A stretch of DNA of 64,000 nucleotides, from assembly GCA_937127285.1 (NCBI GenBank), contig CAKZLV010000055.1, positions 159 to 64,158 on the forward strand, written 5' to 3'. Of the stretch, positions 1-64,000 are shown piece after piece. Position numbers and translations under genes: made by a program. The notes under the pieces were generated by a model that did no database searches, had not been told where the DNA came from, and saw nothing but the letters and a program-made list of their open reading frames with translations. This DNA comes from an uncultured Bacteroidota bacterium. Lineage in GTDB: Bacteria; Bacteroidota; Rhodothermia; Rhodothermales; Salinibacteraceae. Within the stretch, counting starts at the first letter, position 1, and every line of letters starts with the position of its first letter.

Positions 1-219
1 GCGGCAGACGCGCGGGCGAGGAAGGCTGACGCCCCCTCAGGCTGACGCCCTCTCCTCTCTTGTCCGAAGAGTCCGGGCCCGGAGAGAGAGTCCGGGGAGA
101 GTCCGGAGAGGGCCCGGAGACCGAAGGGCTGTCGTCCGGGAGCCTGTCGGCCGGGGCTATCGTAGGGGGCTATCATCCAGGGAAACGCCTTGCCCAGGGC
201 GAGAGCGTCAAGCGGTTGC

Positions 220-1071
220 TCAGCCGTCGTACGTCTGCACGCGACCGAAGAGATCGTGCGTCCCCCAGATGCCGCTGCGCAGGCACTCGAGCTGGACGAT
301 CTGGCTGTGGTCGACGAAGAGGTTTACATCCGGGCCGTAGTTCTGGACGTACCAGCTGAAGACGTGCGGGTCGGCCGCTTCGAACATGAGGTTCTCTTGG
401 CCGAGCTCGTCGATCATCTGCGCCGGGATCTCCGTCCGCATCTCCGGGACGTTCTCGGTGATGCCCTCACTCTCGATCATCACTTCGTGGACGCCTGCCT
501 CGAGGAAGCGCCGCGCCTGCGCGATGGCCTGGGCCGGATCCTGCTGGCCGATCTGCTCCAGCTCTTCGGTCGTCGTCGCCCCGCCGCCGGCTCCGAACTG
601 GATCCCGACCTCCGGCTTCGCCTTCAGGCCCGCCTCCTGAACGGTATCGATCAGGCGGAGCCAGTCCTCCGTCGGTAGCGTGATGAAGCCGGCCGAGATC
701 TCGACGACGTCGAACCCCAGACGGGCGCACTCGTCGACATACTGCTTCACGGCATCCTCGCCCTGTGTCAAGACGTACTCCATGAAGCCGCCGGTCGAGA
801 CCAGCACGTCGTGGTCGTGCGCGAGGTCGAGGAGCGATTGCACCGCTTCTTCCGGCATGAGACTGAACGATCCGCCGGCGAACTTCAGCCCGTCGACGTA
901 GTGGCCCATCGTCGACAGGACGTCCTCCAGGTAGTTCGGGCCCATGACGGAGTAGTACGGACCGCGGATTTCCGTCCGCCCGGTGTCGCGCGGCTTCTCG
1001 CCGCGGTCGTTCAGATCCAGAAACTGAAAGGCGCGGCGGGGGTCGCCTGTGTTGGGGGTCGGTTCGGTCAT
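220..1071 (-). CDS. comA: Phosphosulfolactate synthase (ComA family, PF02679-like)
   Basis: The ORF 220..1167 was trimmed to the ATG at 1071 (MTEPTPN...). It shows end-to-end resemblance to (2R)-phospho-3-sulfolactate synthase: LKFAGGS, GFDVVEISAG, ESEGI, and LMFEA...VNLF near the C-terminus. Confidence 0.8.
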   Translation of the reverse strand: MTEPTPNTGDPRRAFQFLDLNDRGEKPRDTGRTEIRGPYYSVMGPNYLEDVLSTMGHYVDGLKFAGGSFSLMPEEAVQSLLDLAHDHDVLVSTGGFMEYVLTQGEDAVKQYVDECARLGFDVVEISAGFITLPTEDWLRLIDTVQEAGLKAKPEVGIQFGAGGGATTTEELEQIGQQDPAQAIAQARRFLEAGVHEVMIESEGITENVPEMRTEIPAQMIDELGQENLMFEAADPHVFSWYVQNYGPDVNLFVDHSQIVQLECLRSGIWGTHDLFGRVQTYDG

Positions 1072-1170
1072 CGGGGAAGCGAGTCGTTGTTCGCAGATAA
1101 GCGAAGAGGATCGAATGCACCGGTCGCAACCGGCCGCTCGGGGAAGGTCGTGAGTGCCCTCCCGCACGGC

Positions 1171-2532
1171 CTACCGTTCGACCGCAGCAAGGAGATCGGT
1201 CAGTTCGTGAACCGGGAGCGTCTCGAGTTCATCGACCGCGTCGACCATGTCGGACCGCAGCGCCGCATCGGTGTGGGGCTCGGCGAGGCGAGAAAACTTC
1301 TCCGCCACCGTGTCCCACGCCATCGGGTTGGTGTGGAAGCCCTCGAAATCCTCGCGGTGCGTGCCGTACACGGTGTCGCCCACGTGGATGCGGACGTCGC
1401 ACGGCATCTTATCGGGAAAGGCCGCGCTGTAGTCCTCGTTCTCGCGAATCTCGACTTTCTGCAAGAGGCTCTGCACGTCGTCCGCCGCAATCCGGTCGGA
1501 GGCGTACTGTGCAGGAAGCACCTGGTCGTCCAGCAGCGCGACGGCCGTCATGTACGGCAGGCTGTGGTCGGCCTCTTCCTTCTCGCGAACGACGGTCTTG
1601 TCGCCCTCTTCCCCGCCGCCGATGATGTGATAGGCGACGTCGAAGGTATCGATCTCGATCCGGTCGATGGCGTGAGGGTCGATGCCCTCCTCCCGCTTGA
1701 TGGCGAGGGCGGCCTCGAGGGTCGACTGCGAGTGAAACTCGGCGTTGTACTTCTTGATGCTCGTACGGGTCACGCGCTCGAGGTCCTCGGCCGACCAGTC
1801 CAGGTCGAACTCACCGGCGATCGAGTGCATGTAGCCCTTGTTGCCCTCGAACACCTCGGGCGGACCCGTGATGCCGCGCCGGGCGAGAAAGGTGGAGTGC
1901 GTGGCCGTGAAGCCGGTCTCCGGATACGCCAGTCCCTTCCAGTTGGAAAGAGCACCGGTGCGCGTGACGCGCAGGGCGTTGTGCGCCGTGCCGCTAATCG
2001 CCACCGCATTGGCCGTCTGCTCCGGCGAAAGATCGAGGGCCTTGCTTGCCCCGGCCGCAGCGGCGTACTGCCCCTCCACGGTGTGGTCGAAGCCGTGATC
2101 GCGCACCGGCGCCTCGTCGCTGAGGCGGCACTGCACCTGGTACGCAACCGCCAGCGCCTCGAGGAGCGCCCGGCCATCTGCATCCGCGTATTCGGCCGTC
2201 GCCAGTACCGTCCCCAGGTTGTCGCTCGGGTGACACGTCTCTCCTTCCGCCAGGTAGCTGTCGTTGAAGTCGAGGTACCGGACGAGGAAGCTGTTGTAGA
2301 GCGCGGCCCGATCGGGAGAAGCGCCGCCGCCTCCGATCAGCGTTGCCGGGCCGTCGCCGTCGAACTCGTCGACGTGAGCGCGCACGCGGCGAACCGGCTC
2401 AGCATCCATCGCACCGATCGCGCACCCGAGCGAGTCGAGCACCCGGGCCTTGAGCTGCGCCTCGGCCTCGGCGGAGAGATCCGCGTAGGAGGCCTCGCTG
2501 ACAAATTCCGCCAGGTCGTGGACGAGAGCCAT
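1171..2532 (-). CDS. MmgE/PrpD family protein (2-methylcitrate dehydratase-like)
   Basis: This 453-aa ORF has the typical PrpD-family N-terminus (FVSEASYADLSAEA...KARVLDSLGCAIGA) and conserved blocks (HPSDN, FDHT, GTAHNALRVTR). Substrate specificity cannot be inferred. Confidence 0.85.
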   Translation of the reverse strand: MALVHDLAEFVSEASYADLSAEAEAQLKARVLDSLGCAIGAMDAEPVRRVRAHVDEFDGDGPATLIGGGGASPDRAALYNSFLVRYLDFNDSYLAEGETCHPSDNLGTVLATAEYADADGRALLEALAVAYQVQCRLSDEAPVRDHGFDHTVEGQYAAAAGASKALDLSPEQTANAVAISGTAHNALRVTRTGALSNWKGLAYPETGFTATHSTFLARRGITGPPEVFEGNKGYMHSIAGEFDLDWSAEDLERVTRTSIKKYNAEFHSQSTLEAALAIKREEGIDPHAIDRIEIDTFDVAYHIIGGGEEGDKTVVREKEEADHSLPYMTAVALLDDQVLPAQYASDRIAADDVQSLLQKVEIRENEDYSAAFPDKMPCDVRIHVGDTVYGTHREDFEGFHTNPMAWDTVAEKFSRLAEPHTDAALRSDMVDAVDELETLPVHELTDLLAAVER

Positions 2533-2555
2533 AAAACAGTCAAGCGGTTATTCGA

Positions 2556-2613
2556 AAGTCGGTTGGTGGAAGGTCGGTTGGTGAAGCGCTGGTTGGTGGA
2601 AGGTCGGTTGGTC
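2556..2613. repeat. Degenerate tandem repeat, 4 copies of a ~14-16 nt unit (AAGGTCGGTTGGTG)
   Basis: Read directly from the sequence, in the spacer upstream of the PrpD-like gene. Confidence 0.8.
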
Positions 2614-2981
2614 GGAGAGGGGTCGATCGCCGCACGTCGCTCGCGGCAGGATGCTCGCAGGAAGAGCGATCGAGAAACCGTCGCCCGGAAGAGACCCCGC
2701 AGCCGCAACCGGACCGCCTCGCCCCGCCGGCAGACCATGGGGGACGGCGGACGGTGCGGTCGCGTTCGTTGACGACGCCCCTCGTCCAATGCCACCCGAA
2801 GGTCTGCCGTCCTGCTGTTTTTCGTAACCGGCTTTTCTGCAGGTGGGTTGCCTCATTAAAGACAACGTTGCATTTTATCCGCCCAGGCGTGTCTCCGCAC
2901 CGGCGCGTGTCAAAACGGCCGGGTGCGGGGGGCGCGGCCGGGTGCGGGGGCAAGCGCGGGGCGTTGGGTCGGCGGAGCGGT

Positions 2982-3752
2982 CTACGCCGAGAGTTGACGC
3001 CGCACCTGAGGGCTGAGGCCTTCTGCCAGAAAGCGGTAGAGGCGGTTTTTCGTCTTCCGGAGTCGCCGGTATGCCTGCTTCAGATTCAGGATGAGCGTGA
3101 TGCGGCGGTGCAGGCAGTCCATTTCTCCCATCTCGTGCGTCGCCACCGGCCGGAAGCCAAGCACGCGCGTGTGGAAGTTGTAGGGGCTGTGCTCTTCCCC
3201 CTCGAACACGTCGGTGACGTAATGCGAGTAGCCGCGCTCGAGCGTATCCACCCCGGCCATGCGCATCAACCAGAAGACCACTCGGATGCGGTGCCGGTAC
3301 GCCGGCAGCACGGCAAAGCGCCCGATCTCCGCGATGTCGTTGTCACGGATGAACGCATCGACGCCAGCGCCGCCGAAGGACGGCGAGCCATCGGAATGAC
3401 CGTCTCCGGAATGACCGTCTCCGGAATGACCGTCTCCACCGAGGGATTCGAGTCCGTACTCCTGATACCGGTGCAGCGGAGGGGCGTAGTGGATGCGGAC
3501 GACGCCGGCCGGTTCGTCATCCACGGTGGCGACGATCCAGGTCACGGCGTCGTCGCTCAGGTCGCCGGCCGGAAACACGTCGCGGGCCGAGTCCACCCAC
3601 TGTTTTTCTTGCGCATAGGTTGTGGACAGGACGGTATGCGCCAGGTCTCGGTGGTGGCTGGTGGTGGCGCGAAACGCGGTCGTATCGGAACGGAGCATCG
3701 GCTCGGGAAGGAGAGGTCCGAAAGGCAGCGAGACGGGACGGCAAAGCAACAC
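2982..3752 (-). CDS. GNAT-type N-acyl amino acid synthase-like protein (OlsB/GlsB/FeeM-like)
   Basis: The 256-aa ORF has an alternative ATG at 3698 (MLRSDTT). The acyl-CoA N-acyltransferase-like core (AEIGRFAVLPAYR) resembles lyso-aminolipid synthases. It lies 15 nt downstream of a PlsC-like gene on the same strand and contains an in-frame (GDGHS)x3 insert. Confidence 0.6.
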   Translation of the reverse strand: MLLCRPVSLPFGPLLPEPMLRSDTTAFRATTSHHRDLAHTVLSTTYAQEKQWVDSARDVFPAGDLSDDAVTWIVATVDDEPAGVVRIHYAPPLHRYQEYGLESLGGDGHSGDGHSGDGHSDGSPSFGGAGVDAFIRDNDIAEIGRFAVLPAYRHRIRVVFWLMRMAGVDTLERGYSHYVTDVFEGEEHSPYNFHTRVLGFRPVATHEMGEMDCLHRRITLILNLKQAYRRLRKTKNRLYRFLAEGLSPQVRRQLSA

Positions 3753-3766
3753 GGCGGGGCGGCGCG

Positions 3767-4537
3767 CTACGAGGCAAAAGCGGGGGCGGGACGCACCCGG
3801 TCCGCCTCCCAGGTCGTACCCGAAAGGCGGGCGATGGACTGCATGAGGCAGCGGTGCAGGGTCTTCACGTCGTCGTGGGCCTGCGGTGCGATGGGCTCGC
3901 CCACGTGAACCGACAACGGCTCCCGGTCGGAGATCGGCGCACCGGGGTCGGTGTGATCCGGGAAGCGGATGCCGATGGGCAGGACGGGGGTGCGGGACTC
4001 ATGAGCGAGCCGGGCCGCCCCGCGGCGTCCGCGCAGCAGGCGGGTCGGGTCGCGGTGGGTGGTTCCCTCCACGAAGATCCCTACGGGTCTTCCGTCGTCG
4101 AGGCAGCGACGGGCGAGCGGATAGCCGTTGGGCGACGGGGCCAGCACCGTCCGTAGCGGCGTGAGGAAGCGCGGCCGCGCCGGCTTGGTGGCCACCGGAA
4201 TCACGCGAGCACAGCGGTACAAGAGGTAGACCGGCGGCAGCAGCATGAAATTCCAGTCGGCCAGAAACCGGATGATGCGACCACCGCGCAGCCAGGCGAG
4301 AAGCGCCGGAACCAGAAAAGCTTCCGTTCGCTGGCTATGGTTCAGCGCGGCGACGAACGGACCGTCAAGGCTCCGGAGTCGGTCGGCGCCCTCGACCGAG
4401 CGCACGCGGTGGCCGAGCGCCCAGACGGTTGCCCGAATAACCCATCGGGTGGACCGGCGGTCAGGTGGGTGCCGATACGAAGCCGTGAGGACGGAAGACA
4501 GATCCACGCGGGGGCGTCCAGTCGGTGACCGGGACAT
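3767..4537 (-). CDS. Lysophospholipid / 1-acyl-sn-glycerol-3-phosphate acyltransferase family protein (PlsC/OlsA-like)
   Basis: It has the acyltransferase motifs NHSQRTE (the NHxxxxD/E block), FVEGTT (the FPEGTR block) and VLPIGIRF. Confidence 0.7.
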   Translation of the reverse strand: MSRSPTGRPRVDLSSVLTASYRHPPDRRSTRWVIRATVWALGHRVRSVEGADRLRSLDGPFVAALNHSQRTEAFLVPALLAWLRGGRIIRFLADWNFMLLPPVYLLYRCARVIPVATKPARPRFLTPLRTVLAPSPNGYPLARRCLDDGRPVGIFVEGTTHRDPTRLLRGRRGAARLAHESRTPVLPIGIRFPDHTDPGAPISDREPLSVHVGEPIAPQAHDDVKTLHRCLMQSIARLSGTTWEADRVRPAPAFAS

Positions 4538-4739
4538 GCACCTCTGTAAATAGACGACACTTCTCCGGAAACCATTATCCGAACCGTTACCCCATCATTT
4601 TAAAACCGTTATCCAACCGTAAGCATGAGTTTACGTCGTCGGGCGCGCGCATTCGTACGCTGTCGGTGAACGGTTGACGGGCCGCCCCTGGCCGCGCCCT
4701 TCCGCCCCTTCCTCTTCTGCCGACGGCTCCCTCGCCTGC

Positions 4740-5378
4740 ATGGACCTTCCGACGATTCTCGACTGGGTGACGGACTACGCCGTGCTCATCGTGTTTGCAT
4801 GGCTGGCCCTCGAAAACACCTTGTTCCTCGGGTTTATCGCCCCGGGCCTGACGGTGCTGGTCGTCGTCGGTCTTCTCATTCAGACGGGGGATGTCCGGCC
4901 CGTCCCCGTTCTCCTGGCCGCGCTGGCTGGCACGTATCTGGGAGACAACGTGAACTATCTCGTCGGGAGGTGGGGGTTGCGACGATTTGGGTGGATCCGC
5001 CGGATTCTGGACGACAACGACGACGCCCGCCGCTTTATCGACCGCTACCCACGCGTTATCTACATCTTCTTTCACTTTCCCGTCTACCTGCGCACCGCGT
5101 TTCCGCTGACGCTGGGATCGATGCGCTACCCGTTTCGCACCTGGCTGTGGATCGACCTCGCAGCCGCTCCCCTCTTCGTAGCCGCCTTCACCGGCCTGGG
5201 GTACGGGCTGGCCCGGTACGTCCTGCAGGTTAACGACCTGGTGACGGCCGTCCGGGAGGTTGCCCGCACGGGCAACGGGATCATTCTCGTGTTCTCTCTT
5301 CTGTTTGCCTACGGAACGCTCAAGTTCGTCCGCCTCCTGTGGCGAAGCGCTCGCCGGGAGCCGGATTCGCGGCAGTAG
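4740..5378 (+). CDS. DedA/SNARE-associated family membrane protein
   Basis: The ORF was trimmed to MDLPTILDW. It has multiple hydrophobic helices and a DedA-like LENTLFLGFIAPG...YLGDNVNYLVGRW block. Confidence 0.8.
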   Translation: MDLPTILDWVTDYAVLIVFAWLALENTLFLGFIAPGLTVLVVVGLLIQTGDVRPVPVLLAALAGTYLGDNVNYLVGRWGLRRFGWIRRILDDNDDARRFIDRYPRVIYIFFHFPVYLRTAFPLTLGSMRYPFRTWLWIDLAAAPLFVAAFTGLGYGLARYVLQVNDLVTAVREVARTGNGIILVFSLLFAYGTLKFVRLLWRSARREPDSRQ

Positions 5379-5420
5379 CCCCACCGCCTGCCTGCCCCCC
5401 CCGGCGGCGCCCGCCCGCAC

Positions 5421-5483
5421 ACGCCCTTCCCGAGACGCCCTTCCCGAGACGCCCTTCCCGAGACGCCCTTCCCGAGACGCCCC
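5421..5483. repeat. Tandem repeat, 14-nt unit ACGCCCTTCCCGAG x4.5
   Basis: Four perfect copies lie at 5421-5476 with a partial fifth. The array is intergenic, between the DedA gene and the response regulator. Confidence 0.95.
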
Positions 5484-5704
5484 AACGGGCCGGGGGCTGT
5501 GGAGAGCGTCATTTCAACCGCTCTCCACGACGAACACAGCAAAATTTGGCCGCCGCCCCGGATCACGCTGCGGCGTTGCAGGTTACGCTGTTGTCACAAT
5601 CGAATGTACCAAGTTCGGTGTGCATCTCCTACATAGTAACGAACCTGTTTTCTAATCGTCACAGGTCGCTTCGCTCCGCTCTCACGACGCCCCCGTACCG
5701 ATAT

Positions 5705-6424
5705 ATGAATCCCTCCCGAAATCATTCGACGGAGACGCAAAACGCGCGGATCCTGATCGTAGAGGACGACCCGGAGGTCGGTGATGGACTGGAGGATTTC
5801 TTTTCGATCAAGGGATACAGCGTCTCGCGCGCTGCCGACGGCGAAACGGCCCTGCAGGAAATCACCACCTTGCCGCCGTACGACGTCGTTCTGCTCGACG
5901 TGGTGCTTCCCGAAAAGGACGGCTTCGAGATCCTGCGGGAGGCGCGAAAGGCGGGCGTCGACTCGCCTGTGATTATCCTGACCGTAAAGGGACAGGACAA
6001 GCACAAGCTGCGCGGCTTCGACCTGGGGGCCGACGACTACGTCACGAAGCCGTTCAACGCCGAGGAGCTGGCCGCTCGCGTCCGGGCGGTCCTGAAGCGC
6101 AGCCGCGACGAGGACGATGACGGCAACACATACTCCTTCGGCGACATTACCGTCGACTTTACGAGTCACACCGCCGAGAAAACCGGGGACGACGTCGAGT
6201 TCACCACCCTCGAGTTCGACATCCTGGAGTATTTTATCAACCACCGAGGCCGCACGGTAAGCCGCAAGCAACTCCTGCGAGACGTGTGGGGCATCAGCGG
6301 CGACATCACCACGCGCACGATCGACCGCCACGTCGCCAGCCTCCGCAAGAAGATCGAGACCGATCCCACCGACCCCGAATACATCGAAACCGTGTACGGG
6401 ATCGGGTACAAGTTTACGGGGTGA
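5705..6424 (+). CDS. OmpR/PhoB-family two-component response regulator
   Basis: The receiver domain shows ILIVEDD...VLLDVVLPEKDG...TVKG. The winged-helix output domain shows LTTLEFDILEYF, RTIDRHVASLRKKIE and IETVYGIGYKF. Confidence 0.9.
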   Translation: MNPSRNHSTETQNARILIVEDDPEVGDGLEDFFSIKGYSVSRAADGETALQEITTLPPYDVVLLDVVLPEKDGFEILREARKAGVDSPVIILTVKGQDKHKLRGFDLGADDYVTKPFNAEELAARVRAVLKRSRDEDDDGNTYSFGDITVDFTSHTAEKTGDDVEFTTLEFDILEYFINHRGRTVSRKQLLRDVWGISGDITTRTIDRHVASLRKKIETDPTDPEYIETVYGIGYKFTG

Positions 6425-6581
6425 GGAATGTGGGGGCTGGGGAGGCTTGGGGGCTTTGGACGCTGCGGACGCTTGGGACTCCATTTCTCAATGATCATTG
6501 AGCATTGAACATTGAGCATTGGGCGTGGATCAACGCTCCCCCAACTCTCAACCCTCAACCCTCAACCCACAACTCATCCCC

Positions 6582-8000
6582 ATGCCCACCGTCCAACGCG
6601 GCGACGTCGTCGAGCTGCAAGTTGAGAAGTTTGCCGACGAAGGGAAAAGCCTCGCCCGCGTCGACGGATACGTCGTCTTTGTCGACGGCGCCGTGCCGGG
6701 CGACCGCATCCAGGCGTACATTCACCGCACCAAGAGCAACTACGCCGAGGCCAAACTCGATACCCTCCTCGAACCGAGCGATCTCCGCACGGAACCCCGC
6801 TGCCGCTACGCCGACGAATGCGGCGGCTGCAAGTGGCAGCACGTGCGCTACGACGCGCAGCTCGACAAGAAGCAGCAGAGCGTCGCCGAGGCCTTTCGCC
6901 ACCACAGTGACTTCGAGGAGGTGGACGTGCGGCCGACGATCGGATCCGACCGGCCGCCGTTCTACTACCGCAACAAAATGGATTTCGATTTCAGCGCCGA
7001 CCGGTGGCTGACGCGCGCGGAAATCGACAGCGGGAAGGACTTCGATACCGACTTCGCGCTCGGCCTGCACGTCCCGGGCAATTTCTTCAAGGTGCTCGAC
7101 CTGCAGGAATGCCACCTGCAGTCGGAACTCTCCGCCCGGATCGTGAACGCGACGCGCGACTTCGCGAAGGAGCGCGGCTGGAAGGCGTGGGACATCCGCA
7201 ACCACCACGGCTTCCTCCGCCACCTCGTCATCCGGGAGGGCAAGAAGACCGGGGACGTGATGGTGAACCTCGTCACGAACGGCTACGATGACGCCCGCCT
7301 CGAGGCCTACGGCGCGTTTCTGAAAGCGGAATTTCCGGAGGTCACCACCTACGTCCACACCAACCACACCGGCAAGAGCCAAAACCCCGAAGGCGAGGAG
7401 ACGGTCCTCTTCGGGCCGGGCGTGATCGAGGACGAGATCGGCGACTACCGCTTCGAGATCAGCCCGAGCGCGTTCTTTCAGACGAACACCCTGCAGGCCG
7501 AACGGCTCTACGAGGTGGCCCGCGACTTCGCCGACTTCCAGCCCTCTGATCGCCTCTACGACCTCTACTGCGGCGCCGGCACGATCTCTCTCTTCATGAG
7601 CGGGTACGTGGACGAGGTCGTCGGCGTCGAAATGGTCGAACCCGCCGTCGAGAACGCCCGCGCGAACGCGAAGAAAAACGGGGTCGACAACGCGACGTTC
7701 GTGGCCGGAGACCTCAAGGACGTGTTCACCCCCGCCTTTGTGGAGGCGCACGGCGAACCGGACGTCCTGATCGTGGACCCGCCCCGCGCCGGAATGCACA
7801 AGGACGTCGTCGGACAAATCGCCGACCTGTCGCCGGAGCGCTTCGTCTATGTGAGCTGCAACCCGCAGACGCAGGTCCGCGACCTCGACCGTCTCAACAC
7901 CCTCACCAGCGGCGGCTACCGCATCGACGCCGTCCAGCCCGTCGACATGTTTCCCCACACCCCCCATGTCGAAAACGTCGTGCGCCTCACACGGGTGTAA
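6582..8000 (+). CDS. rlmD: 23S rRNA (uracil-5-)-methyltransferase, RlmD/RumA type
   Basis: It has an N-terminal TRAM domain, the Fe-S cysteines CRYADECGGCKWQH, and a SAM methyltransferase core (DLYCGAGT, VDPPRAG, YVSCNP). Confidence 0.85.
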   Translation: MPTVQRGDVVELQVEKFADEGKSLARVDGYVVFVDGAVPGDRIQAYIHRTKSNYAEAKLDTLLEPSDLRTEPRCRYADECGGCKWQHVRYDAQLDKKQQSVAEAFRHHSDFEEVDVRPTIGSDRPPFYYRNKMDFDFSADRWLTRAEIDSGKDFDTDFALGLHVPGNFFKVLDLQECHLQSELSARIVNATRDFAKERGWKAWDIRNHHGFLRHLVIREGKKTGDVMVNLVTNGYDDARLEAYGAFLKAEFPEVTTYVHTNHTGKSQNPEGEETVLFGPGVIEDEIGDYRFEISPSAFFQTNTLQAERLYEVARDFADFQPSDRLYDLYCGAGTISLFMSGYVDEVVGVEMVEPAVENARANAKKNGVDNATFVAGDLKDVFTPAFVEAHGEPDVLIVDPPRAGMHKDVVGQIADLSPERFVYVSCNPQTQVRDLDRLNTLTSGGYRIDAVQPVDMFPHTPHVENVVRLTRV

Positions 8001-8057
8001 ATCGGACGCTTATCCCGATCGTCTGCGTCGATTCGAGGACAAGACCCCCGCCCGCAC

Positions 8058-8519
8058 TCACTCCTCTTTCGGCCAGGCAGTGTCCTCGGGGAGATCCGCG
8101 CCGGGCGGTTGAAGGACAAGTTCGTCCGGGAGTTCGTTCACCTGCTCGTCCGGGTTGACGACGGCGACGATCGGCAGGGCGAGGGCGGTGAAGAACTTGC
8201 CCATCGCCGCAATCAAAAACTCCTGCTGCAGCTCCACCATGTCCTCGGTGAGCCGGTCGTCGTCGCGCACGTGCCCGTCGATGTCCAGATACAGGACCCG
8301 CGGCCACCCCGGAAAGCGCTCCTGGCTCTCCTTCAACAGATCGAAGAGGTCGTGGGCCGCCTCTTCGAACCCGTCTTCCTCTTCGACCACGTGATAGATC
8401 GACACCGTGTTGTCGAAGTTCATGTGGATGCCGGGGGCGTCCGGCTTGTTGTATTCCGGCACGAAGTCCGGCATCTCCTGACCCTGATTCTGCGGCTCGG
8501 CCATGGGGCGTCGGGGCAA
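8058..8519 (-). CDS. Hypothetical acidic protein
   Basis: This 153-aa ORF has natural-looking, strongly acidic composition with no recognisable motif. An alternative start is at MAEPQ (8504). Confidence 0.5.
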   Translation of the reverse strand: MPRRPMAEPQNQGQEMPDFVPEYNKPDAPGIHMNFDNTVSIYHVVEEEDGFEEAAHDLFDLLKESQERFPGWPRVLYLDIDGHVRDDDRLTEDMVELQQEFLIAAMGKFFTALALPIVAVVNPDEQVNELPDELVLQPPGADLPEDTAWPKEE

Positions 8520-8820
8520 TGAATGGGCGTGCGTCGACAGGTCGCGGATCGGTCGCCGATGACCTTCCTGCCGTGGATCCTGCCGTGGATCCTGTATCGA
8601 ATCCTGGTCGGAGGCCCGCGACGGACACCGGTGGCTGGAGAACGGAATCGACGACCGTCCGTCTCATCGGAGCGCTTCAATGCATCCCGTCGCCGGAGGT
8701 TCATGACCCGTCTCCCACCCTCCGGGTTTATCGGGTGCATGCGAGGACGATGGTACGGGGGGCGACGCCGCGTCTGCCATATAGACGCACGATGCATCGT
8801 GCGTCCACGTGACCCCGGTT

Positions 8821-9173
8821 CGGGCATTGGGCCCATCCATGCGTGATTCCCGGTCCGCGGGCATCGTGCACCTCGATACGATTCCATGCCCTCGTTCCGG
8901 GCATGGGGCATGCCGATGCGATTCCATAATCCCACCCCGGGCATGCCGATGCGACATTCCCATGATCCCGGTTCGGGCATGGGGCATGCCCATGTGATTC
9001 CATGACCCCATTCCGGGCATGGGGCACGCCGATGCGATTCCATGCCCCCACCCCGGGCATGGGGCACGCCGATGCAACATTCCCATGAGAGGGGCACGAC
9101 GCGTCGTGCCCCTCTCATTGTCGTGCCCCTTCCATCGCGGTGCCCCTTCCATCGCGGTGCCCCTCTCATACGC
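8821..9173. repeat. Composite repeat region: ~40-bp-period minisatellite (7 copies), a 34-nt perfect palindrome, and a 17-nt x3 tandem repeat
   Basis: CGGGCAT anchors occur at 8821, 8858, 8898, 8938, 8974, 9014 and 9054. The palindrome ATGAGAGGGGCACGACG|CGTCGTGCCCCTCTCAT spans 9085-9118. GTGCCCCTTCCATCGCG repeats at 9123, 9140 and 9157. Confidence 0.9.
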
Positions 9174-9242
9174 CGCCGACGCCCCAACGCCCGAACGCAA
9201 AACGCACAACCCAAAACCCTCAACCCAAACCCCCGCACCCCG

Positions 9243-12200
9243 TTACGCCGCCACCTCTTCGGTTTCGGCGTCTTCGTCGTCGGCCATGGCGTCGAGGTCG
9301 ACGTCCTCGTCGTCCCCGTTCTGAAAGGCGCGGGCGCGCTCCAATTCCTCACGCAGGAACCCGGACGTGTGCGTATCCATCGCCGCGATCTCCTCCGGCG
9401 TTCCGGTCGCCACGATCTCGCCGCCCGCCTGGCCGCCCTCCGGACCCAGGTCGATCAGGTGATCGGCGGTCTTGATCACGTCCATGTTGTGCTCGATCAC
9501 GATCACGGTGTTGCCCTTGTCCACCAGCGCCCGCAACACGTTGAGCAGGTGCCGAATGTCCTCAAAGTGCATCCCGGTCGTGGGCTCGTCCAGGATGTAC
9601 AGGGTATCCCCCGTGCCCGGACGCGAGAGCTCCTTCGACAGCTTCACCCGCTGGGCCTCCCCGCCGGAGAGGGTCGTGGACTGCTGCCCGAGCGTGATGT
9701 AGCCGAGGCCGACGGCGTCCAGCGTCTTGAGCTTGCGCATGATCCGCGGCTGGTTCTCGAAGAACGCCAGCGCCTCTGCCACGGTCATGTCGAGCACCTC
9801 GGCGATGTTCTTGCCCTTGTACTCGACTTCGAGGGTCTCTTCGTTGTAGCGATCCCCGCCGCACTCGTCGCAGGTCACCTCCACGTCCGGCAGGAAGTTC
9901 ATCTCCAGCTTCACGTGGCCGGTTCCCCCACACTTCTTGCAGCGCCCGCCCTTCGTGTTGAAGGAAAACCGGCTCTTGCCGTATCCGCGAATCCCCGACT
10001 CCGGCAGCTGCGCAAACAGATCCCGCAGGTAGTCCATCAACTTCGTGTAGGTTGCCGGGTTCGAGCGCGGCGTCCGCCCGATCGGCTGCTGGTCGATCTC
10101 GATGACCTTGTCGATGTTGTCGATTCCCTCGACGTCGGCATACGGCAGCGGCACCGTCTTCGCCCCGTGGTGATGCCGGTGCAGAATCGGGAAGAGGGTC
10201 TGGTTGACGAGGGTGGACTTCCCCGAGCCGCTCACGCCGGTCACGCAGATAAACGTTCCGAGCGGGATTTCGACGTCCTGCCCCTTCAGGTTGTGACCCG
10301 TCGGCCCCTGGAGGACGATCGACTCGCCCGTTCCCTCCCGGCGCTCCTCAGGCAGGGTGATGACGCGGTCGCCCTGCAGATACTCGGCCGTGAAGCTCTT
10401 GAAGTCGTAGTGGGCGCTGTCGTACCCGGCGGCGCGCTCGGCGACCTTTCCGTTCCGGGGAATCCCCTCCGGCAGGCCGTCCCCGCCGGCCGTCTCCAGC
10501 GCCCCGTCGCCGCGGCGGGCGTCAATCGCCGTCTCGGCCGGGTCGACGACGAGGTCCTCCGGCGGACCCGCGGTGATCACGTGGCCGCCGTGCGTCCCGG
10601 CCCCCGGACCGAGGTCCACCACGTAGTCGGCCGCCTCGATCATCTCGCGGTCGTGCTCCACGACGAGGACGGAGTTCCCCAGATCGCGCAGGCTCTTCAG
10701 ACTCCGAATCAGCCGGTTGTTGTCGCGCGGATGCAGGCCGATCGAGGGCTCGTCCAGCACGTAGAGGACGCCGGTGAGCTGGGTGCCGACCTGCGTGGCA
10801 AGCCGGATGCGCTGGCTCTCTCCGCCGGAAAGCGTCTTGGCCGGACGGTCGAGCGTGAGGTAGCCGACGCCCACGCCGATCAAAAAGTCGAGCCGCTCCT
10901 TCACCTCCTTCACGATCGGCTCGGCAATGCGCTGCTGGCGGCCGGAGTCGAAGCCGACCTCCTCGAAGAACGCGCGGAGGTGCTGCAGGTCCATGTTTGC
11001 GAGGTCGGCGATGGATTTCCCCGCGATTTTGTAGCTGAGGGACTGCTTCTTCAGCCGCCCGCCGCCGCAGGTGGAGCAGTCCATCTTCCGCATGAACGAC
11101 TCCGCCCACTCGCGCTGCTTCGAGGAGCTGGTGTTCTCGAGCGTGTGCCAGATGTGCTGGTAGAGTCCGCCGTAGCGGTGCTTGTAGCGGACGTTCCGGC
11201 CCTTGTAGCTGTAGTCGATGTCGAACTGCTCGTCGCCGGCCCCCTCCAAAATGACCTCCCGCTGCCGGTCGGAGAGGTCCTCCAGCGGCGTGTCGAAATC
11301 GAAGTCGTAGGCGTCGGCCACCGCGCGGAGCTGGCTGAAGATCCAGATGTCCCGCGGCTTGCCGAGCGGAACGAGCCCGCCCTCGTTGATCGACTTCGAC
11401 GGATCGGGAATTACCAGATCCGGGTCGATCTCGTTGGACACCCCGAGCCCGTCGCAGTCCGGGCACGCGCCGTAGGGCGTGTTGAACGAGAACATGTTTG
11501 GGGACGCCTCGTCGTAGCTGAGCCCCGTTTCGGGGTCGACGAGGTGGCGGCTGAAGAGGTGGTCGCCCGTCTCCACGCCCTGCGGCGATCCTTCTATCAC
11601 CTCGCCGACAAGCGTCCCGCTTCCCATCTCCAGGGCCGTCGACACGCTCTTGTTGACACGGGGCCGGATGCCGTCCTTTACGACGAGTCGGTCGATCACC
11701 ACCTCGACGTCGTGGGTCTCGTAGCGCTCCAGCTTCATCCCCTCCTCGTACTCCCGGATCTCGCCGTCGACGCGGAAGCGCTCGAAGCCCTGGCTGGCCG
11801 TCTGCTCAAACAGCTCGCGGTAGTGTCCCTTGCGGCCCTTCACGACGGGCGCGAGGATCTGCAGGCGCGTTCCCTCAGGAAAGTCGAGGATGCCGTCGAC
11901 GATCTCGTCGTCGGACTGCTTCCGCATCCGGTTGCCCGTCTCGTACGAGTAGGCCGTGGCGGCGCGGGCGTAGAGGAGGCGGAGAAAGTCGTAGACCTCC
12001 GTCACGGTCCCGACCGTCGAGCGCGGGTTGCCGGAGACGGTCTTCTGCTCGATCGAGATGACGGGCGACAGCCCGTCGATGTAGTCGATGTCCGGCCGCT
12101 CCATCATCTCCAGGAACTGCCGGGCGTAGGCCGAGAGACTCTCCATGTAGCGCCGCTGTCCCTCGGCGAAGATCGTGTCGAACGCGAGGCTCGACTTGCC

Positions 12201-12308
12201 CGACCCCGAGAGCCCCGTGATCACCACCAGCTCGTTACGGGGGACGTCGAGGTCGATGTTCTGCAGGTTGTGCTCGCGCGCACCGCGGATCGTAATGCGT
12301 TCGTGCAT
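9243..12308 (-). CDS. uvrA: Excinuclease ABC subunit A
   Basis: The ORF was trimmed to [20 protein letters not shown]. It has two ABC ATPase modules ([30 protein letters not shown]) and zinc-finger cysteines. The C-terminus carries an acidic tail. Confidence 0.95.
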
Positions 12309-12607
12309 GCGGGAGGGAGAGTCCAGTCTCAAGGAGTGAAGGGCAAGACGGCCGGGTGCACCACCGTCAACATCCACGTTACACGACCCGCCCGGATGCG
12401 CGTTTCCGGTCGGTGGGTGCTTCGATGTGAGTGGTTTGGCGTTCGGACCGGATATGACGGAAACGTTGGAAGTGCGGCGGGTGGGGACGTGTTGGGGGGA
12501 TTGGCGTGTTCGGGGGGTTGAGGGGGTACGGTGTTGGGGTGGTTGGGAATCCTGCGGGTGGGCGGGGCGTTCTCGCGTTGAACGTTGAATCGGTCTTTCC
12601 TATTTCC

Positions 12608-13105
12608 ATGTCTACGACTCTCGCGATCGTGCAGGAACGGTGGGCGGAGCTCGTTCGCGATCCGGCGCTTCAGGACCTGCCGTACAAGGTCGAGACGAAC
12701 GAGCGGGGGCAGATCCTTTTGAGCCCGCACTCGAACCGGCACTCCTTTCTCCAGGACAAGATCCAGCAGGTGCTTCGCCGACATGCTCCGGAGGGCTCGA
12801 CGCCCCCCGAGTTTGCCGTTGCGACTCCAAAGGGCGTGAAGAGTCCGGACGTCGCATGGATCAGCCCGGAGCGACGGCAGGAGATGGAGGCGACGGGCGA
12901 CCCGACGACGCTCGCCCCCGAGATCTGCGTCGACGTCCTCAGCGAGTCGAATACCGCCGAAGAGATGAACGAAAAGCGAGCCCTCTACCGCGAGGCCGGT
13001 GCCCGAGAAATCTGGCTCGTCGAATTGGACGGGCGCATTCGCTTCCTCAGCAACGACGAACAGGAACAGTCGCAGCTGGCCCCGGACATGCCCGATCACC
13101 TCTGA
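12608..13105 (+). CDS. Uma2 family (DUF820) putative endonuclease
   Basis: The ORF was trimmed to MSTTLAIV. It has the PD-(D/E)xK-like core typical of Uma2 (PDVAWIS..., PEICVDVLSESN..., Y..AGAREIWLV). Confidence 0.7.
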   Translation: MSTTLAIVQERWAELVRDPALQDLPYKVETNERGQILLSPHSNRHSFLQDKIQQVLRRHAPEGSTPPEFAVATPKGVKSPDVAWISPERRQEMEATGDPTTLAPEICVDVLSESNTAEEMNEKRALYREAGAREIWLVELDGRIRFLSNDEQEQSQLAPDMPDHL

Positions 13106-13112
13106 TTCCACC

Positions 13113-13176
13113 CACACGCTCAAACGCCCACACGCCCAAACGCCCAGACGCCCACACGCCCAGGCGCCCACACGCC
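13113..13176. repeat. Octamer array CA[C/A/G][A/G]CGCC x8
   Basis: Eight contiguous 8-nt units fill the whole 72-bp spacer between the convergent Uma2 and DsbA-like genes. Confidence 0.95.
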
Positions 13177-13177
13177 C

Positions 13178-14092
13178 TCACTCCTCCAGGGCCGCCTCGA
13201 TCCGGGACGCGAGGGCGGAGGGGGTGCGGGCGCCGCGGTACATGTCGCCGTTGACGAAAAACGTCGGCGTGCCGCGAACCTGTACCTGCTCGCCGGTCTG
13301 CATCGCCGTATCCACGAGGGAGGCGGCCGACTGGTGGGCGTCGCTGCTTTCATCGGTCGCGCAGGTGCGCCACCGCTCCCTGTCGATCGACGACCCGTCG
13401 AGGTAAGAAGCCGCCCGGTCGATCACGTTGTCCGGCGTCAGCCCGGCCTGGTTGTCGAAGAACGCGTCGTGGAGGGTCCAGAACGCGTCCTCGTCCTGCC
13501 GCGCCGCGCACTGTGCCGCAATCGAGGCCGGACGCGCCCACTTGTGCATCGGCAGCGGAAAGTGGGCGAAGACGTAGCGGACCGACTCCGGGTACTGCTC
13601 GCGGACGGACTCAATGAGCGGGAGGCTCTTCGCGCAGTAGGGGCACTGGAAGTCGGAGAACACCGTCAGCGTCACCGTCGCGTCGTCCGGCCCCCGCGCC
13701 GGAAGCCGGCTCACGACGTCGCCGAGCGCCTCCTGCTGGGCCTTTCCCTCTTCGGCAAGCGCCGCCTCTGCCTCGTCGAGCGACCGGCTCACGTCAACGG
13801 GCTCGCCCGCCAGAACGAGCAGCTGCTCGCCGTCGTCGCGGACGAGCACCGGAACGCGGTTGGAGCCGTTCACCGTCAGCGTAGACCGCTGAAAGCCGGG
13901 CACCGAACTGGACGACAGAGCGCCCAGCTCGACGGCCTGGGCCTGGCGCAACTGCGGGATCTGCAGCTTTAGGTTCTGAACGATGCGCTCCGTGGAAAGG
14001 GTGTCGGTCGCCGGAGCCGGCTGGGACTCCGACGCCTGGCAGCCGGTGAGCAGAATGGCAGCCGTCAGAAGAGCCAGCAAGCGAGGAACCAT
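13178..14092 (-). CDS. DsbA-family thiol:disulfide oxidoreductase lipoprotein
   Basis: It has a lipobox (LLTGC) after a signal peptide (start MVPRLLALL at 14092) and the thioredoxin-fold active site FSDFQCPYC. Confidence 0.8.
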   Translation of the reverse strand: MVPRLLALLTAAILLTGCQASESQPAPATDTLSTERIVQNLKLQIPQLRQAQAVELGALSSSSVPGFQRSTLTVNGSNRVPVLVRDDGEQLLVLAGEPVDVSRSLDEAEAALAEEGKAQQEALGDVVSRLPARGPDDATVTLTVFSDFQCPYCAKSLPLIESVREQYPESVRYVFAHFPLPMHKWARPASIAAQCAARQDEDAFWTLHDAFFDNQAGLTPDNVIDRAASYLDGSSIDRERWRTCATDESSDAHQSAASLVDTAMQTGEQVQVRGTPTFFVNGDMYRGARTPSALASRIEAALEE

Positions 14093-14420
14093 GAGAATCC
14101 AGGGAGAAAGACCAAGAGAAAGACGAGGGATCGACACGACGCCAGAAGCGGTGCCCCGGTCCGAACCGGATCAATCCGAGTCCGCGTATGCTGTGCGCCG
14201 ACCACGGTTTCCGGCTTCGGCCCCGCATGCGGGAAGCGCCGGCGAAAACGGCTTCTCCTACCCGGCCCCTTCCGCCCACCCTCTCTCTTCGACCGCCCCC
14301 TCCGGGATCGACCCGGGATAGGATCGATCCGCAGGTGGACCGACCCGGAATGAGATCACCGCGACAGAGAAAATGGGGAAAACGAAACGGGGAAACCGGT
14401 CGGCCCGCACGGACGCGACG

Positions 14421-14504
14421 GGCACCCCGCTGCAGGCACCCCGCTGCAGGCATCCTGCTACAGGCATCCTGCTACAGGCATCCTGCTACAGGCGACCTGC
14501 TCGT
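14421..14504. repeat. Tandem repeat, 14-nt unit (GGCACCCCGCTGCA x2, GGCATCCTGCTACA x3, one degenerate copy)
   Basis: Read directly from the sequence; intergenic. Confidence 0.95.
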
Positions 14505-14529
14505 TTGCACGCGGCGCGGCAGAGCCGGC

Positions 14530-15219
14530 TCAGGGATTGTCGTCTGAGAACGACTGCATCACCTGCGTGGCGAGCTTCGTCGTCTTGCCGACGTCCTCCA
14601 CGCGGCGAAGGCGGTCCACATCCGGGATCCCGCGATGCCCGAACAACAGCGGGTTGACGTCGTCCGTTCGGCGCCGCAGGCGACGGAGGTGGTTCTTGAG
14701 CCCGGTGCGGACGCTGGGGGGAACCGTGACCGACCGGTCGGGGTCGGTTTCATCTTTACCGATTTCGACTTCGGAGTTTCGGATGTCGACGTCGCTGGCC
14801 CGCAGTTGAATGGCCTGCGTGATCGGAACGCCGCATCGGAGGAGAAGCTGTGCGAACAGGCTCCGCGTCGACTCCGGGCAGCGGCCCTCGAGGCGTTCGG
14901 CGTCGGCCTCGTCCTGGATGTGGCGCACATCCGTCAGGTAAAACATGATGCCGTCCAGCGCCCGGTCGCGCTCCACCGGGGAGACGTCCGCGCGTTCCTC
15001 CAGATAGGTCATAAAATCGGACACGCTGTCCATCCACAACCAGGGGATCTCGTGACTCTCACAGTAGCGGCGGTAGCAGACGGTCCAGATCCCGTACGTC
15101 TGCGCCCGCTTGGCATCGATCCCGACGTCCTGCGCGACGTCTCGAATGGCGATCATGATCTCGATCTCGTCGCTCTCAACGGCAATCGTCGGCTTGCCGG
15201 ACCCGGACGTGGGAATCAT
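14530..15219 (-). CDS. Tyrosine-recombinase-like protein, truncated and probably non-catalytic
   Basis: It has an N-terminal SAM-like core-binding region followed by LLLRCGVPITQAIQLRASDVDIRNSEVEI (compare TGLRxSEL..L.W.DVD). The first catalytic Arg position reads Pro, and the C-terminal HxxR/Y segment is absent. Confidence 0.5.
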   Translation of the reverse strand: MIPTSGSGKPTIAVESDEIEIMIAIRDVAQDVGIDAKRAQTYGIWTVCYRRYCESHEIPWLWMDSVSDFMTYLEERADVSPVERDRALDGIMFYLTDVRHIQDEADAERLEGRCPESTRSLFAQLLLRCGVPITQAIQLRASDVDIRNSEVEIGKDETDPDRSVTVPPSVRTGLKNHLRRLRRRTDDVNPLLFGHRGIPDVDRLRRVEDVGKTTKLATQVMQSFSDDNP

Positions 15220-15871
15220 GGTCGTGCGTGCAGCAGTCAAAAGGCACGAGGCGCATACCGGACGCGCAGCGCTGGAGGAGAGCACGCGTTTCGGGCATGC
15301 CGGGGCACTGGTTGTGGACCCGATCCATCATTACGCAGGTTGCGCCGCGCAGGTTCGCTCCGAAGATCGCTCCCAAAACCGGACGGCGCGCCAGGAAACC
15401 GGACGGCGCGCCCCTCTCGCAGACGCACACCCGCAACACGAACGCTTCAGAGCATACACGCTTCAGAGCATACAATCGAGAAAGACGCCCGCTCGACCGC
15501 CCGCTTTCGGACCGGCGGCACACTCCAGACCGTGGCGGGTACACCAACCGTTGCGGATACGCAAAGAGCGGTGCCGGCAGCCTCTCCCACCGCCCTCTAG
15601 ACCGGAACAGCATCTTGTACGGAACGAAACACACGGGTCTGACGCGCGATCGAAGCGTTCGGCTCGCGCATGGTCTGCCTTCGAATGGACAGGGGGTGCC
15701 GAAACCCGTCGTTCCGTTCCCCCCGGGACCGGCGGCTCCTTTCCGGCCTTTCCGCTTTTTCCAGACCGCTCACCGGGGCCGACGAATTCAGGCTCCCCGT
15801 TTCAGCGCGAAACGCATGCCGCCGATGCCGCCTGTCCATTCTCCGACTGCCACTCTGAGGGGCTCTCTGCC

Positions 15872-16369
15872 ATGATCGACATTGAGAAGCACGTCATCAC
15901 CGACGAGTCCGGCTCTCCGGTCGCGGTCCAGATCCGGTACGAAGACTGGCTGCGTCTGGAAGGGTACCTAGCGGCTCTCTCTTCTGAATCCCGTTCGAGC
16001 GATCCTGCTCCGGGAGCCGAATCGGAGACGAAGACGCCCCCGGCCGACCGGTCCGCTCACGGCTCGGCGGACCCGACCGCTCCGGAACCGTCCGCTCCCC
16101 CAACCGCACCATCGGCCGCACCATCGGCCGGCTCCTCCGCTAAAGCAGGCTTCGACCCTCCACCGTCGGTGTCGGAGGAGGACTCCTTCCAGCAGCGCCT
16201 GCTTGAGGAGTGGGAGTCGCTCGATGCGACCTCCTCGGACGACCCGCGCCCGTCGGCGCCGGATCTGGAAGAGGCCCTCGAAGCAGCTCGCGGAGCCTGG
16301 TCTCGCCCCGAAGACGGCGAGACGTACCTTCGCGAACTACGCGCGCAGTGGGACCGTCTCTCGTCGTAA
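15872..16369 (+). CDS. Putative antitoxin with a long Pro/Ser/Ala-rich linker
   Basis: The ATG at 15872 (MIDIEKHVITDESGSPVAVQIRYEDWLRLEGYL) begins a Phd/prevent-host-death-like N-terminus. The gene ends 35 nt upstream of a PIN-domain gene. Confidence 0.5.
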   Translation: MIDIEKHVITDESGSPVAVQIRYEDWLRLEGYLAALSSESRSSDPAPGAESETKTPPADRSAHGSADPTAPEPSAPPTAPSAAPSAGSSAKAGFDPPPSVSEEDSFQQRLLEEWESLDATSSDDPRPSAPDLEEALEAARGAWSRPEDGETYLRELRAQWDRLSS

Positions 16370-16404
16370 CCCTCGTCTCTCGGACCCTTGCCTCCCCGCC
16401 CTCC

Positions 16405-16806
16405 ATGCGGTCTTACCTTCTCGACGCAATCATTCTCATAGACGTGCTCCAGGACGTTCCCGCGGCCGTGTCCTACGTCCGAACCCACGGAGACGAGGTC
16501 GTGGTTTCAGCGGCATCGCGCGCCAGCGTGCTGTCGGGGCTCGACGCCTCCACGGATCACGAGCGCGCCCGGGCCCTGTTCAACGCGATCCCGTGCCTTC
16601 CCATTACGCAGGCCGTTGCCGATCGGGCCGCGGATCTCCGGCGGCAGTACGGGTTTTCTCTGCCCGCCGCCCTCGAGGCGGCTGTTGCCCTCGAAAACAG
16701 CCTCACGCTGGTCACGCGCAACACGGACGACTTCGATCCGAACGAACATTCGTTTCTCACCGTCCCCTATCCCACCCCGGCGCGTCGCCGCGAGAGACGT
16801 TCGTAG
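16405..16806 (+). CDS. vapC: PIN-domain toxin (VapC-like)
   Basis: The N-terminus MRSYLLDAIILID carries an acidic residue, and TRNTDDF lies near the C-terminus. The length is 133 aa and the gene follows the putative antitoxin. Confidence 0.7.
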   Translation: MRSYLLDAIILIDVLQDVPAAVSYVRTHGDEVVVSAASRASVLSGLDASTDHERARALFNAIPCLPITQAVADRAADLRRQYGFSLPAALEAAVALENSLTLVTRNTDDFDPNEHSFLTVPYPTPARRRERRS

Positions 16807-16881
16807 CGCGATCTGCCGCGAGGCCCCGCGCGATCCGGCGCTCCTCGCGCTCACCGCCTCCCACTGATTTCTTTCCCCCTG

Positions 16882-17859
16882 ATGTCTCGACTGCCCGTCA
16901 CGATTCTTCACGAAAACGAGGAGTGGCTCGCTCCCCTTCTCGACGCCCTTACGGCTGCGGACGTCCCGTTCAGAGAGCGGTTCATCGCCGACGGGTCGTT
17001 CGACGTGCTGGACGCCCCGCAGGAAGGAATCTACTTGAACCGGATGAGTGCGTCGTCTCACACCCGCGGGCACACGGCCAGCGTTGATCACACCCGCCAG
17101 CTTCTGGCCCGGCTCAAGCGCCACGGTCGCCGCGTCGTCAACGGCCTGGATGCGTTCGAACTGGAGATGAGCAAGGTGCGGCAGTACCAGGCGCTGGAAG
17201 CCGCCGGCCTCCGCGTCCCACCCACGACGGCCGTCGCCGGCGGGCCGGATGCTCTCGTCGAGGCAGCCCGCACCGTGCCGACACCGTTCGTCACCAAGCA
17301 CAACCGGGGCGGAAAGGGGCTCGGCGTGCAGCTCTTCGAAACCCACGACGCGTTCGAGCAGCACGTCCGCTCCGATGCCTTCACGCCGTCGCCCGACCAC
17401 ATCACGCTGCTGCAGCAGTACATCCCGTCGAGCGACCAGACGATCACCCGGTGCGAGTTCGTGGGGGGACGATTCGTGTACGCCGTCCGCGTCGACGCGA
17501 GCGACGGCTTCGAACTCTGCCCGGCCGAGGCCTGCCGCACCGACGCCAGCGAGAACGGCGCCGCGGCCGCAGCGGACGGGGAGCGGTGTATGGTCGACGA
17601 CGAGGACGCCCTCTTCTCCCTCCGAACGGACGTGCCCGAGGACCTCATCGCTCGCTACGTGCAGTTTCTCGCGGTCGAGCGCATCGACATCGCCGGGATC
17701 GAGTTCATCGAGGACGACGAGGGGCGGCGGTGGACCTACGACGTCAACGGAACGACGAACTACAACCCCGACATCGAAGCGGCCGCCGACCGCAGCGCCT
17801 GGTCGGCCGTTGCCTCCTATCTGCAACACGAACGCGAAGCCCTCGCCTCCGTCGTCTGA
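16882..17859 (+). CDS. ATP-grasp domain protein (RimK/glutathione-synthetase-like ligase)
   Basis: Its organisation is typical of stand-alone ATP-grasp ligases: FVTKHNRGGKGLGV, LLQQYI, and IAGIEFIEDDEGRRWTYDVN. Confidence 0.8.
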   Translation: MSRLPVTILHENEEWLAPLLDALTAADVPFRERFIADGSFDVLDAPQEGIYLNRMSASSHTRGHTASVDHTRQLLARLKRHGRRVVNGLDAFELEMSKVRQYQALEAAGLRVPPTTAVAGGPDALVEAARTVPTPFVTKHNRGGKGLGVQLFETHDAFEQHVRSDAFTPSPDHITLLQQYIPSSDQTITRCEFVGGRFVYAVRVDASDGFELCPAEACRTDASENGAAAAADGERCMVDDEDALFSLRTDVPEDLIARYVQFLAVERIDIAGIEFIEDDEGRRWTYDVNGTTNYNPDIEAAADRSAWSAVASYLQHEREALASVV

Positions 17860-17892
17860 CGACGGATTGGAGGATGGGGTGATCGGCGGAAT

Positions 17893-17928
17893 GGGGGATT
17901 GGGGAGACGGGGAGACGGGGAACCGGGG
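17893..17928 (+). repeat. G-tract array, (GGGGAGAC)-type, five G4+ runs
   Basis: G-runs lie at 17893, 17901, 17909, 17917 and 17925, with loops of 4 nt or less. Confidence 0.9.
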
Positions 17929-17985
17929 AGATGACGACGATGCACGCTCACCACTTGACACCTGGCATTCGACCTCGATACTGGA

Positions 17986-19032
17986 ATGATCGACGTAGGC
18001 ATTTGGCTTCCCATCTTCGGCGGCTGGCTGCGAAACGTGGCCGACGAGAAGATGGCCCCGACCTTCGACTACAACCGGACGGTCGCGCAGGCCGCCGATG
18101 AGGCGGGCTTTTCGACGATTCTCATCCCCGAGTTGAACCTGAACGACATCGAGGGCCCCCGCGCGCCCAGCCTCGAATGCTGGACGACGACCTCGGCCCT
18201 GGCGGCAGTCACGGACGACATCCGCCTCATGGCCGCCCTCCGCCCCGGTTTCCGCGAACCCGCCGTCTCGGCGAAGATGGCCGCCAACATCGACCACATC
18301 TCCGGCGGCCGATTCGAAATCAATCTCGTCTCCGCCTGGTGGGAGGAGGAAATGAAGATGTACGTGGGCGACTGGCTCGACCACGACGCACGCTACCGCC
18401 GCTCCCGGGAGTTCATCGACATCATGAAGCGGATGTGGACGGAGGCAGAGGTTACGTTCGACGGCGACTTCTACTCCGTCCAGAACACGATCATGGAGCC
18501 GAAACCCGTGCAGGACTCCATCCCCGTCTACGCCGGCGGCGGATCGGAGGAGGGCCGCACCATGATCGCGAATCACTGCGATCACTACCTGATGCACGGC
18601 GGGACGCCCGACAAAATCGCCGGCGACATCGAGGACATGCGCCGCCGCCGCGCCGAGGCCGGCTTCGACCCGGACGCGATGCGCTTCGGCATGGCCGCGT
18701 ACGTGATCTGCCGCGACACCGAGGACGAAGCCCAGGCCGAACTGGATCGGATCACGACGATCGACTACGAGGCCGAGGGCTACGACAGCTACGACGACTT
18801 CGTGGACAACTCCGAACTCGATTCCGAGGTTGACCTGAAGGACTACTCCGTCTCCAACCGAGGCCTTCGCCCCGACCTCGTCGGGACGCCCGACCAGATC
18901 ACCGAACGGCTGCAGGAGTACGCCGACGTCGGCCTCGATCTCGTCCTCCTTCAATGCAGCCCGATGCTGGAGGAGGTCCGCCGGATCGGGCGGGACGTGC
19001 TGCCGCGACTCGAAGGCGTCGATGTCGCGTAG
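17986..19032 (+). CDS. LLM-class flavin-dependent oxidoreductase (SfnG/SsuD-like luciferase-family monooxygenase)
   Basis: It has the TIM-barrel LLM signature blocks: WLPIFGGW, DYNRTVAQAADEAGFSTILIPE, ISGGRFEINLVSAWW, and PVYAGGGSEEG. Confidence 0.85.
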   Translation: MIDVGIWLPIFGGWLRNVADEKMAPTFDYNRTVAQAADEAGFSTILIPELNLNDIEGPRAPSLECWTTTSALAAVTDDIRLMAALRPGFREPAVSAKMAANIDHISGGRFEINLVSAWWEEEMKMYVGDWLDHDARYRRSREFIDIMKRMWTEAEVTFDGDFYSVQNTIMEPKPVQDSIPVYAGGGSEEGRTMIANHCDHYLMHGGTPDKIAGDIEDMRRRRAEAGFDPDAMRFGMAAYVICRDTEDEAQAELDRITTIDYEAEGYDSYDDFVDNSELDSEVDLKDYSVSNRGLRPDLVGTPDQITERLQEYADVGLDLVLLQCSPMLEEVRRIGRDVLPRLEGVDVA

Positions 19033-19042
19033 GCGCACTCAC

Positions 19043-19168
19043 GGGGAATCGGGGAGACGGGGAGGCGGGGAGACGGGGAAGCGGCGAACTCCCCAACACA
19101 CAACCCACAACACACAACCCGCAACACACAACCAACAACTCCCAACCCTCAACCCGAAACCCAACCCC
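19043..19168 (+). repeat. G-tract array (five GGGG runs, 19043-19078) followed by a C/A-rich degenerate repeat tract (19091-19168)
   Basis: Read directly from the sequence. It fills the spacer between the convergent LLM and TonB-receptor genes. Confidence 0.9.
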
Positions 19169-22105
19169 TCAGTACCCGATGCGGAGGGAGACGACCGGGT
19201 AGCGGCCGGGGAGGGTGCGGGCGAAGCGTTCGAACCGGCCGTCCGGGCGGGAGCGGTAGCGCCATTCGACGACGTTGTCCCGGTCGAGAAGATTGAGAAG
19301 GTCCACCCGGGCCTGCAGGTGCACGCTGCCCCAGGTCCGCCCGTAGGACAGGCCGGCGTCGACGCGAACGAGCGGGGGAAGCACGTCGTCGCCCGGGTCG
19401 GCAAACGTCTCGGCGGGCACCTCGTCGAGCACGGACGACGACAGGCTGGCGGTTGCGAAGCGGGTGGGCGCACAGGCGGAGCCCTCCGTGCAGCGGGCCG
19501 GGGCGAGATAGTCGTAGTACGCCTTCCGGTAGCCCCACGGGCGTCCCCAGATCCCGTCGGCGCGGACCCGTGCGGAGAGGCCGCCGGCAATCGGAAGGGT
19601 GGCGGAGAGCGTGGCGCGGTGGGGCTCGTTCCACGGCGCCGGGATGCGCTCGTCGCCGAAGCGCTGCGGGACGGTGCGGCGGGCGATGCTGTAGGTGTAG
19701 GACGCACGCAGGTCGAGGGCGTCGGCCTCGTAGCGGAGTTGCGCCCCGAGCCCGGTCGCCCGGCCGTCGCTCTCGGCGATGAAATCCGCCTGGTCCAGCG
19801 GCTCCTCGGAGGCGAGACCGGTCGTCTCCACCTCCTGCAACGCCGGGTAGTCGATCGCGAGAAGGCGCGGCTGCCACTTGACGTACCCTTCCAGGCGCAG
19901 ACTCCAGGGATCGGACGGCATCCAGAGCGCCTCTCCGGCGAGGTGCATCGCCCGTTGCGGAGCAAGCGACGCGTCGACCGGCAGCCACATGTGGGTCGTT
20001 GGGACGACGGCCGTGGCACCGTCCCGGCTCAGGTCGAATTCGTTCGTGTACTGGCGATAGAGCCCGCCCGCGAGGCGAACCGCCAGGTCGCCGAGGCCGG
20101 AGACGCTGCGGTCGTAGCGAAGCGCCGCCCGCGGTTCGGCGTAGACGGTCCGGCGGCCCGGAACGTAGGTCAGGCGCGTGCCGGCCTCGACGGTCGTGTG
20201 CAGCCCGAGGGTGGTGGTCGCCCGTGCGGCGAAGCTGCCCCGGGCACCCCACACCTCGTGGTCGAGCGACGGGACGAAGGCGTTCCCGATCCGGAACCGG
20301 CTCGTGAGGTAGCGGGCGTCCGCTGCCAGGCTCAGGCGCGTCGACGCCGAGAGGCTGACGTCCGCCCGGGCCTCGACCCCGGCCTCCGTCACGCGATTCG
20401 TTTCTCGGGGGACGGCGTCGAGGGCCGCTTCACGCGACGGATCGCCCCCTTCCGGCACCTGCAAAAGGCCGGTTTCGTAGCGGGACTCCGATGCATACCG
20501 GCTGAGGAACCCCTGGATCGATAGCGCGGTGCGGGCGCCGACGAGCTGGTCGTAGCGGACCTGCGCGGCCGTGTTGCTCCAGGCGAGCCGGTCGTAGGTC
20601 GGCACCGGCGTGCCGGAGTCCTCCGGCGGCTCCGGGCTCCCCTGCAGCCCTTGGTCGGGCGTCGCGGCGGAAGCGAGCGTCAGGTCGGCCCCCAGGGCGC
20701 TGTATCCCCGGTAGGCCGAAACGGTCAGAGACCGGTAGGCGCTCAGGTCGAATCGAACGGCGCCGTGCAGATCGTAGAGGCGCGTGGTGGGCCGCGCCCG
20801 GCTCTCCGGAAGCGTGGCGCCGGGGGCCAGTCCGCCCTCGTCGCGCCAGGCAGCGGCCAGGATCGGATCGAGGGTCGACCAGCGCTCGATGAGCCCTTGG
20901 AGGGTCGGGTCGCGGTAGACGCCCCACATCCCGACGCGGCCCGCCGCCATGGCGGTGACGTCCTCTCCGCCAACCGATGCCGACGGCGGCGTCTGCAGGC
21001 GGGCGTTCAGGCTGATCGGGTCGGCCTGCACGGTGGCGTACGCGGGCTGGCGGCGCCGCAGGTCGTGCTCGATGTCGACGACGCCCGACAGGTGGCTGCC
21101 CTCCATCACGCCGAAGCCGGCCTTGTGCGTCGTCAGGCGGCCGAGGGCGAGCGGGCTGAAGGCGCTGAGCAGGCGGCCGACGCTGACGGGGTTGCGCACC
21201 GGCACGCCGTCGAGCTCGACCTGGTGCTCCCCGCTCCCGCTCCCCTGGATGTAGAGGTCGGCCAACGGCCCGCCCGTCGTCAGTCCGACCCTCCGCCCCA
21301 TCGACCGCGCGATGTCGGGCGTCCCCCCCGTTCCGGTCGCCTGGAGGTCCGCCCCCGACAGCGCCGCCTCTCCGAGTCCGCCGGACGGTAGGCGACGCCG
21401 GATTCCGTCGACGACGACCGGCTCCGCCGGGATCGTCTTCATCTTCAGGGCAATCCGCCGCCGCTCCCGCTCGCCTGGTGCAACCGTCACGGTGTCGACC
21501 TGCGTCTCGTAGCCGACGTGCGTCACCACAATCCGATGGGTGCCCGGAACGAGCGAGGAAAAGTGAAAGAGCCCGCCTGCACTCGTCGCCGCGCCGGTCG
21601 ACGCGTCGGCGAGGAGCACGTTCGCATTCGCGAGGGGCTCCCCCGTGGAGGCATCCACGACGCGGCCGGCGACGGTCGCCGCGGCGGGCTCCTGCCGTGC
21701 CGATTCGACGAGGATGTACGTGCCGGTCGACGTGATGATAAAGTCGATCGGCACGTCGCGCAGCACGCAGCGGAGGAGATCGGTCGCCGAGGCGTCGGTG
21801 GCCGAGCAGAACACGCGGTGCCCGCGGACGAGGTCGCTGTCGTAGACGAGGCTGCTGCGGGTGGCGGAGGCGATCCGTTCGAGGGCGCGGGCGAGCCGGA
21901 CGTCCCGAAACGTCATCGAGACCGCCGCGGGCGCGTGGGTGGACGCCTCTCGCCCGGTATCCTGTGCGCGAGCGGTCCTGCCGCCCCCCATGGCCGCGAG
22001 AGAGAGCGCGAAGGCGAGGACCCAGACGGCCGCCGTCCCGGGACGCTGCCGGCACGGAGACGCGTTCGACGATTCAGACAGGGACGGGTCCGTCGGCCGA
22101 TGCAT
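19169..22105 (-). CDS. TonB-dependent receptor with an N-terminal STN signalling domain and a carboxypeptidase-regulatory-like domain
   Basis: The start was chosen at MHRPTD (22105); the track ORF extends to 22258. It has a signal peptide, an STN-like block (MTFRDVRLARALERIA), a CarbopepD_reg-like block (GRVVDASTGEPLANANV), a plug, and a beta-barrel ending in ...VSLRIGY. Confidence 0.8.
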   Translation of the reverse strand: MHRPTDPSLSESSNASPCRQRPGTAAVWVLAFALSLAAMGGGRTARAQDTGREASTHAPAAVSMTFRDVRLARALERIASATRSSLVYDSDLVRGHRVFCSATDASATDLLRCVLRDVPIDFIITSTGTYILVESARQEPAAATVAGRVVDASTGEPLANANVLLADASTGAATSAGGLFHFSSLVPGTHRIVVTHVGYETQVDTVTVAPGERERRRIALKMKTIPAEPVVVDGIRRRLPSGGLGEAALSGADLQATGTGGTPDIARSMGRRVGLTTGGPLADLYIQGSGSGEHQVELDGVPVRNPVSVGRLLSAFSPLALGRLTTHKAGFGVMEGSHLSGVVDIEHDLRRRQPAYATVQADPISLNARLQTPPSASVGGEDVTAMAAGRVGMWGVYRDPTLQGLIERWSTLDPILAAAWRDEGGLAPGATLPESRARPTTRLYDLHGAVRFDLSAYRSLTVSAYRGYSALGADLTLASAATPDQGLQGSPEPPEDSGTPVPTYDRLAWSNTAAQVRYDQLVGARTALSIQGFLSRYASESRYETGLLQVPEGGDPSREAALDAVPRETNRVTEAGVEARADVSLSASTRLSLAADARYLTSRFRIGNAFVPSLDHEVWGARGSFAARATTTLGLHTTVEAGTRLTYVPGRRTVYAEPRAALRYDRSVSGLGDLAVRLAGGLYRQYTNEFDLSRDGATAVVPTTHMWLPVDASLAPQRAMHLAGEALWMPSDPWSLRLEGYVKWQPRLLAIDYPALQEVETTGLASEEPLDQADFIAESDGRATGLGAQLRYEADALDLRASYTYSIARRTVPQRFGDERIPAPWNEPHRATLSATLPIAGGLSARVRADGIWGRPWGYRKAYYDYLAPARCTEGSACAPTRFATASLSSSVLDEVPAETFADPGDDVLPPLVRVDAGLSYGRTWGSVHLQARVDLLNLLDRDNVVEWRYRSRPDGRFERFARTLPGRYPVVSLRIGY

Positions 22106-22373
22106 AGGCGGCAGCGAGGACGGCGAAAGAGAGCGGAAGGGCGCAGGCGCCGGGGAGACGGGCCGGGTTCGGGCCGGGTTCGGGCGTCCGTGCGTCGCGA
22201 GAAGCAAGACGAACCGCAGGACCGTCGAGACGCCCGGCCGCGCGCGGTCGTTCCGCATCCGTACCCTGCGGGAGACCGGCCCGTTCCGGCAAAGCCGGTC
22301 GAGAACGGCGGGTCGAGTCTGATGCGGATGGGCGAGTCGTGCGCGGCGAGCTGGGCCGTACGCGACGCAGCCA

Positions 22374-23450
22374 TCACGGATCGTAGATTAAGAGACCGCG
22401 GCTCGTGGGCCGGTAGTTCAGCCCACGGGCGGTGCAGAGATCGCTGACGATCGTTTCCACGCCGGTCGCCGTCGGATAGTAGAGCGAGAGCGGCGCGGAG
22501 GGGTTCTGCACGGAGGCGTCGATGCGGATCTGCACTCCGTACCGGCGCTCCAGTTCGCGGACGATGTCGGTAAGCGGCCGGTCGGTGACCGCGAAGCCAC
22601 CGTCGCGCCACACGAGGGCTCGCTCCAGGTCGACCGGTTCGGGCCGACTCGGGCGGGCGGAGGCGTTCGCCACGGTACTCGACTGGCCCGGCGCATCGAG
22701 CACGACGGCGGCGCCGGCGTTCCGGACGGACGACACGCGAACCCGGCCGCTCGAGACGGTCACGCGCGTTCCCGTCTGCGCCCCCCGGTCGGCGCGCACG
22801 TTAAACTGCGTTCCCAGCACCCGGACGTGCGCATCCGCCGTCTCGACGACGAAGGGCTGCTCCCCGTCCCGAACGTCGAAGAAGGCCTCCCCGTCGAGGT
22901 GGACGGTGCGCGTCTCCGCGTCCCCAAACGGCCACGCCCGGAAGCTGCGGGCATAGGAGAGTGAGGATTCGCTGTTGAGCTGAACGGTCGATCCGTCCGG
23001 CAGCGTGGCCGTCTGGCGCTCCCCCGGCGGGGCGGTGACGGTGACCGGCAGGCTCCAGGCCCACATTCCTCCCAGCACGAGAACCAGAAGCACGGCGGCG
23101 ACCGTCCACGGCCCCGCCCATCGATGCGACGAGCGGGCGGCGCCCTCGCCCCTGCCTGCGGGCTGCGGCGCGCGATCGGCCGGTGCCCGATCGGCCTGGT
23201 GGTTGGTCGGGCCCGTCGGGGCGGGGCGGGACGACGGGTCCGAACGGTCGGCCGATTGGTCGGCCGGATGGTCGGCCAGGCGCTCCTGCAGAGCCTGCCA
23301 CGCAGCGCCCGTCTCCGGGACCTCGTCGTCCCGGCGCAGGGAGCCGAGCCGCTCCCAGAGCGCCTCCAGATCGGCCCGTTCCGGTACAGGTTCCTCGCGC
23401 AGCCGCTCGCGCAGATCCGGCGGCAGGGAGGACGGTTCGTGAGCACTCAT
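22374..23450 (-). CDS. FecR-family anti-sigma factor / transmembrane sensor
   Basis: It has a single TM helix (WTVAAVLLVLVLGG) and a FecR domain (TLPDGSTVQLNSESSL...GEAFFDV...V.VLGTQFNV). Its start overlaps the sigma-factor stop as ATGA. Confidence 0.85.
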   Translation of the reverse strand: MSAHEPSSLPPDLRERLREEPVPERADLEALWERLGSLRRDDEVPETGAAWQALQERLADHPADQSADRSDPSSRPAPTGPTNHQADRAPADRAPQPAGRGEGAARSSHRWAGPWTVAAVLLVLVLGGMWAWSLPVTVTAPPGERQTATLPDGSTVQLNSESSLSYARSFRAWPFGDAETRTVHLDGEAFFDVRDGEQPFVVETADAHVRVLGTQFNVRADRGAQTGTRVTVSSGRVRVSSVRNAGAAVVLDAPGQSSTVANASARPSRPEPVDLERALVWRDGGFAVTDRPLTDIVRELERRYGVQIRIDASVQNPSAPLSLYYPTATGVETIVSDLCTARGLNYRPTSRGLLIYDP

Positions 23451-24022
23451 GAGTCTAACAGTCCGGGTTCATAGGCGTGAACGTTCTGGCGGAGGGACTT
23501 CAGAGCCCGCACGATGTGGTTGTTGACGGTCCGCGGCGAGATATCCATGATCTCGGCGATGGCCTCGTGGCTGAGGCCCTCGAATCGGCTGAGAGAGAGG
23601 GCCTCGCGCTGCCGGCCGGGCAGGTCGTCGATCCACCGCCGGAGCCGCTTGTCGAGCATGCGGGCGTCGACGACCTCGTCCGGGGCGGTATGGGGCGCCG
23701 GCTGGGCCGGCGAGTCGGCGCGCACGTCGTCTTCTTTGTCGGTGCGGGTGCGCCGGTTGCGCTCGTGATTGTAGGCGCGGTTGCGGGCGGTGCGGTAGAG
23801 GTAGGCCTTCAGGGACTGATCCGGGTCGAGCGACCGGCGGCTCTCCCACAGCTTCACAAACACGTCCTGCGTGATGTCCCGGGCCGCGGAGGCGTCGTTC
23901 GTGATCGACCGCACGTACCGAAAAAGGGGGGGGTGCATGGCGTCGAAGACGGCGGCATACGCCTCCCGGTCCGATTGTCGGAGGCGTCGGCACCAGTCCT
24001 CGAACGAAGAATCGGAAGCCAT
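23447..24022 (-). CDS. ECF-type RNA polymerase sigma-70 factor
   Basis: Region 2 shows DITQDVFVKLW. Region 4 shows LPGRQREALSLSRFEGLSHEAIAEIMDISPRTVNNHI. Confidence 0.9.
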   Translation of the reverse strand: MASDSSFEDWCRRLRQSDREAYAAVFDAMHPPLFRYVRSITNDASAARDITQDVFVKLWESRRSLDPDQSLKAYLYRTARNRAYNHERNRRTRTDKEDDVRADSPAQPAPHTAPDEVVDARMLDKRLRRWIDDLPGRQREALSLSRFEGLSHEAIAEIMDISPRTVNNHIVRALKSLRQNVHAYEPGLLDS

Positions 24023-24332
24023 GACGGGGAAACACGAAGATCGAAACGTCCGGCACCGCCGCGCCGGACAAACTGGAACCGGACGGAACGCAGGGGCGGG
24101 ACGTCAGGGGATGCAGGAAGGGGTCCGAAGGGAGAACGCCGGGACGGCCGGTGCGCAGTCGGGCTGCACCCGCACCGCGGGGGTTTCCGCGGCGTCGTTC
24201 ATACAACACATCGGCTGCCGGCGATGACCAGTCCCTCGAGACGGACGCGGACGGACGCGGGCAGACGGTCGGCGACGGGCGGTGCGCAGGAGCCCGGCGA
24301 CTCGCCGAACAGGACGGCCAGCTTCGCGGACG

Positions 24333-26411
24333 TTACGTTTCGTCCCGCGTCATCTGCAGGCAGCGCAGGGCATCGACGCGAACGTGCCATCCGGGCGGCA
24401 CGGTCACCGTCGTGTCGTACTGATGAACGATCGCCGGCCCCTCGAACGCGTGTCCGTGATGGAGATCCTCGCGGGCGTAGGCGGTCGTCTCGACCGGTCC
24501 GTCCGCGTCGAACCAGACCGGGCGGCGTTCCAGGACGGCCTTCTCCAGCGGCGCGTCGGTCTCCGGCTCGGTCGGGAGGTCCGGCGGGGCGGTCGGGATG
24601 CGCCCCCGCACCCGCAGCGCGACGATCTCGACCGGTTCGTCCGTGTCGGCGTGGCCGTACCGCGATCGGTGCCGCTCGTGGAACTCCTCCGTGGCGTCGC
24701 GGACCGCGCGGGGCAGGAGCGAAGACTCCGAGGCGGGCCCCACCTCCTCCACCGGAAGCGGAACGCTCAACTCGTAGCTTTGCCCTTTGTAGCGGGCGTC
24801 CACCTCGGCCTCGATCTGCAGGGCCTCCCGCTCCAGAACGGATTGGACTTCCTTCCACCCGTCCACGAGCGCCCCTTCGAGCGGGCGGGGATCGTTCATG
24901 AGGTCGGCCGCCGGACGCAAGAGCGCGCGGGCGGTGTCGTACGTAACGTCGGCCACCAGGAGGCCGAGGGCGCTGAGGGCGCCGGGGGTGGGCGGCACGA
25001 AGACCCGGTCGGTTCCGAGTGCTTCCGCCAGCGACGCGGCGTGGAGGGGCCCCGCCCCGCCGAACGGCGTCAGCGCATAACCGCGCGGGTCGTGGCCTCG
25101 CTCCACCGATACGCGGCGCAGCGCCCGCTCCATGGTGGCGTCCGCGATTCGGAGGATGCCGAGGGCCGCTTCTTCAACGGAGAGATCGAGGCGATCGGCG
25201 AGCCGTCCGACGGCCTCTTCGGCGGCGTCTGCATCAACCGAGAGCGTGTCGTCTCCTCCCAGGATGTAGTCGGGGTGGAGGCGGCCGAGGACGAGGTGGG
25301 CGTCCGTCACCGTCGGCTTCGTGCCGCCGCGCCCGTAGCAGACGGGACCGGGCTCCGCCCCGGCGCTCTCCGGCCCGACCCGCAGGCTGCCGCCCGTGTC
25401 GACCCGGGCGATGCTCCCGCCGCCGGCCCCGACGGTCTGGATGTCCACGGACGGCAGGCGGAGCGGCTGCCCGGCAATCTCGTGCTCGGTGGTTCGCGGC
25501 ACGGCTCCCTCGCAGAGCGCCACATCCGTGCTCGTGCCCCCCATGTCGAGCGTGAGGAGCGAGGGATGCTCGGTTTCGAGGGCGGGGCGGGCCACGCCGA
25601 GCGCCCCCACGACGCCCGCCGCCGGACCGCTGAGCGCCAGCCGGGCGGCCTGCTCGGCGGCCGTCGAGAGATCGATCGTGCCGCCGTTCGACTGCATGAT
25701 TCGAATCGGTCGCTCCCCGAGGGCAACGGAGAGCTTGTTCAGATAGCGCTCGACGGCCGGGCGCACGGAGGCGTTGACGATCGTCGTCGCCATCCGCTCG
25801 TACTCCCGGTACTCCGGAAGAATCTCGTGGCTTACGGTGACCGGCACCTCCGGCAGGCGGTCGCGGAGGATTTCGGCGATGCGGGCTTCGTGCGTCGCGT
25901 TCCGGTACGAGAAGAGCGTCACGACGGCGATGCTCTCCACGCCCTGCCCGCGCAGCGTATCGACGAGATAGTGGGTCGTGATCTCGTCGAGCGGAACGAT
26001 CACCTCGCCGTCCGCCCCGATGCGCTCGGTGATCTCGTGGCGCAGGTCTTGGGGGACGAGCGGCTCGGGGCGGGAGGGCTGCAGGTCGTAGAGGTCGGGC
26101 CGGTTCTGCCGTCCGATGACCGCCACGTCCCGGAAGCCTTCGGTCGTGATCAGGGCCGTTCGCGCCCCGCGTCGCTCCAGCAGCGCGTTCGTCGCGATGG
26201 TCGTCCCGTGAACGACGGTCGCATCGGAGGGAACGTCGAGCGCCCCGACGCCGGCCACCACGGCGTCGTGCTGCGGGTCGGAGGTGGGGATCTTACGGAC
26301 CTGCACCCGGTCGTCGTCGATCGTGAGAACGTCGGTGAACGTCCCGCCGACGTCGACGCCGACGCGGGTCGCCGACAAAGGGGCCGATGAATCAGACGAA
26401 TCGTCGTCCAT
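24333..26411 (-). CDS. Hydantoinase/oxoprolinase family protein (HyuA-type, A subunit)
   Basis: The ORF was trimmed to MDDDSSD. It shows VGVDVGGTFTD at the N-terminus, LTLDMGGTSTD in the middle, and the hydantoinase_A core. Confidence 0.85.
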   Translation of the reverse strand: MDDDSSDSSAPLSATRVGVDVGGTFTDVLTIDDDRVQVRKIPTSDPQHDAVVAGVGALDVPSDATVVHGTTIATNALLERRGARTALITTEGFRDVAVIGRQNRPDLYDLQPSRPEPLVPQDLRHEITERIGADGEVIVPLDEITTHYLVDTLRGQGVESIAVVTLFSYRNATHEARIAEILRDRLPEVPVTVSHEILPEYREYERMATTIVNASVRPAVERYLNKLSVALGERPIRIMQSNGGTIDLSTAAEQAARLALSGPAAGVVGALGVARPALETEHPSLLTLDMGGTSTDVALCEGAVPRTTEHEIAGQPLRLPSVDIQTVGAGGGSIARVDTGGSLRVGPESAGAEPGPVCYGRGGTKPTVTDAHLVLGRLHPDYILGGDDTLSVDADAAEEAVGRLADRLDLSVEEAALGILRIADATMERALRRVSVERGHDPRGYALTPFGGAGPLHAASLAEALGTDRVFVPPTPGALSALGLLVADVTYDTARALLRPAADLMNDPRPLEGALVDGWKEVQSVLEREALQIEAEVDARYKGQSYELSVPLPVEEVGPASESSLLPRAVRDATEEFHERHRSRYGHADTDEPVEIVALRVRGRIPTAPPDLPTEPETDAPLEKAVLERRPVWFDADGPVETTAYAREDLHHGHAFEGPAIVHQYDTTVTVPPGWHVRVDALRCLQMTRDET

Positions 26412-26611
26412 GACGATACCAGTCGAGAAGGAGAGCCAGTGCAACGACGTCCATCATCCCAAACGCCCCGCTTGAAAGCAAGCGTCCGGGTCGCGCCTGG
26501 GGCGGTGCGCAGTGAGCGTTGGACGTTTGGGCGTTGGACGTTTGGACGTTGGAATGTTCGAGGTTTGGGCGTCGGGATTGCGCGGGAGGGTGAACCGGAC
26601 GGTTGCAGCCG

Positions 26612-27382
26612 TCACGTTCCGTGGCGGCCCTCCCCTTCGGTGAAGCGGCGGGCGCCCTCGGCCGTTTCGCCGCTGTCGAGCACCTCGCGCCCGAGACGCG
26701 CCTCCAGAGAGAGTCCCTCTTCCTCCGTGGCGTCCAGTCCCCGGTAAACGGCCGCCCGGTCGCTCCGCAGGCAGGTCTGGGGGAAGGCGGCGAGGGTGCG
26801 GGCGAGGGTCTCCGCTTCTTCCCACGCGGTTCCGGGATCGACGACCCGGGTGGCAAGCCCGATGCGCTCAGCCTCGTCCGCCTCGACGGGCCGGCCGGTG
26901 AGGATCAGGTCGAGGGCGCGTCCGAGGCCGATGATCTGGGGGAGGCGCTGCGTGCCGCCGTCGACGAGCGGAACGCCGAAGCGCCGGCAGAACACGCCGA
27001 AGACGGCGTCGGATTCGACGACGCGCAGATCGGCCCAGCAGGCGAGTTCGAGTCCCCCGGCCACCGCATACCCCGAAACCGCGGCGATGACCGGTTTGGA
27101 CAGGCGAAGTCGCGTCGGGCCGAGGGGGCCGTCGGCGGACGGGTCGGGGTCGACGGCATGGACGTCCCCTTCCGCGACGGCTTTCAGGTCGGCCCCCGCG
27201 CAGAAGTGCCCGCCGGCGCCGGCGAGGACCGCAACGGCCGCGTCGTCGTCCGCCTCGAATGCCCGAAACGCATCCGCGAGCGTCTCTGCCATCGCCGGAT
27301 CGATCGCATTCCGCCGCTCGGGACGATTCAGCACGATCGTCGTCACCGCACCGCTTCGCTCGACGCGGATGGGAGGAGGCAT
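26612..27382 (-). CDS. Enoyl-CoA hydratase/isomerase (crotonase) family protein
   Basis: The ORF was trimmed to MPPPIRVE. It shows LNRPERRNA, FCAGADL, and AAVSGYAVAGGLELACWADLRV. Confidence 0.85.
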   Translation of the reverse strand: MPPPIRVERSGAVTTIVLNRPERRNAIDPAMAETLADAFRAFEADDDAAVAVLAGAGGHFCAGADLKAVAEGDVHAVDPDPSADGPLGPTRLRLSKPVIAAVSGYAVAGGLELACWADLRVVESDAVFGVFCRRFGVPLVDGGTQRLPQIIGLGRALDLILTGRPVEADEAERIGLATRVVDPGTAWEEAETLARTLAAFPQTCLRSDRAAVYRGLDATEEEGLSLEARLGREVLDSGETAEGARRFTEGEGRHGT

Positions 27383-27509
27383 GGGGGCACGGGAATCGTG
27401 AGTCGTCAATCGTGAGTCGTTCGTCGTGAGAGACGACGTTATGATGGATGGGTTAAGTGGGTCTTCTGAGGGAACGCCCACTTATTCACAATCACCATGA
27501 ACGATTGTC

Positions 27510-27893
27510 GTGGCATACGCAAAGACATTCCGTGATCTCACGGTTTACCAACATACTCGGAAAGAGGCAAAGCGGCTGTTCCTGCTCACCGCCCGGTTCC
27601 CAAAAGCAGAAATGTTTGCGCTAACCGATCAGATCCGGCGCTCGTCAAGAGGGGTTGGCGCACTGATCGCAGAGGCGTGGACACGCCGGCGGTATGAAGC
27701 AGACTTCGTCAACAAGATAAACCAGGCACTGGCGGAAGCGAACGAAACGCAGTCCTGGCTCGATTTTGCTCTCGATTGCGGGTATATCGAGGAAGACGAG
27801 TACCGCGAGATCGATGAGTCATGGCAACACATCGGCGCCATGCTCCGACGCATGATCCAGCGTTCGAACTCTTTCTGCCACTCTCCCGCCTGA
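27510..27893 (+). CDS. Four-helix-bundle protein (23S rRNA intervening-sequence protein family, TIGR02436-like)
   Basis: It has a GTG start and the family-typical blocks FRDLTVYQ...FP..E.F.LTDQIRRSS.SV.A.IAE and E..EA.ETQSWL. The gene is visibly lower in GC than its neighbours. Confidence 0.8.
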   Translation: MAYAKTFRDLTVYQHTRKEAKRLFLLTARFPKAEMFALTDQIRRSSRGVGALIAEAWTRRRYEADFVNKINQALAEANETQSWLDFALDCGYIEEDEYREIDESWQHIGAMLRRMIQRSNSFCHSPA

Positions 27894-28260
27894 CCGCTCA
27901 CCGTGCTGTGCTCTTGCAAAATACGTCAACATCAGTCTGAGGAAAATCTCAGTCGCAGGTAGAATTTTCTCCCCGTCCACTTGCTTCTTCAGAAGAGGAA
28001 CGACGCCTCCCGGCGCAGCTTTCCCCTGTCGGAGTGCCGGAGGTCGGGGCGCTGTGCCGAACACACCGTCGGCTGTCGTGGCCAATGCGATTGGCCATAG
28101 CGAAGACACAGCGGGCGTCTTCGGGAAAGCCGATGCACGCGGCAACACCTCCGACGCATGTTTCACGAGCTACCATTCACGACCCACGACTCACGATTCC
28201 CATCCATCACACACAACGCACAATACACAATACACAACCCACAACCCTCAACCCGGCTCC

Positions 28261-30819
28261 TTACCCCTTCTTCGACTTCGCCGTCGGGGTGGCGGAGAGG
28301 GGGTCGTCGGGCCAGTAGTGCTTCGGGTAGCGGCCGCGCATGTCTCTGCGGACGTCGTAGTAGGTGTCGTCCCAGAAGTTGGCCAGGTCCTGCGTGATCT
28401 GAACCGGGCGCTGGGCGGGAGAGAGCAGGTGGAGCGTGAGCGGGACGCGTCCGCCGGCGATGCGCGGGGTGTCCGTCTTCCCGAACATCTCCTGCAGGCG
28501 CACAGCGAGGACCGGACGCTCCGGGTCGGAGTAGTCGATCGGGCGGCGGTTGCCGCTGGGGACGGTGACGTGCGTGGGGGCGAGGTCGTCGAGGCGATCG
28601 CGCTGCTCCCACGACAGCATGTCCTGCAGGAGCTGCGTCGCGTGGAGCTGCTTCAGGTCGTCGGCGCGCTTCATGCCGTAGACGTGCGGGGTCAGCCACT
28701 CGTCCAGCATCTCCAGCAGCGTCTCGCGGCGGACGTCCGGCCAGTCGTCCTCGCCGAGGTGATGATGCAGGAAGACGATTCGGTTCTGAAGCTGGCGCGC
28801 CTTCTTCGTCCACTTCAACAGATCGAGGCCCTCCTGGCGGACGCCCTCGACCATCGCCTCGGCCACTTCGGTGGGATCCGGGTCGGGAAGCGGAGCATCC
28901 TGCAGGATGACGGCGCCGAGGCGCTCCCGGCGACGGGCGCGGACGAGCTGCGCGTCGGCGTCCCACCCCACGTCCGTTTCCACCTCGATCTGATCGCCGA
29001 AGTAGTCGGTCAGGTCGTCTTCCGCAATCGGGGCCGCCAGCAAAATCCGGTTCTCCCCGCGCCGGCGGTCGACGTGGGCGGCGACGAGGTAGTCGGCATC
29101 CGAGAGGAGTTGGGGCTTCGGGAGCTCCGCGCTGCGGCCGTTGAAGAGCCGAAAGCGCCCGGCGTGTCCGGCCGAGGCGCCGGTCCGGCGCTGGGCGATG
29201 CGGTCCGGATACGCAAATGCGGTAAGCAGGCCGCACGCCTCCACGTCGCCGGTTTTGTTGCGGGAGACGTTCATTTTCTGCCGCCAGTGGTCGGCCACCT
29301 TGCGGACGCGACCGACGGCGCCGTAGGGCACCATATAGTCACGGGCGTGATTCGGCGTCGGGCGGTCTCCGCGGCGCAGGCGGTGCAGCGATTCGAGGCG
29401 CAGGCGCAGGTCGACGTCCGGGGCCTCGCCCTGCCCCTTAAAGATGTCGCGCTCGCTCAGGAGCGCCGCCAGATCGCACGCCACGGCACCGTGTTCCAGC
29501 ATCTCGCCGTTCAGCAGCATGTGGGCGAGGCGCGGATGCAGGCCGATCTCGGCCATGCGGCGCCCGTGCTCGGTGATGTCGCCGGACGCGTCGAGCGCAC
29601 CGAGGCGACGCAGAAGATCCCGGGCCTGGTCGTAGGCTCCTTCGGGAGGGGGGTCGAGCCAGCGGAGTTCGGCGGGATCGTGCGTCCCCCACGAGGCCAA
29701 CTCCAGAGCGAGGGGCGCGAGATCTGCGTTGGCGATCTCCGGCGGCGTGTGCGCCTTCAGGTGCTGGTGCGTGTGGCGCGTCCACAGCCGGTGGCACACG
29801 CCCGGACTCGTCCGGCCCGCCCGTCCCTTCCGTTGATCGGCGGAGGCCTTCGAGACTTTCACCGTCGCCAGACGCGTCATCCCGCTCTGCGGATCGAAGC
29901 GCGGCGTGCGCACGAGTCCGCTGTCAACGACGACGCGAATGCCCTCGATCGTAAGGCTCGTCTCGGCGATGTCGGTTGACAGGACGACCTTGCGCGTGCC
30001 TTCAGGCGCCGGCTCGATGGCCGCGTCCTGCTCTTTCGCCGGCATGTTGCCGAAGAGCGGGTGCAGCTCGACGTCGTCCGGCAGCGCGGCCTCTTCCAGG
30101 CGGGATTCCGTGCGCTTGATCTCTCCCGCCCCGGGAAGAAACACCAGCACGCTCCCGTCTTCCTCGCGGAGGACATCCTGCACCTTTGCGGCGACGGCGT
30201 CTTCGATGCGCCGGCGTCCGCGGGTCGGATTGTCGTCGGCGTAGTGGACGTCGACCGGGTAGGAGCGGCCTTCGCTCTCGATGAGGGGAGCCGACCCGTC
30301 CTCCGGCCCCAGGACGTCGGCGATGGGCCCGGTGTCCAGCGTGGCGCTCATCACCAGGATGCGCAGGTCCGGGCGTACCACCTGCTGGGCCTGCAGGGCG
30401 AGCGCGAGCCCCAGGTCGGCCTGCAGGTTGCGCTCGTGGAACTCGTCGAAGATGACGCACCCGGTTTCGTCGAGCGCGGGGTCGTCCTGGAGCATTCGGG
30501 TGAGGACCCCTTCGGTGACGACCTCGATGCGCGTCCGGTTGCTGACGCGGGTATCCATCCGGACGCGATAGCCGACCGTCTCCCCAGCCTGCTCGCCGAT
30601 CGTCGACGCCATGCGCCGCGCAGCGGCCCGCGCGGCCAGGCGACGCGGCTCGAGCACGATGATCTTGTGCCCGTCCAGCCAGTCCTCCCTCAGAAGCGCG
30701 AGCGGAACCCGCGTCGTCTTCCCCGCCCCCGTCGGGGCCTGCAGCACCGCCTCCGAGCGGTCGCCCAGCACGTCTTTGAGGTCCGGAAGGACTTCTTCAA
30801 TCGGAAGATCTACGGACAT
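28261..30819 (-). CDS. hrpB: ATP-dependent RNA helicase HrpB
   Basis: It has DEAH-box helicase motifs (APTGAGKTT, DEFHER, SATL, TDIAETSLTI, QRKGRAGR) and an HrpB-type C-terminal domain. Confidence 0.9.
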   Translation of the reverse strand: MSVDLPIEEVLPDLKDVLGDRSEAVLQAPTGAGKTTRVPLALLREDWLDGHKIIVLEPRRLAARAAARRMASTIGEQAGETVGYRVRMDTRVSNRTRIEVVTEGVLTRMLQDDPALDETGCVIFDEFHERNLQADLGLALALQAQQVVRPDLRILVMSATLDTGPIADVLGPEDGSAPLIESEGRSYPVDVHYADDNPTRGRRRIEDAVAAKVQDVLREEDGSVLVFLPGAGEIKRTESRLEEAALPDDVELHPLFGNMPAKEQDAAIEPAPEGTRKVVLSTDIAETSLTIEGIRVVVDSGLVRTPRFDPQSGMTRLATVKVSKASADQRKGRAGRTSPGVCHRLWTRHTHQHLKAHTPPEIANADLAPLALELASWGTHDPAELRWLDPPPEGAYDQARDLLRRLGALDASGDITEHGRRMAEIGLHPRLAHMLLNGEMLEHGAVACDLAALLSERDIFKGQGEAPDVDLRLRLESLHRLRRGDRPTPNHARDYMVPYGAVGRVRKVADHWRQKMNVSRNKTGDVEACGLLTAFAYPDRIAQRRTGASAGHAGRFRLFNGRSAELPKPQLLSDADYLVAAHVDRRRGENRILLAAPIAEDDLTDYFGDQIEVETDVGWDADAQLVRARRRERLGAVILQDAPLPDPDPTEVAEAMVEGVRQEGLDLLKWTKKARQLQNRIVFLHHHLGEDDWPDVRRETLLEMLDEWLTPHVYGMKRADDLKQLHATQLLQDMLSWEQRDRLDDLAPTHVTVPSGNRRPIDYSDPERPVLAVRLQEMFGKTDTPRIAGGRVPLTLHLLSPAQRPVQITQDLANFWDDTYYDVRRDMRGRYPKHYWPDDPLSATPTAKSKKG

Positions 30820-30963
30820 CAGCGAAGCGAATCAACCGGCAGAGAATGCGTACCTCTCCCCGTGCACCGCGAAGAAACCGGGCTCAAGGCGGACCGACTA
30901 TGCACGGGGGGACGCAGAGAAGGGTTTCGGTCGTTCGCTCCGTGCCCTCCGAATCGGGGGCCG

Positions 30964-31056
30964 CTACGCCACCTGTCCCAGAATCGCAAAGATCGTAAAG
31001 ATGCCGACCAAGATGCCGGCCGCAATCAGTATTTGTCGTTTCACGCGTCGGTTCAT
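30964..31056 (-). CDS. Possible 30-aa single-pass membrane micro-protein
   Basis: My own translation gives MNRRVKRQILIAAGILVGIFTIFAILGQVA*. A GGAGGG Shine-Dalgarno-like motif lies 7 nt upstream. The ORF is below the track's length cut-off and has no homology support. Confidence 0.3.
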   Translation of the reverse strand: MNRRVKRQILIAAGILVGIFTIFAILGQVA

Positions 31057-31711
31057 GACTGTACCCTCCCCGCTCAGGGGCGGCTTGTGCGGGTTGTGAG
31101 TTCTCGATTCCTGGAAGTCAACGGACAATTTCCGTCTCGTCTGACGGCCGTTACCAGCCGTTGCAGTACGGTATGGTAAGATCGAGCACCCCCCACAACA
31201 GTTTCAAGCGGAAACGGCCGAATGCCCTCGGCACGAGGCCCAGCCCCCGTCCTCCTTCGGATCGGTCCCTGTTCGCCAGGGTGACCTCTTTTTTCCGGGT
31301 TTTCTGCGGGCGCTCTCCACCGGCGTGCTCGGGGGAAGCAAAACCGGGAGGAGCCCGGCGGGAGAAAGGGCCGAGCGAAGCGTCTGGGCGTGCGTTTGCC
31401 GCACGTTGCGGAACGCGCTGCGGCGGGAGGGCGGAACCACCTTCGGGTCGACGCCTACGGTGGACAGTGGACCGGCGGGCAGTGGACTCGGGATCTGCCG
31501 GGGCAACAACATCGTTGCGTTTTTTCGTCAACGGGGCGAGGCAGCGGTCATACACAGCATGTGCGGTTGCGAACAGCCGCCTGCCCGGCGTCCGTCGGGC
31601 GGCTCAGCAGCCCTGCCGGCCCCCTGCGCATGGCTTCGCGAAGGCAGACGCTGTGCCCGCCCCGCCCGGTCTGGTTTACGCGGACTCTTCCCTCACCCAT
31701 TCCTTCAGTCC

Positions 31712-32143
31712 ATGCACGACACGCTTGAGTCGCCGGATCAGAACATTTGCGGCATCAAACTGAGCAACACGCTGACCGAGGACGACCTCGACGGGTTGGC
31801 GTCGCACGTTCGAGAGCCGCTTGAAAAGTACACGACGGTGCGATTCCTCTTTCAGGTTGACGGAGTCGACGGATGGGAACCGGAGGAAGGGTGGGAGGAT
31901 CTCGCCTTTGATCTCCGCCACGTGCAGAACGTCGACAAGGTGGCCGTCCTCGGCGACGACGTGTGGGATCCTCTCGCCGAAAAGATTCGCTTTCTCTTCC
32001 CGGAGAGCAGCGTCGAATCGTTCGACGAGGACGACGAAGAAGAGGCCTGGGACTGGGTTCGCGGCGACATGGCCGTTCCGGGCATCGGTCCGGGAAGCGT
32101 GCCCGAACCGGACGCCAGCGCGCAAGACGAAGACGACGAGTAG
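31712..32143 (+). CDS. STAS/SEC14-like (SpoIIAA-like, DUF3478) domain protein
   Basis: The ORF was trimmed to MHDTLES. The pattern VRFLFQVDGVDGWEPEEGWEDLAFDLRH..NVDKVAVLGDDVW...EEEAWDWV is typical of this family. Confidence 0.7.
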   Translation: MHDTLESPDQNICGIKLSNTLTEDDLDGLASHVREPLEKYTTVRFLFQVDGVDGWEPEEGWEDLAFDLRHVQNVDKVAVLGDDVWDPLAEKIRFLFPESSVESFDEDDEEEAWDWVRGDMAVPGIGPGSVPEPDASAQDEDDE

Positions 32144-32212
32144 TCGGCGCCACCCCTTCCGGCACTTGCTTCGCCCGTTGCGCCGATCCTGCCGCGCCGA
32201 CCCTGCCGTGCC

Positions 32213-32446
32213 ATGGCTCGAACCGATCTTTCCGACGTCGAAACGGACATTCTGAACACGCTGTCCGAAGAGGGCAGCGCCGACCTGTACGCTCTGGCTC
32301 GGTCTGTCGGTATGGGGCCGCGGTCCATCCAGGCCGCGCTGCAGCGTCTTGCCCGCGACGGCCTGGTGGACGTGGCCGACCGCGGGGCCTCGTTTCGGTG
32401 TACGCGAGACGGACAGCGCGCCGTGAGCGGGAAGCACGCGCCCTGA
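32213..32446 (+). CDS. Small winged-helix DNA-binding protein (MarR/ArsR-like fold)
   Basis: This 77-aa ORF shows ILNTLSEEGSADLYALARSVGMGPRSIQAALQRLARDGLV. There is no further support. Confidence 0.5.
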   Translation: MARTDLSDVETDILNTLSEEGSADLYALARSVGMGPRSIQAALQRLARDGLVDVADRGASFRCTRDGQRAVSGKHAP

Positions 32447-32596
32447 CATGCGAAAGGGCAGTTCCGGAGGAGCCGGTCCGAAGAAGCCGTGCGAGGAGCC
32501 TCTACAAACGGCGAATGTCGGTGCCGCCTGGCGTTTTGCCCCCCGCCGCACCGGCGCCGCGCTACGCCAACTCCGCGCCACAACCGTTTCGCGCAC

Positions 32597-32630
32597 AAAA
32601 AACCCCGCCTCGTCGCAGAACGAGGCGGGG
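32597..32630 (-). terminator. Rho-independent terminator downstream of tRNA-Thr
   Basis: A 10-bp GC stem (CCCCGCCTCG / CGAGGCGGGG) with an 8-nt loop is followed on the minus strand by TTTTTT. Confidence 0.75.
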
Positions 32631-32635
32631 TGCGG

Positions 32636-32708
32636 AGCCAACGACCGGACTCGAACCGGTGACCTGTCCCTTACGAGGGGACTGCTCTACCAACTGAGCT
32701 ACGTTGGC
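32636..32708 (-). tRNA. tRNA-Thr (anticodon CGT)
   Basis: I folded the cloverleaf by hand. The acceptor stem is GCCAACG/CGTTGGC, the D stem GCTC/GAGC, the anticodon stem GTCCC/GGGAC with loop CTCGTAA, and the T stem ACCGG/CCGGT with loop TTCGAGT. It is 73 nt and the CCA tail is not encoded. Confidence 0.95.
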
Positions 32709-32920
32709 TTTGTCTACCTGTACTTTCTGCCTGTGCGTACCGGCGCGCTGTGCGAGACGGCCTGCGCAGCAGGAATCGTCTTCGAAAGCAATACGGTCAG
32801 ACGAGCGCACCGCCGTCTTGATCCTGCTCCCGTCTCGTTTCCTGTCCGGTTTCACGCCGGATTAACCGGGCCTCTGCGTTCGCCCTCCCGCCTCATCCTC
32901 CCTGCCGTCCGCTTCCTCCC

Positions 32921-33664
32921 ATGATCACTCTGACCGGCGTTTCGAAGCACTACGGCGACACCGTTGCCGTAGACGACGTGGACCTCACCGTCGAAGCCGG
33001 GCAAACGACCGTTCTCATCGGACCGTCCGGCAGCGGAAAGTCGACCCTCCTCCGCCTAATGAACGGCCTCATCACGCCGACCGCCGGCGCGGTGACGTTC
33101 GACGGCACCCCCGTCGAGCAGGCGTCGACGCACGCTCTGCGGCATCGAATGGGATATGTCATTCAGGAAGGCGGGCTCTTCCCCCACCTCACCGGACGCA
33201 GCAATGCAGCGCTTCTCGCCCGCCACCTGGGATGGCCCGACGACCGGGTCGATGCCCGGATCGCGGAGCTGACCGACCTCGTCCAACTCCCTCCCAACCG
33301 CCTCGAACAGTACCCGAGCGAACTGTCCGGTGGGCAGCGGCAACGCGTCAGCCTCATGCGTGCCCTCATGCTGGACCCGGACGTGCTTTTGCTGGACGAA
33401 CCCCTGGGCGCTCTCGACCCGATGATCCGCGCAGACCTGCAGGACGATTTGCGGTCGATCTTCCGCGATCTCGGCAAGACGGTCGTCCTCGTCACGCACG
33501 ACATCGGAGAGGCCGGGTACTTCGGGGACGCCGTCGCCCTGCTGCGTCGGGGCCGAATCGTGCAGCGCGGCTCTATGCACGCCCTCGTTCACGCCCCGTC
33601 GTCGCCGTTCGTGGAGGACTTCATCCAGGCCCAGCGCGCTCCACTCGAACATCTCGAAGAATGA
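32921..33664 (+). CDS. ABC transporter ATP-binding protein (osmoprotectant/glycine-betaine-type importer)
   Basis: It has Walker A (GPSGSGKST), the ABC signature (LSGGQRQR) and Walker B (LLLDEP). It is followed by a fused binding-protein/permease gene. Confidence 0.9.
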   Translation: MITLTGVSKHYGDTVAVDDVDLTVEAGQTTVLIGPSGSGKSTLLRLMNGLITPTAGAVTFDGTPVEQASTHALRHRMGYVIQEGGLFPHLTGRSNAALLARHLGWPDDRVDARIAELTDLVQLPPNRLEQYPSELSGGQRQRVSLMRALMLDPDVLLLDEPLGALDPMIRADLQDDLRSIFRDLGKTVVLVTHDIGEAGYFGDAVALLRRGRIVQRGSMHALVHAPSSPFVEDFIQAQRAPLEHLEE

Positions 33665-33788
33665 TCGAAGGATGAGCGCCATACATCGACGGAGGGGACG
33701 CGGAAGGACGGAGAACCCCCTTCCGTCCCCCTGCGCGCCGCTTCCGGCATCCCCCGCAGTTCTTCGTCTCCGTTCTCTGCACGCCCGC

Positions 33789-35300
33789 ATGACGCTCGCT
33801 TTTTCGCTCCCCTTCTCGCGCCTCCTGTCGGGAATCGCCCTGGTGCTGGGGCTCTCTCTGGCCGCCCGGCCGGCGGCGCAGGCCCAGCCGGCGGACTCCA
33901 GCCTGACGGTCGGGTCGAAAAAGTTCACCGAGAACGTCATTCTCGGCTGGATGGCGGTCGACGTGATGCAGGCGCGTGGGTTCGAGGTTGCGCACCGCTC
34001 TCAACTGGGCGGGTCTCGGTTCTTGTGGGACGCCCTCGTGCGCGGAGATATCGACGTGTACCCGGAGTACACCGGGACGCTCATTCAGGAGATTCTCGCC
34101 GAGTCGGGGGGGACGCGCTCGACGCTGGCCGACACCCTGGCCCGGTACGGCGTCGCCATGACCGAGCCGCTCGGGTTCAACAACACGTACGCGATCGGCG
34201 TCCGCGCCGACCTTGCCGACTCGCTCGACCTCCGCACGATCGGCGATCTGCGCCGGCATCCGGAGCTGCAGCTAGGCTTCTCGAACGAGTTTATGGACCG
34301 GAGCGACGGATGGCCGGGGCTGCAGGACGCGTACAACCTGCCGCAGGACGCCCGCGGCGTCGACCACGATCTCGGCTACCGGGGCCTCGTCAACGGCTCG
34401 CTCGACGCGATCGACCTGTACTCGACCGACGCCGAGATCGAACAGTACGACATCCGCGTGCTGGAGGACAACCGGGACTACTTCGGGACCTACGAGGCCA
34501 TCCTGCTGTACCGGACGGATCTTCCGGCCGCCGCCGAGGCCGGACTGCAGCAGCTGGAGGGCCGTTTCTCGGAGCAGACCATGCAGGGCCTCAACGCCCG
34601 CGCCAAGATTGACCAGGTGGACGAACCGGTCGTCGCGGCCAACTACCTGAACGAGGCGCTCAACCTGGAGGCAACCGCCGAGACGCCGAGCCGGATGGAA
34701 CGAGTCGGCGTCCGGACGGAGGAACACCTCGTTCTCGTGGGGCTGTCGCTGGGGCTCGCCATTCTGCTGGGGATCCCGCTCGGCATCCTGGCGGCCAAGT
34801 CGCGCATCGTCGGCCCGGGCGTTCTTCTCGTGGTCGGCATCATCTACACGATTCCCTCCCTCGCCCTCCTCGCCGTGATGGTGCCGCCGCTGGGGGTGGG
34901 GCAGCTCCCGGCCGTGCTGGCCCTTTTCCTGTACAGCCTCCTTCCCATCGTCTGGAACACCTACACCGGGCTGAACGACCTGTCGCGCCCCCTGGTTGAG
35001 TCGGCCGAAGCCCTCGGGCTCTCCGCGGCGTCGAAGCTCGTTCGCGTGGAAATCCCGCTGGCGGCGCGCTCGATCCTGGCCGGCGTGAAGATCGCCGCCG
35101 TAATCAACATCGGGACGGCCACGCTGGGCGCTCTCATCGGCGCCGGCGGCTACGGCCAGCCGATCCTGACGGGCATCCGGCGGGCGAACCTGGGACTGAT
35201 CCTGGAGGGAACCGTCCCGGCCGCCGTGCTCACGATCCTCGTACTTGCCCTCCTGGAAATTCTGGAGCGCACGCTGCTCCCCCGATCGATGCGAACCTGA
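33789..35300 (+). CDS. Osmoprotectant ABC transporter, fused substrate-binding domain and permease
   Basis: The ORF was trimmed to MTLAFSL (signal peptide). The OpuBC/OsmF-like binding domain shows GSKKFTENVILG, DVYPEYTGT and LEDNRDYFG. The C-terminal BPD-type permease shows EALGLS..KLVRVEIPLA. Confidence 0.85.
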   Translation: MTLAFSLPFSRLLSGIALVLGLSLAARPAAQAQPADSSLTVGSKKFTENVILGWMAVDVMQARGFEVAHRSQLGGSRFLWDALVRGDIDVYPEYTGTLIQEILAESGGTRSTLADTLARYGVAMTEPLGFNNTYAIGVRADLADSLDLRTIGDLRRHPELQLGFSNEFMDRSDGWPGLQDAYNLPQDARGVDHDLGYRGLVNGSLDAIDLYSTDAEIEQYDIRVLEDNRDYFGTYEAILLYRTDLPAAAEAGLQQLEGRFSEQTMQGLNARAKIDQVDEPVVAANYLNEALNLEATAETPSRMERVGVRTEEHLVLVGLSLGLAILLGIPLGILAAKSRIVGPGVLLVVGIIYTIPSLALLAVMVPPLGVGQLPAVLALFLYSLLPIVWNTYTGLNDLSRPLVESAEALGLSAASKLVRVEIPLAARSILAGVKIAAVINIGTATLGALIGAGGYGQPILTGIRRANLGLILEGTVPAAVLTILVLALLEILERTLLPRSMRT

Positions 35301-35355
35301 TCTCGCTCTCTCACCGCTCTCTCTTCCCTCGAACACCGAACCGCACCGACGATCC

Positions 35356-36933
35356 ATGTCTCCCTCCGCCTCCGACGTCCCCTCCCCGCCCGCAACCGAA
35401 CCGATCCCGGCCGAGGTCGAGGCGCTCCGCGAGCATCTCGCACCGATTCAGGACCTTCGCACCGCCGCGCAGGTTCTGTCGTGGGACCAGGAGACCTACA
35501 TGCCGTCCGGCGGCGCCGAGGCGCGGGCGCACCAGCTCTCTACCCTGCAGCGCCTTGCGCACGAGCGCTTCGTCGCCGACGAAACCGGCCGGCTCCTCTC
35601 CGATGCGGAAGCGGCCGCCGACGGCCTCGACCCGGAAAGCGATGCCGCGAGCCTCGTCCGGGTCACGCGCCGAGACTTCGACCGGGAGCGGACGGTGCCG
35701 TCCGATCTCGTGGCGCGGATGTCGCAGGCGGTCTCCCGCGCGAAAGAAGCCTGGAAGTCGGCCCGCGCCGACGATGACTTCGACGCGTTCGCGCCCCACC
35801 TGGAGACGATCGTGGAACTGAACGTCGAGAAGGCCGAGGCGATCGGCTACAAGGAGGAGGCGTACGACGCCCTGCTCGACGAGTACGAGCCCGGCATGAC
35901 CACGGCCGAGGTGGCCGACACCTTCGACCGGCTTCGCAAGGACCTCGTCCCCCTCGTCGACGCCATCGCCGACGCGCCGCAGATCGACGATTCGGTGCTT
36001 CAGGGCTCGTTTCCGGTCGAGGCCCAAAAGGCGTTCGGAGAGGACATCATCCGGGAGATCGGGTACGACTTCGACCGGGGGCGCCAGGACGTATCCGCCC
36101 ACCCCTTTACCACCTCGTTCGGCGTCGGGGACGTGCGCCTCACGACGCGCTTCGACGAAAATCACTTCGGGTCGTCGCTCTACTCGACACTCCACGAGGC
36201 GGGCCACGGGATGTACGAGCAGGGCATCGACCCCGACCTGGAGCGCACGCCCCTCGCCGAAGGTGCCTCGCTCGGTATCCACGAATCCCAGTCCCGCTTC
36301 GTCGAAAACCAGATCGGGCGGAGCCGGGCGTTCTGGGAGCGGTACGCCCCGATGGCGCGCGAGGCGTTTCCGGATGCGCTCGCCGATGCCGGGGCCGACG
36401 ACCTGTACCGGGCCGTCAACCGCGTCGAGCCGTCCCTCATCCGGGTGGAGGCCGACGAGGTGACCTACAACCTTCACGTCATGCTCCGCTTCGAACTGGA
36501 GCGCGGCCTCGTGCGCGGAGACGTGGACGTACGCGAGCTGCCGGATCTCTGGCGAGACAAGATGGACACCTACCTCGGCGTCGTTCCCGACACCGACGCC
36601 AACGGCGTGCTGCAGGACGTGCACTGGTCGCTCGGCGCAATCGGCTACTTCCCGACGTACGCCCTGGGCACGCTGATGTCCGCCCAGATCGCCGAAGCGA
36701 TGGAGGCCGACCTCGGAGATCTCGATGCCCGGGTGTCCCGGGGCGAGTTCCAGCCGATTCTCGACTGGCTGCGAACGCACATCCACCGGCACGGCCGCAA
36801 GTACACCGCTCCGGAACTCCTAAAGCGGGCCACCGGAGAGGCGTTTTCCGCCGACGCCTGGCTGCAGTCCATTCGCGAGAAGTACGGCGCCCTGTACGAC
36901 GCCTCCCTCCCCCAACCCGGAGACGCGACCTGA
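35356..36933 (+). CDS. Carboxypeptidase Taq-like M32 metallopeptidase
   Basis: The M32 motifs are present: HPFT, DVRLTTR, HEAGHGMY, GIHESQSR, IRVEADE and LQDVHWS. Confidence 0.9.
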   Translation: MSPSASDVPSPPATEPIPAEVEALREHLAPIQDLRTAAQVLSWDQETYMPSGGAEARAHQLSTLQRLAHERFVADETGRLLSDAEAAADGLDPESDAASLVRVTRRDFDRERTVPSDLVARMSQAVSRAKEAWKSARADDDFDAFAPHLETIVELNVEKAEAIGYKEEAYDALLDEYEPGMTTAEVADTFDRLRKDLVPLVDAIADAPQIDDSVLQGSFPVEAQKAFGEDIIREIGYDFDRGRQDVSAHPFTTSFGVGDVRLTTRFDENHFGSSLYSTLHEAGHGMYEQGIDPDLERTPLAEGASLGIHESQSRFVENQIGRSRAFWERYAPMAREAFPDALADAGADDLYRAVNRVEPSLIRVEADEVTYNLHVMLRFELERGLVRGDVDVRELPDLWRDKMDTYLGVVPDTDANGVLQDVHWSLGAIGYFPTYALGTLMSAQIAEAMEADLGDLDARVSRGEFQPILDWLRTHIHRHGRKYTAPELLKRATGEAFSADAWLQSIREKYGALYDASLPQPGDAT

Positions 36934-36969
36934 GGGCGCGTCGGTGCCGGCGGCGCCGGTGCCGACCTC

Positions 36970-37431
36970 TCACGATTCGAGCGCGTCGGTGGATGCATCG
37001 CAGCCGGAGGACGCCTCGTCGGGCTTGGTGAGGTGAGATCCGGCCTGCGAGAGCTGCTCGCTTCGTAGCAGGCGAATGAAGACCTCGCGGGCTGCCTCGC
37101 CCTCCAACCCGGCCCGGTTCGCCCGGGCGAAGAAGTCCCGGATCGTCAGCCGCTCCGGAAGCGAGCGGTAGAGGTCGTGGACGGCCTGGGCGCGGCTCTC
37201 CTCCTTGTCGTTCGCTTCGGCCGTGGAGGCGAGGTCGTCATACAGACGCACGATGGTCGCCTCCTGCCGAAGCTGCCGGTTTTCTTTTTGAAGACGGGCC
37301 ACCCGGTCCCGCAGCCGTTGCACCTCCGCGCGAAGATTCTGCACCTCCTCGCGGTCGTCGTTGGGCGGATCCGACGACCGGGGGCCGTCCCGTCCGGCAT
37401 CCGGCGGTGAGGACGCATCACGAGAGGGCAT
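36970..37431 (-). CDS. Hypothetical coiled-coil protein
   Basis: The ORF was trimmed to MPSRDASS. It has a heptad-rich segment EVQNLRAEVQRLRDRVARLQKENRQLRQE and no recognisable family. Confidence 0.45.
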   Translation of the reverse strand: MPSRDASSPPDAGRDGPRSSDPPNDDREEVQNLRAEVQRLRDRVARLQKENRQLRQEATIVRLYDDLASTAEANDKEESRAQAVHDLYRSLPERLTIRDFFARANRAGLEGEAAREVFIRLLRSEQLSQAGSHLTKPDEASSGCDASTDALES

Positions 37432-38022
37432 GACAGAGGGGAATTCACGAAGGGAATGACGGCATCGGCCTCCGGGTCGGCGGGCCTCCGGGCCGCGGGG
37501 CGCCGGGTGAACGGGCCGCCGGGTGGGCGAGGCTTTCGCAGCCTCCGTCCGGCACCGGCCGTCTTTCGGGACGCGGAGGGGCAAACCGCCCCTTCCTCCG
37601 CTTGTTGGCCGTTCGCGGCGGATTACAGGAGAGCCCTCGGTTTGGAGGATGTCTTGACACGAGAAAAAGAGTAGAAACACACCTCTTTTTCCGAAACCCA
37701 GGCACGATCCGGATCGGCTCCGGGTCCTTTCTCCCCGCTTTTGTAACAAAGATGAAGCCAGGCGTCGCCGCGGAGGGCGACCCGAGACGAGACGCGTCGC
37801 ACTGCGTCCGAGACCACGCATGTTCCGGGGCGCAACGTGCGAAACGGGCGCAACATGCGATCCGGGCGTGACGCCGGGGGCAAGCATGCGCTGCCTCCAC
37901 TGGCCCTTTATCGGCGCGATTGCTTATGTTGCCGATGTGTACGGTGCAGGCCTCCGCTGAAGCGTTCCGCGCCTGCGGCGTCGACCCTTCTCGTTCCTCC
38001 CTGCTGGCGCTCTCTTCCCCCG

Positions 38023-40362
38023 ATGACGCTCTTTCGGATCCCCGCTCCCGACAGCGACCGGTGCGATGCCGGACGCGCCCCCCTCTCCTCTTCCCGTGCG
38101 ACCAGGGTCGTGGCCCCCGACACGCTCGCGACCGGGGGGTGGGCCGTCCTGTTGCTCGCGATGGCGCTTCTGGCTTCTCCGGCGACAGCGCAACCGCTGG
38201 ACTACCCGACCACCCGGTCCGTCGACAGCGTCGACGTCTATCACGGAACCCGCGTACACGATCCCTACCAGTGGTTGGAAGACCTCGACAGCGAGGCCAC
38301 GGCCGACTGGGTGCAGCGCCAGAACGACCTCACGTTCGACTATCTGGACGGGATTCCCGAGCGAAACCCGCTTCGCCAGCGCCTGACCGAGCTCTGGAAC
38401 TATCCGAAGATGAGCGTCCCGCAGCGGCGGGGCGACCGCGTCTTCTTCAACCGGAATGACGGTCTGCAAAACCAAAGCACCGTGTACGTCCGCCCGGCCG
38501 GCGACGGAGAGGCCCGCGTTCTCCTGAACCCGAACACCTGGAGCGAGGACGGAACAGTGGCGCTCTCCGCCTTCAGCCCGAGCCCCGACGGCCGGTACGT
38601 CGCCTACGGAAAGAGCGAAAGCGGGTCGGACTGGAAAACCCTCTACGTGATGGACGTCTCCAGCGGAGAAGCGATGCGCGATACGATCCGCTGGGTCAAG
38701 TTCAGCAACCCGACCTGGACGGAAGACGGCGAGGGCTTCTTCTACGGCCGTTACCCGGAACCGCAGGAAGGAGAAGCGTACGAGGCGAAAACAACCGGGC
38801 AGTCGATCTACTACCACGAACTCGGAACGAAGCAGTCCGAAGACCGCCTCGTCTACGAGCGGCCCGACAATCCGAAGCTCGGCTTCTCCGTCGACGTCAC
38901 CCACGACGGTCGGTATCTCGTCGTGGAGGCGAGCGAGGGAACGTCCCCGAAGAGCGAAGTCTACCTGAAGGATCTGACGGCGGACTCGACCGAAGCCACG
39001 ACGCCGGAGGGCTTCTTCCCGCTCATCGAGGGCTTCGACGCCCAGTACAACGTGCGGGGCTCGGACGGCTCGACGTTCTTCGTCGAAACCAATCTCGACG
39101 CCCCGACCGGGCGGATCGTTGCCGTCGATGCCGAGAACCCGGCGCGCGAGACCTGGACGACGATCGTGCCCGAGCGGGAAGACGCGGTCGTAAAAGATGC
39201 TGACGTCATCGGTGGAAAACTCGTGGTGCGGTCGCTGTCCGACGTGAAGGCTCGTCTCGACATCTACACGCTGGACGGGACGGCCACCGCGACGGTCGAT
39301 CTTCCCACAATCGGAAGCGTGGGCGGCGTGAACGGCAGCCCGGATCGGTCGGAGTTCTACTACGCGTTTACCTCATTCACCTACCCGACGACGATTTACC
39401 GATACGACCTGGAGACGGGATCATCGGAAACCGTCTTTCAGCCGGAGGTCGACGTCGATGCCGACCGGTACACCGTTCGCCAGGTCTTCTACGAGAGCCT
39501 CGACGGCACCGAGATCCCCCTGTTCGTCGTTCACCGCAAGGGCCTCGAGAGGGACGGCTCGAACCCCACCTACCTGTACGGCTATGGGGGCTTCAATATC
39601 ACCGTGACGCCGTCCTTCTCCCCCCGCACGCTGGCCTGGCTGGAGATGGGCGGCGTGTACGCCGTGCCGAACCTACGGGGCGGCGGTGCCTACGGCGAAG
39701 CATGGCACGAGGCCGGGATGCTCGACAAAAAGCAGAATGTTTTCGACGATTTTGCGGCAGCCGCCCAGTTTTTGATCGACGAGGGCTACACGTCCCCCTC
39801 GAAGCTGGCGATCGGCGGCGGGTCGAACGGCGGCCTGCTCACCGGAGCCTCGCTTACACAGCGGCCCGATCTCTTCGGCGCCGTCATCGTCCGCGTCGGC
39901 GTGCTCGACATGCTGCGCTATCACGAGTTTACCATCGGCTGGGCCTGGGTACCCGAATACGGGTCGTCCGACGATCCCGAACAGTTTGAGTACCTGATCG
40001 ACTACTCCCCGCTGCACAACCTCGTCCCCGGCGTTTCCTACCCGTCAACGCTCATCACCACCGCCGATACGGACGACCGGGTCGTGCCCGCGCACTCCTA
40101 CAAGTTTGCTGCGGCGCTGCAGAAAGCCCAGGGCGGGGCGGATCCGGTTCTATTGCGGGTGGAGACGAAAGCCGGACACGGCGGGGGCAAGCCGACGTCG
40201 AAAGAAATCGAAGCCGCGGCCGACATCTGGGCGTTTCTCGTCAAGGAACTGGACATGAAAGCGCCGGGCTTGTCTTCGGCGCCCGGGCGCACCGGAAGGG
40301 ATCAGCCCGCCGACGACCCGTCGGAGGCCGGAGCCGAAAGCAAAGCCGGTCGGGACGAGTAA
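38023..40362 (+). CDS. Prolyl oligopeptidase (S9A family), secreted
   Basis: The start is at MTLFRI with a signal-like segment. It has the POP N-terminal block DPYQWLED and the catalytic triad context GGSNGGLL, DDRV and AGHGGG. Confidence 0.9.
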   Translation: MTLFRIPAPDSDRCDAGRAPLSSSRATRVVAPDTLATGGWAVLLLAMALLASPATAQPLDYPTTRSVDSVDVYHGTRVHDPYQWLEDLDSEATADWVQRQNDLTFDYLDGIPERNPLRQRLTELWNYPKMSVPQRRGDRVFFNRNDGLQNQSTVYVRPAGDGEARVLLNPNTWSEDGTVALSAFSPSPDGRYVAYGKSESGSDWKTLYVMDVSSGEAMRDTIRWVKFSNPTWTEDGEGFFYGRYPEPQEGEAYEAKTTGQSIYYHELGTKQSEDRLVYERPDNPKLGFSVDVTHDGRYLVVEASEGTSPKSEVYLKDLTADSTEATTPEGFFPLIEGFDAQYNVRGSDGSTFFVETNLDAPTGRIVAVDAENPARETWTTIVPEREDAVVKDADVIGGKLVVRSLSDVKARLDIYTLDGTATATVDLPTIGSVGGVNGSPDRSEFYYAFTSFTYPTTIYRYDLETGSSETVFQPEVDVDADRYTVRQVFYESLDGTEIPLFVVHRKGLERDGSNPTYLYGYGGFNITVTPSFSPRTLAWLEMGGVYAVPNLRGGGAYGEAWHEAGMLDKKQNVFDDFAAAAQFLIDEGYTSPSKLAIGGGSNGGLLTGASLTQRPDLFGAVIVRVGVLDMLRYHEFTIGWAWVPEYGSSDDPEQFEYLIDYSPLHNLVPGVSYPSTLITTADTDDRVVPAHSYKFAAALQKAQGGADPVLLRVETKAGHGGGKPTSKEIEAAADIWAFLVKELDMKAPGLSSAPGRTGRDQPADDPSEAGAESKAGRDE

Positions 40363-40474
40363 GGCCTGCGTGGGAGGGAGGCCTGCGTGGGAGAATGAGC
40401 GGAGGGGAACGAGCGATGACGGGTCGTTTCCCTCCTTCCTTTCAGCGTCTGCGGGACCAGAAAGAGACGATAGG

Positions 40475-41908
40475 ATGAAAGAGACCGAACCGCTATCGGG
40501 GGTCGATGCCGCATGGCTGCGCATGGACGACCCCACGAACCTGATGGTCATCACGTCGGTCCTCGTTCTGGAGGATCCGGTCGAGGTCGCCGCCATCCGA
40601 GACCTCGTGCGCGAGCGGTTGCTGGGGTTTACCCGGTTTCGGCAGCGGGTGCGCGAGGTGGGTGGGTCTCCGCACTGGGAGATCGACCCTCACTTCGACC
40701 TCCGCCACCACGTGCGGCGCGCCGCGCTGCCGGGCGAGAAAGACCGGGTCGAGCTGCAGGAGCGGGTCAGCGAGCTGATGGCCACCCCGCTCGACCCGGC
40801 CAAGCCGCTCTGGGACTTTGAGGTCGTTGAGAACTACCGCAGCGGCAGCGCCATCATCATCCGCATTCACCACTGCATTGCCGACGGCATCGCCCTGGTG
40901 CACGTTCTGCTGTCGCTGACGGACGAGCACTTCGATGCCAGCCGGTTCCCGAACACGGAAGAGGACGACTCCCGGCTCCCGCACTTGCTTCGCGCGCCCG
41001 TCCGCGCCGTCCGCAACACCGTTCATGCCGGAGAGCGGCTGCTGACCGAAAGCATCGCCTCGGTGTTGCGCCCGCGCCATGCGCTTCACCGTGCCAAGCA
41101 GGGGATGAGCTTGGGGGCGGCACTGTCGAAGTTTGCCCTCCTCCCCGAAGACTCGGCCCCCCTCCTCCAAGGCGACCTGCGGGTGCGAAAGCAAGCGGCC
41201 TGGTCCAACCCGATCGGCCTGCCGGCCGTCAAGCGCGTCGGCCGGCCGGTCGACGCCAAAGTGAACGACGTGCTGCTCGGAGCCGTTGCCGGGGCGCTCC
41301 GGCACTACTTTCAAACGCACGACGTCGACACCGAGGGCGTATCGGTACGGGCTCTCATCCCGGTCAACTTGCGGTCGCAGGAACAGGCCTTCGAACTCGG
41401 CAACCGGTTTGGGCTCGTCTACCTTGATCTGCCCATCCATCAGCGCCGCCGCCTCGAGCGCGTCCTGACGGTTAAGCGGCAAATGGACGAGATCAAGGGC
41501 TCGTCCGAAGCCGTGGCCGCCCTCGGTATTCTGGAAGCGCTCGGCTACGCCCCGCTTCCGCTGGAAGACCGGGCGGTCCGCCTCTTCAGCAGCAAGGCCA
41601 GCGCGGTGATGACGAACGTTCCCGGCCCGCGGCGAAAGCTCCACATCGACGGCCACCGCATCGAGTACATCATGCCGTGGGTGCCCCGGGCGGGCAACAT
41701 CGGCCTGGGCGTCAGCATCTTCAGCTATGCCGGCACCGTGCGCGTGGGCATTGCCAGCGACGCCGGCCTCGTGCCCGATCCGGAGACGATCCTCCACGGC
41801 TTTCGGAATGAGTTCGACGGCCTCGTCGACGACCTCTCCGACGACGCCTCGTCCTCGCCTCCCTCCATGGAGGGGGCCGATGGCGCGCGCGGGAGCGCCC
41901 CCCCGTGA
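40475..41908 (+). CDS. Wax ester synthase/acyl-CoA:diacylglycerol acyltransferase (WS/DGAT) family
   Basis: The ORF was trimmed to MKETEPL. It has the catalytic HHCIADG motif, NDVLLGAVAGALR, and the C-terminal SNVPGP-like block TNVPGP. Confidence 0.85.
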   Translation: MKETEPLSGVDAAWLRMDDPTNLMVITSVLVLEDPVEVAAIRDLVRERLLGFTRFRQRVREVGGSPHWEIDPHFDLRHHVRRAALPGEKDRVELQERVSELMATPLDPAKPLWDFEVVENYRSGSAIIIRIHHCIADGIALVHVLLSLTDEHFDASRFPNTEEDDSRLPHLLRAPVRAVRNTVHAGERLLTESIASVLRPRHALHRAKQGMSLGAALSKFALLPEDSAPLLQGDLRVRKQAAWSNPIGLPAVKRVGRPVDAKVNDVLLGAVAGALRHYFQTHDVDTEGVSVRALIPVNLRSQEQAFELGNRFGLVYLDLPIHQRRRLERVLTVKRQMDEIKGSSEAVAALGILEALGYAPLPLEDRAVRLFSSKASAVMTNVPGPRRKLHIDGHRIEYIMPWVPRAGNIGLGVSIFSYAGTVRVGIASDAGLVPDPETILHGFRNEFDGLVDDLSDDASSSPPSMEGADGARGSAPP

Positions 41909-41920
41909 CGGACGGCCCCG

Positions 41921-42427
41921 CTACTCGCGCCAGTGCCCCTCGTCGCGCTCGTCGCGGAGCATCTCGGCAAGGCGGTCCACCTTATCACCGAGGTCGTCAA
42001 CCTGCCCGCGGAGGTCGTCGAGATCGTCGCGGCTGGGCACGCGGAGACGGTCGAGCGTCTGGTCGATCTCGTCACGAACCCGTTCTTCCACGGCTTCAGC
42101 GGTCTGCGCTCCCTCGCTGGCAATGCGGCGAAGCTGTTTCGAAGCCGCCTGGGTTCGCTCTCGGCGGGCCTGCTCCCAGGACTTACCTTCTTCCACCAGC
42201 ATGTTGAAAGCGTTCGTGCCGGCCTCCTCGGCCATCGAAAGGGCGCCGAGGCCAGCGAGCCAGACGCGCCGGGTCGTCTCTGCGAGCGACTGCGCAACGT
42301 CCATCGCGCTCGGTAGGGACGACGACGCAGGTTGGTCTTGCGACGACGCGTCGGCCGCTCCGTTCTTTTTGCTCTTTTTGCGTCGGGATCCACGCGTGAC
42401 GTTGATCGTCGGCTTGCTGTCGCTCAT
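41921..42427 (-). CDS. Phasin-like PHA-granule-associated protein (TIGR01837-like)
   Basis: The ORF was trimmed to MSDSKPT. It has the RVWLAGLGALSMAEEAGTNAFNMLVEEGKSWE block typical of PhaF/PhaI-type phasins, and a coiled-coil C-terminus. Confidence 0.65.
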   Translation of the reverse strand: MSDSKPTINVTRGSRRKKSKKNGAADASSQDQPASSSLPSAMDVAQSLAETTRRVWLAGLGALSMAEEAGTNAFNMLVEEGKSWEQARRERTQAASKQLRRIASEGAQTAEAVEERVRDEIDQTLDRLRVPSRDDLDDLRGQVDDLGDKVDRLAEMLRDERDEGHWRE

Positions 42428-43028
42428 CGGAATCACCTCGGAATGGGATTTGTGATCGGGATCGCTGAGAACCTGTTTGGCGGAGTGTCTGCGGCCACCC
42501 CAAGGGCACTTCTTCGCTTCGCTCAGGGCGCTGCGACTTCGTGGATCTCGCTCCACGAAGCTACGGCACTCGCCCGGTAGCTCACCAGAGGCATGACTTC
42601 GCTTCGCTCAGCCCCCACTACAGGGCTCGTTTGAGCGCTCCGTGGAGGCTTCGCCCACTGTGTCTCGGCGTCGCATCCATCCACCAAACAGGTTCTGAAA
42701 GGGATGCAGGCACCGGACGGGGCAGTTCGTGCCCCGCTGCGGCCGGACCGGCAATCCGCCCGTCTCTCTGCCGGGGCGGAACCGACGGGCAGGGTCTCTT
42801 CATCGGTACACCCACCCCCGTCCTTCGTTCGATCGACCGGTCAACCGGCGGTTCGGTTCCGGTCGGCGACGCCTGCTTCCGGCAATGCGGGGAGGCTGAC
42901 CGGGGCTCCGTCCGGCACGCAGCACCTGCGTCCGGTATGCAGAGACTGCGTAGCGGTGCGCCTGCGTGTGCTGCGTGCGCTGCGTTGGGGGTCGCGCGTG
43001 CGGCGCTTACTCGTAGCGCTTACTCGTC

Positions 43029-43472
43029 TTACTCGTAGCGCTTCTCGACCTCGGCCGCCACTTCGTTCAGGCCGCGAAAGATGCCCATGTTGGACATGAT
43101 CCGCATCATCGACCCCTCGATCGTGTAGTCGGGCGAGGTCACCGCCTGCATCACGCCCATCTCGCCGGTGTCGACCCGGACCCAGGTTTCGTATGTGGCG
43201 GTGGCGCGCGCCATGGCCTCGCTTCGGTCGAAGGGTTCGTTGCGCAACTCCTCCGACGGTGCTTCGTCGATCCACAGGTCGACGTCATCGACGCGACCGT
43301 CCTCGAAGTGGTAGGCGGCGGAGACGTCTTCGCCGGCGGGGGTCCCGAAGCAGCGAAGAACGATCGTCTCCGAAAAGCCGCGAGCCGTGTTCAAAAACTG
43401 CTCGTCGCTATCAAGACGATCCACGAAGGCCTGGATGAAGGCGGGAGACCAGTACAGCGGCGATTCACTCAT
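43029..43472 (-). CDS. Hypothetical protein, possibly an SCP2-like lipid-binding fold
   Basis: The ORF was trimmed to MSESPLYW. It has natural acidic composition and a weak resemblance to SCP-2 sterol-transfer family proteins. The functional call is tentative. Confidence 0.45.
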   Translation of the reverse strand: MSESPLYWSPAFIQAFVDRLDSDEQFLNTARGFSETIVLRCFGTPAGEDVSAAYHFEDGRVDDVDLWIDEAPSEELRNEPFDRSEAMARATATYETWVRVDTGEMGVMQAVTSPDYTIEGSMMRIMSNMGIFRGLNEVAAEVEKRYE

Positions 43473-43629
43473 GGCAGCAAAGGAGAAAGTCGCGGAATGA
43501 CCAGGGGAGACGACCGGTCGAGAGCAGGGGAGCGTTGCGGCCCAGTGTTTCTGCATCCATTGTTTCGGGCACGTGACTTCGTACCCATCGTCCCGCCCGA
43601 GCCGGTCTCGTGAGAACGCACACGGTCTT

Positions 43630-44781
43630 TTACGCGGGCACCCCCCGGCGGTCGGCCGCCTCCTCCAGCAGCGCGTCGTACGCCTCGACGTGCCGGGACC
43701 AGTCGAGACGCTGCGGGATTTTCCGGAGCGTTTCCGGGGGCAGGGGCCGGTCCTCGTGCTCGAGAACGCGGCTCAGAATATCAAAGAGATGCTGCTCGTC
43801 GTCGTAGAGCACGGGCGCATGCAGCAGCGGGGTGTGGTGCGTTTCGGGAATCAGTTCCGGGTAGCTCAGCCCGTTCGGCAGGAGGGGGTGGCAGCCGCAG
43901 TAGATGGCTTCCATCACGGCGACGCCGAAAAACTCGTGGACGGCCGTGGACACGACGACGTCGGCCCGGTGGAGCAAGCGACTGTACTCGGCGAAGTCTT
44001 CCGCGTACCCGTAGTGCAGGATGCGCTCGGCGTAGCGCTCGAAGGCCTCCTCAAACTCGTCCGGTTGTTCGTGAAAGTGTTTGCCGGCGAGGAGGAGCCG
44101 AAACGAATGCCCGGCGTCGTCGAGCCGGTTCATTATGCGGAAGAAGCCTTTCGGGTTCTTGTCGTACTCCCACCGCTGGTTCCACAGCACCACGGGTGCC
44201 TCCGTCGGCCGCGAGCGGCGGAGGCGCCGCTCCGAACGGTAGGCGTCGTGGGCTGCAAGGTCGATGCCCAGGTGCAGAACTGTTGATTTGTCGCGGATGT
44301 CGCGAACCGTACCGAGATTGGTAAAGTCGGGGAAGTCGCGGAGGAGGAGCGGCAGTGCTTCGATGAACTCCTCGAAGTGAAAGTGGGAGTTGAACACCAC
44401 GCGGTCGGCCGCCAGCGCCGACAGGTAGTTGGTGATTCCGTACGCCCGCTCGCGCTCGCGGTCCGGGGGCAGCGGGTAGGTGAGCTGGTTTTCGTGGAAG
44501 TACATCACCACCGGCACGTCGCCGATCGACGAGCGCGTGAGCGAGAGCACCGCGGGCAGATTCACCATGTCGGACGCGAAGACAACGTCCGGCGTGAACC
44601 CGTCGTCGACGGCCTCGCGCACCTTGCGAGCAAGCGTGACGCCGCCCCCCTCCATGCGCCAGCGCCAGAAGCGTCCCGGCATCGTAACCGTCCGGAACGT
44701 GTGCCGGGAGTGCTCGACGAGGCCGTCCAGAAAGTTTTTGTGCGACCCTCCGTACCAGGGTTCCAGTGCCAGTACATTCAT
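43630..44781 (-). CDS. DUF3524-containing GT4 glycosyltransferase (GTDC1/QTMAN-like)
   Basis: The N-terminus MNVLALEPWYGGSHKNF is characteristic of DUF3524. The C-terminal GT-B domain shows WNQRWEYDKNP and HEFFGVAVMEA. Confidence 0.8.
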   Translation of the reverse strand: MNVLALEPWYGGSHKNFLDGLVEHSRHTFRTVTMPGRFWRWRMEGGGVTLARKVREAVDDGFTPDVVFASDMVNLPAVLSLTRSSIGDVPVVMYFHENQLTYPLPPDRERERAYGITNYLSALAADRVVFNSHFHFEEFIEALPLLLRDFPDFTNLGTVRDIRDKSTVLHLGIDLAAHDAYRSERRLRRSRPTEAPVVLWNQRWEYDKNPKGFFRIMNRLDDAGHSFRLLLAGKHFHEQPDEFEEAFERYAERILHYGYAEDFAEYSRLLHRADVVVSTAVHEFFGVAVMEAIYCGCHPLLPNGLSYPELIPETHHTPLLHAPVLYDDEQHLFDILSRVLEHEDRPLPPETLRKIPQRLDWSRHVEAYDALLEEAADRRGVPA

Positions 44782-44910
44782 GGCCCGTGCGATTTCACCC
44801 GTGTGAGGTGGACGAAGAGGCAGGCGACAACGCGGCGCCTCCGGCCGGACGCTGCAGCCCGCAGCCCGACGCCGCCGGAGGTGCGGGGGCCGAACGCAGC
44901 GCAGCCCAGA

Positions 44911-45153
44911 TTACTCTTCGCGAGACGTGAGTCGTTCCTGCAGGGCCTCGTCCTCGGCCGCCGTGGCGGGACGGACGATCGAGATCGTCCGCTGCTGGAG
45001 GGCTTCCCGCAGCGTCGGGTCGCGCACCTCTTCCGGGGTGATAAACGCCTCCTCGGCCCCGTCCAGGGTGATCATGCGGGACGCCAGGGATACGCTCACC
45101 GGCTCCGTCCCGGTGTTCTTGATCAGCATTCCGCGACGCTCACGATCCGCCAT
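44911..45153 (-). CDS. Hypothetical small protein (80 aa)
   Basis: Its composition is natural and non-repetitive, unlike the Arg/Pro-rich antisense ORFs. There is no homology support. Confidence 0.4.
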   Translation of the reverse strand: MADRERRGMLIKNTGTEPVSVSLASRMITLDGAEEAFITPEEVRDPTLREALQQRTISIVRPATAAEDEALQERLTSREE

Positions 45154-45439
45154 GGGTCCGGGTAGTCTGGTGAGGGAGGACGTCGTGGCTGCAGCCCGGA
45201 TGCACCTGCACCTCGCCGGCCGGGCGTCGCCCGAGCCGGCAGCCGGCGGGCGAGCAGGTGCAACCGGGTATCTGTCGGTTCAGTATACAATAACAGCCTC
45301 GGTGATAAAGAAGTGGGGTGCAAATTATCGTGAAAGTCGGGGGCGCGCGCCGGGCCGTCGGGCCGGCACGGGGTTCCTTCCCACGAAGAAATCCGCCCCG
45401 CAGACGCCGGTCGCCCCCATGCCTGGCGCTTCGAGGCGC

Positions 45440-45506
45440 GGTGCTTTCATGTTTGGTGCTTTCATGTTTCGTGCTTCCACGCGTGGTGCTTTCACGCGTG
45501 GTGCGT
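45440..45506. repeat. Tandem repeat, 15-nt unit GGTGCTTTCATGTTT x~4.4 (later copies degenerate)
   Basis: Read directly from the sequence. It ends 35 nt upstream of the comF ATG. Confidence 0.95.
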
Positions 45507-45540
45507 AGCCTTCCGTCCCCTCTCCTGTCCGTTGCCCGCC

Positions 45541-46236
45541 ATGCAGCTACCGTCCTGGATGAGCGATCTCGGACGCGGGGTGCTCGACGTGATCTATCCG
45601 CCCCGCTGCCTCGGCTGCGGGGCGCGCGCCCACCGGCCCGACCTGCCGCTGTGCGCCGGCTGCCTGCAGTCGATGGAGCGAGCGCCCGACATGGGCGTGG
45701 CCGCTCGCCTCGACCGCCTGCCCGTCGCCCCCACGGCTCTCGACGACGCGCGTGCGCTCTGGATCTTCGACAAGGGGGGCGCGCTGCAGGCGGTGCAGCA
45801 CGCTCTAAAGTACGGGGATCGGCCGGCATACGGGGCGGCCCTGGGGCGGATCATGGGTCGGGCCGATTGGGAATCGCTTCCGCGTCTCTCCGGCGTCGTT
45901 CCCATTCCCCTTCACCGCACGCGCCTCCTGGAGCGCGGCTACAACCAGGCGGCGGCGCTGGGCACAGGCATGGCCGAAGCGCTGGCGGTGCCGCTGCGGG
46001 ACGACCTTCTGCATCGCCCCCGGCCGACGCTCTCCCAAACCGACCTCTCGCGTACCGAGCGCTGGTCGAACGTGAGCCGAGCCTTTCGGGCAGAGCCGGA
46101 GGCGGCCGGCGGCACCTGGCTCCTCGTGGACGACATCATGACGACGGGATCGACGGCCGTTGCCGCCGCGCAAACCCTGCGCGAGGCCGGCGCCGCCTCC
46201 GTCACCCTCGCCGTCCTGGCTCTGGCCCGAACGTGA
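45541..46236 (+). CDS. comF: ComF-family phosphoribosyltransferase-domain protein
   Basis: It has an N-terminal zinc-ribbon (CLGCG...CAGC), RGYNQAA, and the PRTase motif LLVDDIMTTGST. The ATG at 45541 is preferred over the track's TTG at 45532. Confidence 0.85.
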   Translation: MQLPSWMSDLGRGVLDVIYPPRCLGCGARAHRPDLPLCAGCLQSMERAPDMGVAARLDRLPVAPTALDDARALWIFDKGGALQAVQHALKYGDRPAYGAALGRIMGRADWESLPRLSGVVPIPLHRTRLLERGYNQAAALGTGMAEALAVPLRDDLLHRPRPTLSQTDLSRTERWSNVSRAFRAEPEAAGGTWLLVDDIMTTGSTAVAAAQTLREAGAASVTLAVLALART

Positions 46237-46283
46237 CGGCAGGGGCCGAAACGCAGCCGGTCGTCCTTCGGCGTCTCCCGCCC

Positions 46284-46808
46284 TCAACCTATCTTGTCGG
46301 CGTGCTTCTCGCGGAGCTTCTTCACCTTCGGAGAAATCACGGCCTGGCAGTAGGGAAGCTGCGTGTTGCTCCGGTAGTAGTTCTGATGATCCGCCTCGGC
46401 CTCGTAGAAGGTATCCAGCGGCTCCACTTCGGTGACGATGCCGCTGTACACACCGCCGGCTTCCAGCTCTCCGATGACCGCCTCGGCCGTTTGCTTCTGG
46501 TCGTCGTCGTGGTACAGAATGATCGACCGGTACTGCGGCCCGACGTCGGCGCCCTGCCGGTCTTTCGTCGTCGGATCGTGAATCGTGAAGAAGATCTCCA
46601 GGAGGTCGCGATACGAGACGACCTGGTCGTCGAATCGAACCTCGACCACCTCGGCGTGGCCGGTGTCGCCGCTGCACACCTGACGGTAGGACGGGTTGGG
46701 CACGTGCCCGCCCGCATAGCCGCTCACGACTGCTTCGACGCCGTCGACTTCTTGATAGACTGCTTCCAGGCACCAGAAGCAGCCTCCACCGAGTGTTGCT
46801 GTTGCCAT
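46284..46808 (-). CDS. msrA: Peptide-methionine (S)-S-oxide reductase
   Basis: It has the GGGCFWC active site, GHAEVV, and GPQYRS. Confidence 0.95.
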   Translation of the reverse strand: MATATLGGGCFWCLEAVYQEVDGVEAVVSGYAGGHVPNPSYRQVCSGDTGHAEVVEVRFDDQVVSYRDLLEIFFTIHDPTTKDRQGADVGPQYRSIILYHDDDQKQTAEAVIGELEAGGVYSGIVTEVEPLDTFYEAEADHQNYYRSNTQLPYCQAVISPKVKKLREKHADKIG

Positions 46809-47017
46809 CTCTTCTCCGGGTACAGTGAGGGGTTCGTCGAGCGACCCGAGCCTCGGGGCTCAGGGATGAGGTGCAACGCCTGCCGGAGCGACCTGTTGCC
46901 CGAACGGCACGGGCCGGCATGCAACGATGTCGGTGGCCGGATCGACGGTCGGGTCGATGGGGGGTCGATCGGGGTCTGCACCCGGTCCGCCTCGGCGGGC
47001 CGGCGGTCCTTCCGCTC

Positions 47018-47785
47018 TTACCTCGCGGCATCCGTCGGGGGCGGCGAGAACGAAACGGGGGCAGCGTCCAGCACGCGATGGAGGGCCGGGCGCCGGACGT
47101 CGGTGCCCGAGAGGTCGACGGTGAGGCGTGTGCGCCGCTCTCCGTGCGCGACGGACGGGATCACCGGCGGAGAAGGAGCGAGGCCCGGGACCGCGTCGGG
47201 CCGGACGATCAGGTTCAGCCGGCCGGAGGCGGCTTCCACCGACACCCGGTCGACGTGCAGCCACGCCAGGCGAAGCACCAGGCGCCGCTCGGCCCATACC
47301 CGCACGTCCTCGGTCGACAGCCGGACGGCGTAGTCCGGCGGCGCGTCGGGGGCGAGGCGCAGCAGGAAGACCGAAAGCCCTCCCACCCCGAGGGAGACGC
47401 CGAGAACGGCCGTCCACAGCACCCGGGGATCGTCCATTCGCCACAAATCAACGGCCTCAACGACGAAGAAAGCGGCAACCGCCAGCAATCCGACCCCGAC
47501 GCGGGGCAGATAGTAGGACACGCAGCCGGTTTCGCCCACGCTTGCTGCCGTTACCGGGGGCGCGGAGGCGGTCTGGTTTCGTCGCTGGTCGTAGTGGTGG
47601 CGTCGTTCGGGCGTGCCGAGGACGTCGTAGGCCTCTTTCACCCGCCGGAAGCGAGCCTCCGCCGCCTCGTCGTTGGGGTTGCGATCCGGGTGCGTCTTCT
47701 GGGCCAGCCGCCGGTAGGCACGGCGGATTTCCTCCTGAGACGCCGATGCGCGGATCCCGAGCCGCTCGTAGTAGTCGGGGAGCAT
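47018..47785 (-). CDS. J-domain (DnaJ-like) membrane protein
   Basis: The N-terminal J domain carries HPD (DYYERLGI...THPDRN...AYDVLG). It is followed by two or three hydrophobic helices and an uncharacterised C-terminal domain. Confidence 0.8.
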   Translation of the reverse strand: MLPDYYERLGIRASASQEEIRRAYRRLAQKTHPDRNPNDEAAEARFRRVKEAYDVLGTPERRHHYDQRRNQTASAPPVTAASVGETGCVSYYLPRVGVGLLAVAAFFVVEAVDLWRMDDPRVLWTAVLGVSLGVGGLSVFLLRLAPDAPPDYAVRLSTEDVRVWAERRLVLRLAWLHVDRVSVEAASGRLNLIVRPDAVPGLAPSPPVIPSVAHGERRTRLTVDLSGTDVRRPALHRVLDAAPVSFSPPPTDAAR

Positions 47786-47883
47786 AATCGGAGAGGTGGC
47801 TCGTGCAGCCGCGTCGACCGCCGGCCCGGCAGGGAGCCGGCGGCCGGGGCGGGCCGGGGCAGTCGTCCCGTTCGGGACCCCGG

Positions 47884-48561
47884 TCAGCGACCGGTGTCGG
47901 TCTGCGGATGTTCTTTCAGGTGCTGCGACGGATCGAACGACCGCTCGTCGGCCAACCAGGCTGCCAGGGCCGCACTCGTCACGTGGGGATCGATCGACGA
48001 CGGGCGCAGGGGGGCATCGGCCGTGTCCGGCGCCGCGGCCGCCTCCTCCACGTCGGCAAAGTACTCCACCATTCGCTGCAGCCCGCGTGCGAGGCGCGAG
48101 ACGTTTTCGGTGGCGTGCTGCTCAAACTCGACGTGCCCGTTGCGGTAGGCGTCGGCGATGACCTCGAGGGCATCGTCGAGAGCAACGAAAACGCCGGCGT
48201 CGTCCGGTGCGCCCGAGGACGCCTCCGACGAGTCGGCAAGGGTTGCGCGGGTGGGGTCGAGGCCCCGGTCCTGCAGCGCCTCAACCACCGCCTCGCCGTA
48301 GTCGTCGCGCCGGTTGGCGATGATGGAGGTCCGGCCGATGTACGGGCTCCCGGCCACCAGGCTCTGGATCTGGTCGGCCAGATCGGCCGGGTCGGGCGCC
48401 TCATCTTCGTGGCGGATGCTGTCGACGCGGTACGTGGGCGGATGGTCGCCCTCCTGCTCCTTCTCCAGAAGGGTCAGCGTGACGGCGTCCGGCGGTTGCG
48501 GGGACGGGCCGTCGGACACCGCGGCTCGGGTGTCGATGCCGAGGAAGAATGCGTGAGCCAT
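47884..48561 (-). CDS. Hypothetical acidic protein
   Basis: This 225-aa ORF (MAHAFFLGIDT...) lies immediately upstream of, and on the same strand as, the J-domain gene. Its composition looks natural and no family is recognised. Confidence 0.5.
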   Translation of the reverse strand: MAHAFFLGIDTRAAVSDGPSPQPPDAVTLTLLEKEQEGDHPPTYRVDSIRHEDEAPDPADLADQIQSLVAGSPYIGRTSIIANRRDDYGEAVVEALQDRGLDPTRATLADSSEASSGAPDDAGVFVALDDALEVIADAYRNGHVEFEQHATENVSRLARGLQRMVEYFADVEEAAAAPDTADAPLRPSSIDPHVTSAALAAWLADERSFDPSQHLKEHPQTDTGR

Positions 48562-48938
48562 ACCGGATGGACAAGATCTGATGAGACGAAGCGGCGAAAA
48601 CAGCGTTCCGATTCAACGTGCGGAGCTCGCTCCCGGGCCGTTTTTCCAGCGTCCAGACCGATCCCTTCCCCTTCCCGCTCGTCACCCCGAACTCGATGCA
48701 GGATCTCCCCGAGAGGGTGGGGCTTCGGGCGAGGGAATGTGTTGCACGCACGAACGGTCGATGTCGAAACGGTCCGGGAGCCAGCGTGCCGGTTGGAACG
48801 TCCAGGTTGGAACGTGCTGGTTATGTCTCATGCACCGCCCTGCCGCGGCGTTCCGCCGGATGCTGCACGCCCGGTTGCTGCACGCCCGGTTGCTCAAAGC
48901 AGCGAGCCGGTGCAGACGCCGGCGGCGCCGGGGCCGGC

Positions 48939-49994
48939 TCAAGAGCGCACCGTGCAGTACTGGATGCTGAACCGGTCGTCGGCATCCGTCCACACCGTGT
49001 CGACCTCCAGTCCGGCGCGACCGGCCAGCTGCGCGAATGCGTCGAGGGTGTACTTGAACGAGTACTCGGTGTGAATGGCCTCCCCGGCTTCGAAGGAGAC
49101 CTCGACGCCGTCGACCTGCACCTGCTGGTCGTCCCGGCTCACCAGCTGCATGTCGATGCAGCTGCGGTCGGGGTCCCATTCGGCGGTGTAGTCGAACCGG
49201 TCGAGGTCGAACGTCGCCCCGATCTCCCGGTTGATGCGGTCGAGCACGTTGTAGTTGAACTCGGCCGTGATGCCCTCCGAGTCGTCGTAGGCGGGAACGA
49301 GGACGTCGGGCGACTTGCGCAGGTCGACGCCGATGATCAGGCCGCCGCCCGGACCTGCAATCTGGGCGACGTGGGCGAGAAACTGGTGCGCCTGCTCGGG
49401 CCGGAAGTTGCCAATTGTAGAGCCGGGGTAGTACACGACCGTTCGCGCCGCTGAGGGCGGAGGGTCGGGCAGGGCGAAGTCGGTCGTGTAATCGGCACAG
49501 ACGGGCTGGACGGGGATCGACGGGTGGTCGGTCGCCAGGTCGCGGGATGCCTCCAGCAGGTGGTCGCGGGAAATGTCGATCGGGACGTAGGTGGCTACGT
49601 CGGTCAGCGCGTCGAGAAGGATGCGCGTCTTCCAGCTGCTGCCGCTGCCGTACTCGACGAGGCGGGCGCCGGAGCCGACGGCGGCGGCCATTTCCTCGAC
49701 GTGGTCGCGCATGATTTGCATTTCCGTTCGCGTCAGGTAGTACTCCTCGAGCTTGCAGATGTCATCGAAGAGCTTCGACCCGCGCTCGTCGTAGAGGTAC
49801 TTCGACGGGATGCTCTTCGGGGTGCGCTGAAGGCCCGCAACGACTTCCTCGCGAAAGGAGTTTGTGTCGGGGTATTGGTCGATGAGGGGAAGAAGAGGTC
49901 CGTTCGACGCATCCGCATCGGCGGTGCCGGCGGACGAGGCGCTGGCGTCGGCGCTGGCGTCAGCGCTGGCGTTTGAGGAAGGCATGGAACGCAA
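48939..49994 (-). CDS. egtD: L-histidine N(alpha)-methyltransferase (EgtD family)
   Basis: It shows KYLYDERGSKLFDDICKLEEYYLTRTE, LVEYGSGSS, and YYPGSTIGNF. The N-terminal ~30 aa are a low-complexity Ala/Asp/Ser extension, so the start is uncertain. Confidence 0.8.
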   Translation of the reverse strand: MRSMPSSNASADASADASASSAGTADADASNGPLLPLIDQYPDTNSFREEVVAGLQRTPKSIPSKYLYDERGSKLFDDICKLEEYYLTRTEMQIMRDHVEEMAAAVGSGARLVEYGSGSSWKTRILLDALTDVATYVPIDISRDHLLEASRDLATDHPSIPVQPVCADYTTDFALPDPPPSAARTVVYYPGSTIGNFRPEQAHQFLAHVAQIAGPGGGLIIGVDLRKSPDVLVPAYDDSEGITAEFNYNVLDRINREIGATFDLDRFDYTAEWDPDRSCIDMQLVSRDDQQVQVDGVEVSFEAGEAIHTEYSFKYTLDAFAQLAGRAGLEVDTVWTDADDRFSIQYCTVRS

Positions 49995-50122
49995 GGGGTC
50001 GGGGAGAGAAAAGGCGAGGCGGCGCGATCGTCGGGCCGCCGGGGCGTAGGAAGGCTGGATTGAGCGTGAGGGGCTCGGGGTGAGGAGTTATAGGCGGGAG
50101 GAGCGGGGAAGTAGGGACGGAG

Positions 50123-50986
50123 TCAGGCGGGAGACAGGTCGGCGAGGGGGTCGGGGTGTTGAAACGGGTAGTCGAGCGTGCGGCGGAGCCGCTCGCTGGA
50201 GACGATCTTGCCGGGGGACGTCTCGTCGGCCTCTGCGAAGGTGGGCGGCTCCAGGTCGAGGGCCCAGGCGGCGCGCGTGTACAGGTCGCGCCGCGTCGGG
50301 TGGGTGGGGGCGCAGGCGTTGAAGATCTCCCCGCGCACGTCCTGCTCGACAACGGCCTGTACGATGCCGACGCAGTCGTCTCGATGGATCAGATTCGTCG
50401 GGGCGTCGGGCCGGCGGATGCCGGACCGTCCGGCCAGGAACCGTCCCGGGTGGCGATCTCCCCCGTACAGCCCGGCAAACCGAAGAATCGTCACGTCCAG
50501 ATCGTCCCGTTCGGTCAGACGGCCCTCAATGTCGATCAGCACCTCTCCGGTCGAGCGGCGCGGGCCGGAAAGCGCCTGCGGATCTCCCGGAGGCTGATCG
50601 CTCTCCACCACCCGTCCGGCCGTTCGAGGGTACACGCCCGTCGACCCGGCGAAGAGAACCCAGTCGATGGGGCTGGCCGCCACGTGCTCCAGGACCGCCT
50701 CGATCTGGCGCCGGTGGTAGTCGGCGAGGTCGTCCGCCGGGACGTCGCGCACCGGAGGCGGCACGTTGAGGAACAGCGCCTGCGTGTCGAAGAATCGGTC
50801 GGGATCGGTTCCGTCCAGGTTCGGGGACAGGTCGATCCGGAACGGTGCGATGCCGTCCCGGCGCAGCCGGTCGAGTTTGCCGGGCGTGGTCGTAGACCCG
50901 TGCACCCGAAGGCCGGCGTCGGCCAAACGGGCGCCGATCGGCTGGCCCATCCAGCCGCAACCGAGAATGCTGATCGAGTGGACCAT
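50123..50986 (-). CDS. NAD(P)-binding Rossmann-fold protein (SDR / NAD-dependent epimerase-like)
   Basis: The ORF was trimmed to MVHSISILGCGWMG, which carries the GxGxxG dinucleotide fold. Its length and layout resemble atypical SDRs. Confidence 0.7.
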   Translation of the reverse strand: MVHSISILGCGWMGQPIGARLADAGLRVHGSTTTPGKLDRLRRDGIAPFRIDLSPNLDGTDPDRFFDTQALFLNVPPPVRDVPADDLADYHRRQIEAVLEHVAASPIDWVLFAGSTGVYPRTAGRVVESDQPPGDPQALSGPRRSTGEVLIDIEGRLTERDDLDVTILRFAGLYGGDRHPGRFLAGRSGIRRPDAPTNLIHRDDCVGIVQAVVEQDVRGEIFNACAPTHPTRRDLYTRAAWALDLEPPTFAEADETSPGKIVSSERLRRTLDYPFQHPDPLADLSPA

Positions 50987-51253
50987 AAGACGCAGGGGGA
51001 CGCAGGGAAAGCGGCGAGAAGGAGAATCGGCACGGGCGGAGGCCGACCGGTGCACGCAGGAGTCGGCCGGCAGATCCGAACACGAACTCCGAGAAGGAGA
51101 TCCGGGCTCCGGCGACGGCGTGCGGTGCAGGCAGCGACCGGGCGGGGACGTGCATCACGAGGAGGCCGATCGGAGGGAGCCAGGTCGGAGGGAGCCGAGC
51201 CGAAAGGCGGGGGGTGAGCCGGGGTTGTGGTCCGCGGGTCGTGGTCCGCGGCG

Positions 51254-54200
51254 TCAGAGCGGCAGGGTCACCTCGAAGGTCGTCCCGTCCCCGTCACGGC
51301 TGTCGACATCGATGGATCCGTCGTAGACCTCCACGGCTCGCTTCACGATTGTCATGCCGAGGCCGGAGCCGTCGGCCCCGCCGACGTTGCCGGCGCGGAA
51401 GAAGGCACGGAAGAGATGCTCCTGGTCGCTCTCCGGAATGCCGATCCCCTCGTCGGCCACGCGAAGCTTCAGGGTGTGGTTTTCCATCTTCCACCGGACG
51501 CGGACGGGGGTGTCGTCGGGAGAGTACTTCAGGGCATTGGACAGCAGGTTGGACAGGATGTGGTGGAGGAGATCGGGGTCGACAGCGATCTCGTCCGGCA
51601 GCCCGATCGTGTCGACCTCGACGGTTCGGTCTACCCCCAGGTGGGCGCAGACCTCGTCGGTAACCTCTCGCTGAAAGCGGTGAGGGTCGACGGGGGCGGG
51701 GGTCGGGGTGTCGTGCTCGGCGTCGAGCTTGCTCGTGGTGATCACGTCGCCGAGCAGGCGCGACATGCGATCGATCTGGCGGTGGATGCGGTCGACGTAC
51801 TTCTTTCGTTTCTCGGGCGACCACTGCTCGAAAAACTCTCCCATCATTTCGGCCGAGGACCGGATCGTGGAGAGCGGCGTCCGGAACTCGTGCGACACCA
51901 TGCTGACGACGCTCGACTTCAGCCGGTTCAGTTCGCGCTCGCGCCGCAGCGCTTCCCGCGTCTGCTGCTCCATGCGCTTGCGCTCGGTGATGTCGTGAAG
52001 CGTCCCCACGATTCCGGACGTGTGCCCGTCGGCCGGTCCGTCCTCCTCGTGCCCCTCCTGGAGCGTCTGGGCAAAGAGCGCCATCCACCGCACCGACCCA
52101 TCTCGCGTTCGCAGCTTCACCTCGCTCCGGCACGAGGACTGCTCTCCACGAAAGACGCCGCACATCTCTTCCAGCTCCGGCCCTTCAAAGTACGCCAGGC
52201 TCGGGTTGCCCGTCGTCTCTTCCACCGGATATCCCGTGAGCGCTTCCCATGCCGGGTTGAGAAAGCTCCAGTGGCCGTCCGCATCGATCTGAAAGACCAC
52301 GTCGCGTACGTTCTCGACGACGGACCGGTACTGCGCCTCGCGCTCGCGAAGGGTTTGCTCGGCCTCCTTGCGGATTAGGGCGTTGGCAAACGTGTCGCCC
52401 AGGACGCGGAGCAGCATGATCGTTTCCGACTCCCAGGTGCGGGGCGTCTCGACGGCGTCGAACCCGGCGAAGCCGATCAGCCGGCGCCCGTTCGACATCG
52501 GGACGAGCACGAGCGACTGGACGCTCTGCGCGTGCAGGACGGCCCGAAGCGCCTCCGCCTCCGGCGGAAGGTCGTCCACGTCGGGCACGTGCACGGCGCT
52601 CTCGGTCCGGAGCCGGTCCATCAACCAGGCGAATCGCTCCTGCGGGACGTTTTGGATCTGGTCGCGGTGCGACGTGATGCCGGGGCCGCACCACTCATGC
52701 GTGTTGCTGAGCGTCTCGGCGTCGTTGTCGAACAGGAACACGTAGCTGCGGTCTGCACCGACGAACGGGCCGATCCGGCCGAGGGCTTCTTCGATGCGCC
52801 GATCGGTAATCCCGGCGTCCATGTCGATGAAGCGCGTCGACAGGTCGACGATCAGGTTCTCGAGCAGGACGCGGTACTCGAGTTTGTCCTGCGCCGCCCG
52901 CCAGTCGGTAATGTTGCGCAAGACCGTCTGCGCGGCGCGTTCGCCGTCGTACCGAATGGGAACGGACTGCGACTCGACGATGCGGGTCTCTCCATCCAGG
53001 CGTCGGACCCGGTACTCGAACGGCTCGGTGGCCCGCCCCGCCTCCAGGTCGGCGAGCCGTTCGTCGACCCGGTCTTCGTATCCGTCGGCCACGAAGTCTC
53101 GCACGGATCGGCCGACCAGGTCGCCCGGCGAGTCGGCCCCCAGCAGGTCGGCCCCACTCGGGTTGATGTAGCGAATCCGTCCGCCGACCGAAATCAAGAT
53201 CGGTTCCATGTGCGTTTCCACGAGCCGGCGCCAGCGCTCCTCGCTCTGCCGCAGCGCCTCCTCCTGCGCCTTCTGGGCGGTCACGTCCACGGCGTACCCG
53301 GCATACCGGTCCGGGCCGGTACCCGTCTCCACATGCCCCGCCACCGAGTGCACCCAGCGGATGGATCCGTCCGGCTGCACGACGCGGTACTCCAGCGTGA
53401 GTTCTCCGTCGCTCCACCCGTTGCGCATGGCCTGCACCACGCGGGGGCGGTCTTCGGGATGGATGGAGGACAAGTAGGCCTCCGGATGCTCGTAGAGCTC
53501 TTCGACGGGCCGCCCCCAGATGCGCTCATAGGCCGGGCTGATGTACAGGTACTGTTCTTTCGTGCGCAGCCAGAAGACGCCCTGCACGTTCTCTGTGACT
53601 TGCCGAAGACGCTTCTCGCTTTCTTGAAGGGCCTTTTCCGCCAGCACGCGATCGGTCACATTGCGGGTCGACACAACCAGCGCGCCTCCGTTGCCTGCAG
53701 CTCCCGCCCCTTCGACCGGCGCCGGCAGGTCGGGCCGATCCGCCCCCGCCCACTTCCGGGAGGTCATTTCGACCCAGACGTAGTGCCCGTTCTTGTGCTG
53801 CAGCCGTGCCCGGCGCTTGACGATTTCTCCGTCGAGCGCCCGGTCGATGTTCGTCCAGGTAGGCGGCCGGTCATCCGGGTGCATCAGTTCGATGCAGGGC
53901 CGGCCGACGATCTCCTCCGGCGGGTAGCCGAGCAGCGCCTGAACGGACGGGGTGGCAAACGTGCAGGTTGTGTCGGCCGTGTGGCGGGTGATGACGTCCG
54001 CTACGTTGTTGACGACGTAGCGGCATTCGTTCTCGTTCACGTCTCGCCCGGAGCGATTGGACGCCGGGTCGGCAGCCGCGGCCTCGGCTCCATCTCCTCG
54101 CGAGGGAGCCGGCACGCCGGTGAGCATCAGCAGCCCGTCCGTTCCCTCGATGCGCTCCGCCCGCCAGTATGAGGGAGCGTCGGGGCGGTCTCCCTCGACG

Positions 54201-54547
54201 GGAGGCAGGTGAGCCTCCGCCGCCCCTTTTCTGCAAACCGTTTGCAGAAGATCGTGTACGCGCCCCCGGCGCACCGGGCCGTACACGTCGGTCAGCGTTC
54301 TCGGCTGCGGTTCGTTGCCGGAGGAGCAGTTGTCCCGGTCGTCTGCCTCCCGAGACGGGGTGTGCGGGACCGGGGACGGGGCAGGAGGCGCGGTACGAGA
54401 CGTCGTTCCGATCACCTGCTCCGCAAAGGCGTCGTTCCACCGGTGCAGCGTTCCGTCCAGGTCTGCGATCGCCGCCGGTTTGGCTACCGCGTCGAGGAGC
54501 GCGGTGCTCACTTTTTGCTCCTGGTCGAGGCGTTCGTGAAGGGACAT
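51254..54547 (-). CDS. Multi-PAS/GAF sensor histidine kinase (no receiver domain)
   Basis: The ORF was trimmed to MSLHERLD. It has at least four PAS/PAC modules, one GAF-like module (GADRSYVFLFD), an H-box (SHEFRTPLSTI) and an HATPase_c domain (LSNALKYSP, DEGIGIP, GSGLGM). Confidence 0.9.
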   Translation of the reverse strand: MSLHERLDQEQKVSTALLDAVAKPAAIADLDGTLHRWNDAFAEQVIGTTSRTAPPAPSPVPHTPSREADDRDNCSSGNEPQPRTLTDVYGPVRRGRVHDLLQTVCRKGAAEAHLPPVEGDRPDAPSYWRAERIEGTDGLLMLTGVPAPSRGDGAEAAAADPASNRSGRDVNENECRYVVNNVADVITRHTADTTCTFATPSVQALLGYPPEEIVGRPCIELMHPDDRPPTWTNIDRALDGEIVKRRARLQHKNGHYVWVEMTSRKWAGADRPDLPAPVEGAGAAGNGGALVVSTRNVTDRVLAEKALQESEKRLRQVTENVQGVFWLRTKEQYLYISPAYERIWGRPVEELYEHPEAYLSSIHPEDRPRVVQAMRNGWSDGELTLEYRVVQPDGSIRWVHSVAGHVETGTGPDRYAGYAVDVTAQKAQEEALRQSEERWRRLVETHMEPILISVGGRIRYINPSGADLLGADSPGDLVGRSVRDFVADGYEDRVDERLADLEAGRATEPFEYRVRRLDGETRIVESQSVPIRYDGERAAQTVLRNITDWRAAQDKLEYRVLLENLIVDLSTRFIDMDAGITDRRIEEALGRIGPFVGADRSYVFLFDNDAETLSNTHEWCGPGITSHRDQIQNVPQERFAWLMDRLRTESAVHVPDVDDLPPEAEALRAVLHAQSVQSLVLVPMSNGRRLIGFAGFDAVETPRTWESETIMLLRVLGDTFANALIRKEAEQTLREREAQYRSVVENVRDVVFQIDADGHWSFLNPAWEALTGYPVEETTGNPSLAYFEGPELEEMCGVFRGEQSSCRSEVKLRTRDGSVRWMALFAQTLQEGHEEDGPADGHTSGIVGTLHDITERKRMEQQTREALRRERELNRLKSSVVSMVSHEFRTPLSTIRSSAEMMGEFFEQWSPEKRKKYVDRIHRQIDRMSRLLGDVITTSKLDAEHDTPTPAPVDPHRFQREVTDEVCAHLGVDRTVEVDTIGLPDEIAVDPDLLHHILSNLLSNALKYSPDDTPVRVRWKMENHTLKLRVADEGIGIPESDQEHLFRAFFRAGNVGGADGSGLGMTIVKRAVEVYDGSIDVDSRDGDGTTFEVTLPL

Positions 54548-55098
54548 GGCCGCCGATCGACTGTTCGGGCAGAATCGGGTTCGAGCAGCACCGGGCCTGC
54601 GAGTGGCTGCGGCAGGGATGCCTTTCATCGGGGTGTGCGGTTAGGAAGTCAAAACTCAAGGAACCGGTCGATGCCGTCAGAAGCAATCGAACCGGCCTCC
54701 TGACGCGGCGGCGCGGCGATCTTCCCACCGTTGTAACGTGTGCGGAATTCGAGGTCGCCCCGAGGAACGCGGCTTCTTCCTCGTCTTTCAGATGGATGTT
54801 CTCGAAGAGTGCCGTCGGCGGCATCGGTCTTCGTCGAACGACATCCGACCGATACCATCTCGACCGACCCTTCTCCCCTTCCGGAGGCGTTGCCGGTGTC
54901 CACCGCAGACGCGTTCCGGCAGGCACCCGCAGTTCCGGCAGGCACCCGCGATCCGGGCATGCGCCCACACTGCGTGCGCCACCGCGTGCGCACCTGATCC
55001 GGGTATCCGCTTGATCCGGGTGTCCGCTCGGGCGCAGGCACTCGCGCGCACCGATCCCTCGAAGCCAGCGTTCTGCAGGAACTTCCCGGCCTGTCCCC

Positions 55099-56778
55099 AT
55101 GCCCGACCCTGATTCTTCGTCTGGCCGCCGCGATGCCGACCTGGACTGGTACCGGCGGCAGTGGGAGGAGCTTCAAGACATTTTGTCCGTCGACCGGGCC
55201 GAGGCCGTCACCGGCCGGGTGCGAGAGCTTCGGCTGGACGCGCTGCAGGACCGAGCCGAGGTATGGGCGGAACAGGCCGAGGGCGGCGACGAGGCGGCGC
55301 GCCGCGTGCTCTCCGAGATCCGCGACCACCTGCGCGCGCTCCGCGACCGGTCCGACGCGCTCGATGCCCTCTGCGATGCCCTCGACGCGCCGGATGCCCG
55401 GACGGCGGCACAACGGGTGCAGGCGCTGAAAGAGGAGCGCGACGACCTGCGCGCTGCCCAGCAGTCGTTTCGGCAGGCCGGCTTCGACGACCCCGAGGAT
55501 GCCCTCGAGATGATCCGCACCATGGAGGCGCAGCTCGACCAGCTCTACGGGGAGAAGGAATCGACCCTGAAGTCGGAACGGCGCGCCGAGGAGATCGCCG
55601 AAAAAGGCGGAACGTTTGAACAGCTGGAGGCGCTGCTCGCCCGCGAGGAGAAGCTCCAGCGCGAACTGGGCATCTCGTCTTCCGACGAGATCATTGCCAT
55701 GGTGAACGGCCTCGTCGACCAACTCGAGGACCTGTACGACCGGCAGGGAGCCGCTCGGCCGGAGTCGGTAAACGGAACGAGCGTGGACGCGCCGTTCGAC
55801 CGGCTGGAGGAACTGCTGGACCGGGAGCAGACGCTCCAGGACGAACTCGGTGTGTCGAGCCCGGACGAGGTCGTTGCGATGGTCCGCGGCCTCACCCGGC
55901 AGCTGGAGGATCTGTACACGGCCCGCGAGCGCCTCGCCCGCGTCAACCTCGACGACGCAGATAGCGTCATCGAGATGGTAAACAGCATGAAAGCGCAGCT
56001 GGAGGTGCTGTACGAGGACCAGGAGCGGCTGTCGAACCAGGGAATCGACGGCGTCGACCACGCCCTGTCGATGATCGAAAGCATGGAGGCGCAGCTGACC
56101 GACCTCTACGAGAAACAGCAAACCCACGGGGCGTCCGACGAGAAGCTTCAGCGCCTGCACGAGCAGTTGGAGTCGCTGCGACGGGAAAAAGAAGACCTGC
56201 TCGAGCGGCGCGAAGCGCTCGAGGCGGAAAATGCGTCGTACGCCCAGACGGTCTCCGCCCTGGAAGACACCCTGGGAACCTCCGACCCGGAAACCATCTC
56301 CAGTCTGGTGGACAGCATGGAGAAGCAGCTCGCCGACGTCTACCAGTCGCAGGAGTCGCCGGCCGACCCGGACGCGACGCCGCCTCCGCCGCTCATCGAC
56401 CGGTCGGACCTGGAGGAGATCGATTCTCGCTCGGCCGAAGAGCTGCACGCCCTGCCGGTCGGCGCCTTCTGCCTGGCGGACGACGGAACGGTGCGCCGGG
56501 CGAACCGTGCCGCCCTACAATGGCCGAGTGCAGAGGCCGCCTCCCCCGACGCGCTGACCGGCCGCGACTTTTTCTTCGATCTGGCGCCGGCAACCAACAA
56601 CCCGCCGTTCCGCGGCCGGTTCTCACGGGGGGTGCGCGAGGAAAATCTGGATACTCGCTTCTCGTACACCTACGTTGCACGAGACGTCCCCCTCACCGGC
56701 TTCGTGGTTCAGATGTATCGCACCGGCGACGACGCCAACTGGATTCTGTTCCAGCCGGTGACGGACCGCTCGCCCTGA
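55099..56778 (+). CDS. Repeat-rich coiled-coil protein with a C-terminal PYP-like PAS domain lacking the chromophore cysteine
   Basis: This 559-aa acidic ORF has six copies of a ~24-aa motif ending Q-L-[ED]-x-L-Y. Its C-terminal ~120 aa are clearly paralogous to the adjacent PYP (FRGRF, FSYTY, NWI), but it reads LAPATNN where PYP reads VAPCTNN. Confidence 0.75.
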   Translation: MPDPDSSSGRRDADLDWYRRQWEELQDILSVDRAEAVTGRVRELRLDALQDRAEVWAEQAEGGDEAARRVLSEIRDHLRALRDRSDALDALCDALDAPDARTAAQRVQALKEERDDLRAAQQSFRQAGFDDPEDALEMIRTMEAQLDQLYGEKESTLKSERRAEEIAEKGGTFEQLEALLAREEKLQRELGISSSDEIIAMVNGLVDQLEDLYDRQGAARPESVNGTSVDAPFDRLEELLDREQTLQDELGVSSPDEVVAMVRGLTRQLEDLYTARERLARVNLDDADSVIEMVNSMKAQLEVLYEDQERLSNQGIDGVDHALSMIESMEAQLTDLYEKQQTHGASDEKLQRLHEQLESLRREKEDLLERREALEAENASYAQTVSALEDTLGTSDPETISSLVDSMEKQLADVYQSQESPADPDATPPPPLIDRSDLEEIDSRSAEELHALPVGAFCLADDGTVRRANRAALQWPSAEAASPDALTGRDFFFDLAPATNNPPFRGRFSRGVREENLDTRFSYTYVARDVPLTGFVVQMYRTGDDANWILFQPVTDRSP

Positions 56779-56891
56779 GCCGCTCGCCCTGAGCCGGTGC
56801 CGCCTCGACGCCGGGGCCGTCCGCGGGCCCGCCTCCGGGCCGGCCGACGGCGTCGTGAACCCATCCGCTTTGAAACCGACCCCACACACCG

Positions 56892-57377
56892 ATGCCTGAA
56901 TCGGAAGAAAAGTACCCGTTTCTCGACAACCCATCGGACGAAGGAACAACGTCCGCCAACGGCCACCGCTCGTCCGGCGAACCGGCAGACCCCGCGCCGT
57001 CTGTCGACGAACTGCACTACGACGACGAGAGCGTCGGCGAAAAGCTTCGGCACGCGACGGACGAGCAGCTCAACGGCGCCAACTTCGGGATTATCCAGAT
57101 TGACGACGACGGCGTCGTTCAGTTCTTCAACGCCTACGAGTCGGAGCTCAGCGGTGTCGACCCGGACGATGCAGAGGGGAACAACTTCTTCACCCAGGTG
57201 GCTCCGTGCACCAACAACCGCCTCTTTCGGGGGCGCTTCAAGAAGGGGGTGCGCCGCGGCGAGCTGGACGAGACGTTTTCCTACACCTACACGTACAAAA
57301 TGCGCCCGACGCTGGTCGACGTCCGGCTCTACCGAGACGAGGCCGGCCACAACTGGATCATGGTCCAAAAGTACTGA
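56892..57377 (+). CDS. pyp: Photoactive yellow protein (with a ~37-aa N-terminal extension)
   Basis: It aligns by eye to Halorhodospira halophila PYP. VAPCTNN contains the chromophore Cys (TGC 57207-57209), the Glu46 equivalent is present (AYESEL), and the C-terminus is NWIMVQKY. Confidence 0.9.
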   Translation: MPESEEKYPFLDNPSDEGTTSANGHRSSGEPADPAPSVDELHYDDESVGEKLRHATDEQLNGANFGIIQIDDDGVVQFFNAYESELSGVDPDDAEGNNFFTQVAPCTNNRLFRGRFKKGVRRGELDETFSYTYTYKMRPTLVDVRLYRDEAGHNWIMVQKY

Positions 57378-58027
57378 CCCCGGCACCGCCGGCTCCCGAA
57401 GGGCCGAATTCGGACGCCGAGTGGGGAGGACCGAGTTCGGGGGCTCATCCGTCCGGCAATTTCGGGACGCACCGCCGGGCGACATCGCTTCGTCCGGACC
57501 GTTGTCCCGCAGCGGGGGTCCCCTCTCCCCCTTCGGATTGCCCCGGCGCGCTGAACCGGCGCGTTAAAGCCGGCGCGCTGACACCGACGAATGGGGGCGA
57601 ATGGGGACGAGTTGATCCGACGCGTCTCCCCGCGGGTCGTGCGTCCCGAGCGAGGCCCGGGAGCTCCTCGTGGGCGGTCGCCTTGCTGTCCGCCGCGCAA
57701 CCGGGGCCCCGGCAGGTGACACGTTGCTGTAACGGATGGATGTCTCCTCCGGTACGCCCGGTACTTGCGAGGCAGTCAACCGTTGTGGGTATCACGAGGG
57801 GGAGAAACGCGCCCGCCTCGGCACCAGCCTGTGCAGACTCGACAGCGGCACGGATCGTCGAGAAACCACCGTAGAGAAACCCACGAGAAACCCACGGGTC
57901 GGGTGCGGGCGAAGCCGCCCACGGGACGGCGCTCGGCACGACGCACGGCGGCGCTCTGGCTGCCGCCGTCCACGTCCTGCTGCTCCTTTTCGTACGCATC
58001 CCTGATGATTTCCTCCGGAGTTCGAGT

Positions 58028-59587
58028 ATGATGAGAAGGAACGGGACGACAGGAGCTCCGGACCCTTCCGGGTCTCCGCGCACCACCGCAAGCCCCGAGG
58101 CCGTGGAGGCCCTGGAGGAGGCGCTGGACCGGTGCGGTTCTCCCGGGGAGCCGCCCTCCGAGAATCCATGGAAATCACTTCTCTTCGACCGGCTGTGCGA
58201 CCGCGCCCTTCCCGCTACGATCTGGAAGGGAAACATCACGCCGGCTGCCTCGCTCTGGACGGGGTCGCGGCTCTGGACGCAGGCCTTCCGCAGCGGGGGC
58301 TTGGAGGCAGGGGACCGGCTCGTCATCGCCCTGCCGTCCAACACGACGTTCGTCCAGGTGCTCCTCGCCGCCATCTGGCAGGGCTGCACCGTGTGCCTCG
58401 TGCCGCCCTCCGAGGACGTAGACGCCGCCTGCGAGGAATTGGACGCCCGCGCCGCCGTGGCTGAGGAGCCGGGCCCTCACGTCTGGACGCCTGAAGGCTA
58501 CGCCGGCCCGCGCACCACGCCGGACGCGCTTCGCTCCGTCTCGGCCGGCCGCACCCCGTCCGTGCGCTTTCTGATGCGCACCTCGGGCACCACCGGCCTG
58601 GCGCGGTGGGTCGCCCTCTCCGACCGGAACGTCCTCTCCGTCCTGCGGAGCCACCTCCCCCACTTCCGCCTGAACGACGGCCGGGTGCTGTCGGTGCTGC
58701 CCTGGACGCACGCGTTCGGGCTCATCCTCGACTTCTTTCCCGCCCTGCTCGCCGGCGCCGAAATCATCCGTGCCCCCGAAGGCGGTCGCTCGCCCCGCAA
58801 GCTGCTGAAGCTGAGCGAGGCCTGGGGGTCGACGCACCTCTCCACCGTCCCCCTCGTCATCGAACGGCTGCTCGCCTGTGACGGCGGCGAAGCCCTTCTG
58901 AGGAACCTGCAGGGCGGCATCGTCGGGGGAGCCCCCGTCTCGGGGCCGATGGCCGAGAAGCTCAGCGAGACGCGCCTGCGGGCCGGATACGGCCAGACCG
59001 AAGCGTCTCCCGGCATCGCTCTCGGAGAACCGGGGCACTGGGAGGCCAACTACCTCGGCCGTCCCGTCGGCTGCAGCGTGGACGTCGCCCCCGACGGCGA
59101 ACTGCTCTTCAGCGGAGACAACGCCTGCGTCGGCTTCTGGGAAGACAGGGGCCTGCACCGGGCCGACCCCCAGCGAACGGTGCGCACCGGCGACCTCGTC
59201 CGGCGCGACGGCGACCATCTCTTTTTTCGCGGGCGCAAGGACGACGCCTTCAAGCTGTCCAACGGCCGCCTCGTTCAGGCCAGCGCCTGCGAGGCCGAGA
59301 TCAAGAACAGCTTTCCGACGCTCCACGACGCCCTGCTCTTTACCCACAACGGCCGCGACCTGACGCTGGCCGTGTGCCCGTCGCAGGACGCGCCGGACGC
59401 GGACCGCCCCTCCGACGAGGCGCTTCTTTCTGCCCTCGGGTCGCTGGCGGCGCGCACCGACCGGGTGGTTTCGGTCTCCCCGGACGAGTGGGTCTCCACT
59501 CCGAAGGGGGCCGTCGACCGGTCGGCCATGATCGAAACCCTCACCGCCGACCTGCCGGCCGCCTCCCGAGCAGCCCGCTGGTCGTGA
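58028..59587 (+). CDS. pcl: AMP-dependent synthetase/ligase, probable p-coumarate-CoA ligase
   Basis: It has the adenylation motifs MRTSGTTGLAR, GYGQTE, and TGDLVRRDGDHLFFRGRKDD. Its position between pyp and the ammonia-lyase matches known PYP chromophore clusters. The start is uncertain. Confidence 0.8.
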   Translation: MMRRNGTTGAPDPSGSPRTTASPEAVEALEEALDRCGSPGEPPSENPWKSLLFDRLCDRALPATIWKGNITPAASLWTGSRLWTQAFRSGGLEAGDRLVIALPSNTTFVQVLLAAIWQGCTVCLVPPSEDVDAACEELDARAAVAEEPGPHVWTPEGYAGPRTTPDALRSVSAGRTPSVRFLMRTSGTTGLARWVALSDRNVLSVLRSHLPHFRLNDGRVLSVLPWTHAFGLILDFFPALLAGAEIIRAPEGGRSPRKLLKLSEAWGSTHLSTVPLVIERLLACDGGEALLRNLQGGIVGGAPVSGPMAEKLSETRLRAGYGQTEASPGIALGEPGHWEANYLGRPVGCSVDVAPDGELLFSGDNACVGFWEDRGLHRADPQRTVRTGDLVRRDGDHLFFRGRKDDAFKLSNGRLVQASACEAEIKNSFPTLHDALLFTHNGRDLTLAVCPSQDAPDADRPSDEALLSALGSLAARTDRVVSVSPDEWVSTPKGAVDRSAMIETLTADLPAASRAARWS

Positions 59588-59735
59588 TCGCACCGCCGCG
59601 CGACGGGTCGGGCGGCCGCAGGATTCGTCCACCGGCCCGCGCTCCGTGCCGTCGCTGCCCCCCGGCCGCCGATGCCGGATTCCTCCTTGGTCCCGGTCCC
59701 CCCTTTGGTTTCCCCTCACCGCCCCCTCTGCCCTC

Positions 59736-61229
59736 ATGTCGACGCCCGTGTTCCTCGGTCCCGACGTCTGCTTGACTGCAGAGGACGTGGAGACGGTGGC
59801 CCGCAGCGCGTCGTGCTGCGTGGAGCGAACGGAGGCTGCCGCCGCCGGCATGCAGCGGGCCCGGGAGGCCCTGGGCGAGGTGGAGCGGAGCGGGGCGCCC
59901 ATCTACGGCGTCACCACCGGGTTCGGAGCGCTCGTCGATCATGCCTCGGAGGGCTCGTCAGCCGACCACGCAACCGGCCTTCTGCATCACCTCACGACCG
60001 GCTCCGGCCCCCCGGCCGATCGATCCGTCGTGCGAGCGATGATGCTGGCCCGGCTTCAGGCCCTCGCCCAGGGACGATCCGGCGTCCGCCTCTCCGTCTT
60101 CGACGCCCTGGCATCGCTGATCAACGCATCGATCACGCCGGACGTCCCGGAGATCGGCTCCCTCGGGGCGAGCGGAGACCTCACCCCCCTCGCGCACGTC
60201 GCGCAAGTGGTTGCCGGTGACGGATCGGTGCGCGCGCCGGACGGCAGCCCTGCCCCCGCCAGCGACGCACTTGCCGAAGCCGGCCTGGAGCCGGTGTCGC
60301 TGGACGGACGCGACGCCCTCGCCCTGGTAAACGGAACCGCGTTCATGACGGGGCTGGCCAGCCTGGCCCTCGTGCGGGCCGAGCGCTTGATGCGGCGGGC
60401 CGAAGCGCTCACCGGCTGGGCCTACCGTCTGCTCGGCTGCTCGCTGGAGCCGCTCGATGCCGTCCTGCACGACGCTCGCGGGCATGCCGGGCAGGCCGCC
60501 AGCGCCGCAGCCATCCGCGACGAGGCGCTCCGCGACGGATCCATCCCCGAGGCCGACCGGCCGCTGCAGGAAGCATACTCGCTGCGGTGCGCCCCGCAGA
60601 TCCTCGGCGCGGTGCGCGAGCAGCTGCAGTACGTGCGGTCCCTCACCGAAACCGAACTGAACGGCACGAACGACAACCCCGTCATCGATCCCGACGGCCC
60701 CCGCGTCATCCACGGCGGCAACTTTCAAGGCCAGCAGGTGGCCTTCGCCGCCGACGCACTCAACGCCGCCATCACGCAGGTCGGCGTCCTGGCAGAGCGG
60801 CAACTGGACCTCTTGCTCACGCCGCAGCGCAACGGCGGCGCACCGCCCCTGCTCGCCTGGCGTCCGGGGCCGACGAGCGGCCTGGCCGGCGCGCAATTGA
60901 CAGCCACCTCCCTCGTCGCCGAACTGCGGCACGACGCCCAGATGAGCGCCACCTTCTCCATTCCCACCAACGGCGACAACCAGGACGTCGTGTCGATGGG
61001 AGCGATGGCGGCCCGCCGCGCCTACGAGCAGACCGACCACCTCGCCCCCATCCTGGCCATTCTGAGTCTGGCCCTGACCCAACTGACCCACCTGCGCCGG
61101 GCAGGACGCGCCGACGGGCCCGCTCCCGCCCCTCCCCCCTGGATGCCGGACGTCGAGCCCGTCGTAGACGACCGGCCGCTCCGCTCCGACATTGCCGACC
61201 TCGCCGAGCGGTGGCTCCACCCCGACTAA
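59736..61229 (+). CDS. tal: Aromatic amino acid ammonia-lyase, probable tyrosine ammonia-lyase
   Basis: The ORF was trimmed to MSTPVFLG. It has the MIO-forming GASGDLTPLAH (Ala-Ser-Gly) and NGTNDNPV. LLHHLTTGSG puts His-Leu at the substrate-selectivity position. Confidence 0.85.
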   Translation: MSTPVFLGPDVCLTAEDVETVARSASCCVERTEAAAAGMQRAREALGEVERSGAPIYGVTTGFGALVDHASEGSSADHATGLLHHLTTGSGPPADRSVVRAMMLARLQALAQGRSGVRLSVFDALASLINASITPDVPEIGSLGASGDLTPLAHVAQVVAGDGSVRAPDGSPAPASDALAEAGLEPVSLDGRDALALVNGTAFMTGLASLALVRAERLMRRAEALTGWAYRLLGCSLEPLDAVLHDARGHAGQAASAAAIRDEALRDGSIPEADRPLQEAYSLRCAPQILGAVREQLQYVRSLTETELNGTNDNPVIDPDGPRVIHGGNFQGQQVAFAADALNAAITQVGVLAERQLDLLLTPQRNGGAPPLLAWRPGPTSGLAGAQLTATSLVAELRHDAQMSATFSIPTNGDNQDVVSMGAMAARRAYEQTDHLAPILAILSLALTQLTHLRRAGRADGPAPAPPPWMPDVEPVVDDRPLRSDIADLAERWLHPD

Positions 61230-61377
61230 GCGCACACCCCGTCACGCACGCCGTGCAGCGGCCAACCCAGCGCCGGCCCGCCTCTCCCGAACTCTGCGCT
61301 CTCCGGTCCTGTGCCCTCCCCGCATCCGGCTTTTCGTTTCTTCCTCCGCCGCTTTCCCACACTCCCCCCTGCCTCCT

Positions 61378-61869
61378 ATGCCCGAACGCATCGACCCCGA
61401 ACCCGGCCAAGAATCGGTCTGGGATTACCCGCGCCCTCCCGCCCTCGAGCGGGTGACCGACCGGATTCAGGTGGTCTTCAACGACGAACTCATCGCCGAC
61501 ACGACCGGTGCCTACCGCGTGCTGGAAACGAGTCACCCGCCCGTATACTACCTGCCTCCGGAAGATATCAACATGGAGCGGCTGGAGAAGACCGGTCACC
61601 GAACCCTGTGCGAATTCAAGGGGCAGGCCGTCTACTACACCGTCCGCGTGGGCGACCGAACGGCCGAACGCGCCGCGTGGGGATATCCGAACCCGACGGA
61701 GCGCTTTCAGGAGATGCAGAACTACCTGGCGTTCTACGCAAGTAAAATGGACACCTGCCGCATCGGAGACGAAGAGGCCTACGCCCAGGAAGGGGACTTC
61801 TACGGCGGATGGATCACCGACGACATCGTCGGGCCGTTCAAGGGCGGGCCGGGGACGGTCGGTTGGTGA
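61378..61869 (+). CDS. DUF427 domain protein
   Basis: The ORF was trimmed to MPERIDPE. The WDYPRPP...YYLP...C.FKG.A.YY...AWGY pattern is characteristic of DUF427. Confidence 0.8.
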   Translation: MPERIDPEPGQESVWDYPRPPALERVTDRIQVVFNDELIADTTGAYRVLETSHPPVYYLPPEDINMERLEKTGHRTLCEFKGQAVYYTVRVGDRTAERAAWGYPNPTERFQEMQNYLAFYASKMDTCRIGDEEAYAQEGDFYGGWITDDIVGPFKGGPGTVGW

Positions 61870-62042
61870 GCCCCCCGCCGGCCGGAGAGCGCCGGGAGGA
61901 ACCGGCCGGGCGAGCCGCAGGCAAATGAGGGGCGGGCCGAAGACGACCGGCCCGTCTACACCGGGAATCTCCCCGCCCGGGTGCGCGTTGGAGGGTCCGG
62001 CGGTTCAAGGAGCCCTCACCTCATTCCTTCTCTCCGAGAACC

Positions 62043-64000
62043 ATGTCCCTCCCTTCCCCCGGCGACGTCGTGGACGGCTACCGGCTCGATGCCGTCATCG
62101 GGCGCGGCGGAATGGGAACCGTCTACCGGGGCACCGACCTGGCGCTCGACAAAACCGTAGCCGTGAAGGTGGTGGCGGCCGACCTGGCAAGCGATCCCAA
62201 ATTCGTCGACCGCTTTCGGGTGGAGGCGCAGGCACTCGCCCGGCTGGACCATCCCGGCATCGTGCGCGTCCTCGCCTTCCGCGAGGTGCAGGGCGTCCTC
62301 GCCCTCGTGATGGAGCACGTCTCCGGCCCCTCCCTCGCCGCCTTCATCGCCCGGCACGCCCCGCTCGCGCCCGCCCGCGCCCTCCCGCTCTTTCGCCGCG
62401 TCGCCGCGGCGGTTCGGCACGCCCACGACGAGGGGGTTCTGCACCGAGATCTGAAGCCGAGCAACATTCTCCTCACGCCCGACGGGCAGCCCAAAATCAC
62501 CGACTTCGGCCTGGCGCGCATCCTCGCCCTCGACGACCGGCTGACGTCAACCCACGAGCGGGCCGGGACCACCGCCTACATGGCTCCGGAGCAAATCCGG
62601 GGACTGCGCAACACCGGGCCGCCCACCGATCTGTTCGCCCTCGGACTTCTCTTCTACGAGGTCCTCACCGGCCGCCTGCCGTACTCGTTGTCGGGCGGAT
62701 CGTTTGAGATCCAGCGGCGGATCTTAGAATCCGACTTTCCTCCTCCGTCGGCTTTCGCCGCCGACCTGCCGCCGGCGCTGGACGAACTCGTGGAGGACCT
62801 GCTGATCAAGGATCCGGAGCACCGCCTCGACGATCCCGATGCCCTGGTCCGACGGCTCGAGGGCGTGCAGACGTCCGGTACCTCGCCGCTCCCCCTGTTT
62901 CCCGCCGACCGTCGAGAGGGGCTGTTCCCGTCCGGGCCCCGCCGCTGGAGCTGGATTGTGGGCGGCACGATGGGGGTGGCCCTGGTGCTCCTGGCCGGCC
63001 TCTTCGTCTTCCTGCCCAACAGCCCACCGCCGGATACCGTTCTGGACGTGGACACCGAGCCGCCGGGGGCGCGCGTGAGCGTCAACGGCGTCTCGATCGG
63101 CGAAACGCCGATCCGTCAAGCCCATTCGGGGGACGACACGCTGCGCGTCGTTGTGGAAAAGGAGCCGTATGCGCGTCTTGACACCCAGCTCGTCGGGCCC
63201 GGTTCACTTCGCCTCTCCGCCCGGCTCGTTGCCGCGGAGGCCTCGCCCCCGGATACGTCCGCCCGCCTCTCCGCCCGCCCGCCGGCGTCGGATCCGGATC
63301 CCGCATCCCGCAGCCCCGCTCGTTCCTCGCCGGCCGTCTCCGCACCCCCCGAGCGCGCTGCCTCCTCGCGCCTCGCCCCGCCTGCATCGACGCCCCCCTC
63401 CGATCGCCGCGCGACGAACCGCGGACGCCTGATCGTTGACACCACCCCGCCCGGTGCCGCGGTAACCGTCGACGGAGAAGCGGTCGGGCAGACCCCCGTC
63501 TCGATCCTGCGGACCGCCCGCGAACACTCCGTCCACATCCAGCATCCCGGCTATCAGCCAATCCGCACCACCGTGCGCGTCCGGCCGGGGGACACAACCG
63601 TGCTGCGGCGCGCGCTCTCCCCCCGTCGCGGCACGCTGCAGCTACGCATCACCCCGGCAGCGGATGTGTACCTAAACGGTTCGTTGGTTGCGCAAAATAC
63701 CCGCACCGTCACGGCCGACACCCTCTCTCCGGGCCCGTCCCGCGTGACGGTGGTTTCGCCCCAGGGGCGGTGGGAAGAGCGCCTCACGATCCGACCCGGG
63801 GACGAAACGCAACGCATTGTCGACTTCCGCCGGCAGGTCGACGTCACCGTCGTGACGCAGACCCCCACCGGAACGCCGATTCCCCACGCCACGCTCCGGG
63901 TCGATGGAATCCGGCGTGGATACACGCCGCAACGGCTCTCCGTCGGCATCGGGCAGCGCGTCTTCCGCGTCGAGCAGGAGGGCTACACGCCGGCGGAACG
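62043..64000 (+). CDS. Hanks-type Ser/Thr protein kinase with a TM segment and C-terminal PEGA domains (partial, runs off the window)
   Basis: This is my own translation; the ORF is absent from the track because it has no stop in the window. It shows GRGGMGTVY, VAVKV, HRDLKPSNILL, DFGLAR and YMAPE, then a TM helix (WIVGGTMGVALVLLAGLFVF). PEGA-like repeats follow (VDTEPPGARVSVNG, VDTTPPGAAVTVDG). Confidence 0.85.
   Translation, partial: MSLPSPGDVVDGYRLDAVIGRGGMGTVYRGTDLALDKTVAVKVVAADLASDPKFVDRFRVEAQALARLDHPGIVRVLAFREVQGVLALVMEHVSGPSLAAFIARHAPLAPARALPLFRRVAAAVRHAHDEGVLHRDLKPSNILLTPDGQPKITDFGLARILALDDRLTSTHERAGTTAYMAPEQIRGLRNTGPPTDLFALGLLFYEVLTGRLPYSLSGGSFEIQRRILESDFPPPSAFAADLPPALDELVEDLLIKDPEHRLDDPDALVRRLEGVQTSGTSPLPLFPADRREGLFPSGPRRWSWIVGGTMGVALVLLAGLFVFLPNSPPPDTVLDVDTEPPGARVSVNGVSIGETPIRQAHSGDDTLRVVVEKEPYARLDTQLVGPGSLRLSARLVAAEASPPDTSARLSARPPASDPDPASRSPARSSPAVSAPPERAASSRLAPPASTPPSDRRATNRGRLIVDTTPPGAAVTVDGEAVGQTPVSILRTAREHSVHIQHPGYQPIRTTVRVRPGDTTVLRRALSPRRGTLQLRITPAADVYLNGSLVAQNTRTVTADTLSPGPSRVTVVSPQGRWEERLTIRPGDETQRIVDFRRQVDVTVVTQTPTGTPIPHATLRVDGIRRGYTPQRLSVGIGQRVFRVEQEGYTPAE

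What the first reader, a model, noticed from the sequence alone, without database searches (positions are those of the whole stretch)
51254..64000. Self-contained PYP photoreceptor neighbourhood: HK / PYP-like / pyp / pcl / tal / DUF427 / STK-PEGA
pyp is followed on the same strand by an adenylate-forming ligase and an MIO ammonia-lyase. TAL and pCL are the two enzymes known to make and activate p-coumarate for holo-PYP. The block is preceded divergently by a 1097-aa PAS/GAF histidine kinase and followed by a DUF427 gene and a membrane Ser/Thr kinase. No PYP signalling partner is established in any organism, so the two kinases and the PYP-like protein are natural candidates.
Basis: partly seen in the sequence, partly recalled or inferred. 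Interest (0 to 1): 0.65.

Follow-up and report, generated by a model that had tools for sequence, protein, structure and literature searches.

The report
PYP operon with unknown conserved partner
This is a genuine blue-light photoreceptor (PYP) gene cluster from a salt-loving bacterium. Its "PYP-like" gene belongs to an unannotated helical-repeat protein family that sits next to PYP genes in many bacterial phyla, which makes it a testable candidate for PYP's long-sought partner, while the two flanking kinases are not conserved neighbours.

Summary

I compared 78 pyp loci from many phyla. The Ser/Thr kinase is linked to pyp only on the window's own contig. The histidine kinase is linked only in the Longibacter subclade (3 further loci). 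DUF427 is linked in 16 of 18 informative Salinibacteraceae loci and nowhere else.

The 559-aa "PYP-like" protein is the main result. Its C-terminal PYP fold lacks Tyr42, Glu46 and Cys69 in all 111 family members. Its N-terminal part holds at least 6 copies of a ~30-aa helical repeat (S[LM]E[EA]QLxxLY). A profile of that repeat hits almost only the gene just upstream of pyp, in 62 of 74 independent loci. In the reverse test, 8 of 8 repeat proteins chosen without regard to context lie beside a Cys69 PYP gene.

No Pfam or NCBIfam model covers the family, every named member is "hypothetical", and neither recent PYP neighbourhood survey mentions it. It is the best-supported genomic candidate for a PYP partner. 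Its mechanism is inferred, not shown.

The parts
51254..54547 (-). Sensor histidine kinase, 1097 aa (several PAS domains, GAF, a further PAS, HisKA, HATPase_c), transcribed divergently from the PYP cluster. It is a neighbour in one subclade only.
   Evidence: Pfam and gene call on L001. Orthologues of about 50% identity in the same divergent position occur only in L002, L006 and L007, the Longibacter clade. In Longibacter salinarum (L002) an OmpR-type response regulator follows the kinase.
55099..56778 (+). Helical-repeat protein fused to a pseudo-PYP domain (559 aa).
   Evidence: 111 homologues, all unannotated. AF2 model: 13 helices followed by a PYP fold. The gene lies directly upstream of pyp in all Salinibacteraceae loci.
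55477..56355 (+). Repeat region (aa 127-419): six clear copies of the ~28-32 aa unit, consensus xG[LV]xxxx[ED]A[LIV]xx[IV]xS[ML]E[EA]QLxxLYE[ED][RK]E.
   Evidence: Units at aa 127, 190, 250, 282, 314 and 392. The unit profile hits only this ORF in the whole 64-kb window.
56401..56763 (+). Pseudo-PYP domain (aa 435-555): a PYP fold without the chromophore residues (Ala42, Ala46, Ala69).
   Evidence: PDB sequence alignment. pLDDT above 90. Foldseek matches to PYP structures with target TM-score 0.84-0.88. No Cys69, Glu46 or Tyr42 in any of 111 family members.
56892..57377 (+). pyp: photoactive yellow protein, 161 aa, with an N-terminal extension of about 40 aa. It has Phe42, Tyr45, Glu46, Ser50 and Cys69.
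   Evidence: PDB PYP matches at E = 5e-26. TIGR02373 scores 106.7 bits, below its 143-bit cut-off. Residue table. The closest relatives come from Salinibacteraceae.
57378..58027 (.). 650-nt stretch with no detected gene between pyp and the ligase.
   Evidence: No Rfam match and no remnant of the second repeat gene that fills this slot in L004, L009 and L011. It is 94% identical to contig L001, whereas the genes are 99-100% identical.
58028..59587 (+). pcl: adenylate-forming ligase, the presumed p-coumarate:CoA ligase.
   Evidence: PF00501. Homologues of 40-66% identity follow pyp in most loci across phyla. Substrate not tested.
59736..61229 (+). tal: MIO-dependent aromatic amino-acid lyase with the TAL-type His85-Leu86 switch and the Ala145-Ser146-Gly147 MIO motif.
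   Evidence: PF00221 at 471 bits. Best PDB relatives are tyrosine aminomutase and R. sphaeroides TAL. Switch alignment, residue positions, role of His89 in PMC4542537.
61378..61869 (+). DUF427 (PF04248, beta-tent fold) protein, a Salinibacteraceae-specific last gene of the cluster.
   Evidence: Pfam at 120 bits. Present on the same strand after tal, or after pcl where tal is missing, in 16 of 18 informative Salinibacteraceae loci and in 0 of 57 other loci. Also listed for Salisaeta longa in the Xing 2022 supplement.
62043..64000 (+). Hanks-type Ser/Thr kinase with a predicted membrane-spanning stretch and PEGA domains, cut by the window end. It is a coincidental neighbour.
   Evidence: Pkinase and PEGA. 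Full length is 673 aa on L001. No homologue next to pyp in any other Salinibacteraceae locus.

Best explanation
The region is a photoactive-yellow-protein gene cluster of an uncultured Salinibacteraceae bacterium: [helical-repeat::pseudo-PYP] - pyp - pcl - tal - DUF427.

What follows from established knowledge of the pathway: TAL makes p-coumarate from tyrosine, pCL activates it, and it is attached to Cys69 of PYP.

What is new: the upstream 559-aa gene is the local form of a widespread, unannotated family. The family is built from a ~30-aa helix-turn unit. The minimal member is an acidic two-helix hairpin of about 57 aa. This family is the most constant neighbour of PYP genes related to the window's own, apparently the 'clade B' of Xing et al. 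2022. It is usually co-oriented just upstream of pyp, sometimes overlapping it by 4 nt.

My inference: the repeat module binds the PYP fold directly.
- In bacteria with single-domain PYP, it would act as a PYP-binding partner whose association changes with light, analogous to Rc-PYP and PBP.
- In Salinibacteraceae and some other Bacteroidota, a duplicated PYP was fused to the module and lost its chromophore site. This gives a light-blind PYP mimic that either occupies the repeats until light-activated PYP competes with it, or pairs with PYP.

The histidine kinase is at most a lineage-specific output. The Ser/Thr kinase is a chance neighbour. DUF427 is a family-specific accessory gene of unknown role.

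Shown: gene identities, the repeat architecture, loss of the chromophore residues, and the two-way genomic association. [quoted passage not shown]
For: Gene identities:
-.

Forward association:
- A profile of the repeat unit was searched in six frames over 1.28 Mb of pyp loci and the 64-kb window.
- It hits the ORF ending about 20-320 nt upstream of pyp in 62 of 74 loci that were not used to build the profile. The phyla include Bacteroidota, Ignavibacteria/Kapaibacteria, Armatimonadota, Gemmatimonadota, Myxococcota, Planctomycetota and Leptospirales.
- Nearly all remaining hits lie next to extra PYP genes or between pyp and pcl.

Reverse association:
- Four are upstream of pyp-pcl(-tal), one of them in an actinobacterium. 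Four are divergent from MerR::PYP fusion genes.

Rarity and domain content:
- Only 488 clusters out of 1.84 billion representatives carry the module.
- The only recognisable domain found fused to it is a PYP fold. That fold lacks Cys69 in 111 of 111 close family members and 40 of 41 more distant representatives. This is a Rosetta-stone argument for an interaction.

Structure:
- The hairpin model has mean pLDDT 91.
- The PYL domain has pLDDT above 90 and matches PYP structures with target TM-score 0.84-0.88.

Charge and coupling:
- In non-halophiles the hairpin has pI 4.1-4.5 and its PYP has pI 8.9-9.8 in 3 of 4 pairs.
- The two genes overlap by 4 nt in 2 of these 4 pairs.
- This matches the charge pattern reported for Rc-PYP (9.4) and PBP (3.9).
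Against: - There is no experimental or structural evidence of binding. AF2 could be run only on single chains.
- The association holds for PYPs resembling the window's. The scan patterns were biased towards these. It is absent from 7 loci, mostly Proteobacteria and Verrucomicrobiota (L046, L072, L074, L076, L077, L078, L080). It therefore says nothing about the classic H. halophila PYP.
- S. ruber PYP has been made as functional holoprotein in E. coli without this partner (Memmi 2008, from my memory, not checked here). The partner is therefore not needed for folding or chromophore loading.
- Gene adjacency could reflect co-regulation without contact.
- Within Salinibacteraceae, conserved gene order may partly reflect shared descent. 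This weakens the DUF427 case in particular.
Confidence: 0.7

Rival explanations
1. One reading: the flanking histidine kinase and/or the membrane Ser/Thr kinase receive the PYP signal.
For: The HK is transcribed divergently across a 550-nt intergenic region from the repeat gene. A 50%-identical orthologue holds the same position in three Longibacter-clade loci; in Longibacter salinarum an OmpR-type regulator follows it. Published surveys find HisKA/HATPase genes upstream of pyp in some operons (PMC12826048).
Against: No HK homologue lies within 10 kb in 18 other Salinibacteraceae loci. The STK is next to pyp only on the window's own contig. No response regulator follows the HK in the window.
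Confidence: 0.12
2. The repeat protein is a maturation factor or chaperone that holds apo-PYP for chromophore attachment by pCL, not a signalling partner.
For: It is usually in one gene string with pcl and tal. Overlapping stop and start codons suggest stoichiometric co-production.
Against: It also accompanies MerR::PYP genes that have no adjacent pcl or tal. Other PYPs are loaded in E. coli with TAL and pCL alone (PMC12826048). Fusion to a Cys-less PYP fold that cannot be loaded is hard to explain under this model.
Confidence: 0.13
3. The repeat protein is a structural scaffold or localisation factor, or merely a co-transcribed gene, with no specific contact to PYP.
For: Long members (up to 1290 aa, 13-14 repeats) look like extended helical proteins. 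No catalytic or signalling domain is present.
Against: The family is extremely specific to PYP loci. The minimal 55-60 aa hairpin forms are too small to be scaffolds. A PYP fold is the only recognisable domain found fused to the repeats.
Confidence: 0.12
4. DUF427 is the missing enzymatic step, for example transferring p-coumaroyl to Cys69 or acting as an editing thioesterase, in Salinibacteraceae.
For: It is on the same strand directly after tal in 16 of 18 informative family loci. It stays next to pcl where tal has been lost (L019, L020, L021).
Against: It is absent from all 57 pyp loci outside the family. The beta-tent fold has no known catalytic role (PMC4287342). In Longibacter and Salisaeta the next gene is also conserved (cystathionine gamma-synthase), which points to gene order inherited by descent.
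Confidence: 0.1

Closest known systems
pyp-pcl-tal operon of Halorhodospira halophila and other PYP bacteria
   Same: The gene order is the same: pyp, then an adenylate-forming ligase, then an MIO lyase of TAL type. PYP has Cys69 and Glu46.
   Different: The PYP belongs to the Bacteroidota/Spirochaetota-type clade, carries Phe42/Tyr45 and has an N-terminal extension of about 40 aa. The cluster has an extra upstream repeat::pseudo-PYP gene and a downstream DUF427 gene. A 650-nt gap lies between pyp and pcl.
Salinibacter ruber PYP (Memmi 2008; Mix 2021)
   Same: Same bacterial family. Same N-terminally extended, very acidic PYP with Ser50 and Tyr45.
   Different: S. ruber has Tyr42. In the Xing 2022 supplement the closely related S. 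altiplanensis pyp is not flanked by pcl or tal. The window's PYP is about 60-75% identical to named Salinibacter, Salinivenus, Longibacter and Salisaeta PYPs.
Rc-PYP / PYP-binding protein (PBP, RCAP_rcc01067) of Rhodobacter capsulatus
   Same: A small, very acidic protein encoded next to pyp that pairs with a basic PYP. PBP is predicted to have N-terminal helices and C-terminal strands, like the 111-aa Planctomycetota form of the repeat family.
   Different: Sequence homology could not be tested, because the PBP sequence is only an image in the supplement. No Rhodobacter protein appeared among the named family hits. Rc-PYP belongs to another PYP clade.
Cys69-less PYP homologues catalogued by Xing et al. 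2022 (PMC9664959)
   Same: Their data set lists the Longibacter (564 and 1096 aa) and Salisaeta (460 and 1086 aa) 'hypothetical proteins', with A/A/G, V/G/S, A/A/S and V/A/S at positions 42/46/69. These are the same family as the window's 559-aa protein.
   Different: That paper discusses Cys-less PYPs only for methylobacterial Ppr (redox sensing). It does not describe the N-terminal repeats, the stand-alone repeat proteins or their linkage to pyp.

Membership tests
Photoactive yellow protein (window 56892..57377) | PYP-type PAS fold with N-terminal cap, recognisable by sequence | tested here: met
   phmmer against PDB PYP chains gives E = 5e-26 over residues 42-159.
Photoactive yellow protein (window 56892..57377) | Cys69 for the thioester link and Glu46 as hydrogen-bond and proton donor | tested here: met
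   'VAPCTNN' and 'NAYESE' align to Cys69 and Glu46.
Photoactive yellow protein (window 56892..57377) | Tyr42 | tested here: not met
   Phe at position 42, as in 117 of 120 closest relatives, with Tyr at 45 instead. Y42F PYP still binds chromophore (PDB 1F9I is listed), and Xing 2022 count Y42F proteins as functional PYPs.
Photoactive yellow protein (window 56892..57377) | TIGR02373 equivalog cut-off | tested here: not met
   106.7 bits against a cut-off of 143. Xing 2022 report that this model finds only about 20% of PYP homologues.
Photoactive yellow protein (window 56892..57377) | Bound p-coumarate and a photocycle | not testable with these tools
   Requires expression and spectroscopy.
Photoactive yellow protein (C-terminal domain of the 559-aa protein) | PYP fold | tested here: met
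   AF2 pLDDT above 90. Foldseek against PYP structures gives target TM-score 0.84-0.88 at 30% identity.
Photoactive yellow protein (C-terminal domain of the 559-aa protein) | Cys69, Glu46 and Tyr42 | tested here: not met
   Ala/Ala/Ala in the window. None of the three residues occurs in any of 111 family members. This domain is a pseudo-PYP, not a photoreceptor of the PYP type.
Tyrosine ammonia-lyase | MIO-forming Ala-Ser-Gly motif and aromatic-lyase fold | tested here: met
   PF00221 at 471 bits. 'GASGD' aligns to the MIO position of SgTAM.
Tyrosine ammonia-lyase | His-Leu selectivity switch (His89-Leu90 of R. sphaeroides TAL) | tested here: met
   'HHL' aligns with 'RSH' of SgTAM, placing His-Leu at the switch positions. 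His85 lies 61 residues before the MIO Ser146; I recall the same spacing for RsTAL (His89 to Ser150). His89 is conserved in TALs (PMC4542537).
Tyrosine ammonia-lyase | Preference for tyrosine in an enzyme assay | not testable with these tools
   NCBIfam HAL, TAM and TAL models all score below their cut-offs.
p-Coumarate:CoA ligase of PYP operons | Adenylate-forming domain encoded next to pyp | tested here: met
   PF00501. Homologues follow pyp in most loci of many phyla.
p-Coumarate:CoA ligase of PYP operons | Activity on p-coumarate | not testable with these tools
   No equivalog model matches.
Rc-PBP-like PYP-binding protein | Encoded next to pyp, small and acidic | tested here: met
   Adjacent in 62 of 74 loci. 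Hairpin forms are 55-116 aa with pI 4.1-4.5.
Rc-PBP-like PYP-binding protein | Sequence homology to RCAP_rcc01067 | not testable with these tools
   The sequence exists only as an image in the supplement and the R. capsulatus genome could not be reached.
Rc-PBP-like PYP-binding protein | Light-dependent complex with PYP | not testable with these tools
   Needs biochemistry or multimer modelling.
DUF427 / PF04248 | Pfam gathering score | tested here: met
   120.5 bits against a cut-off of 22.1.
   HK is linked in 3 further loci only. STK is linked in none.

The most novel reading that the evidence does not exclude
The S[LM]E[EA]QLxxLY helical-hairpin repeat family is the direct, light-sensitive binding partner of the Bacteroidota/Spirochaetota-type PYPs. 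That group includes the biophysically studied S. ruber and Leptospira types. The fusions to a chromophore-less PYP fold in Salinibacteraceae would then be a natural Rosetta stone for the interaction. This would give the PYP field its first broadly conserved downstream or accessory component.
Probability: 0.4. Interest if true: 0.85.

Novelty: new variant of a known kind. Interest (0 to 1): 0.72.

Why it matters
PYP has been a textbook photoreceptor and the PAS-domain prototype since 1985. Yet how single-domain PYP passes its signal on is still described as the main gap in knowledge (PMC12826048, PMC9664959).

A small protein family with no database model sits beside PYP genes in many phyla, and the only recognisable domain found fused to it is a degenerate PYP fold. 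This turns the open question into a simple experiment: co-express a 57-aa hairpin with its PYP and look for a complex in dark and light.

The result also removes the two kinases from the candidate list for this locus. It shows that domain-based neighbourhood surveys miss partners that have no Pfam model. If the interaction depends on light, a 57-aa helical hairpin plus PYP would be a compact optogenetic pair.

Tried and rejected
- Rfam scan of 54400..62200 at permissive E-value: no match, so no riboswitch or leader RNA.
- Sigma-70 promoter and terminator scan: nothing above the shuffle expectation.
- 650-nt pyp-pcl gap: no remnant of the second repeat gene seen in sister genomes.
- Pfam and NCBIfam on eight repeat proteins: only sub-threshold coiled-coil noise.
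- Pfam on ten atypically long family members: no extra domain.
- PDB sequence search with a 113-aa family member and Foldseek with the hairpin model: no matches.
- Homology of the family to Rc-PBP: could not be tested, because the PBP sequence is only an image.
- An FtsZ::repeat fusion (P0228): rejected as an assembly chimera. It is a single 2.7-kb contig on which GC rises from about 0.50 to 0.65 along the gene.
- My initial recollection that S. ruber carries pyp-pcl-tal was wrong. The Xing 2022 supplement lists no ligase or lyase beside the pyp of the closely related S. altiplanensis.
- Weak tblastn hits of the N-terminal part upstream of pyp in other phyla: first suspected to be chemoreceptor coiled coils, then shown to be the specific repeat.

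Full report
**What is in the window**

- Histidine kinase, 51254..54547 (-), 1097 aa: several PAS domains, GAF, a further PAS, HisKA, HATPase_c.
- PYP-like protein, 55099..56778 (+), 559 aa.
- pyp, 56892..57377 (+), 161 aa.
- AMP-binding ligase, 58028..59587 (+).
- Aromatic amino-acid lyase, 59736..61229 (+).
- DUF427 protein, 61378..61869 (+).
- Pkinase + PEGA kinase from 62043 to the window end. On the 187-kb ENA metagenome contig that carries the same genes it is 673 aa long (L001).

The closest PYP relatives come from hypersaline metagenomes and from Salinibacter, Salinivenus, Longibacter and Salisaeta genomes, at 60-87% identity. The organism is therefore an uncultured member of Salinibacteraceae, not S. 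ruber itself.

**The known core**

The 161-aa protein aligns to crystallised PYPs at E = 5e-26. It keeps Glu46 and Cys69. It has Phe at position 42 and Tyr at 45, as do 117 of its 120 closest relatives.

The lyase has the Ala-Ser-Gly MIO motif. In the alignment to tyrosine aminomutase its 'HHL' sits opposite 'RSH'. That places His-Leu at the two selectivity-switch positions, as in R. sphaeroides TAL His89-Leu90 (role of His89 from PMC4542537).

The ligase is a generic AMP-binding enzyme by profile. However, 40-66%-identical homologues follow pyp in most loci from many phyla. pyp-pcl-tal clusters are well known (PMC12826048; PMC9664959). This part is a new member of a known kind. Substrate specificities were not, and could not be, tested here.

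**Which neighbours are conserved**

I scanned one genome per GTDB species with a PYP alignment and obtained 78 pyp loci with up to 10 kb of flank, from at least nine phyla. I then ran tblastn with each window protein against them.

- **Ser/Thr kinase.** It has no homologue next to pyp in any Salinibacteraceae locus other than the window's own contig.
- **Histidine kinase.** It has a 50%-identical, divergently placed orthologue only in three Longibacter-clade loci (L002, L006, L007). In Longibacter salinarum (L002) an OmpR-type regulator follows it. Eighteen other family loci have no HK within 10 kb.
- **DUF427.** It lies on the same strand after tal in 16 of 18 family loci that extend far enough. 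It follows pcl directly where tal is missing (L019-L021). It is absent from all 57 loci outside the family. Salisaeta longa shows the same order in the Xing 2022 supplement. DUF427 has a beta-tent fold and no known function (PMC4287342). In Longibacter and Salisaeta the gene after it (cystathionine gamma-synthase) is also conserved, so part of this linkage may be inherited gene order.

**The PYP-like gene is the interesting part**

Its C-terminal 120 residues match PYP structures by sequence. In an AlphaFold2 model they have pLDDT above 90 and Foldseek target TM-scores of 0.84-0.88. Positions 42, 46 and 69 are all Ala.

Across 111 homologues, position 69 is never Cys (Gly 47, Ala 45, Ser 16). 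Position 46 is never Glu and position 42 is never Tyr. The domain is therefore a chromophore-less pseudo-PYP.

The N-terminal 420 residues are all-helical, with 13 helices. They contain six clear copies of a unit of about 28-32 residues, roughly xG[LV]xxxx[ED]A[LIV]xx[IV]xS[ML]E[EA]QLxxLYE[ED][RK]E.

**The repeat follows pyp across phyla**

Inspecting the ORF just upstream of pyp in non-Salinibacteraceae loci showed the same motif without any PYP fold. Examples are a 594-aa Bacteroidota protein with 14 copies, Gemmatimonadota proteins of 180-290 aa, and proteins of about 57-63 aa in Ignavibacteria, Kapaibacteria and Janthinobacterium that consist of just two copies.

I built a profile from 46 units and searched all six frames of the 80 loci (1.28 Mb) and the whole window. 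At 12 bits or more per unit, 62 of the 74 loci not used as seeds have a repeat ORF ending about 20-320 nt upstream of pyp on the same strand. Nearly all hits elsewhere lie next to additional PYP genes (Longibacter, L020) or between pyp and pcl (L004, L009, L011). The window has no other hit.

Loci without the repeat are mostly proteobacterial or verrucomicrobial PYPs of other clades. The scan patterns favoured PYPs like the window's, so the statement applies to that clade, apparently 'clade B' of Xing et al.

**Reverse test and family size**

A profile of the two-repeat core (A3) found 112 proteins in the 5.8-billion-sequence collection. All are 'hypothetical' and none has a Pfam domain.

I looked up eight of them, chosen only for long contigs. 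All eight lie beside a gene with a Cys69-containing PYP domain.
- Four are upstream of pyp followed by a ligase, and in three of these also a lyase. One of the four is in the actinobacterium Pengzhenrongella phosphoraccumulans.
- Four are divergent from MerR-HTH::PYP fusion genes of Myxococcota.

An exhaustive HMMER search of 1.84 billion cluster representatives found only 488 with E of 1e-3 or better, ranging from 55 to 1290 aa. Of the 133 listed hits that were new, 41 end in a PYP fold, and 40 of these lack Cys69. Ten members with long unexplained regions have no Pfam domain above the curated cut-off.

No Pfam or NCBIfam model covers the repeat. The PDB holds no relative. Sources give no names.

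The minimal 57-aa member is predicted with mean pLDDT 91 as a two-helix hairpin. In four non-halophile pairs the hairpin protein has pI 4.1-4.5. Its PYP has pI 8.9-9.8 in three of the four. In two of the four pairs the two genes overlap by 4 nt.

**Interpretation**

Four things are shown:
- a tight, two-way association between this repeat family and PYP-domain genes that spans phyla;
- co-orientation and frequent translational coupling;
- recurrent fusion to a PYP fold and, among the members examined, to no other recognisable domain;
- systematic loss of the chromophore site in that fused fold.

From this I infer that the repeat module contacts the PYP fold. It would then be a partner of PYP, with the Salinibacteraceae protein carrying a built-in, light-blind PYP mimic.

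The only experimentally supported PYP partner, the 142-aa acidic PBP encoded next to R. capsulatus pyp, shows the same charge pairing and binds in a light-dependent way (bioRxiv 10.1101/2021.06.01.446672).

Alternatives that the data do not exclude are a role in holo-PYP maturation, a scaffold role, or co-regulation without contact.

**Prior knowledge**

Xing et al. 2022 list the Longibacter and Salisaeta members as Cys-less 'hypothetical proteins' in a supplementary table. Term searches of that paper and of the 2025 survey of 984 PYPs and 113 operons found no mention of repeats, coiled coils, hairpin proteins, MerR fusions or DUF427. Further literature searches found nothing either. Subscription-only literature could not be searched.

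**Verdict**

The chromophore cluster and the PYP-like candidate hold up. The two kinases do not. DUF427 holds only within the family.
- The core is already known.
- The conserved repeat partner and its pseudo-PYP fusion appear to be undescribed and make the PYP-partner question directly testable.

Noticed in passing
window 56892..57377; proteins P0001-P0120: The window PYP and 117 of its 120 closest relatives have Phe at H. halophila position 42 and an invariant aromatic residue at 45 (Tyr 111, Trp 9), giving 'FFNxYES'. S. ruber-type PYPs have Tyr at both positions. Tyr45 may replace Tyr42 as hydrogen-bond donor to the chromophore.
   Followed up: partly
window 56892..57010 (PYP aa 1-40): The acidic N-terminal extension of the PYP carries a short conserved 'KYPFLD' motif, shared with Longibacter, Salisaeta and several metagenomic PYPs (alignment A1). 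It could be a docking motif.
   Followed up: no
window 57378..58027; L004 8982..10337, L009 9949..11547, L011 10461..11570: The window has a 650-nt stretch with no detected gene between pyp and pcl. In three sister genomes this slot holds a second repeat gene with an even more degenerate PYP-like C-terminus, so their pyp is flanked by two such genes. The window shows no remnant of it.
   Followed up: yes
L082 3391..4225, L084 3426..4213, L087 2395..3207, L088 2347..3258: Myxococcota encode MerR-HTH::PYP (Cys69) fusion proteins of 175-203 aa. Each is paired divergently with a 68-85 aa hairpin protein. This looks like a one-component light-responsive transcription factor. It is not mentioned in the main text of either PYP survey I searched.
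   Followed up: partly
L081 4001..4336 and L066, L068, L069, L073, L079: Planctomycetota-type members (~111 aa) add a conserved C-terminal tail, 'SEKSxTFExxxxKPVLKAxWKE', to the two repeats. This is the same helix-then-strand layout described for Rc-PBP. In L081 a GvpL/GvpF gas-vesicle gene flanks the cluster.
   Followed up: no
L002 1..5301 (Longibacter salinarum), also L006, L007, L020: These loci carry a second module, a repeat::pseudo-PYP protein of about 1096 aa followed by two more pyp genes. In Longibacter salinarum (L002) an OmpR-type response regulator follows the histidine kinase.
   Followed up: partly
L089 748..2454 (protein P0228): This gene call joins an FtsZ GTPase core to five repeats. 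It sits on a single 2.7-kb metagenome contig, and GC rises from about 0.50 to 0.65 along the gene. It is most likely an assembly chimera, not a real fusion.
   Followed up: yes
L084 4340..7972: In one Myxococcota locus the hairpin gene is followed on the same strand by a 1210-aa Pkinase + AAA/NACHT-like protein. This is the only other case of a Ser/Thr kinase next to a hairpin or PYP gene, and a single instance.
   Followed up: no
window 48939..51055 (-): Downstream of the histidine kinase lie a Rossmann-type (epimerase-like) gene and a Methyltransf_33 (EgtD-like) gene. There is no response regulator, so the kinase is an orphan at this locus.
   Followed up: no

What the first reader, a model, noticed from the sequence alone, without database searches (positions are those of the whole stretch)
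55099..56778. Chromophore-less PYP paralogue fused to a long repeat domain, immediately upstream of the real pyp
The last ~120 aa (nt ~56404-56763) are unmistakably PYP-like when laid against the neighbouring PYP:
- FFFDLAPATNNPPFRGRFSRGV against FFTQVAPCTNNRLFRGRFKKGV
- FSYTYV against FSYTYT
- NWILFQP against NWIMVQK

The Cys that thioester-links p-coumarate is an Ala codon (GCA, 56590-56592). The positions I align to Tyr42 and Glu46 of H. halophila PYP also read Ala/Ala. So this domain cannot bind the chromophore in the canonical way, yet it is kept next to pyp, pcl and tal.

I do not recognise this architecture (about 430 aa of acidic helical repeats plus a dead PYP domain). Known PYP fusions such as Ppr and Ppd have an N-terminal, Cys-containing PYP. 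It could be a dark partner, scaffold or heterodimerisation decoy for PYP, that is, a candidate missing downstream component of PYP signalling.
Basis: partly seen in the sequence, partly recalled or inferred. Interest (0 to 1): 0.85.

Follow-up and report, generated by a model that had tools for sequence, protein, structure and literature searches.

The report
PYP-partner repeat protein with dead PYP domain
This gene encodes six copies of a previously undescribed helical repeat, which sits next to photoactive-yellow-protein (PYP) genes in several bacterial phyla, fused to a PYP-like domain that has lost its chromophore-binding residues, making it a concrete candidate for the unidentified signalling partner of this blue-light receptor.

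Summary
ORF 55099-56778 (+, 559 aa) ends in a domain that is PYP by sequence and predicted fold: TIGR02373 E 1e-14; every significant PDB sequence hit is PYP, Ppr or FAST; Foldseek TM 0.82-0.88. Ala replaces Cys69 (GCA, 56590-56592), Tyr42 and Glu46.

It is not a decayed copy. About 170 relatives all carry this C-terminal domain, with A/G/S at the Cys position in nearly all. The Cys-less domains form one clade (bootstrap 100). dN/dS is 0.1-0.2.

In all 17 distinct relative loci examined, and in the window, the gene lies directly upstream of a Cys-containing pyp.

The main new result concerns the N-terminal part. Its ~25-aa unit ('..LGxSxxDxIIxMVxSLExQLxxLY') defines a wider, unannotated family of 55 to >600 aa without a PYP domain. 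These genes are encoded next to pyp in Leptospira, Kapabacteria, Myxococcota, Chloroflexota and many metagenomes. In at least two loci a single unit precedes a real PYP domain in the same reading frame.

The most likely reading is a PYP-cognate partner or scaffold that captured a duplicated, chromophore-less PYP domain. Physical binding is inferred, not shown. The Cys-less proteins are listed in a 2022 supplementary table but not discussed. I found no description of the repeat family.

The parts
55099..56778 (+). Whole gene, 559 aa: helical repeat region plus a C-terminal chromophore-less PYP domain
   Evidence: ORF. Identical or 99% identical copies occur on many metagenome contigs. The family alignment is A1. 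dN/dS in orthologue pairs is 0.10-0.20.
55099..55473 (+). N-terminal helical segment (aa 1-125), specific to the Salinibacteraceae family; some members lack part of it
   Evidence: Alignment A1 shows conserved W22, L29, V37, V41 and L44. P0047, P0066 and P0083 lack columns here. Helices 15-29, 34-62, 64-94 and 100-126.
55474..55548 (+). Repeat unit 1 (aa 126-150, QAGFDDPEDALEMIRTMEAQLDQLY)
   Evidence: Motif scan. M142, Q145, L146 and Y150 are invariant in A1.
55663..55737 (+). Repeat unit 2 (aa 189-213, ELGISSSDEIIAMVNGLVDQLEDLY)
   Evidence: L190, G191, V202 and Q208 invariant; Y213 nearly invariant.
55843..55917 (+). Repeat unit 3 (aa 249-273, ELGVSSPDEVVAMVRGLTRQLEDLY)
55939..56013 (+). 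Repeat unit 4 (aa 281-305, RVNLDDADSVIEMVNSMKAQLEVLY)
56035..56109 (+). Repeat unit 5 (aa 313-337, NQGIDGVDHALSMIESMEAQLTDLY)
56269..56343 (+). Repeat unit 6 (aa 391-415, TLGTSDPETISSLVDSMEKQLADVY)
56344..56400 (+). Pro/Asp-rich linker (aa 416-434), low model confidence
   Evidence: pLDDT below 50 for residues 415-426.
56401..56763 (+). PYP-fold domain without the chromophore triad (aa 435-555)
56590..56592 (+). GCA, Ala498 in the position of Cys69 (the thioester site of PYP)
   Evidence: This column is A, G or S in nearly all of the ~170 relatives.
56892..57377 (+). Bona fide pyp (161 aa; Phe/Glu/Cys at positions 42/46/69). It has a 36-aa acidic N-terminal extension beginning with the short motif 'KYPFLD'.
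58028..59587 (+). AMP-binding ligase (p-coumarate:CoA ligase-like)
   Evidence: Pfam PF00501, E 2e-29. Syntenic in 11 related loci.
59646..61229 (+). Aromatic amino-acid ammonia-lyase (TAL-like). The start codon is uncertain.
   Evidence: Pfam PF00221, E 5e-141. The gene call in the 99%-identical locus L016 is 497 aa, and the 527-aa product is not in the collection.
51254..54628 (-). Multi-PAS/GAF histidine kinase, divergently transcribed. Its link to the pair is seen in only part of the family.
   Evidence: ORF. Orthologue next to the pair in L003, L009, L016 and L019, and not in the other loci.

Best explanation
The gene encodes a PYP-cognate partner protein.

Its N-terminal two thirds carry six units of an amphipathic helix motif, roughly '..LGxSxxDxIIxMVxSLExQLxxLY', here called the QLxxLY repeat. 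This motif defines a family of proteins encoded beside pyp genes in several phyla.

Its C-terminal domain is a copy of PYP. That copy lost the chromophore triad once, early in the Salinibacteraceae/Rhodothermales lineage, and has been kept under purifying selection since.

Proposed mechanism:
- The repeat region self-associates into an elongated helical scaffold.
- This scaffold contacts the photoactive PYP made from the next gene.
- The chromophore-less PYP domain, tethered in cis, acts as a light-blind PYP-shaped module. It either pairs with the real PYP or occupies the same site on the repeats as a fixed-state mimic.
- Photoconversion of the real PYP then changes the state of the complex and so whatever lies downstream. 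That may be a histidine kinase or OmpR-type regulator in Salinibacteraceae, or MCP/CheA-like proteins in other lineages.

Shown by computation:
- the domain identities;
- loss of the triad;
- a single origin of the dead domain;
- purifying selection;
- strict adjacency to pyp;
- the repeat family and its specificity for pyp neighbourhoods;
- fusions of the repeat to PYP domains.

Inferred only:
- physical binding;
- light dependence;
- oligomerisation;
- the downstream output.
For: 1. The domain is PYP-like and lacks the triad.

2. The loss is stable and old.
- About 170 relatives all have the domain at the extreme C-terminus.
- Position 69 is A, G or S in nearly all, apart from a few divergent or fragmentary sequences. 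Cys occurs only in P0193. Positions 42 and 46 are mostly small or aliphatic. N43, F62, A67, P68 and W119 are largely kept.
- In a neighbour-joining tree the 21 Cys-less domains form one clade with bootstrap 100/100. It is sister to the real Rhodothermales and Acidithiobacillus PYPs.
- dN/dS for two unsaturated orthologue pairs is 0.11-0.15 for the dead domain, 0.10-0.20 for the repeats and 0.06 for the real PYP.

3. Synteny is strict. All 15 genome loci, plus L016, L017/L018 and L019 and the window, have a Cys-containing pyp immediately downstream on the same strand.
- Short forms (~550 aa, A/A/[AG]) mostly pair with F/E/C-type PYPs plus pCL and TAL.
- Long forms (775-1290 aa, [LVI]/[AGV]/S) mostly pair with Y/E/C-type PYPs. 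An OmpR-type regulator lies convergent with them in L017/L018 and L019.
- Both pairs can occur in one genome (Longibacter).

4. The repeat is linked to pyp on its own.
- A profile of the repeat core hits an ORF directly upstream of a real pyp in 30 of 41 metagenome loci with at least 500 nt of upstream sequence. These ORFs have no PYP-like domain.
- Of the 11 apparent misses, at least four carry the motif on inspection.
- Among 4713 six-frame ORFs (699,012 residues), 69 of 70 profile hits lie within 400 nt of, or inside, a PYP-domain ORF. The 70th lies next to a PYP at a locus edge.

5. The reciprocal test agrees. A two-unit profile searched against 5.8 billion proteins gave 122 small 'hypothetical' proteins with no Pfam domain among the significant hits. 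All six that I looked up have a Cys-containing PYP gene adjacent:
- Leptospira terpstrae;
- Candidatus Kapabacteria;
- Myxococcales;
- Chloroflexota;
- Deltaproteobacteria;
- one unnamed 738-kb scaffold.

6. Fusions exist. The repeat is fused to the dead PYP domain here. A single unit lies in the same reading frame, N-terminal to a real PYP domain, in L056 and L066; L063 is uncertain.

7. There is a precedent. The only experimentally supported partner of a single-domain PYP is PBP of Rhodobacter capsulatus, which is encoded by the gene next to pyp (bioRxiv 10.1101/2021.06.01.446672).
Against: - No binding data exist, and no multimer prediction could be run.
- The repeat region gives no confident tertiary model: pLDDT 59 alone and pTM 0.31 in the full-length model. 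The scaffold picture is therefore unsupported structurally.
- Adjacency and fusion show functional coupling, not necessarily contact.
- The downstream output differs between lineages or is absent from the neighbourhood. Seen so far: histidine kinase, OmpR-type regulator, MCP, CheA-like, GGDEF-EAL, MerR-PYP.
- The metagenome scan was seeded with patterns from this window's PYP. It therefore samples PYPs related to this one. Nothing is known here for H. halophila-type PYPs.
- The older PYP reviews could not be read. Earlier mention of the neighbouring gene cannot be excluded.
Confidence: 0.55

Rival explanations
1. The protein helps to make or stabilise PYP rather than signal for it. In this reading it acts as a chaperone or holder for apo-PYP, as a carrier or sensor of p-coumarate or p-coumaroyl-CoA, or as a regulator of chromophore loading.
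For: - In the window and 11 related loci the gene heads a cluster with pyp, an AMP-binding ligase and an aromatic amino-acid lyase.
- Several repeat-only loci also hold the ligase and the lyase (L044, L067, L077).
- Engineered PYP variants lacking Cys69 (FAST) bind phenolic ligands non-covalently. This is my own knowledge; FAST structures are among the fold hits.
Against: - Long forms sit next to pyp without ligase or lyase nearby (L017/L018).
- Several mini-repeat genes pair with pyp where no lyase, and in some no ligase, is adjacent (L073, L075).
- Tyr42 and Glu46, which hold the phenolate, are both replaced by Ala, arguing against p-coumarate binding in the canonical pose.
- PYP is assembled heterologously with only TAL and pCL (statement in PMC12826048).
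Confidence: 0.15
2. The C-terminal domain is an independent, light-blind PAS sensor that binds some other small ligand or senses redox state. In this reading the protein signals on its own through its helical region, and the adjacency to pyp reflects only shared regulation.
For: - PAS domains commonly bind diverse ligands.
- Xing et al. proposed neofunctionalisation to redox sensing for the Cys69-substituted methylobacterial Ppr-PYP domains (PMC9664959).
- The pocket residues are replaced by small side chains (A468, A472, A498), which could leave a cavity.
Against: - No output domain is detectable in short or long forms.
- The repeat module is tied to pyp even where no dead PYP domain exists. 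The pyp link therefore does not depend on this domain.
- No conserved Cys pair or polar ligand-binding set replaces the lost triad. The columns vary: A/V/L/I/T, A/V/G/S and A/G/S.
Confidence: 0.12
3. It is a structural coiled-coil protein, for example cytoskeletal, cell-division or gas-vesicle related, whose PYP-like end only localises it. PYP signalling does not pass through it.
For: - Weak sub-threshold Pfam matches to coiled-coil families such as ZapB, EzrA and SMC-like.
- One metagenome contig encodes FtsZ fused to the repeat region (P0108).
- One repeat-pyp locus is next to GvpL/GvpF (L077).
Against: - All those Pfam matches are below their curated cut-offs and typical of helical low-complexity sequence.
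- The FtsZ fusion is a single 2.7-kb contig with the junction at a shared 'ATGFD' string, which looks like a chimeric assembly.
- The repeat profile hits nothing away from pyp in 699,012 residues of neighbouring sequence.
Confidence: 0.06
4. The PYP-like end is a decaying remnant of a tandem pyp duplicate with no function of its own.
For: All three chromophore-binding residues are gone. The dead domains evolve two to three times faster than the real PYPs.
Against: - The ORF is intact in every locus.
- The domain is present in ~170 relatives down to about 30% identity, with a conserved core: F491, F492, A496, F504, G506, R507, F521, Y523 and W548 are invariant in A1.
- dN/dS is 0.11-0.15.
- The model is confident.
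Confidence: 0.02

Closest known systems
Photoactive yellow protein (H. halophila PYP; clade-B PYPs of Salinibacter and Leptospira)
   Same: The C-terminal domain has the PYP fold, including the N-terminal cap. Its closest sequence relatives in PDB and NCBIfam are PYPs only. The core residues N43, F62, F63, A67, P68, F75, G77, F92, Y94 and W119 are kept.
   Different: There is no Cys69, Tyr42 or Glu46, so no canonical thioester-linked p-coumarate and no photocycle is expected. A 3-residue insertion with a conserved hydrophobic-Pro pair ('WP') lies in the region that carries Glu46 to Arg52 in PYP. The domain sits at the C-terminus of a 430-aa repeat region.
Cys69-substituted PYP domains of methylobacterial Ppr histidine kinases (Xing, Gumerov, Zhulin 2022, PMC9664959)
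   Same: They are natural PYP-family domains that have lost the chromophore cysteine and are kept inside larger proteins. They are interpreted as neofunctionalised.
   Different: Those domains are N-terminal and fused to a bacteriophytochrome and a kinase. They gained a Cys pair (Y42C, S50C) that suggested redox sensing. Here the domain is C-terminal, has no output domain and no new Cys pair, and always has a functional pyp next door.
Rc-PYP / PYP-binding protein (PBP, RCAP_rcc01067) of Rhodobacter capsulatus
   Same: A protein encoded by the gene adjacent to pyp that forms light-dependent complexes with PYP. This is the working model for how the present protein may act.
   Different: PBP is a 142-aa protein predicted to have N-terminal helices plus beta-sheets. 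No relationship could be tested because its sequence is held only as an image. It has no repeats and no reported PYP-like domain.
MCP-PYP fusion proteins and sensor-less MCPs next to Leptospira pyp (PMC12826048; PMC9664959)
   Same: In the MCP-PYP fusions a long helical protein carries a PYP domain at its C-terminus. In Leptospira the repeat gene lies between the sensor-less MCP gene and pyp.
   Different: No MCPsignal or HAMP domain is detectable in this protein. The PYP domain of the MCP fusions keeps Cys69.
FAST / nanoFAST (engineered Cys69-less PYP tags)
   Same: They are PYP folds without the thioester cysteine, and they appear among the fold and sequence hits. They show that such a fold is stable and can bind ligands non-covalently (the ligand point is my own knowledge).
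   Different: They are engineered and monomeric, and to my knowledge keep the phenolate-binding Tyr42 and Glu46. The natural domain here has lost both.

Membership tests
Photoactive yellow protein family (TIGR02373; PAS_PYP of Xing et al. 2022) | PAS fold with the PYP-type N-terminal cap, superposable on PYP | tested here: met
   The AF2 model has pLDDT 83-92 for residues 431-550. The top 40 Foldseek hits are all PYP, Ppr or FAST, with TM 0.74-0.88 normalised to the target.
Photoactive yellow protein family (TIGR02373; PAS_PYP of Xing et al. 2022) | Sequence closer to PYPs than to other PAS families | tested here: met
   The PDB phmmer hits with E below 1e-8 are exclusively PYP-derived. TIGR02373 gives E 1.1e-14, against Pfam PAS_4 at E 1.7e-4. 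The proteins are listed as clade B PYP homologues in the 2022 data set.
Photoactive yellow protein family (TIGR02373; PAS_PYP of Xing et al. 2022) | Score above the curated TIGR02373 cut-off (143 bits) | tested here: not met
   54.6 bits. The neighbouring genuine PYP also falls below the cut-off at 106.7 bits, so this criterion is weak for clade B.
Photoactive yellow protein family (TIGR02373; PAS_PYP of Xing et al. 2022) | Cys69 for thioester attachment of p-coumarate (used by Xing et al. to set their model cut-offs) | tested here: not met
   Ala498, GCA at 56590-56592. The column is A, G or S in nearly all of the family.
Photoactive yellow protein family (TIGR02373; PAS_PYP of Xing et al. 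2022) | At least one of Tyr42 and Glu46 to hydrogen-bond the phenolate | tested here: not met
   Ala468 and Ala472. Across the family these positions are A/V/L/I/T and A/V/G/S.
Photoactive yellow protein family (TIGR02373; PAS_PYP of Xing et al. 2022) | Yellow holoprotein with a photocycle | not testable with these tools
   This needs expression with TAL and pCL followed by spectroscopy.
Multidomain PYP sensor proteins (Ppr, Ppd, PYP-HK, PYP-GGDEF/EAL, MCP-PYP) | A recognised output or transducer domain (phytochrome, HisKA/HATPase, GGDEF/EAL, MCPsignal) in the same chain | tested here: not met
   Pfam and NCBIfam give only sub-threshold coiled-coil noise for the first 430 aa. The same holds for long forms.
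   Six units. Q and Y are invariant in 32 aligned units taken from 21 proteins.
   pyp starts 113 nt downstream on the same strand. The same arrangement holds in all related loci.
PYP-binding protein (PBP) of Rhodobacter capsulatus | Sequence relationship to RCAP_rcc01067 | not testable with these tools
   The sequence is available only as a figure image in the supplement.
PYP-binding protein (PBP) of Rhodobacter capsulatus | Light-dependent complex with the neighbouring PYP | not testable with these tools
   This needs biochemistry. No multimer prediction tool was available.

The most novel reading that the evidence does not exclude
QLxxLY repeat proteins may be the direct, long-sought downstream partners of single-domain PYPs in many bacteria, including Leptospira, Rhodothermales, Myxococcota and Chloroflexota. 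In this reading the amphipathic repeat helix docks on PYP in one photocycle state and passes the signal to sensor-less MCPs, CheA-like kinases or two-component systems. In Salinibacteraceae the partner has additionally captured a PYP copy that was stripped of its chromophore. That copy would work as a built-in, light-blind mimic competing with the real PYP for the repeats. The short N-terminal 'KYPFLD' / 'DLYSFL' motif of the real PYPs may be part of the same interface.
Probability: 0.3. Interest if true: 0.9.

Novelty: new variant of a known kind. Interest (0 to 1): 0.72.

Why it matters
PYP is a leading model for photoreceptor dynamics and the structural prototype of PAS domains. Yet both recent family surveys state that its signal-transduction chain is still a gap (PMC9664959, PMC12826048), and only one candidate partner, PBP in R. 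capsulatus, has biochemical support.

A small, unannotated helical repeat protein turns up beside pyp in unrelated phyla. It is sometimes fused to a PYP domain. In one lineage it carries a conserved chromophore-less PYP copy. This gives a specific, cheap-to-test candidate for that missing link.

The repeat gene is present in Leptospira, a genus whose PYP (L. biflexa) has been characterised. It is also present next to short PYPs suitable for in vitro work.

The dead PYP domain is also a natural example of a photoreceptor fold kept for a non-photochemical role. That is of interest for PAS-domain evolution and for design of PYP-based optogenetic pairs.

Tried and rejected
- **Known families for the N-terminal region.** Pfam and NCBIfam give only sub-threshold coiled-coil matches. 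A profile of the repeat core against all PDB sequences gives a best E of 0.063, which is not meaningful.
- **Structure of the repeat core.** The core alone gave mean pLDDT 59 and pTM 0.27, so I did not run a fold search on it.
- **FtsZ fusion (P0108).** It comes from one 2.7-kb metagenome contig with the junction at a shared 'ATGFD' string. I treated it as a probable chimera.
- **Link to the model organism S. ruber.** A search with a long form returned no protein labelled S. ruber. The 2022 table lists only one Y/E/C PYP for S. ruber, in another gene context. I do not claim the pair exists in S. ruber.
- **Organism of the window.** Exact-sequence look-ups returned no name. Rfam found only one tRNA.
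- **Remnant of the third dead-PYP gene.** This gene is seen in L007, L010 and L011. No trace of it lies in the 650-nt pyp-pCL gap of the window.
- **'Domain X'.** This is a second recurrent pyp neighbour. It is absent from the 64-kb window and from the short-form loci.
- **36-aa single-unit profile search.** I replaced it with a two-unit profile.
- **Promoter and terminator scan.** Uninformative: no sigma-70-like promoter sites, and no terminator-like site between the ORF and pyp.
- **Older literature.** Memmi 2008, Kumauchi 2008 and Meyer 2012 are not held.
Full report
**1. The observation**

The ORF at 55099-56778 (+) is real and encodes 559 aa. Its last ~120 residues are PYP-like by every test available.
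- BLASTP against the PYP encoded 113 nt downstream gives 35% identity and E 1e-19.
- The NCBIfam model for photoactive yellow protein (TIGR02373) matches residues 441-550 with E 1.1e-14.
- A sequence search of PDB returns 33 hits between E 5e-14 and 1e-8. All are PYP, the PYP domain of Ppr, or the PYP-derived FAST tags.
- An AlphaFold2 model built on 30 family members has pLDDT 83-92 across residues 431-550.
- That model superposes on PYP crystal structures with TM 0.82-0.88 and rmsd 1.7-2.2 A over about 122 columns, N-terminal cap included.

The residue-level claims are exact. Ala498 (GCA, 56590-56592) replaces Cys69. Ala468 replaces Tyr42 and Ala472 replaces Glu46, while Asn43 is kept. The single Cys of the domain (C458) aligns with the non-pocket residue Gln32 and is not conserved.

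The N-terminal 430 aa are acidic (pI 4.3, 24% Asp+Glu) and predicted all-helical. They contain six copies of a 25-residue motif.

**2. It is a stable family, not a decaying duplicate**

A search of 5.8 billion proteins found 111 relatives, mostly 450-600 aa, from hypersaline metagenomes and Salinibacteraceae genomes or MAGs (Longibacter salinarum, Salinibacter sp., 'Bacteroidetes bacterium QH/SW'). Longer relatives of 775-950 aa were also found.

An exhaustive HMMER scan of 1.84 billion cluster representatives with the N-terminal 434 aa gave only 109 hits. The family is therefore small and specific.

In about 170 members the PYP-like domain lies at the extreme C-terminus.
- The Cys69 position is Ala, Gly or Ser in nearly all. 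A few divergent or fragmentary sequences differ, and only P0193 has Cys there.
- Positions 42 and 46 are mostly small or aliphatic.
- The structural core is largely kept (N43, F62, A67, P68, W119).

In a neighbour-joining tree the 21 Cys-less domains taken from genomic loci form a single clade with 100/100 bootstrap support. That clade is sister to the real PYPs of Rhodothermales and Acidithiobacillus. Short and long forms separate within it.

Nei-Gojobori dN/dS was computed for the two orthologue pairs that are not saturated. It is 0.11-0.15 for the dead domain, 0.10-0.20 for the repeats and 0.06 for the adjacent real PYP.

The chromophore triad was therefore lost once, long ago. The domain has been maintained by selection since then.

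**3. Strict pairing with a functional pyp**

In all 15 loci recovered from species-representative genomes, the gene is followed on the same strand by a Cys-containing pyp. The same is true in the loci fetched for P0001, P0107 and P0056. Eleven of these loci continue with the pCL-like ligase and the TAL-like lyase, as in the window.

Two paralogous pairings are visible.
- Short forms (~550 aa; A/A/[A,G] at positions 42/46/69) precede mostly F/E/C-type PYPs with the ligase and lyase.
- Long forms ([L,V,I]/[A,G,V]/S) precede mostly Y/E/C-type PYPs. An OmpR-type response regulator is convergent with them in L017/L018 and L019.

Longibacter salinarum has both pairs within 12 kb, separated by a response regulator and a 1195-aa PAS histidine kinase. 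The window, L003, L009, L016 and L019 share the divergent multi-PAS histidine kinase; the other loci do not.

Three loci (L007, L010, L011) carry a third, shorter repeat-plus-dead-PYP gene between pyp and the ligase. The window has no trace of it.

**4. The repeat region is the wider story**

I scanned metagenome contigs with the window's PYP (49 loci). I then searched their six-frame ORFs with a profile of the repeat core (alignment A2).
- In 30 of 41 loci with at least 500 nt upstream of a Cys-containing PYP domain, an ORF hitting the repeat profile lies directly upstream on the same strand.
- In the more distant loci (L035 onwards) the upstream repeat ORF has no PYP-like domain. In the loci closest to the window's PYP it is usually the repeat-plus-dead-PYP protein itself.
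- These upstream proteins range widely in size. Two-unit mini-proteins are about 60 aa, for example 'MDVETATNIIASLEEQLQSLYAEKEQLDKALGISSADDIITMVRSLEEQLDSLYEERSA' in L065. Others have eight or more units and 522-609 aa (L042, L037).
- Of the 11 apparent misses, at least four carry the motif on inspection. L039 has a two-unit ORF upstream. In L056 and L066 one unit lies in the same reading frame N-terminal to the real PYP domain, with no later ATG before the domain. L063 looks similar but has later in-frame ATGs.

The profile is specific. Among 4713 ORFs (699,012 residues) from the whole window and all loci, 69 of 70 hits lie within 400 nt of, or inside, a PYP-domain ORF. The remaining hit lies next to a PYP fragment at a locus edge.

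The reciprocal experiment agrees. A two-unit profile (A4) against 5.8 billion proteins returned 122 proteins of 52-134 aa. The named ones are all 'hypothetical', and no hit below E 1e-9 has a Pfam domain. Named sources include Leptospira terpstrae and L. bandrabouensis, Leptospiraceae, Candidatus Kapabacteria, Myxococcales, Sandaracinaceae, Deltaproteobacteria and Chloroflexota.

All six that I looked up have a Cys-containing PYP gene adjacent:
- Leptospira terpstrae: MCP(-) | repeat 134 aa(+) | PYP(+) | AMP-binding(-).
- Kapabacteria: repeat 60 aa, then PYP.
- Myxococcales: repeat 87 aa, divergent from a MerR-HTH-PYP fusion.
- Chloroflexota: PAS-GGDEF-EAL(-) | repeat 74 aa | PYP.
- Deltaproteobacteria: PYP | MerR-PYP | repeat 72 aa.
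- An unnamed 738-kb scaffold: domain X | repeat 111 aa | PYP | ligase | lyase | GvpL/F.

In the published neighbourhood table of Xing et al. the Leptospira gene appears as 'None' between PYP and the chemoreceptor.

**5. What it most likely is and does**

Three lines of evidence show that the QLxxLY repeat is functionally tied to PYP:
- conserved adjacency across phyla;
- operon-like spacing (0-122 nt in the loci measured, 113 nt here);
- fusion of the repeat to PYP-fold domains, dead here and apparently live in L056 and L066.

The most economical reading is that repeat proteins are PYP-cognate partners. The Salinibacteraceae lineage fused such a partner to a duplicated PYP, which then lost its chromophore site.

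For the window protein I propose an elongated, probably oligomeric helical scaffold that engages the neighbouring holo-PYP. The tethered light-blind PYP domain would act either as a heterodimerisation surface or as a fixed-state mimic occupying the PYP-binding site.

The only experimentally supported partner of a single-domain PYP is PBP of R. capsulatus, likewise encoded by the neighbouring gene. This makes the inference reasonable.

Binding, light dependence, oligomeric state and output are all inferred. No multimer prediction was available. The repeat region gives no confident tertiary model.

I put 0.55 on the partner/scaffold explanation as a whole. Functional coupling to PYP is much more secure than the details of contact.

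**6. Rivals**

- A maturation or chaperone role (0.15) fits the ligase and lyase neighbours. It does not fit the long forms and several mini-repeat genes, which pair with pyp where the lyase, the ligase or both are absent from the neighbourhood. It also does not fit the loss of both phenolate ligands.
- An independent ligand or redox sensor (0.12) is possible for the dead domain. It leaves the phylum-wide repeat-pyp link unexplained, and no output domain exists.
- A purely structural coiled coil (0.06) rests on sub-threshold Pfam noise and one probably chimeric FtsZ fusion.
- A pseudogene remnant (0.02) is contradicted by conservation and dN/dS.

**7. Comparison with what is known, and novelty**

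The C-terminal domain belongs to the PYP family by fold and sequence. It fails the family's functional definition, which requires Cys69 plus at least one of Tyr42 and Glu46. I therefore call it a PYP-derived domain, not a PYP.

Proteins of this type are listed in Data Set S3 of Xing et al. 2022. Examples are Longibacter WP_098074757.1 (564 aa, A/A/G), Salinivenus WP_105011338.1 (558 aa, A/A/G) and Salisaeta WP_022836084.1 (569 aa, A/A/A).
- The main text discusses only the methylobacterial Ppr cases.
- The 2025 survey analysed Cys69-containing homologues only.
- Neither paper mentions the repeat protein or CheW, and CheA appears only in general discussion of chemotaxis signalling.
- A full-text search for PYP with Cys69 and coiled-coil found nothing relevant.
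- Three older papers (Memmi 2008, Kumauchi 2008, Meyer 2012) could not be read, so an earlier remark on these neighbours cannot be excluded.

I rate the finding a new variant of a known kind. It combines a PYP-family domain in a new, non-photochemical role with a repeat module that appears to be undescribed.

**8. Limits**

- The organism of the window was not identified. It is a member or close relative of Salinibacteraceae, and probably not S. ruber as represented in the 2022 table.
- The metagenome scan was seeded with peptide patterns from this PYP. It therefore samples PYPs related to this one. Whether H. halophila-type PYPs have a repeat neighbour is unknown.
- ORFs in fetched loci were called mechanically, so start codons are uncertain.

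Noticed in passing
window 56892-57000 (pyp aa 1-36); also L003, L009, L012, L017, L019 and others: The real PYPs that follow dead-PYP repeat proteins carry a 35-90 aa acidic N-terminal extension. It begins with a short conserved motif 7-15 residues from the Met: 'KYPFLD' in the window, 'DLYSFL[RKQ]' in the partners of long forms, and 'DRSILD' in others. It looks like a docking motif and shares 'DLY' with the end of the repeat unit.
   Followed up: partly
L017 7042-7500 (-); L042 1287-1688 and 6727-7188; L052 3885-6056; L067 1263-2750; L077 3493-3900; others: There is a second recurrent pyp neighbour with no Pfam match, 'domain X' (~140 aa, core motif like 'WLELKxEWxxxNxxxNY'). It occurs alone, in tandem, and as the N-terminus of ~500-aa proteins; one of these (L067) ends in a CheW-like domain. 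A classical CheA (Hpt+HATPase_c+CheW) lies in L042. This suggests a chemotaxis-like kinase pathway linked to PYP. It is absent from the window.
   Followed up: partly
L007 8350-9459; L010 7531-9129; L011 7794-9149: A third, shorter gene lies between pyp and the ligase, so pyp is flanked by two dead-PYP repeat genes. It is ~300 aa, starts 'MI[KR]S[YH]SSSLRAQTFLE', and has 3-4 repeat units plus a divergent Cys-less PYP domain. No remnant exists in the window gap 57378-58027.
   Followed up: yes
P0108 / L020 748-2454: One 2.7-kb metagenome contig encodes FtsZ (Tubulin + FtsZ_C) joined at 'ATGFD' to about 250 aa of the repeat region. This is probably an assembly chimera, but a real fusion is not excluded.
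   Followed up: partly
P0193 (557 aa); L033 1701-3959: Two exceptions were seen. P0193 is a family member with Cys at position 69 but Ala at 42 and 46. One stop-to-stop ORF in L033 contains both a Cys-less (A/I/G) and a Cys-containing (F/E/C) PYP domain, which is either a natural fusion or a sequencing frameshift.
   Followed up: no
window 54913-55046: The intergenic region between the divergent histidine kinase and the ORF holds direct repeats. There is a tandem 19-nt 'GTTCCGGCAGGCACCCGC[A/G]' x2 (54913-54950), 'GATCCGGG..' x3 (54950-55027) and 'CAC[TC]GCGTGCGC' x2 (54968-54991). These may be regulator binding sites.
   Followed up: no
window 59646-61229: The start of the TAL-like lyase is uncertain. 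The 527-aa product from the first GTG is not in the protein collection, and the 99%-identical locus L016 has a 497-aa gene call. A 650-nt non-coding gap separates pyp from the ligase.
   Followed up: no
L077 7900-8336; PMC9664959 supplement (Salisaeta longa row): Gas-vesicle genes (GvpL/GvpF, 'gas vesicle protein') lie next to some pyp clusters that include a repeat gene or a dead-PYP protein. This echoes the gas-vesicle context I recall for the R. capsulatus pyp, which was not checked here.
   Followed up: no
L016 16283-18969 (the 99%-identical copy of the window region): Downstream of the lyase lie an NTP_transf_9 (PF04248) gene and a Ser/Thr protein kinase with a PEGA domain. The NTP_transf_9 gene is also syntenic in Longibacter and in the Salinivenus rows of the 2022 table.
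   Followed up: no

What the first reader, a model, noticed from the sequence alone, without database searches (positions are those of the whole stretch)
55486..56352. Six-fold ~24-aa repeat (D-x-[DE]-x-[IV]-x-x-M-[IV]-x-x-[ML]-x-x-Q-L-[DE]-x-L-Y) of unknown family
The following six segments recur every ~45-50 residues:
- DPEDALEMIRTMEAQLDQLY
- SSDEIIAMVNGLVDQLEDLY
- SPDEVVAMVRGLTRQLEDLY
- DADSVIEMVNSMKAQLEVLY
- VDHALSMIESMEAQLTDLY
- DPETISSLVDSMEKQLADVY

Two units are part of a longer ~44-aa duplication (FEQLEALLAREEKLQRELGISSSDEIIAMV... against FDRLEELLDREQTLQDELGVSSPDEVVAMV...). This is a regular helical repeat module, not simple low complexity. I cannot assign it to a known repeat family.
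Basis: seen in the sequence. Interest (0 to 1): 0.6.

Follow-up and report, generated by a model that had tools for sequence, protein, structure and literature searches.

The report
Helical-hairpin repeat linked to PYP photoreceptors
The six-fold repeat is real and belongs to an undescribed helix-loop-helix module that, from 60-residue mini-proteins to 1,200-residue arrays, is encoded directly upstream of photoactive-yellow-protein (blue-light sensor) genes in at least eight bacterial lineages, which makes it a testable candidate for the sensor's long-missing signalling partner.

Summary
ORF 55099-56778 (+, 559 aa) carries six copies of a ~34-aa unit, consensus LLRELGVSDPDEAVEMIESMEAQLEDLYEERERL. 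The motif is found 6 times, against at most 1 in 20,000 shuffles. Spacing is 32-78 residues, not a regular 45-50. Pfam, NCBIfam and PDB hold no matching family.

The C-terminus is a PYP-fold domain in which all three chromophore residues are lost (Y42A, E46A, C69A). The gene opens an operon-like row: repeat/PYP-like, true pyp, pCL-type ligase, TAL-type lyase.

The new result is that the unit is a PYP-linked module well beyond this family.
- A unit profile found 395 cluster representatives among 1.84 billion proteins.
- Of six unfused hits checked in context, five sit immediately upstream of a Cys-bearing pyp.
- 63 of 80 clade-B-type pyp loci carry such an ORF. The lineages include Salinibacteraceae, Ignavibacteria, Kapaibacterium, Myxococcota, Armatimonadota, Planctomycetota, Gemmatimonadota and a Janthinobacterium MAG; a Leptospiraceae member came from the protein search, without locus context.
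- In whole genomes the profile hits only pyp-adjacent ORFs, and 0 of 299 phylum genomes outside the family.
- The minimal form is a ~60-aa helical hairpin (AF2 pLDDT 94) under purifying selection.

My best reading is a PYP-docking adaptor or scaffold (about 0.5, inferred; no binding data). An earlier first-stage note covers this same stretch; no note on other DNA describes the repeat.

The parts
55099..56778 (+). Gene for the 559-aa repeat / PYP-like protein (P0001): N-terminal helical region with six hairpin units, plus a C-terminal chromophore-less PYP domain
   Evidence: ORF list and translation; 111 homologues of the same architecture; AF2 model
55471..55563 (+). Repeat unit 1 (aa 125-155; core DPEDALEMIRTMEAQLDQLY)
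   Evidence: Unit HMM, 44.9 bits; loop at 127-131 in the AF2 model
55654..55749 (+). Repeat unit 2 (aa 186-217; LQRELGISSSDEIIAMVNGLVDQLEDLY). It is part of the 42-aa duplication, aa 172-213
   Evidence: Unit HMM, 46.0 bits; duplication 27/42 identical
55834..55935 (+). Repeat unit 3 (aa 246-279; LQDELGVSSPDEVVAMVRGLTRQLEDLY). It is the second copy of the duplication, aa 232-273
   Evidence: Unit HMM, 54.4 bits
55930..56031 (+). Repeat unit 4 (aa 278-311; RLARVNLDDADSVIEMVNSMKAQLEVLY), 32 residues after unit 3
   Evidence: Unit HMM, 47.4 bits
56026..56124 (+). Repeat unit 5 (aa 310-342; RLSNQGIDGVDHALSMIESMEAQLTDLY), 32 residues after unit 4
   Evidence: Unit HMM, 52.4 bits
56260..56358 (+). 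Repeat unit 6 (aa 388-420; LEDTLGTSDPETISSLVDSMEKQLADVY)
   Evidence: Unit HMM, 41.7 bits
56419..56757 (+). C-terminal PYP-fold domain (aa ~441-553) lacking the chromophore triad: Y42->A, E46->A, C69->A (FFFDLAPATNN)
   Evidence: TIGR02373 at 1.1e-14 but 54.6 bits against a cutoff of 143; Foldseek to PDB PYPs E 2.5e-10, TM 0.86; phmmer to 1mzu/PYP E 5e-14 with residue alignment
56892..57377 (+). True pyp gene (P0002, 161 aa; FFTQVAPCTNN with the chromophore Cys). It lies 113 bp downstream on the same strand
   Evidence: TIGR02373 at 7.9e-31, PF00989; no terminator-like site on the + strand between the two genes
58028..59587 (+). AMP-binding ligase (candidate p-coumaroyl-CoA ligase, pCL)
   Evidence: PF00501 at 2.2e-29; same position in L010 and L011
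59646..61229 (+). Aromatic amino-acid ammonia-lyase (candidate TAL)
   Evidence: PF00221 at 4.5e-141
51254..54628 (-). Divergently transcribed PAS/GAF histidine kinase. It keeps this position in relatives, where it is paired with an OmpR-type regulator
   Evidence: Pfam PAS x several, GAF, HisKA, HATPase_c; synteny in L010 and L011

Best explanation
The six units are tandem copies of an undescribed helix-loop-helix ('QLxxLY hairpin') module. Its ancestral, minimal form is a ~60-residue protein encoded immediately upstream of clade-B pyp genes.

Each unit consists of three parts: the end of one helix (...L-x-x-E-L-G), a 4-5-residue loop or N-cap (V-S-x-P-D/E), and the first five turns of the next helix (a-[IV]-x-M-[IV]-x-S-M-E-x-Q-L-x-x-L-Y-x-E-[RK]-E). 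That helix shows an a/d heptad stripe widened by flanking hydrophobic residues, plus an invariant Gln and Tyr.

I infer that the hairpin is a protein-docking element of the PYP signalling apparatus. It would bind the co-expressed PYP, or bridge PYP to a second conserved neighbour, 'protein X'. Protein X is sometimes fused to CheW-like domains or to the repeats themselves.

In Salinibacteraceae the hairpin has been multiplied: 6 copies here and about 12 significant units in the 1,225-aa paralogue on contig C213. It has also been fused to a PYP domain that can no longer bind p-coumaric acid. The result would be a multivalent, light-blind scaffold. Its dummy PYP domain and hairpins would assemble the real PYPs, and light would change that assembly and pass the signal to the adjacent histidine kinase/response regulator, or to chemotaxis proteins in other phyla.

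Shown: the repeat, its helical hairpin prediction, the dead PYP domain, the gene linkage, the fusions, and purifying selection. Inferred: physical binding to PYP, light dependence, and the output.
For: - **The repeat is real and conserved in position.**
- **Structure.** AF2 of the full protein gives an all-helical N-terminus with loops at the conserved Gly and a confident PYP fold at 441-553. AF2 of the minimal family gives a two-helix model at pLDDT 94.4.
- **Operon context.** The order is repeat gene, pyp, pCL, TAL. Longibacter salinarum and a MAG have the same order. The own genome has a second locus: a 1,225-aa repeat/PYP-like protein followed by two Cys-bearing PYPs.
- **Search from the repeat side, which is unbiased with respect to PYP.** A unit profile against 1.84e9 proteins gave 395 hits. 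Six unfused hits were examined in context, and five are directly followed by a Cys-bearing pyp gene, 53-123 bp downstream.
- **Whole-genome specificity.** The profile hits only the pyp-adjacent ORF in four other genomes, and only the two pyp-adjacent ORFs in the own genome. It hits 0 of 299 genomes of the phylum outside the family.
- **Search from the PYP side.** 63 of 80 clade-B-type pyp loci have a repeat ORF just upstream on the same strand, including 26 of 29 outside Salinibacteraceae.
- **Homology of the small family and the window's units.** hhalign gives 99% probability, E 3.5e-18.
- **The small ORFs are real genes.** pN/pS is 0.00-0.12 in six close pairs.
- **Fusions.** Repeats are fused to a PYP-like domain (this family), to protein X (P0179, L015 6890-8044, L095 3659-5260) and to an NrsF anti-sigma membrane domain (P0194). 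Protein X occurs in 58 ORFs of these loci, and in two cases it carries a CheW-like domain above the Pfam cutoff.
- **Literature.** PYP's partner is still unidentified except for Rc-PYP/PBP (bioRxiv 10.1101/2021.06.01.446672; PMC9664959). The domain-based operon survey lists no such protein (PMC12826048).
Against: - There is no binding, expression or phenotype data of any kind.
- The 80 pyp loci were retrieved with patterns taken from PYPs that already sat next to repeat genes. The 79% figure therefore applies to that PYP subclade only. Clade A and C PYPs, including H. halophila, were not examined.
- 14 of 51 Salinibacteraceae/Rhodothermales pyp loci lack an adjacent repeat gene; 11 of these have protein X divergently upstream instead. 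One repeat protein (P0161, L017) has no pyp on its 8.6-kb contig.
- The full-length AF2 model has pTM 0.35 and pLDDT 46-69 across units 2-5, so the packing of the units is unknown. Hairpin packing in the small model is assumed from the two-helix prediction and was not inspected in coordinates.
- Heterologous holo-PYP production is reported with TAL and pCL alone (PMC12826048, section 8). The hairpin is therefore not needed for chromophore attachment, but that says nothing for or against signalling.
Confidence: 0.5

Rival explanations
1. The repeat forms a structural coiled-coil or filament protein, for example a polar or array-anchoring scaffold. It would be co-regulated with pyp but would not contact PYP. 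The repeat then only sets length and self-association.
For: The helix shows a heptad a/d pattern with long helices of 22-46 residues. Weak sub-threshold similarities to SMC and coiled-coil models appear. Unit number varies widely, from 2 to about 14.
Against: A generic structural protein would not be confined to pyp-adjacent ORFs in every genome tested. It would also not shrink to a 47-60-aa hairpin while keeping invariant Gln and Tyr. Fusion to a PYP-like domain and to protein X argues for a role inside the PYP system.
Confidence: 0.2
2. The hairpin is a maturation or stability factor for PYP. It would hold apo-PYP for chromophore loading by pCL or protect it, which would explain the shared operon with pCL and TAL.
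For: The gene lies in one row with pyp, pCL and TAL here and in Longibacter. L019 has TAL nearby, and L017 has an AMP-binding gene nearby.
Against: Most unfused hairpin-pyp pairs outside Salinibacteraceae have no pCL or TAL in the locus. They instead have protein X, HDOD, CheW-like or MCP genes. Holo-PYP forms heterologously with TAL and pCL only (PMC12826048, section 8). A 6-14-fold array fused to a chromophore-less PYP domain is hard to reconcile with a chaperone.
Confidence: 0.1
3. The protein is itself a sensor. The altered pocket of the Cys-less PYP domain would bind another ligand, or sense redox or salt, and the repeats would be a passive dimerising stalk, as in many PAS proteins. The linkage to pyp would reflect gene duplication only.
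For: Neofunctionalised Cys69-less PYP domains have been proposed for methylobacterial Ppr (PMC9664959). The PYP-like domain is modelled with pLDDT above 90 and is conserved.
Against: This does not explain why unfused hairpin proteins without any PAS domain keep the same position upstream of pyp in seven other lineages.
Confidence: 0.12

Closest known systems
Photoactive yellow protein family (TIGR02373; clade B of Xing et al. 2022, PMC9664959)
   Same: The C-terminal 110 residues have the PYP fold and PYP-specific sequence: Foldseek TM 0.86, phmmer E 5e-14 to PDB PYPs. Orthologues from Longibacter salinarum (WP_098074757.1, 564 aa; WP_098074762.1, 1096 aa) are already listed in that paper's data set as clade-B homologues with substituted pocket residues.
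   Different: Tyr42, Glu46 and Cys69 are all Ala, and the score is far below the family cutoff. The 430-residue repeat region, which is the actual finding, is not part of any PYP description. The 2025 survey (PMC12826048) excluded Cys-less proteins.
PBP, the PYP-binding protein of Rhodobacter capsulatus (RCAP_rcc01067; bioRxiv 10.1101/2021.06.01.446672)
   Same: It is a small acidic protein encoded next to pyp. It is the only experimentally supported PYP partner, and it binds in a light-dependent manner as an oligomer.
   Different: PBP has 142 residues and is predicted to have N-terminal helices plus beta-sheet. The hairpin module is all-helical, with a ~34-aa repeat unit (minimal form a ~60-aa protein), and is associated with clade-B PYPs.
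Generic antiparallel coiled-coil / helical-hairpin repeats (spectrin-type repeats, GvpC 33-aa repeats, HAMP)
   Same: Alpha-helical, with heptad-like hydrophobic spacing. The minimum period of 32 residues is close to that of the GvpC repeat.
   Different: No Pfam model of these families matches at E<=1; a HAMP match in the paralogue is below cutoff. The signature G-x-S-x-P-D...M-[IV]-x-S-M-E-x-Q-L-x-x-L-Y is distinct. The unit is two helices, not three, and spacing is variable.
Small partner proteins of other bacterial photoreceptors (e.g. PixE for the BLUF protein PixD; recalled from general knowledge, not tested here)
   Same: The concept is the same: a stand-alone sensor domain signals through a separately encoded small protein from the neighbouring gene, forming light-sensitive oligomers.
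   Different: The folds and families are unrelated, and no biochemical data exist for the hairpin.

Membership tests
Photoactive yellow protein (TIGR02373), for the C-terminal domain | PAS fold with PYP-type sequence | tested here: met
   Foldseek to 7spv/2qj7/2phy E ~1e-10, TMt 0.86, rmsd 2 A; phmmer to 33 PDB PYP sequences, best E 5.1e-14
Photoactive yellow protein (TIGR02373), for the C-terminal domain | Cys69 for the thioester link to p-coumaric acid | tested here: not met
   FFFDLAPATNN aligns to vaPCTN of 1mzu, so Cys is replaced by Ala. None of 111 homologues has Cys at this site
Photoactive yellow protein (TIGR02373), for the C-terminal domain | Tyr42 and Glu46 hydrogen-bonding the chromophore | tested here: not met
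   'rrANRAA' aligns to 'hrYNRtE' of 1mzu, so both positions are Ala
Photoactive yellow protein (TIGR02373), for the C-terminal domain | Score at or above the curated NCBIfam cutoff (143 bits) | tested here: not met
   54.6 bits
Any described repeat or domain family (Pfam-A, NCBIfam), for the repeat | Significant match of residues 120-420 to a curated model | tested here: not met
   Only sub-threshold coiled-coil noise appears (KIF21A, Mod_r, SMC etc., all below cutoffs). The small hairpin proteins also have no hit
Spectrin / GvpC / HAMP-type helical repeats | Family-specific profile match and characteristic unit length (106 aa three-helix, 33 aa, or 50 aa four-helix-bundle unit) | tested here: not met
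   These models give no match at E<=1 for P0001. HAMP scores 22.8 bits, below the cutoff of 25, in the long paralogue only. The unit is a two-helix junction spaced 32-78 residues
Proposed new family: pyp-linked QLxxLY helical hairpin | Signature ...Q-L-x-x-L-Y-x-E-[KR]-E-x-L-x-x-x-L-G-x-[SD]-x-x-x-x-[IV]-x-x-[ML]-[IV]-x-S-[LM]-E-x-Q-L-x-x-L-Y | tested here: met
   hhalign of the small-protein alignment A4 against unit alignment A2: 99.0%, E 3.5e-18. Against the full-length family it maps to residues 136-215
Proposed new family: pyp-linked QLxxLY helical hairpin | Encoded immediately upstream of a Cys-bearing pyp gene on the same strand | tested here: met
   In the window the gap to pyp is 113 bp. 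The same holds in 63 of 80 loci. Genome-wide hits are confined to such ORFs
Rc-PYP binding protein PBP | Sequence homology to RCAP_rcc01067 | not testable with these tools
   The sequence is given only as an image in the preprint's supplement, and no R. capsulatus record is in reach

The most novel reading that the evidence does not exclude
The QLxxLY hairpin, alone or in arrays, together with the co-located 'protein X', is the direct downstream partner of clade-B photoactive yellow proteins, that is, the missing first step of PYP signal transduction. The Salinibacter-type protein would be a multivalent light-blind scaffold whose dummy PYP domain and hairpins organise several PYPs into a light-switchable assembly that feeds a histidine kinase or chemotaxis proteins.
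Probability: 0.4. Interest if true: 0.9.

Novelty: new variant of a known kind. Interest (0 to 1): 0.78.

Why it matters
PYP is one of the best-studied photoreceptors in biophysics. Even so, papers up to 2026 still say that its signalling partner is unidentified (PMC9664959; PMC13250908; bioRxiv 10.1101/2021.06.01.446672). Published neighbourhood and fusion surveys rely on annotated domains. They therefore cannot see a 60-residue unannotated hairpin gene or an unannotated repeat region.

The tight, cross-phylum linkage found here names concrete proteins to test for light-dependent binding: the hairpin, its arrays, and protein X. The organisms include tractable non-pathogens such as Leptospira biflexa-type saprophytes and Janthinobacterium.

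If binding is confirmed, the system would give a first mechanism for clade-B PYP output. It would also supply a compact light-controlled protein-protein pair for optogenetics. It would further explain why Salinibacteraceae keep chromophore-less PYP paralogues.

Tried and rejected
- **Known families.** Pfam-A and NCBIfam scans of P0001, the long paralogue, ten unfused repeat proteins, four mini-proteins and protein X gave no family for the repeat.
- **PDB.** A PDB sequence search with the unit profile gave nothing significant. Foldseek of the full model matched only through the PYP domain. Foldseek of the hairpin model gave no match below E 3.
- **HAMP, spectrin, SMC and GvpC readings.** All rejected, because they are sub-threshold or absent.
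- **FtsZ-repeat fusion P0110.** I set it aside as a probable chimeric 2.7-kb contig or gene call. It was not pursued.
- **Comparison of protein X or the hairpin with Rc PBP.** Not possible, because the sequence is only an image.
- **Wider homologues of protein X.** The word-indexed search returned only 10 close relatives and no names.
- **Literature searches.** Searches for PYP with 'coiled', 'repeat' or 'helical hairpin' gave nothing relevant.
Full report
**1. What is at the coordinates**

The finding lies inside one ORF, window 55099-56778 on the + strand, which encodes 559 aa (P0001). All six quoted segments are present. They end at Tyr150, 213, 273, 305, 337 and 415.

The degenerate core [ML][IV]..[ML]...L..[LV]Y occurs six times in residues 1-440. 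It occurred at most once in 20,000 shuffles, and in only 6 of them at all.

The spacing is 63, 60, 32, 32 and 78 residues, so the repeat is not regular at 45-50.

I built an ungapped profile from 345 distinct units taken from homologues. Its consensus is LLRELGVSDPDEAVEMIESMEAQLEDLYEERERL. Gln23 is invariant, although it was not part of the motif I used to collect the units. Gly6 is present in 80% of units, and hydrophobic residues fall at 13/17/20/24/27/(31)/34, which is a heptad a/d stripe.

Pfam-A and NCBIfam have no model for this region. A unit profile finds nothing significant among PDB sequences.

**2. The protein as a whole**

AlphaFold2 on a 77-sequence alignment gives mean pLDDT 75.5 and pTM 0.35. 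It models residues 11-418 as helices only. The breaks fall exactly at the conserved Gly-x-Ser-x-Pro-Asp of each unit: 127-131, 190-194, 251-254, 282-286, 315 and 393-396. Each unit is therefore the end of one helix, a short loop or N-cap, and the first ~20 residues of the next helix. The variable helix length (22-46 residues) explains the variable spacing. Confidence is low (46-69) across units 2-5, so the way the helices pack is not known.

Residues 441-553 are modelled with pLDDT above 90 as a PAS domain. That domain superposes on crystal structures of photoactive yellow protein (Foldseek E 2.5e-10, TM 0.86) and matches them by sequence (E 5e-14).

In that alignment the three residues that hold p-coumaric acid (Tyr42, Glu46, Cys69) are all Ala. 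None of 111 homologues has the Cys. The NCBIfam PYP model scores 54.6 bits against a cutoff of 143. The domain is therefore a PYP homologue that cannot be a PYP-type photoreceptor.

Orthologues from Longibacter salinarum are already listed as 'hypothetical protein' among clade-B PYP homologues with substituted pocket residues in the data set of Xing et al. 2022. Neither that paper nor the 2025 survey, which kept only Cys69-bearing proteins, mentions the N-terminal region.

**3. Neighbourhood**

A true pyp gene follows 113 bp downstream on the same strand (56892-57377; FFTQVAPCTNN; TIGR02373 at 8e-31). After it come an AMP-binding ligase (58028-59587) and an aromatic ammonia-lyase (59646-61229). 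These are the enzyme types known to make and activate the chromophore.

No terminator-like site lies on the + strand between the repeat gene and pyp. A PAS/GAF histidine kinase is transcribed divergently upstream.

The same order occurs in Longibacter salinarum and in a 588-kb MAG contig. There, a longer paralogue with two more pyp genes and an OmpR-type regulator lie directly beyond the kinase.

The window's own genome has that second cluster on another contig. It holds a 1,225-aa protein with about 12 significant units and a Cys-less PYP-like end (FFLQVAPSTNN), then two Cys-bearing pyp genes, then a 275-aa degenerate relative.

**4. The repeat outside this family**

A profile of 106 diverse units was run against 1.84 billion representative proteins. 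It found 395 proteins at E<=0.001. Most of the large hits are repeat/PYP-like fusions with 4-13 units and no Cys. The others lack any PAS domain.

One group of these is 200-440 aa and carries many copies of the second-helix motif (S-L-x-E-Q-L-x-x-L-Y-A-E-K-E). Another consists of dozens of 47-95-aa proteins that hold exactly one and a half units.

I looked up the genomic context of six unfused hits. Five are followed, 53-123 bp downstream on the same strand, by a Cys-bearing pyp gene. The sixth sits on an 8.6-kb contig without pyp but beside an HDOD gene, as in one of the others.

Going the other way, I fetched 80 pyp loci from named genomes using an alignment of these PYPs. Of these, 63 have an ORF with repeat units that ends just upstream of pyp on the same strand.
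- Salinibacteraceae and other Rhodothermales: 37 of 51.
- Elsewhere: 26 of 29. These are Ignavibacteria, Kapaibacterium, a Janthinobacterium MAG, Myxococcaceae/Myxococcota, Polyangiaceae, Fimbriimonas/Armatimonadota, Planctomycetota, Gemmatimonadales and a Spirochaetaceae MAG.

A Leptospiraceae member is annotated 'hypothetical protein'.

This second count is biased. The loci were retrieved with peptide patterns typical of PYPs that already had such neighbours, so it describes that PYP subclade only. Clades A and C were not sampled.

**5. Specificity controls**

- In four whole genomes reached through those loci, the profile hits only the ORF beside pyp. A fifth genome had no hit.
- In the window's own 3.85-Mb assembly, all 18 hits lie in the two pyp-adjacent ORFs.
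- In 300 other genomes sampled evenly across the phylum, only one matched at E<=1e-4. That one is from the same family, so 0 of 299 outside the family matched.

**6. The minimal module**

The 37-sequence alignment of small proteins has invariant Q-L-x-x-L-Y twice and a near-invariant loop Gly. AlphaFold2 gives helix 2-33, a four-residue break and helix 38-60, at mean pLDDT 94.4. It has no structural neighbour in the PDB below E 3.

Profile-profile comparison with the window-type units gives 99.0% probability, E 3.5e-18. Against the full-length family it aligns to residues 136-215, which are units 1-2.

Six pairs of closely related loci give pN/pS of 0.00-0.12 over the last 60 codons. These short ORFs are therefore protein-coding and constrained. 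None matches Pfam or NCBIfam.

**7. A second linked family and fusions**

A ~145-aa helical protein, here called protein X, recurs in these loci. Its motif is ...E-L-Y-R-x-x-x-F-x-W-L-E-L-K-x-E-W-x-R-Y-N-Q... An HMM from four seeds hits 58 ORFs in the fetched loci.
- In unfused systems it is usually just downstream of pyp.
- In Salinibacteraceae it is divergently upstream of the long paralogue, or upstream of pyp genes that lack a repeat neighbour. In the own genome it is at L009 2560-2994 (-).
- It occurs as the N-terminal domain of 480-580-aa proteins. Two of these carry a CheW-like domain above the Pfam cutoff.
- It is fused to hairpin repeats in P0179, L015 6890-8044 and L095 3659-5260.

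GAF-HAMP-MCP, HDOD and CheA-like genes are frequent further neighbours. One protein joins two units to an NrsF anti-sigma membrane domain. Protein X has no Pfam or NCBIfam match.

**8. Interpretation**

These points are shown:
- a real, conserved helix-loop-helix repeat;
- a dead PYP domain;
- strict genetic linkage of the hairpin module to pyp in many lineages;
- fusion of the module to PYP-like, X and anti-sigma domains;
- purifying selection.

From this I infer, at about 0.5, that the hairpin is a docking element of the PYP signalling apparatus. I also infer that the Salinibacter-type protein is a multivalent, light-blind scaffold that organises the co-expressed PYPs. Its output would go through the neighbouring two-component system, or through chemotaxis proteins in other phyla.

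There are three rivals:
- a purely structural coiled coil (0.2);
- a PYP maturation factor (0.1);
- a sensor in its own right with a passive stalk (0.12).

None of the rivals explains as well why the PAS-less mini-proteins keep the same position beside pyp.

The only experimentally supported PYP partner is PBP of Rhodobacter capsulatus. It is also a small acidic product of the neighbouring gene.

**9. Limits**

- The packing of the repeat units is not resolved.
- The PYP-side statistic is subclade-specific, and related genomes are not independent observations.
- The literature check covers only the held library.

**10. Verdict**

The repeat is an undescribed family. Its value lies in the pyp linkage, which turns the long-standing question of PYP's downstream partner into a direct experiment. 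Earlier first-stage notes on this window (e1-3867048, e1-3867050) agree on the architecture and the neighbourhood.

Noticed in passing
L009 2560-2994 (-) (own genome, contig C213); also L014 9643-10083, L012 6039-6500 (-), and 58 ORFs across L010-L099: 'Protein X' is an unannotated ~145-aa helical protein (motif ELYRS..F.WLELK.EW.RYNQ) that recurs beside pyp across phyla. It is sometimes the N-terminal domain of 480-580-aa proteins with a CheW-like end, and sometimes it is fused to hairpin repeats. No copy was found in the 64-kb window itself.
   Followed up: partly
L009 4045-7722, 7818-8450, 8485-8976, 9077-9904 (own genome, contig C213): This is a second PYP cluster in the same genome. It holds a 1,225-aa paralogue with ~12 units and a Cys-less PYP-like end, then two Cys-bearing pyp genes, then a 275-aa ORF that looks like a degenerate relative of the repeat family. 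An OmpR-type regulator follows on the opposite strand.
   Followed up: partly
L022 ~6400-7496, L024 ~6400-7510, L026 6443-7552 (Salinibacter sp. and Salinivenus MAGs); compare window 57378-58027: In a Salinibacter sp. MAG (L022) and two Salinivenus MAGs (L024, L026) a third, ~355-aa repeat protein lies directly downstream of pyp. It has 3 units and a strongly degenerate PYP-like end. The window has a 650-bp gap with no convincing ORF at the same place between pyp and the ligase gene, possibly the remnant of a lost gene.
   Followed up: partly
P0194 (294 aa, 1.7-kb metagenome contig): Two hairpin units are fused to an NrsF (negative regulator of sigma F) membrane domain (PF06532, 1.3e-18). This hints that the hairpin can serve as the cytoplasmic input of an anti-sigma factor.
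   Followed up: no
L018 1493-6524: A hairpin-repeat gene plus pyp sit directly after a gas-vesicle cluster (GvpL/F, G, A, K) and an Hpt/HATPase kinase. This is another pyp-gvp juxtaposition, here with the hairpin family.
   Followed up: no
P0110 (568 aa, 2.7-kb metagenome contig): This is an apparent FtsZ (PF00091/PF12327) fusion to four hairpin units. It is probably a chimeric contig or a read-through gene call.
   Followed up: no
P0202, P0208, P0234, P0199, P0179 C-termini: Some mini-hairpin proteins carry a conserved ~20-residue beta-looking tail (..VVIEGNRITITGPKKIFVRK..), including the Leptospiraceae member.
   Followed up: no
window 56892-57377 (P0002): In the true PYP, the position aligned to Tyr42 is Phe (VVQFFNAYESE), while most related clade-B PYPs keep Tyr (..FYNRYESE..). 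Glu46 and Cys69 are kept. It has a ~40-residue acidic N-terminal extension.
   Followed up: no
G261 C1:2943525-2943617 (-) (same family as the window's genome): A complete genome of the same family shows only one unit hit, in a 159-aa frame. This suggests a short unfused form also exists within the family.
   Followed up: no
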